Shown here: in pieces, positions 1 to 12,983 of the stretch
How the letters are laid out: each line of letters opens with the position of its first letter
Numbering within the stretch: the first letter of the stretch is position 1
Source: an uncultured Clostridium sp.
GTDB lineage: Bacteria > Bacillota > Clostridia > TANB77 > CAG-508
Assembly (NCBI GenBank): GCA_947088765.1
Contig: CAMUHU010000049.1
Coordinates: 1-12,983, forward strand
DNA length: 12,983 nucleotides
Reading direction: 5' to 3'
Position numbers and translations under genes: made by a program
The notes under the pieces: model-generated
What the model was told of the DNA's origin: nothing
The model's database searches: none
Seen by the model: the letters and a program-made list of their open reading frames with translations, nothing else

Positions 1-99
1 ATTAAATATTGCAAATATTATACAAAGCATTATTACTACTAATAATATAATGTTTTTAATTTTTCTATATGATTTTGTTTGTTGATTATTTTTATTCAT
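1..99 (-). CDS. Partial ORF, 5' end only, running off the left edge. Basic N-terminus followed by a hydrophobic helix (MNKNNQQTKSYRKIKNIILLVVIMLCIIFAIFN...). Putative small membrane protein of the element.
   Basis: ATG at 99..97 (minus strand) with AGGAA 6 nt upstream. A good sigmaA-type promoter lies at 165-193 on the same strand. The frame stays open to the window edge. It is too short to appear in the ORF track. Confidence 0.4.
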   Translation of the reverse strand, partial: MNKNNQQTKSYRKIKNIILLVVIMLCIIFAIFN

Positions 100-164
100 A
101 TCTCATTCCTTATAAATATATTTTTGCAGTAAATCACCTATATGTTTATTTACTATTTGTATTT

Positions 165-193
165 ATTGTATCACTTAATATAAAATTATTCAA
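165..193 (-). promoter_or_regulatory. SigmaA-type promoter TTGAAT-N17-TACAAT with an extended -10 (TGa), reading leftward.
   Basis: The minus strand reads TTGAAT (193..188), a 17-nt spacer ending in TGA, then TACAAT (170..165). It lies about 60 nt upstream of the ATG at 99. Confidence 0.45.
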
Positions 194-351
194 TTAGCAA
201 AAATGATAACCTTATGGAGGCGATAAATTTTTTATTTTTCCTTTCCTCAATTTTACTTTTTATGTTTGGGTAAAAATTAATATATATTATAAAATACCTA
301 GATAGGTATGTTTATTAAAAACTTAATATAAAAAAACAAAGTTAATAATTT

Positions 352-367
352 AAAAGGCTTGCCTTTT
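352..367. terminator. Short hairpin AAAAGGC-tt-GCCTTTT flanked by A/T runs on both sides; possible bidirectional terminator.
   Basis: Perfect 7-nt arms read directly from the sequence, followed by TTTTATTTG. No adjacent gene can be assigned. Confidence 0.3.
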
Positions 368-501
368 ATTTGTTAAAGGTGTTATGTATTAACACTTTCC
401 TGCGTAAAATATAAAATCAAAAAATCTGAAATAGTACATTTCAAAAATATTTCAAAACGATTTCATTGTTTTAAGCTATTAAGCATTTATAATAATAGTA
501 T

Positions 502-531
502 AGAAGAAAGCACGTTTTCTTCTATTTTTTT
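502..531 (+). terminator. Hairpin AGAAGAAA-gcacgt-TTTCTTCT followed by A+T7. Either an intrinsic-terminator-like element or a 5' stem of the downstream transcript.
   Basis: 8-bp stem at 502-509/516-523 and a T-run at 525-531. A weak TTGTTT-N15-TATAAT (467-493) lies just upstream, so the role is ambiguous. Confidence 0.35.
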
Positions 532-565
532 ATTCACTTAATATACATTTAAAGAGGCGATTTAT

Positions 566-709
566 ATGTTAGTAGAAGAATACATATTAGGCAATACTAA
601 GATAAAATTTTATGATGATTATATAGTAAAAGATGTTGCTACTCAAAAAGAATATATAGATAATATTATCATTAATTTAATAAGAAAAATAAATCCTTCT
701 TTGTTGTAA
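566..709 (+). CDS. 47-aa hypothetical protein (MLVEEYILGNTKIKFYDDYIVKDVATQKEYIDNIIINLIRKINPSLL) just upstream of the recombinase gene.
   Basis: ATG at 566 with AGAGG 8 nt upstream (553-557); TAA at 707-709. Same strand as the recombinase, 158 nt upstream of it. No family was recognised with confidence. Confidence 0.45.
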   Translation: MLVEEYILGNTKIKFYDDYIVKDVATQKEYIDNIIINLIRKINPSLL

Positions 710-758
710 TTTGTTGCAATTACAGATATAATTTATATCATAGTTAAAGGCAGTGCAA

Positions 759-814
759 GATACTTATGCGTTTTCAAGGATACAAAATGCTAAAGCATTT
801 TGCATAAGATATCC
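759..814. promoter_or_regulatory. Nested inverted repeats in the recombinase leader: a perfect 20-bp palindrome CAAAATGCTaaAGCATTTTG (783-802) inside an outer GATAcTTATGC / GCATAAGATATC pair.
   Basis: Arms 783-791/794-802 are exact complements. The outer arms 759-769 and 802-813 match with one indel. GGATA (778-782) can alternatively pair with TATCC (810-814). The element ends 45 nt before the recombinase RBS. Confidence 0.35.
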
Positions 815-867
815 GTAAGGTCACTTTGTTCCCAACGGCTATCTTAATTACAAGGAAAGGAGGAAAT

Positions 868-2427
868 GTGCAAGATGGCACATATGCAATATATTTAAGA
901 AAATCAAGAGAAGATATCGAATCTGAAAAATATGGAGAAGGCGAAACTTTAGCAAGACATGAGAAAATATTAACTACTTTAGCTGAGAAGCGAAACCTAC
1001 ATATTTCAAAAATCTATAGAGAAGTTGTAAGTGGAGAAACAATTAGTGAAAGAAAAGAAATGCAAAAACTTCTTAAAGATGTAGAAAATGAAAAATGGAC
1101 TGGCGTTTTAGTTGTTGAAGTAGAAAGACTTGCTCGTGGTGATACTGCTGACCAAGGAAGAGTTTCCAAAGCTTTTAAATATTCTCATACAAAAATAATT
1201 ACACCTGTTAAAACTTATGACCCAGATAATGAATTTGATGAAGAATACTTTGAGTTTGGTTTATTTATGTCTAGGAGAGAATATAAGACAATTAATAGGC
1301 GTTTACAAAGAGGTAGAGAAATTTCTGTTTCTGAAGGTAAATTTGTTGGAAATATTGCTCCTTTTGGATATGATAGAGTAAAGTTAAAAGATTCAAAAGG
1401 ATATACTTTATCTATAAATCAAGTTGAAGCACCTATTGTGAAAGAAATTTTTAGACTATATACTTTTGAAAGTAATACAATAGGTTCTGTTGTAGCACAA
1501 TTGAATAATATGAATTTAAAACCTAGAATTTCTGATGAATGGACTATTTCTTCTGTAAAAGATATTCTTTCTAATCCAACCTATATTGGTAAAATTATTT
1601 GGAATAGAAGGAAACAGAAAAAGAAAACGAAAAATGGACATCTTATCATTAGTAGACCTCGTAATCAAGATTATTTAATTTATGATGGATTACATGAGCC
1701 TATTATTGATAATAAAACTTGGGATTTAGTACAAGAAAAACGAAAGCAAAATACACCAAAAGTAAAACATAGTAGTATTATTCAAAATCCTTTAGTTGGC
1801 TTAGTATTTTGCGAAAAATGTGGCAAACCTATGCAAAGAAGACCTTATACAAAAGCTAGTAAACATGCAACTCTTATATGTTCTAATTCAAAATGTGATA
1901 ATGTAAGTTCTAAACTTTATATAGTAGAAAATAAAATAATTGAAGCTTTAAAAATATGGCTTGAAAATTATAAAGTAGATTATCAAATTAATGATAATTC
2001 AAATGCTGAAAATAATAAGTTAATTGAAAAATCTATTGTTACTACTAAGAAAGAATTAGAAAAGGAAAATGCCAAACTTGATAAAATATATAATTTTTTA
2101 GAAAATGGAATTTATAGCAAAGATGAGTTTATCAATCGTTCAAAAGCTATAAAAGAAAATATTCAAAATTTAGAAAGCAAATTAAATGAATATAGTGAAC
2201 TGTTAAATAAAAACAACGAAATGCAAAATCAAAAAGAAATACTGATACCTAAATTAGAGAATATTATAGATTTATATTATAAACTAGAGCTTGCTGAAGA
2301 TAAAAATGTTTTATTAAAAAGTATTATTGCTAAAGTTACATATTTAAAAATAGACAAAAATCTAAAAAAGGATTCGGATCCAACAAATTTTGAATTGCAT
2401 ATATATCCTAAAATATCTAAAATGTAA
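868..2427 (+). CDS. Large serine recombinase: resolvase-type catalytic domain, recombinase domain, zinc ribbon and coiled coil.
   Basis: N-terminal YAIYLRKSRED carries the Ser nucleophile context, followed by VLVVEVERLARGD and the FDEEYFEFGLFMSRREYKTINRRLQRGR block. PFGYDR marks the recombinase domain. The zinc ribbon is CEKCG...CSNSKCDN, and the tail is K/E/N-rich coiled coil. The preferred start is GTG 868, 4 nt after GGAGG at 859-863; the track's TTG at 826 has no RBS. Confidence 0.9.
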   Translation: MQDGTYAIYLRKSREDIESEKYGEGETLARHEKILTTLAEKRNLHISKIYREVVSGETISERKEMQKLLKDVENEKWTGVLVVEVERLARGDTADQGRVSKAFKYSHTKIITPVKTYDPDNEFDEEYFEFGLFMSRREYKTINRRLQRGREISVSEGKFVGNIAPFGYDRVKLKDSKGYTLSINQVEAPIVKEIFRLYTFESNTIGSVVAQLNNMNLKPRISDEWTISSVKDILSNPTYIGKIIWNRRKQKKKTKNGHLIISRPRNQDYLIYDGLHEPIIDNKTWDLVQEKRKQNTPKVKHSSIIQNPLVGLVFCEKCGKPMQRRPYTKASKHATLICSNSKCDNVSSKLYIVENKIIEALKIWLENYKVDYQINDNSNAENNKLIEKSIVTTKKELEKENAKLDKIYNFLENGIYSKDEFINRSKAIKENIQNLESKLNEYSELLNKNNEMQNQKEILIPKLENIIDLYYKLELAEDKNVLLKSIIAKVTYLKIDKNLKKDSDPTNFELHIYPKISKM

Positions 2428-2532
2428 TATTAATTTTAGCATGTTTCTGTAAGACGGACCACCAATTAATTGTAAACATAAAGTCGAAAAAACCAAAGAA
2501 ATTAAAAGTTTTACGACCTTAGAAGGAAAAAC

Positions 2533-2561
2533 TTGAAAAAATATTCGATGTGTGATACAAT
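2533..2561 (+). promoter_or_regulatory. SigmaA-type promoter TTGAAA-N17-TACAAT with an extended -10 (TGa), serving the ATPase gene.
   Basis: TTGAAA at 2533-2538, a 17-nt spacer ending in TGA, and TACAAT at 2556-2561. It lies 32 nt upstream of the ATG at 2593. Confidence 0.55.
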
Positions 2562-2592
2562 ATAATAAATTAACATGTAGGAGGAAAGAATA

Positions 2593-3801
2593 ATGATAAA
2601 ACGTGAAATGTACCTAAAAAAGATAAGAGATTCATATGATAGTGAATTGATAAAAGTAATTATTGGTGTTAGACGTTCAGGAAAATCAGTATTAATGAAG
2701 CAAATAATAGAAGAATTAAGACAAAAAGGAATAAAAGCAGATCATATAATATATATGAATTTTGAAGATTATGATTATATAGATTTTACAGAACCAAAGA
2801 AATTCAATATGTATGTAAAAGAAAAAATAAAAGATGAGGAAAAATATTATTTGCTTTTTGATGAAATTCAAAATGTTAATGAATTTGAAAAGGTTATTAA
2901 TTCTTTCAGAGCAACTTTAAATGTTAGTATATTTATAACAGGATCAAATAGTAAATTATTATCAGGTGAACTAGCAACACATTTAGCTGGAAGATATATA
3001 AGTATTAAAATGATGCCATTTACATTTAAAGAATATTTAGAACTAAAGAAAGAGAAAAAAGAGGAAATAAATATAGATAAATCTTTTTTAGAATATATAG
3101 AATGGGGATGTATGCCACAAATTTTTAATACAGATAGTTCAGAAGAAAGAAAATTATACCTAAAAGATTTATATAATAGTGCAATATTAAAAGATATTAT
3201 AGAAAGAAATAAAGTTAAAGATATAAATTTATTAAATAGAGTAATTCAATTTATTATGGAAAATATTGGTGGAATAATATCTTCTAATTCAATTACTTCA
3301 TATTTAAAAAATGAGAGAATACAAACAACACCAGATACAATTTTAAATTATGTAGAATATATAACGAATTCTCTAATTGTTAATAAAGTAAATAGATATG
3401 ATATTAGAGGAAAAAATGTTATGGCGACATTAGAAAAATATTATTTAACAGATTTAGGGCTATTGCAGTTAAAAAAGTCTCCGATCGAGAAAAAAATTGG
3501 TGGCAGATTAGAAAATATTGTATACAATGAATTAATTGCAAGAGGATATGATGTGTATATAGGAAAAACTGATAAAGGAGAAATTGATTTTGTAATAGAT
3601 GACTTTGGAGAAAGAAAATATATACAAGTAACAGATTATTTATCAAGTGATGAAGTTATGCAAAGGGAATTTGGAGCATACAAATTTGTTGATGATAATT
3701 ATCCAAAATATGTTCTCTCAATGGATAAAATTAATTATAGCCAAAATGGAATTATTCATATGAATATAATAGATTTTTTATTAGAAGAAGTAAATATATA
3801 A
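2593..3801 (+). CDS. AAA-family ATPase with a C-terminal DUF4143 (nuclease-fold-like) domain (COG1373-type ATP-binding protein).
   Basis: Walker A GVRRSGKS and Walker B-like YLLFDEIQ. The C-terminal GEIDFVIDD...KYIQVTD...REFGAYKFVDDNYPKYVLS pattern is typical of this family. A strong RBS (TAGGAGGA) lies upstream. Confidence 0.85.
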   Translation: MIKREMYLKKIRDSYDSELIKVIIGVRRSGKSVLMKQIIEELRQKGIKADHIIYMNFEDYDYIDFTEPKKFNMYVKEKIKDEEKYYLLFDEIQNVNEFEKVINSFRATLNVSIFITGSNSKLLSGELATHLAGRYISIKMMPFTFKEYLELKKEKKEEINIDKSFLEYIEWGCMPQIFNTDSSEERKLYLKDLYNSAILKDIIERNKVKDINLLNRVIQFIMENIGGIISSNSITSYLKNERIQTTPDTILNYVEYITNSLIVNKVNRYDIRGKNVMATLEKYYLTDLGLLQLKKSPIEKKIGGRLENIVYNELIARGYDVYIGKTDKGEIDFVIDDFGERKYIQVTDYLSSDEVMQREFGAYKFVDDNYPKYVLSMDKINYSQNGIIHMNIIDFLLEEVNI

Positions 3802-3842
3802 GTCAATAGTTAAAGCTGTAATCACTGTCTTTAGCTATTGAC
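3802..3842. terminator. Hairpin GTCAATAGTTAAAG-(13 nt)-CTTTAGCTATTGAC between the ATPase stop codon and the element junction.
   Basis: 14-bp stem with one T:G pair. There is no clear T-tract. The stop codon of the truncated cotJC (3835-3837) lies in the right arm. Confidence 0.4.
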
Positions 3843-4053
3843 AACATAATGGTACACATTCTTCTGTACCAATATCATTTAATATAGCTTTAGCATTTTG
3901 ATCTGGCATTCCAAATCTTTGACTCAAATATCTTAAAGAGGCAGCAAGTTCTCCATCTGGTCCGCCATATTGAGAAATTATCACTTTAGCTAATCTTGGG
4001 TCAGGTGTTTTTATATTTATTGGATATTGTAAAATCTTTTTATAATCCCACAT
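3835..4053 (-). pseudogene. cotJC: cotJC 5' segment (Mn-catalase-family spore coat protein): 65 conserved codons, then 7 unrelated codons and a stop. The gene is split or truncated.
   Basis: MWDYKKILQYPINIKTPDPRLAKVIISQYGGPDGELAASLRYLSQRFGMPDQNAKAILNDIGTEE matches the CotJC N-terminus. The family (about 189 aa in B. subtilis) continues with [LF][AG]HLE, but here it reads CVPLCCQ*. The true ATG is at 4053, 2 nt after the cotJB stop; the track's start at 4083 overlaps cotJB. Confidence 0.85.
3851..3870. repeat. Perfect dyad GGTACA-cattcttc-TGTACC spanning the element/cotJC breakpoint; candidate hybrid attachment site.
   Basis: The right arm encodes Gly62-Thr63 of CotJC and the left arm is element DNA. 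The dyad centre (3860|3861) is within 2 nt of the last conserved CotJC base (3859). Confidence 0.5.
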
Positions 4054-4055
4054 AA

Positions 4056-4376
4056 TTACATAATCCCCCTTTCCCAAGGCCATGGTTCTTCAAGCCATCT
4101 CCATTTTTTACATGGATAATTGGCAGTTAATGGACCATAAACTCTTTGATATTCAGTTTCTAGTTCTCTTAATGTTCTTGAATAATTATTATGCAAACAT
4201 AGAGCCTTAGAGTCATCTGGATGAGTATCTAAATATAAATTTAATTCATCTAAAGCAAAAGAATATTCTTTTATTTGCATTAGCATTTCTCTTCTAGTTT
4301 TATCACAGTCATTTTCATGACAATCACAACAACAATTTCTTTCTTCTACATTGTTTTCACAACATTCGTTATTCAT
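4056..4376 (-). CDS. cotJB: Spore coat protein CotJB with a Cys-rich N-terminal extension.
   Basis: LMQIKEYSFALDELNLYLDTHPDDSKALCLHNNYSRTLRELETEYQRVYGPLT is the CotJB signature. The start overlaps the cotJA stop (ATGA), indicating an operon. Confidence 0.85.
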   Translation of the reverse strand: MNNECCENNVEERNCCCDCHENDCDKTRREMLMQIKEYSFALDELNLYLDTHPDDSKALCLHNNYSRTLRELETEYQRVYGPLTANYPCKKWRWLEEPWPWERGIM

Positions 4377-4738
4377 CCATTACACCCCTCTCCAATATCG
4401 TTAGTATCTTTAATAAAGTTTATAAAATCAATTGATTGACAAGGATAATATGGGTCAACCAATTCAGGGAATATTGTTCCTTTTTTTAATCCAACACAAG
4501 GTACAAAAGTTTTATCCATATGTTGAATAGGAACATAACTTTGAGCAAACATTGGGTTATATGGGAATATATCTCCACAACAGTTATCATCGTCATATCC
4601 ACAACCACAATCATCATTATCTTTGCAACAACAATTGTTTGAAACATCATTACATATTGTTTCATAATCACAAGAATTGTTATTATCCATATTATTCATA
4701 GGACAACAGCAATTACGTCTACATCTACGAGTGAACAC
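4373..4738 (-). CDS. cotJA: Spore coat-associated protein CotJA with a long Cys/Asp/Asn-rich N-terminal extension.
   Basis: The C-terminal AQSYVPIQHMDKTFVPCVGLKKGTIFPELVDPYYP matches the CotJA motif (YVPxQ...GTxFPEL..PY). GTG start at 4738, 6 nt after GGAGGA. Confidence 0.8.
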   Translation of the reverse strand: MFTRRCRRNCCCPMNNMDNNNSCDYETICNDVSNNCCCKDNDDCGCGYDDDNCCGDIFPYNPMFAQSYVPIQHMDKTFVPCVGLKKGTIFPELVDPYYPCQSIDFINFIKDTNDIGEGCNG

Positions 4739-4857
4739 TATTATTTCCTCCTTATAAGTTTTTATGATATAGGAAGCTAATTCCTTTAATTATCATTATT
4801 ATAAAATATGCAAAATTATCGAAAAATGTTAAAAAATAGAGAAAGGAATGATTTAAA

Positions 4858-5517
4858 ATAGAAATTTTAGATTTTTTATTAGAATTAATATATCCAAATG
4901 TATGTGGAATTTGTGAAGAAATAGATAAAAATAGTTTGTGCGAAAATTGTAAATCACAAATAGATAAAATTACTATTTCGAAAATTAATAATTATGAAAA
5001 CAAAACAGATAAATTTTTTAATAAACATGGATATATATTTAAATATGAAGGTCAGATTCGAAAATTATTAATAGATTATAAATTTAATGATAAGCCATAT
5101 CTATATAAAACATTTGCAAGTATTATTCTAAGTAATAAAAAAATGGTTGATTTTATAAACAATTATGAAATAATTATTCCTGTACCTATACATAAGAAAA
5201 GACTTAATCATAGGGGATATAATCAAAGTGAATTATTAGCAAAAGAAATAAGTAGAAAATTAAGAAATATTCAATTTTTGAATAAATTATTAATTAAAAC
5301 AGAAAATAATGTTGCACAAAGTACTTTAACTAAAGAAGATAGAGTTTTAAATGTTAAAAATATTTATAAAGTTCAAAATAGTAATTTAATTAAAGAAAAA
5401 ACTATTCTTTTATTAGATGACATATATACTACTGGAAACACAGTAAATGAATGCTCAAGGCTTTTAAAGGAAAATGGGGCACGAGAAATAGGAATTTTTA
5501 CTATTTCAAAAGATTAA
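4858..5517 (+). CDS. comFC: ComF family protein (ComFC-type phosphoribosyltransferase-fold competence protein); start codon uncertain.
   Basis: PRTase motif ILLLDDIYTTGNT. The N-terminal double CxxC (CGIC...CENC) begins upstream of the track's TTG at 4936. The frame is open from 4852 but holds only ATA (4858) and ATT (4864) as possible starts. Confidence 0.8.
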   Translation: MEILDFLLELIYPNVCGICEEIDKNSLCENCKSQIDKITISKINNYENKTDKFFNKHGYIFKYEGQIRKLLIDYKFNDKPYLYKTFASIILSNKKMVDFINNYEIIIPVPIHKKRLNHRGYNQSELLAKEISRKLRNIQFLNKLLIKTENNVAQSTLTKEDRVLNVKNIYKVQNSNLIKEKTILLLDDIYTTGNTVNECSRLLKENGAREIGIFTISKD

Positions 5518-5537
5518 AAATTATATTTAAATAAAAT

Positions 5538-5566
5538 GCATAAAATTTTCCTCAAGTGTAATAATA
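5538..5566 (+). promoter_or_regulatory. Possible forespore (sigmaG/F-type) promoter GCATA-N17-AATAATA upstream of spoVT.
   Basis: Resembles GHATR-N17/18-CATxxTA, and spoVT is sigmaG-dependent in B. subtilis. The match is weak in AT-rich DNA. Confidence 0.25.
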
Positions 5567-5683
5567 AGTTTATAAAAACAAAATTTATTTCTACATAAAT
5601 TGCATTTTTATATAAATGTAGTTTACTAGAAACTAAAAGGAAATATAAACCTAAAATAATTAACTTAAAGGAGGAAAAGCGAA

Positions 5684-6238
5684 ATGAAAGCAACTGGAGT
5701 AGTAAGAAGAATAGATGATTTGGGAAGAATTGTAATTCCAAAGGAAATAAGAAGAGTACTTCATATAAAAGAGGGAGATCCATTAGAAATTTTTACAGAT
5801 AGAGAAGGTGGAGTTATCTTAAAAAAATATTCTCCTATTGGAGAACTTTCAGAGTTTGCTTCTGGATATACAGAGACATTATCAAAGACAACAGGACATA
5901 TTGCTTGTATTACAGATAAAGATACAGTTATTGCTGTTTCAGGAGGACCTAAAAAGGAGTTTTTAGAACAAAATTTATCTTCTGAATTAGAACAATTATT
6001 AGAAGATAAAGAAGTTTATACAAGTAGTGAGAATAACGAAATATCAATACCAATAACTCAAAATGATAATAAAGATAGAAAGTTTAATTCTCAAGTAGTA
6101 TATCCTATAATTTCTCAAGGAGATGTTATTGGAAGTGTAATTTTAATGTCTAAAGATGCTCAAACAAAAATGGGTGATACAGAATATAAATTAGTCCAAT
6201 CAGCAGCAGGATTTTTAGGAAATCAAATGGAAATATAA
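5684..6238 (+). CDS. spoVT: Stage V sporulation protein T (AbrB-family transcriptional regulator with a GAF-like C-terminal domain).
   Basis: MKATGVVRRIDDLGRIVIPKEIRRVLHIKEGDPLEIFTDREGGVILKKYSPIGEL is nearly identical in pattern to the B. subtilis SpoVT N-terminus. Length is similar (184 aa) and the RBS is AAAGGAGG. Confidence 0.92.
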   Translation: MKATGVVRRIDDLGRIVIPKEIRRVLHIKEGDPLEIFTDREGGVILKKYSPIGELSEFASGYTETLSKTTGHIACITDKDTVIAVSGGPKKEFLEQNLSSELEQLLEDKEVYTSSENNEISIPITQNDNKDRKFNSQVVYPIISQGDVIGSVILMSKDAQTKMGDTEYKLVQSAAGFLGNQMEI

Positions 6239-6246
6239 AAGGTGAT

Positions 6247-6278
6247 AAGGCTTATGTACAAGAATGTGCATAAGCCTT
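6247..6278 (+). terminator. Stem-loop AAGGCTTATGTACA-agaa-TGTGCATAAGCCTT downstream of spoVT.
   Basis: About 14 bp of pairing including one G:U, starting 9 nt after the stop codon. The T-tract is only moderate (TAATGTGATTTT). Confidence 0.5.
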
Positions 6279-6321
6279 TAATGTGATTTTATAAAAAATC
6301 AACTTTTTTATAATAATATAA

Positions 6322-6350
6322 TTGAAATTTATTAAATTATATTATATAAT
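6322..6350 (+). promoter_or_regulatory. Consensus-like sigmaA promoter TTGAAA-N17-TATAAT for the AlaRS/HIT genes.
   Basis: TTGAAA at 6322-6327, a 17-nt spacer, and TATAAT at 6345-6350. It lies 33 nt upstream of the ATG at 6383. Confidence 0.55.
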
Positions 6351-6382
6351 TTAATTAGTATGTATAAAAAAGAAGGTAGATT

Positions 6383-8143
6383 ATGAAAGCAATTGAAATT
6401 AGAAACAAATACTTAAATTATTTTAAATCAAAGGGACATGCTGTCATACCAAGTGCACCATTAATCCCTGAAAATGATGCATCCGTTTTATTTACTACAG
6501 CAGGTATGCAACCATTAGTCCCTTATTTATTAGGACAAAAACATCCTAATGGAACTCGTCTTACAGATTATCAAAAATGTCTAAGAACTGTTGATATTGA
6601 TGAAGTAGGAGATAATAGACATTTAACATATTTTGAAATGTTAGGAAACTGGTCACTAGGAGATTATTTCAAAGAAGAATCTATTAGTATGAGTTATGAA
6701 TTTTTAACAAAAGAATTATGTATTCCAGTAGAAAAATTATCTGTAACATGTTTTGGAGGAGATTCAGATTGTGCTAGAGATGAAGAAAGTGCAAAAGTAT
6801 GGAAAAAAGTAGGAATACCAGAGGAAAGAATATATTTTTTTGGAAAAGATGATAACTGGTGGATAGCAGGAGAAACAGGACCTTGTGGACCAGATACTGA
6901 AATGTTTTATGATACAGGTAAACCAAAATGTTCTTCAGAATGTAACCCATCTTGTGGTTGTGGTAAATATGTTGAAATTTGGAATAATGTATTTATGGAA
7001 TTTTATAAAAATGAGGATGGGACATATAAAAAATTATCACAAAAGAATGTAGACACAGGTTTAGGACTTGAAAGAATAAATATGTTATTACAAGGAAAAG
7101 AAACTCCTTATGATACAGAACTTTTTGTACCTGTAATGGATAAATTATTAGAATTAACTCCACATAAAGAAAATATTCAAAGTAGAAGAATAGTTGCAGA
7201 ACATTTACGTGCAAGTATGATGATTATTTCAGATGGAGGAAGACCATCAAATATTGATAGAGGATATATATTAAGAAGACTAATACGTAGAATGGTAAGA
7301 CATCTAAATAAACTTGAAATAAACTTAAATGAGTTATCTATATTAGTAGATATTTATGTAAATATTCTTGGAGAAATGTATCCTGACTTAGTATTAAAAA
7401 AAGAAGAAATCAAGCAAGTTATAATTGACGAGAAAGATAAATTCGTAAAAACACTTGAACATGGTCAAAGAGAATTAGAAAAAGTTTTAAATAGAGCAAA
7501 ACAAGAAAATAAAATTATATTAGAACCATCAACTGTATTTAATCTTTATGAAACCTATGGATTTCCACCAGAAGTTACAAAAGAAATTGCAGAAGAACAG
7601 GGGTATTCAGTAGATTTAAAGGAGATAGATAAACTATTTAAAGAACATCAAGAAAAATCTAAAATTGGTTCTGATAAAAAATTTAAAGGTGGATTAAGTG
7701 GAAGTGGAGAAATGGAAACAAAATACCATACAGCTACACATCTTCTAAACGCTGCATTAAAAGTAGTTTTAGGCCCGGCTACACATCAAGCTGGAAGTAA
7801 TATAACTCCAGAAAGAATGAGATTTGACTTTCCTTGTGACCATAAATTAACTGATGAAGAAAAAAAGAAAATAGAAGATTTAATTAACAAATGGATAGAA
7901 GATAGTTTAACCGTTACAAGTACAGAAATGAAAAAAGAAGATGCAGTGGCAACAGGTGCAGAAGCGATGTTTATAGAAAGATATCCAGATACTGTAACAG
8001 TTTATACAATAGGTGATGTATCAAAGGAAATTTGTATGGGACCACATGTAGAGAATACAAAAGTTTTAGGGCATTTCAAAATTCAAAAAGAAGAAGCATC
8101 GTCAGCAGGAATACGTAGAATCAAAGCCGTTTTAATAAATTGA
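6383..8143 (+). CDS. alaS: Compact alanine--tRNA ligase (586 aa): catalytic domain, tRNA-recognition domain and editing core, with no C-Ala domain.
   Basis: Catalytic motifs FTTAGMQPLVPYLLG, RHLTYFEMLGNWSLGDYFK, GPCGPDTEMFYD and VEIWNNVFMEF...VDTGLGLERI. Editing-site HTATH at residues 449-453 and CMGPH near residue 550. Confidence 0.85.
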   Translation: MKAIEIRNKYLNYFKSKGHAVIPSAPLIPENDASVLFTTAGMQPLVPYLLGQKHPNGTRLTDYQKCLRTVDIDEVGDNRHLTYFEMLGNWSLGDYFKEESISMSYEFLTKELCIPVEKLSVTCFGGDSDCARDEESAKVWKKVGIPEERIYFFGKDDNWWIAGETGPCGPDTEMFYDTGKPKCSSECNPSCGCGKYVEIWNNVFMEFYKNEDGTYKKLSQKNVDTGLGLERINMLLQGKETPYDTELFVPVMDKLLELTPHKENIQSRRIVAEHLRASMMIISDGGRPSNIDRGYILRRLIRRMVRHLNKLEINLNELSILVDIYVNILGEMYPDLVLKKEEIKQVIIDEKDKFVKTLEHGQRELEKVLNRAKQENKIILEPSTVFNLYETYGFPPEVTKEIAEEQGYSVDLKEIDKLFKEHQEKSKIGSDKKFKGGLSGSGEMETKYHTATHLLNAALKVVLGPATHQAGSNITPERMRFDFPCDHKLTDEEKKKIEDLINKWIEDSLTVTSTEMKKEDAVATGAEAMFIERYPDTVTVYTIGDVSKEICMGPHVENTKVLGHFKIQKEEASSAGIRRIKAVLIN

Positions 8144-8182
8144 AAAATATTATATAATACAAATAAAGGAAGGATATATAAC

Positions 8183-8527
8183 ATGGATGACTGCATATTT
8201 TGCAAAATAATAAATGGGGAAATTCTATCAGATATAGTATATGAGGATGAAAATGTATTAGCATTTAAAGATATAAATCCTCAAATGCCAATACATATAC
8301 TTATTATTCCCAAAAAACATATTGAATCAATAATAGATTTAAAAAGCGAAGACGAAACTGTAGTTGGAAAAATATTTACAGCCATAAACAGTATTGCTAG
8401 AGACATTGGTATAGATAAAACAGGATTTAGAGTAATATCTAACTGCGGAGAAAACGCAGGACAGACAGTAAAACATTTGCATTTTCATATATTAGCAGGA
8501 GAAAAGATGGGAGAAAAGATAATTTAA
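8183..8527 (+). CDS. hit: HIT-family (Hint-like) nucleotide hydrolase.
   Basis: Histidine-triad HLHFHIL near the C-terminus and CIFCKII at the N-terminus; 114 aa. It starts 40 nt after the AlaRS stop, so it is probably co-transcribed. Confidence 0.9.
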   Translation: MDDCIFCKIINGEILSDIVYEDENVLAFKDINPQMPIHILIIPKKHIESIIDLKSEDETVVGKIFTAINSIARDIGIDKTGFRVISNCGENAGQTVKHLHFHILAGEKMGEKII

Positions 8528-8564
8528 ACTCATGAAAAATTTATGAAATAAATTTTACTTGAGT
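8528..8564. terminator. AT-rich hairpin (16-bp stem with 2 mismatches, loop TGAAA) immediately after the hit stop codon.
   Basis: ACTCATGAAAAATTTA / TAAATTTTACTTGAGT arms read directly. There is no T-tract and the stem is weak. Confidence 0.3.
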
Positions 8565-8571
8565 TAATAAA

Positions 8572-8622
8572 GGACAGACAGTAGAACATTTTCAGATAAT
8601 AGTAGAAAAGAAAGTAATTTAG
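8572..8622 (+). pseudogene. Degenerate relic copy of the 3' end of the hit gene.
   Basis: GGACAGACAGTAGAACATTT..TCAGATAATAGTA..GAAAAGAAAGTAATTTAG aligns with gene positions 8459-8527 (GGACAGACAGTAAAACATTTGCATTTTCATATATTAGCAGGAGAAAAG...ATAATTTAA). The gaps of 6 and 3 nt are in-frame, giving GQTVEHFQIIVEKKVI* against GQTVKHLHFHILAGEKMGEKII*. Confidence 0.5.
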
Positions 8623-8677
8623 GATAGTTTAATAACATAAGATTTTTACATTATTATAAAACAAGAAAGGTAAGCAT

Positions 8678-9427
8678 ATGAAAAAATATAATAAATTAAA
8701 GATGTATAGTAAGTTTTTAACAGCATTAATCATTATATTAACTGTATTTCTAATTATATTAGTAGGATACGCCATATATAGTTTATATGACAATTATACA
8801 GCGGATGAATCAGCAGAGGAGTTAATGGCTCAATTTGAAAATAATTATGAAGAAATTGGAGAAGGACAAATTTCAGAAGAAAATCCTTCAGAAGGAGCAG
8901 ACAATTCAGAACAGCCTTCACAAGGAAATAACAACAATTCTAATACCTCAAAACCAACTACAAAAAAACCATCAACATCATCAGGTAATAGTGGATCTTC
9001 ATATAATTTAGGAACTTTTTATAAAGGATACAAAGTAATAGGAATAATTTCAATTCCAAAGCTTAAGATTCAATATCCTATATTTAATGTAGATAATACT
9101 GCAACTCTTAGAGTTGGAACAGCTGCAATTTATCCATCGAATGTTGAGGAAACTTTAAACATTTCAGGAAATGCAGTAATAGCGGGACATAACTATAGAA
9201 ATAGTAGAATGTTCTCCAAATTACATACATTACAAAATGGAGACTCGATATTTATAACTAATATTAATGGTGTTAAATTAGAATATAAAGTGTATAATAA
9301 TTATACAGCGGGAGCAAATGATTTTGATTATGCAACTAGAGATACTAGAGGTTATATAGAAATTTCATTAAGTACTTGTACAAATGATGCTAGTACAAGA
9401 ACTATTGTATGGGCAAGAGCAGAGTAA
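8678..9427 (+). CDS. Membrane-anchored sortase-family transpeptidase (paralog 1).
   Basis: N-terminal TM helix, an S/N/E-rich linker, then a catalytic domain with GxISIPKLKIQYPI, AGHNYRN (His), ISLSTCT (TLxTC Cys) and downstream Arg (RTIVWA). Confidence 0.8.
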   Translation: MKKYNKLKMYSKFLTALIIILTVFLIILVGYAIYSLYDNYTADESAEELMAQFENNYEEIGEGQISEENPSEGADNSEQPSQGNNNNSNTSKPTTKKPSTSSGNSGSSYNLGTFYKGYKVIGIISIPKLKIQYPIFNVDNTATLRVGTAAIYPSNVEETLNISGNAVIAGHNYRNSRMFSKLHTLQNGDSIFITNINGVKLEYKVYNNYTAGANDFDYATRDTRGYIEISLSTCTNDASTRTIVWARAE

Positions 9428-9451
9428 ATTGATAAAAATTGTATTAAAAGG

Positions 9452-9480
9452 TCGAAAAAATCTAAAAAATATGTTATAAT
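9452..9480 (+). promoter_or_regulatory. SigmaA-type promoter TCGAAA-N17-TATAAT with an extended -10 (TGt), serving the second sortase.
   Basis: TCGAAA at 9452-9457, a 17-nt spacer ending in TGT, and TATAAT at 9475-9480. Confidence 0.45.
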
Positions 9481-9529
9481 ATACATATATTAGTCTAATA
9501 ATTTAATTAGAAAATAGGAGGAACATGAT

Positions 9530-10237
9530 ATGGAAAATAAATATGGAAATTTATTATCAATAATGTTAGTTCTTGCAATAGTTATAGTTGTTGCAATATT
9601 AGGTTTTTTCGGATATAAAGTATATACTGGTAACAAGACAAATAAAAAAGCAGAAGATGTAGTTTCTCAATTTGATAAAAACACAGAGGATAATAATGAT
9701 ACAAACTCATCAAATAACAATTCTTCAGATACAGAAGGAAACAATTCATCATTACAGGATATATTAGATAATTTAGGAAATGATAGTGGTAATTCTATAT
9801 ATCAACAACAAGGAAATAAAGACACTTATTATGAAGGATATAAGGTAATAGGTACAATATCTATTCCAAGTATAGATGTTGAATATCCAATACTTGAAGA
9901 AAATACATCAGCAACTTTAAAAATAGCCATAGTTGCAGTATATCCTCAGGATCCTGCAAATGCAGTTAATAAACCAGGGAATCTTGTATTGTGGGGACAT
10001 AATTATAAAAATGGTACATTTTTCTCAGATATTGGAAAATTAACAACAGGCGCAAAAATATACATAAAAGATACATCTGGTACTAAATTAGAATATCAAG
10101 TATATAATAGTTATGAAACTACTGATTCTGACATGACATATGCAACACGTGAGACTAATGGGGCAAGAGAAATAACTCTTTCTACATGTTCTAATGAAGC
10201 AGGTAAAAGAATTATTGTATATGCTAAACAAACATAA
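9530..10237 (+). CDS. Membrane-anchored sortase-family transpeptidase (paralog 2).
   Basis: Same architecture as the upstream gene: TM helix, N/S/D-rich linker, GTISIPSIDVEYPI, WGHNYKN, ITLSTCS and RIIVYA. By eye it is roughly half identical to paralog 1 across the catalytic domain. AGGAGG lies 8 nt upstream. Confidence 0.8.
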   Translation: MENKYGNLLSIMLVLAIVIVVAILGFFGYKVYTGNKTNKKAEDVVSQFDKNTEDNNDTNSSNNNSSDTEGNNSSLQDILDNLGNDSGNSIYQQQGNKDTYYEGYKVIGTISIPSIDVEYPILEENTSATLKIAIVAVYPQDPANAVNKPGNLVLWGHNYKNGTFFSDIGKLTTGAKIYIKDTSGTKLEYQVYNSYETTDSDMTYATRETNGAREITLSTCSNEAGKRIIVYAKQT

Positions 10238-10358
10238 AATTGAAAAATAATTGTCCTTTGACGTCGTTAAACTTCAATTGAAATCAAACAACGTATATAA
10301 ATACGCTTTATTGATTTCAATTTTGTTTGCCTAGTCAAATAACAATTATTTTCCAATT
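10238..10358. repeat. Imperfect inverted repeat of about 121 nt, forming a long hairpin that fills most of the sortase-folD intergenic region.
   Basis: Pairing segments are 10238-10262 with 10334-10358, 10269-10272 with 10325-10328, 10276-10287 with 10311-10322, and 10292-10296 with 10301-10305. The loop is ATAA. About 45 bp are paired in total. Confidence 0.7.
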
Positions 10359-10399
10359 TGGTTATGTATTTAAATAATTAACAAGAAAGGATACTAAAA

Positions 10400-11272
10400 A
10401 TGATAATAGATGGAAAAACACTTGCAGCAAATGTTAGAGAAGGATTAAAATCAGAAGTACAAGAATTAAAAGACAAAAGTATAATACCTAATTTGGCAGT
10501 AATACTTGTAGGGGAAGATAAACCATCTCAAATATATGTAAAAAATAAAAGTAAAGCATGTTTAGAAATAGGAATTAAATATGAGGAGTTTTTATTAGAT
10601 AGTAATACAACAATGGAGCAATTACTTTCATTAATTGATACATTAAATGAAAGAGAAGATATTCATGGTATTTTGTTACAAAGCCCAATGCCAAAACATT
10701 TAAACATAGATGAAGCTTTTGAAAGAATTTCACCTAAAAAAGATGTTGATGGTTTTAATCCTGTAAATGTAGGAAAATTATGTCTAAAACAAGATGGATT
10801 TATTTCTTGCACACCTGCTGGAATAATGAAAATGTTTGAAAAATATAATATTAGTTTAGAAGGTAAAAATGCAGTTGTATTAGGAAGAAGCAATATTGTA
10901 GGTAAACCAATGTCATTATGTTTATTGAACAAAGATTCAACAGTTACTATATGTCATTCAAAAACGCAAAATTTATCTGAAATTACAAAAAATGCAGATA
11001 TTATAGTAGTTGCATTAGGAAAACCTAAATTTTTAACAAAAGATATGGTAAAAGAAGGAGCAGTTGTTATAGATGTTGGAATAAATAGAACAGAAAATGG
11101 AATTATAGGCGATGTTGACTTTGAAAGTGTAAAAGAAATTGCATCATATATAACACCAGTACCAGGAGGAGTAGGACCGATGACAATAGCAATGTTGATG
11201 AGTAATGTAGTTAAAGCAGCTGAAAACACATTAGAAGACTCTAAGCAGAAATGTACTATATTAGCAAAATAA
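10400..11272 (+). CDS. folD: Bifunctional methylenetetrahydrofolate dehydrogenase / methenyltetrahydrofolate cyclohydrolase.
   Basis: IIDGK...LAVILVGEDKPSQIYVKNKSKAC, GILLQSPMPKH, VDGFNPVNVGKL, VVLGRSNIVGKPM and TPVPGGVGPMTIAML are all canonical FolD motifs. Confidence 0.93.
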   Translation: MIIDGKTLAANVREGLKSEVQELKDKSIIPNLAVILVGEDKPSQIYVKNKSKACLEIGIKYEEFLLDSNTTMEQLLSLIDTLNEREDIHGILLQSPMPKHLNIDEAFERISPKKDVDGFNPVNVGKLCLKQDGFISCTPAGIMKMFEKYNISLEGKNAVVLGRSNIVGKPMSLCLLNKDSTVTICHSKTQNLSEITKNADIIVVALGKPKFLTKDMVKEGAVVIDVGINRTENGIIGDVDFESVKEIASYITPVPGGVGPMTIAMLMSNVVKAAENTLEDSKQKCTILAK

Positions 11273-11317
11273 TCTATTAAAATTTTATGGGGGATAAAAT
11301 ATAAATTTATTAATTAT

Positions 11318-11347
11318 GGGAGCATATTAAATTTATGCTCTCTTTTT
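11318..11347 (+). terminator. Rho-independent terminator of folD.
   Basis: GGGAGCATA-ttaaatt-TATGCTCTC stem followed by TTTTT (11343-11347). Confidence 0.7.
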
Positions 11348-11373
11348 GACGTTTTAGGTAAATCATATATATG

Positions 11374-11433
11374 GGTACAATGCATCGTGTACGAAAGAAA
11401 AACGATAAACTGGAATTGCACAGTATATTGTGC
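11374..11433. promoter_or_regulatory. Two palindromes upstream of dprA: GGTACA-atgcatcg-TGTAC (11374-11392) and GCACA-gtatat-TGTGC (11418-11433).
   Basis: Read directly from the sequence. The dyad centres are 42 bp apart. Function is unknown. Confidence 0.3.
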
Positions 11434-11469
11434 TCATACAAATAAATTATAAGGATAAAGAAGGAGATA

Positions 11470-12127
11470 ATGATGAAAATAATAAGAATTCAAAATGAGG
11501 ATTATCCAAAAAAATTAAAAAATATTGATAATCCGCCAAAACAATTATATGTATTGGGAAATGAAAAGATATTAGATAATTTTGGATTAGCAATAATAGG
11601 TTGTAGGCAATATTCAGAATATGGTAAAAAAGTAGCAAAAGATATAAGTTTTAAGTTAGCTAAACAAGGTATAAACATTATAAGTGGAATGGCAAGAGGA
11701 ATAGATGGTTTTGCACATATGGGGTGTATGGTAGCAGGAGGAAAAACAGTGGCTGTACTTGGTAGTGGATTTAATAATATATATCCTAAAGAAAATATAG
11801 AATTGCTTAAAGAAATAATAAGAACAGGTGGAACAATTATAACTGAATATTCACCAGACACAAAACCAATAGCAACCAATTTTCCACTTAGAAATAGAAT
11901 AATAAGTGGATTAAGTGATGGAGTAATTGTAGTAGAGGCAAGAAAGAAAAGTGGAACTTTAATAACTGTAGATTATGCATTAGAACAAGGAAAAGAAATT
12001 TTTGCAGTTCCACGGAAACATAAATAATAGTTCTTCACAAGGAACAAATGAAATGATAAGAGAAGGGGCTAAAATTGTAACGAATGTAGAAGACATATTA
12101 GAAGAATACTCTCATATCTGCAGGTAA
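11470..12127 (+). pseudogene. dprA: dprA (DNA-processing protein A, short form) interrupted by a +1 frameshift at about 12013.
   Basis: Rossmann-domain motifs GCRQYSEYG, ISGMARGIDG, AVLGSGFNNIYP and SGTLITVDYALEQGKEIFAVP. After CCA an extra C shifts the frame (stop at 12025-12027). Removing it restores GNINNSSSQGTNEMIREGAKIVTNVEDILEEY, ending at 12127. The second ATG (11473) has better RBS spacing. Confidence 0.8.
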
Positions 12128-12983
12128 ATCCGCTTCTAATATTATATTTTCTTTAGTAATAGGATGAATAAATGTAATTTTATAAGCATGTAGAGCTTGT
12201 CTATCTATTAATTTAGATGAATTACCGTACAGTGTATCTCCCACAATAGGATTACCAATATAATCAGAATGTACACGTATTTGATGAGTACGCCCAGTTT
12301 CAAGTACAAAATGAACTAAAGACAAAGAATTATTAATATTTTTAATTAAATTATAATGAGTTACTGCAATTTCGCCATTTTTAAAATCAACACATCTTTC
12401 AATTATACTATTATCTTTTCTAGCAATAGGTGCAGATATTGTTCCAGATTTCTCTGATAAAGCTCCATCTAAAACAGCAATATATTCTTTTTTGAAATCA
12501 TTATTTTTCATTTGGCGAATTAAACATTCTTGTATATATTCATTTTTTGCAAAAATTACAAGACCGAGAAGTATCTTTATCTAATCTATTAACAATTCTA
12601 ATTTTACGTTTAAGTCCAATAGAATCAAAATAGAATTTTACTCCATTAGATAAACTATCAGAAAAATGATTACAAGAAGGGTGAACAGGAGTATTTGGCA
12701 ATTTATTTATAATTAATAAATAGTTATCTTCAAAAACTATATCTAAATTCATTTTAACAGGAAGAATATTATCATAAGCTTCATCAAAATTAAAATCAAT
12801 AGAAACTATATCTCCAACATTAAGATTAGTATAATTAGGATTTATAGTATGATTATTTAAAAATATTTTATTATTAGCCTTTAAACGTTTTAATAATCTA
12901 TCTGAAATATTAAATTCTTCTTTTAGAATTTGTTTTATATTGTAATATCTATTATCAATTATTTTATATTGTAAATCGTACAT
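12098..12983 (-). pseudogene. RluA-family (RluD-like, S4 domain-containing) pseudouridine synthase interrupted by a +1 frameshift at about 12566.
   Basis: The upstream ORF ends ...VNRLDKDTSRSCNFCKK*. Removing one C (G12566 on the plus strand) gives RLDKDTSGLVIFAKNEYIQECLIRQMKNNDFKKEY..., joining it to ORF 12098-12511, which carries GRTHQIRVH. The ATG lies exactly at the window edge, so the gene may be complete or partial. Confidence 0.8.

Follow-up and report, generated by a model that had tools for sequence, protein, structure and literature searches.

A compact serine-recombinase cassette splits the spore-coat gene cotJC in an uncultured Clostridium and may be excised in the mother cell

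Among the described elements that are moved by a large serine recombinase (LSR), SPβ of Bacillus subtilis is a large active phage of about 134 kb located in spsM; its excision requires a small recombination directionality factor (RDF), in the SprA-SprB system, and rebuilds spsM. Compact non-phage elements are also moved by LSRs, as in Tn4451/Tn4453 (TnpX) and the SCCmec composites (Ccr): TnpX and Ccr need no separate RDF, target choice by TnpX is relaxed, the crossover dinucleotide of Tn4451 is GA, and SCC-like elements build up tandem or composite arrays at a single site. The gin element in gerE of Bacillus cereus ATCC 10987 is 28.6 kb long, has three recombinase genes and the GirC-GirX pair, and is believed to pass horizontally between hosts while encoding no transfer genes itself (PMC5595907). 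In skinCd, the sigK element of Clostridioides difficile, the LSR is σA-driven and constitutive and the RDF is small and controlled by σE/SpoIIID, so that excision by the CD1231-CD1234 pair is confined to the mother cell (PMC5025042). Both partners are small RDF-type proteins, 42 aa for GirX, which is without motif, and 72 aa for CD1234 (PMC5595907; PMC5025042). Interruption of cotJC as such is known: the gene has already been named as a target, with credit to Abe et al. 2013 (bioRxiv 10.1101/2021.11.22.469490), and a skin-like element interrupts it in Laceyella sacchari (Galperin et al. 2022). In those parts of the sources that were available to us, the earlier cases share the target, are phage-, transposon- or skin-like, and appear as list-level bioinformatic mentions in Bacilli, with neither att sites nor element anatomy given, no clostridial examples and no occupancy of several sites. 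The cassette described here adds another case.

It lies in a window of 12,983 nt, the whole stretch of DNA analysed, from an uncultured Clostridium sp. (features in Table 1). The cotJ operon, a σE (mother-cell) operon in B. subtilis, is intact through its first two genes: cotJA, also called in same-species contigs, is followed by a cotJB whose start overlaps the cotJA stop and whose protein is found, identical, on six other contigs, and cotJC begins (MWDYKK) 3 nt past the cotJB stop, downstream of an in-frame ATG at 4083 that opens an 82-aa ORF (4083..3835). Past ...NDIGTEE the cotJC frame reads seven element-derived codons, CVPLCCQ, and stops. The window CotJC accordingly covers only positions 1-67 of the 284 in the Pfam Mn_catalase profile (E 3e-20); it is 100% identical to the N-terminus of P0354, an intact same-species allele, and a tblastn search of the window in all frames with full-length clade CotJC found no C-terminal segment. 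The initial annotation, made from the sequence by itself, had read the operon in this way, with cotJA and cotJB intact, cotJC broken after residue 65 at a breakpoint rather than a frameshift, and a full-length LSR and a convergent DUF4143 ATPase gene beyond; all of this is borne out, but its figure of about 120 missing codons is too low, because CotJC of this clade has a C-terminal extension (P0354 is 241 aa long) and about 166 codons are absent. Contigs of the same species in which the site is empty align to the window with 98.3% identity over 4,657 bp, and the alignment ends exactly at 3858. The break is a true insertion breakpoint made by an integrative element with an LSR; it is neither a frameshift nor a deletion. 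An assembly artefact is ruled out by the recurrence of the junction in an independent sample (L004) and of the LSR-ATPase joint in another (L001). The split after codon 65 places the insertion inside a sporulation gene that, according to the literature, is expressed in the mother cell; in C. difficile the homologues cotCB and cotD are mother-cell genes that depend on σK, and mutation of the homologues there causes no major coat defect. Clostridia have several Mn-catalase coat paralogues, cotJC among them.

Table 1. Features of the window, listed by coordinate.
Feature	Position	Strand	Remarks
Left variable part of element	1..501		AT-rich, 19-20% GC
Terminator-like hairpin and T-run	502-533	+	A -10-like box, TATACATT, comes next at 542-549, before the small ORF
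Conserved 47-aa ORF	566..709	+	Directly upstream of LSR
σA-like promoter motif	704..732	+	TTGTAA-17 nt-TATAAT upstream of LSR; consensus match, 10/12 positions
LSR-leader insert with hairpin	753..845	+	Roughly 95-110 bp; in window and L048 only (alignment A1)
LSR, SprA-like	868..2427	+	519 aa; GTG start downstream of AGGAGG ribosome-binding site
Cargo AAA_14/DUF4143 ATPase	2593..3801	+	402 aa; convergent with cotJC; Pfam
attL core and element-side arm	3838..3871	-	Core TGGTACAGAAGAAT, 3871..3858; arm P' GTGTACCATTATGTTGTCAA, 3857..3838
cotJC 5' fragment	4053..3859	-	Codons 1-65, MWDYKK...NDIGTEE
cotJB	4376..4056	-	106 aa, intact; Pfam CotJB, E 5.9e-28
cotJA	4738..4373	-	121 aa, intact, first gene of operon; Pfam CotJA, E 2.3e-13

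Bases 1-3857 of the window are the right-hand part of an element of at least 3.86 kb, and since neither attR nor the cotJC 3' half is present, the element runs past the left end of the window; homology of positions 273-522 is confined to L025, L026 and L033. The LSR has Resolvase, Recombinase and Zn_ribbon_recom domains, all above Pfam cut-offs, and aligns full-length with the structure of SPβ SprA/YokA, its closest solved homologue (residues 9-510, E 1e-47); it also matches a PHROG integrase (E 6e-98). The 47-aa ORF ahead of it is kept in all close relatives whose sequence extends to it, and likewise in the 57%-identity L008/L014/L015 family, and diverged families have a conserved ORF of 42-47 aa upstream of the LSR. 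It belongs to no Pfam or PHROG family and has no detectable homology to known RDFs; in size it is close to GirX, and by analogy with the small partners described elsewhere it is a candidate RDF. The σA-like motif ahead of the LSR is conserved in the 12-sequence alignment A1; promoter-like matches in such AT-rich DNA are no more frequent than in shuffled sequence, so the motif counts for little, and the promoter calls in the element are consensus matches in ~25% GC DNA, with no -35 element identified. The stems of the hairpin before the small ORF differ in sequence between subgroups of A1 and yet still pair, and CATACA-type boxes, found at the same position ahead of the small ORF in diverged families, may be assignable to a sigma factor. 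The LSR-leader insert gave no Rfam match, and its fold is not significant (z = -1.9).

Comparison of att junctions across more than 15 genomes defines the site closely. The 14-bp core TGGTACAGAAGAAT, common to attB and attP, spans the G-T-E-E codons of cotJC just before LAHLE; the host-side arm of attL lies at higher coordinates, inside the cotJC 5' fragment, and the P' arm in the window has one mismatch to the family consensus, with 0.06 matches expected by chance. The element arms form a palindromic inverted repeat (TTGACAACATCATGGTAC / GTACCATGATGTTGTCAA), and attP is reconstructed as TTGACAACATCATGGTAC-AGAAGAATGT-GTACCATGATGTTGTCAA, with the non-palindromic dinucleotide GA at its centre. 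Polymorphisms between attL and attR bound the crossover to AAGAA and the centre of the palindrome gives GA, so that strand exchange probably takes place at the GA within GAAGAA. The attB predicted from attL and attR is identical to the natural, in-frame attB (L075, L076). To the left of the window, attR would be expected to consist of the P arm and core followed by TTAGCACACTTAGAAATGG..., with cotJC codons 66-231. A bona fide phage of Paenibacillus larvae has the same attP arm and core as the cassette.

What the window leaves out can be seen in its relatives. LSRs 75-96% identical to that of the window occur in 21 species-level genomes and adjoin a cotJC fragment in every one (21/21). Eight loci contain complete single inserts of 3.3-11.1 kb (L019, L022, L024, L025, L026, L029, L030 and L052; L030 is a relative of 11 kb), and in each the cotJC halves are co-oriented and bracketed by attL and attR with the core TGGTACAGAAGAAT; in L033, a tandem pair, the 3' half is co-oriented beyond both inserts. 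The initial annotation had placed the other end of the element outside the window, with the missing segment beyond it on the same strand at the second att junction, and had looked to uninterrupted relatives for attB: the window ends as it said, the eight loci and the tandem pair have the arrangement that it predicted, and attB follows from the same-species intact allele. As the halves lie on one strand between attL and attR, excision would restore the cotJC frame. Besides the LSR and the small ORF, the complete relatives encode miscellaneous cargo; no phage structural genes were found in the eight, and the integrase is the only PHROG match of known function. The conserved module consists of the 47-aa ORF, SprA-family LSR and attachment site, with variable cargo slots on its flanks. 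The slot between LSR and attL, empty in L021 and L026 and filled by other genes in L022 and L029, holds in the window an ATPase that matches PADLOC PDC-S01 over its full length (E 1.9e-149, residues 1-399 on profile positions 10-409 of 412), which makes it a candidate anti-phage defence gene, the PDC systems themselves being candidates only. Toxin- or defence-type cargo varies among the elements (ParE, Fic, PDC-S01), and no mob gene was seen in the cassette. Within the species the element is polymorphic for presence and absence, and two other elements occupy the same site; the divergence of the LSRs does not follow that of their hosts (Spearman 0.11, p 0.49). The element spreads horizontally and is not fixed or domesticated. 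In its structure the element is almost certainly a compact, non-phage, horizontally mobile cassette at one fixed cotJC site.

Like the cassette, SPβ sits inside a mother-cell sporulation gene and has a symmetric-armed attP, but the cassette differs in several features: it is 3.3-11 kb long, has no phage genes, has another target gene, and has an RDF that is a candidate only. Its anatomy, without phage genes and with an LSR and a tiny ORF, fits the gin type; gin is likewise non-phage, pairs an LSR with a tiny partner, and has inverted-repeat att sites with a short common core. Size and recombinase number differ: the cassette is smaller than gin by a factor of 3-8, with a single LSR, and it is found in cotJC of gut Clostridium MAGs and has defence- or toxin-type cargo. 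With skinCd it shares clostridial hosts and a compatible layout of putative promoter motifs, one σA-like ahead of the LSR and one a CATA-type box ahead of the small ORF; skinCd, however, is prophage-like, with 19 genes and a regulatory target, whereas the cassette interrupts a structural coat gene, the loss of which probably has a mild effect. Finally, the arrays at cotJC (L018, L020, L027 and L033) compare with those of SCC-like elements, and the LSR of the cassette, which is SprA-like, is strict for one cotJC site (21/21) where TnpX is relaxed.

The cassette is probably competent for precise excision. That excision is timed to the sporulating mother cell is plausible by the precedent of SPβ, skinCd, gin and yin, and stands at about an even chance. 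Taken as a whole, the best explanation, held with the same evenly balanced confidence, is that the cassette is excised in the mother cell and cotJC is rebuilt. The LSR would be made constitutively and the 47-aa ORF, acting as its directionality factor, would be turned on in the sporulating mother cell, where the cassette would be cut out and cotJC rebuilt for coat assembly, in the manner of SPβ (spsM), skinCd (sigK) and gin (gerE); recombination of attL with attR would yield an in-frame cotJC with the layout of the natural same-species empty allele. The forespore chromosome would retain the cassette, and occasional excision outside sporulation would give the horizontal spread that is observed.

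The most serious alternative, to which we give somewhat less than an even chance, is a small integrative element of the ordinary sort, perhaps mobilisable, that would take the highly conserved GTEE-LAH coding stretch of cotJC only as a handy and dispensable landing site. It would inactivate cotJC in carriers, and any excision would be for transfer and independent of sporulation. It accommodates well the presence/absence polymorphism, the two other elements at the same site, the want of co-divergence with the host and the variable toxin and defence cargo (ParE, Fic, PDC-S01), as well as the P. larvae phage with the same attP arm and core. Uninterrupted copies of cotJC are common within the clade, inserts occur at the gene in either orientation and as tandem or nested arrays, and in some genomes it is broken at two or three sites; reconstitution in such genomes, or in arrays, would need several coordinated excisions. 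The mild effect of losing the CotJC-type catalase homologues in C. difficile and the several Mn-catalase coat paralogues suggest that plain inactivation may be tolerated, and the frameshifted spoVT carried by several strains with the larger element also fits this alternative. Against it, LSR insertions in mother-cell sporulation genes that were tested experimentally in the cited literature are developmentally excised, the LSR is of the SprA type, and a conserved small ORF, with a CATACA-type box ahead, stands where a regulated RDF is expected. The separated cotJC 3' halves are intact over 126 codons in 16/16 cases, with low dN/dS (median 0.11), but without co-divergence of host and element these values may only reflect recent insertion and do not discriminate. 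Contigs that break off at the junction (L003, L005) are as compatible with strain mixtures as with excision.

It is very unlikely that the window shows only the integrase end of a defective, skin-like prophage tens of kb long. The left end lies beyond the window, which therefore does not bound the size of its own element, one relative (L030) reaches 11 kb, and the related L008 element of the same species extends over more than 10 kb; yet in this LSR lineage the eight complete relatives are 3.3-11 kb long and lack phage structural genes, and among sequenced phages LSR identity to that of the window does not exceed 49%. The skin-like character proposed in the initial annotation has to be abandoned, and the element is not prophage-like either, the integrase being its only phage-family gene. 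A search of JGI metagenome contigs and IMG/VR yielded 13 window-type attL junctions and no free attP of a circle; none of these junctions came from IMG/VR, where the two matches belong to a different junction class. The missing circle counts against the main explanation. Still less probable is a gene killed by deletion or rearrangement, or a chimaeric contig, with no functional att system: the cotJC 3' half is indeed not seen in the window, but this reading is largely refuted by the junction reproduced in independent samples, a P' arm and core that are intact in the exact family geometry, the intact LSR and small ORF, and the complete, reversible architecture of the relatives.

If excision of the cassette from cotJC is timed to sporulation, the genes under control by DNA rearrangement, regulators (sigK, gerE) together with a few enzymes, would come to include a structural coat gene of abundant, uncultured gut Clostridium species, and a module of 3-5 kb, with LSR, 47-aa factor and att site, would suffice, far below the size of skin, SPβ or gin. 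If it is not developmental, the cassette simply adds one to the site-specific mobile elements that occupy dispensable genes. Whatever the timing, the family offers a strictly site-specific SprA-type set of integrase, attP and attB with many natural variants, and is a vehicle that moves candidate defence and toxin genes between species. It is tempting, though rather unlikely to be right, to regard cotJC as a multi-site landing pad in gut Clostridia for miniature LSR cassettes, each with a toxin or defence cargo and each excised in the mother cell by its own pair of LSR and micro-RDF. Were this so, a coat gene in two or three pieces would be reassembled by coordinated DNA rearrangements, the toxin and defence cargo would be germline-only in the spore, defence-gene mobility would be tied to sporulation, and no smaller intervening elements with developmental excision would be known. 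Recurrent insertion sites in cotJC number at least two, which follow NDIGTEE and YYTDHGVGL, and there may be a third that follows FTAAY.

The cotJ operon of this AT-rich stretch (GC ~19–33%) is intact through cotJA and cotJB and broken in cotJC after ...NDIGTEE, as the initial annotation had it and as ORFs, Pfam and an uninterrupted allele in the same species all confirm. The cotJC product covers only profile positions 1–67 of the 284 in Pfam Mn_catalase, its frame past the break reads CVPLCCQ and then a stop, and a clade-specific full-length CotJC used as a probe found nothing of the C-terminal part in the whole window. The full-length large serine recombinase (LSR) and DUF4143 ATPase that had been described beyond the break were likewise borne out by Pfam. 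As the cotJC-element junction recurs in an independent sample (contig L004) and the LSR-ATPase joint in another (L001), the window is not a chimaera; an exact-sequence look-up returned no record elsewhere for the LSR and only a 1.8-kb contig for the ATPase.

Features of the window and of related cotJC cassettes (coordinates are those of the window unless a contig is named)
Feature	Position	Strand	Insert, core to core	Remarks
cotJA	4738..4373	minus		intact; Pfam CotJA over whole protein
cotJB	4376..4056	minus		intact; Pfam CotJB over whole protein
cotJC start	4053	minus		3 nt past cotJB stop
DUF4143/AAA_14 ATPase	2593–3801			beyond cotJC break
LSR, complete	868–2427			beyond cotJC break; Pfam Resolvase, Recombinase, Zn_ribbon_recom
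Conserved block 1	523–752			contains 47-aa ORF
Conserved block 2	846–2427			LSR
Conserved block 3	3801–3861			P' arm
Cassette in L029			3,333 bp	host nearest window
Cassette in L052			~3.4 kb	
Cassette in L022			3,699 bp	
Cassette in L025			4,672 bp	
Cassette in L019			5,025 bp	
Cassette in L026			5,110 bp	
Cassette in L024			5,183 bp	
Cassette in L030			11,139 bp	
Site-2 cassette	L014:10160–13060			~3 kb
Site-2 cassette	L015:8757–~12400			~3 kb
Site-2 cassette	L075:948–~3600			~3 kb

The uninterrupted allele was retrieved with a reconstituted full-length CotJC as the query. It encodes P0354, a protein of 241 aa whose residues 1–75 are identical to the window fragment and which then continues LAHLEMVGT..., so that the window lacks ~166 codons rather than the ~120 first estimated. 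The contigs that carry P0354 are syntenic with the window (AlaX-like gene, spoVT, comF-like gene, cotJA, cotJB) and match it at 98.3% over 4,657 bp, and since this alignment stops exactly at base 3858, the T of GAAGAAT, the insertion is a presence/absence polymorphism within the species. Contigs L003 and L005 stop at the junction or no more than 6 nt away, as expected at a branch in an assembly graph. Intact cotJC proved abundant when the full-length query was used; the apparent truncation of all the closest CotJC relatives was an artefact of a search that listed targets up to ~1.75 times the query length, and it was not used for prevalence. A match over residues 1–188 in L017, which might have meant a new cotJC 3' end provided by the element, proved to be an alignment extended spuriously, the fragment ending at residue 65.

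In one scan of species-representative genomes, LSRs 75–96% identical to that of the window were found at 21 loci, all of them adjoining cotJC fragments and all in gut Clostridium or Clostridia MAGs. Eight of these loci hold a complete single insert, with the cotJC 5' half, the insert and an intact 3' half ordered on one strand, and it is in these relatives that the missing 3' half was seen where it had been predicted to lie, beyond the element, on the same strand and next to a second att junction. There, attL reads ...GATAT, the core TGGTACAGAAGAAT and the element arm GTGTACCATGATGTTGTCAA..., and attR reads ...the element arm TTGACAACATCA, the core TGGTACAGAAGAAT and TAGCTCAC...; for the window's own element, attR would have TTGACAWCATCATGGWAC as the P arm before the core, and cotJC would resume after the core with TTAGCACACTTAGAAATGG (P0354 residues 76–241); in L076 a DUF6512 gene comes next. 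The predicted attB and attP junctions of the window-type element are ...GGTACAGAAGAATTAGCACAC... and ...CATCATGGTACAGAAGAATGTGTACC..., respectively. The element-side arms of attL and attR are mutual reverse complements, as is usual for the attP of a serine integrase. Where attL and attR differ (in L025, for example), the differences confine the crossover to AAGAA, and the centre of the palindrome places it at GA. Comparison with uninterrupted cotJC had been suggested as a way to define attB; the attB predicted here keeps the reading frame and is the same as the natural empty sites of L075 and L076. Within the window itself, core and P' arm alone are present (3838–3871); as attR is absent from it, the element must be at least 3.86 kb long with its left end beyond the window. 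Judged by its sequence, cotJC carries a real LSR insertion that is probably reversible.

This core and P' arm also turn up, as GGTACAGAAGAATTGGTTCCATCATGATGTCAA, with other, higher-GC sequence upstream in L055, L057, L063, L065, L069 and the IMG/VR contigs L072 and L073, whose flanks as fetched contain neither cotJC nor an LSR of the window's family; they could represent a similar att site in a different setting.

The description of the element as skin-like did not hold: its complete relatives span 3.3–11 kb, the integrase is the sole PHROG match of known function, and what the sequence describes is a compact mobile cassette, not a prophage. No LSR of a sequenced phage is more than 49% identical to that of the window, whose closest match of solved structure is SPβ SprA. 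The Paenibacillus larvae temperate phage phiIBB_Pl23 (KF010834.1) carries TTGATAACACCATGGTACAGAAGAGTATG... just past its integrase gene (L074:3090–3135), an attP-like site whose arm and core are those of the window's family, which suggests that this phage integrates into cotJC. Together with LSRs 44–45% identical that adjoin cotJC fragments in Paenibacillus lacisoli and Muricoprocola aceti, this indicates an att type common to true phages and mini-cassettes.

The slot between the LSR and attL is variable, being empty in L021 and L026 and filled by other genes in L022 and L029. The ATPase that occupies it in the window is a full-length match to PDC-S01, a candidate defence system in PADLOC (E 1.9e-149), and among the cargo of related elements are ParE, Fic and, below cutoff, a weak PBECR-nuclease-like match. 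In every close relative whose sequence extends far enough, and in the family at 57% identity, a conserved small ORF precedes the LSR; the 47-aa ORF has no Pfam or PHROG match. On the 5' side of the small ORF are a terminator-like hairpin, whose stem varies in sequence among subgroups with pairing kept, and a CATACA-type box that recurs in diverged families (CATACATT in L014, CATACACA in L008, TATACATT in the window), and a conserved TTGTAA-17 nt-TATAAT motif lies 5' of the LSR. As consensus matches in AT-rich DNA, the box and the TTGTAA/TATAAT motif are only hints, and no convincing -35 elements for σE or σK were seen. An insert of ~95–110 bp with an internal hairpin (753–845) is present in the LSR leader and shared only with L048; as a riboswitch or structured RNA it was set aside, there being no Rfam match and a fold z-score of only -1.9.

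Divergence of the LSRs is uncorrelated with that of the host cotJC genes (Spearman 0.11, p 0.49); in most cases the LSRs resemble each other more closely than the host genes do. Insertion is found in either orientation with respect to cotJC, the opposite one being that of L046, L036, L043, L014 and L015. In L046 (10001–12006), L036, L043 and L014/L015 the LSR adjoins the cotJC 3' half, and one of these LSRs is 89% identical to the window's. The opposite orientation more likely reflects an asymmetric core inverted relative to the LSR gene; a palindromic AT crossover accounting for both orientations was dropped because GA is indicated both by the limits set by the polymorphisms and by the centre of attP.

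Arrays of elements are common at cotJC, and they look like composite elements accumulating at one place. Tandem or nested LSR-element arrays lie at site 1 in L033 (~7500–15030), L018, L020 and L027, and in L033 a complete attP-like site separates a tandem pair of units. A second recurrent breakpoint follows YYTDHGVGL and a possible third follows FTAAY (P0331, P0338, P0345); in some genomes cotJC is cut at sites 1 and 2, leaving a middle piece of ~40 codons. Site-2 cassettes contain a 521-aa LSR, an ORF of 39–42 aa and ParE-toxin or Fic cargo. On the 1.45-Mb contig L014, the ~2.9-kb site-2 insert encodes a ParE toxin, the LSR and a 42-aa ORF, and an intact cotJC 3' end follows.

Whether the cassette is excised at sporulation, as the initial annotation proposed, seems to us an evenly balanced question. 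In favour are its fully reversible architecture and SprA-type LSR, and the conserved micro-ORF sits where a recombination directionality factor (RDF) would be expected; GirX of gin (42 aa; PMC5595907) and CD1234 of skinCd (72 aa; PMC5025042) are also without a recognisable motif. The layout of σA-like and CATACA motifs parallels skinCd, in which σA drives the LSR and σE/SpoIIID control the RDF (PMC5025042). Moreover, the C. difficile cotJC homologues cotCB and cotD are σK-dependent, and all the tested precedents consulted, yin included, excise on sporulation. Plain insertion of a mobile element into cotJC is a serious alternative, to which we give a little less than an even chance. Neither a free attP nor an excised circle was found in metagenome and viral contigs, where a broader pattern returned attL-type junctions only, and the loss of CotJC-type catalases has a mild effect in C. 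difficile. Samples with the window-type element include SRR32092171 and SRR31203357. The separated cotJC 3' halves are intact in 16 of 16 cases and under strong purifying selection (median dN/dS 0.11), but this was rejected as evidence of reconstitution because, with elements that are horizontally mobile and polymorphic, recent insertion explains it equally well. A further point against developmental excision, or neutral to it, is that spoVT is frameshifted in some strains with a larger element.

This second element occupies the same point of cotJC in the same species (L008–L013, e.g. L008:9523–19523; a variant is in L002, 2975–3502), and its truncated CotJC fragment, P0001, is found on 23 contigs. 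More than 10 kb long and perhaps ICE-like, it encodes a 534-aa LSR 57% identical to the window's, a 45-aa ORF, HTH and sigma-70-region-4-like ORFs, a response regulator and a 950-aa SpaA-type surface protein. In L002, L008, L009, L011 and L013 (e.g. L008:7123–7675), all with the larger element, the spoVT match is divided between two frames, which indicates a frameshift around residue 30–37; the window, L003, L010, L012 and the empty-site strains have an intact spoVT. The frameshift may reflect decay of sporulation in some lineages.

A preprint (bioRxiv 10.1101/2021.11.22.469490), citing Abe et al. 2013, names cotJC as a gene repeatedly hit by phage or transposon insertions, a skin-like element in Laceyella sacchari cotJC has been described (Galperin et al.), and gin, which has been moved into B. 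subtilis, is a known non-phage intervening element (PMC5595907). What appears new against the literature consulted is the very small size of the cotJC cassettes, their defence-type cargo, their defined att sites, the occupation of several sites within the gene and their wide spread in gut Clostridium MAGs, including human-gut metagenomes.

Two other genes of the window read as frameshifted. In dprA (11470–12127), a shift near 11993–12012 yields ORFs of 185 and 41 aa where L008 has a single 217-aa gene, and may be either real or an assembly error. On the minus strand at 12098–12983, an RluA-family pseudouridine synthase has a 1-nt frameshift within its catalytic RLDKDTS/GLVIFAKN motif (the slash marks the shift), which is probably real in the species as L008 and L010 show the same two-ORF split.
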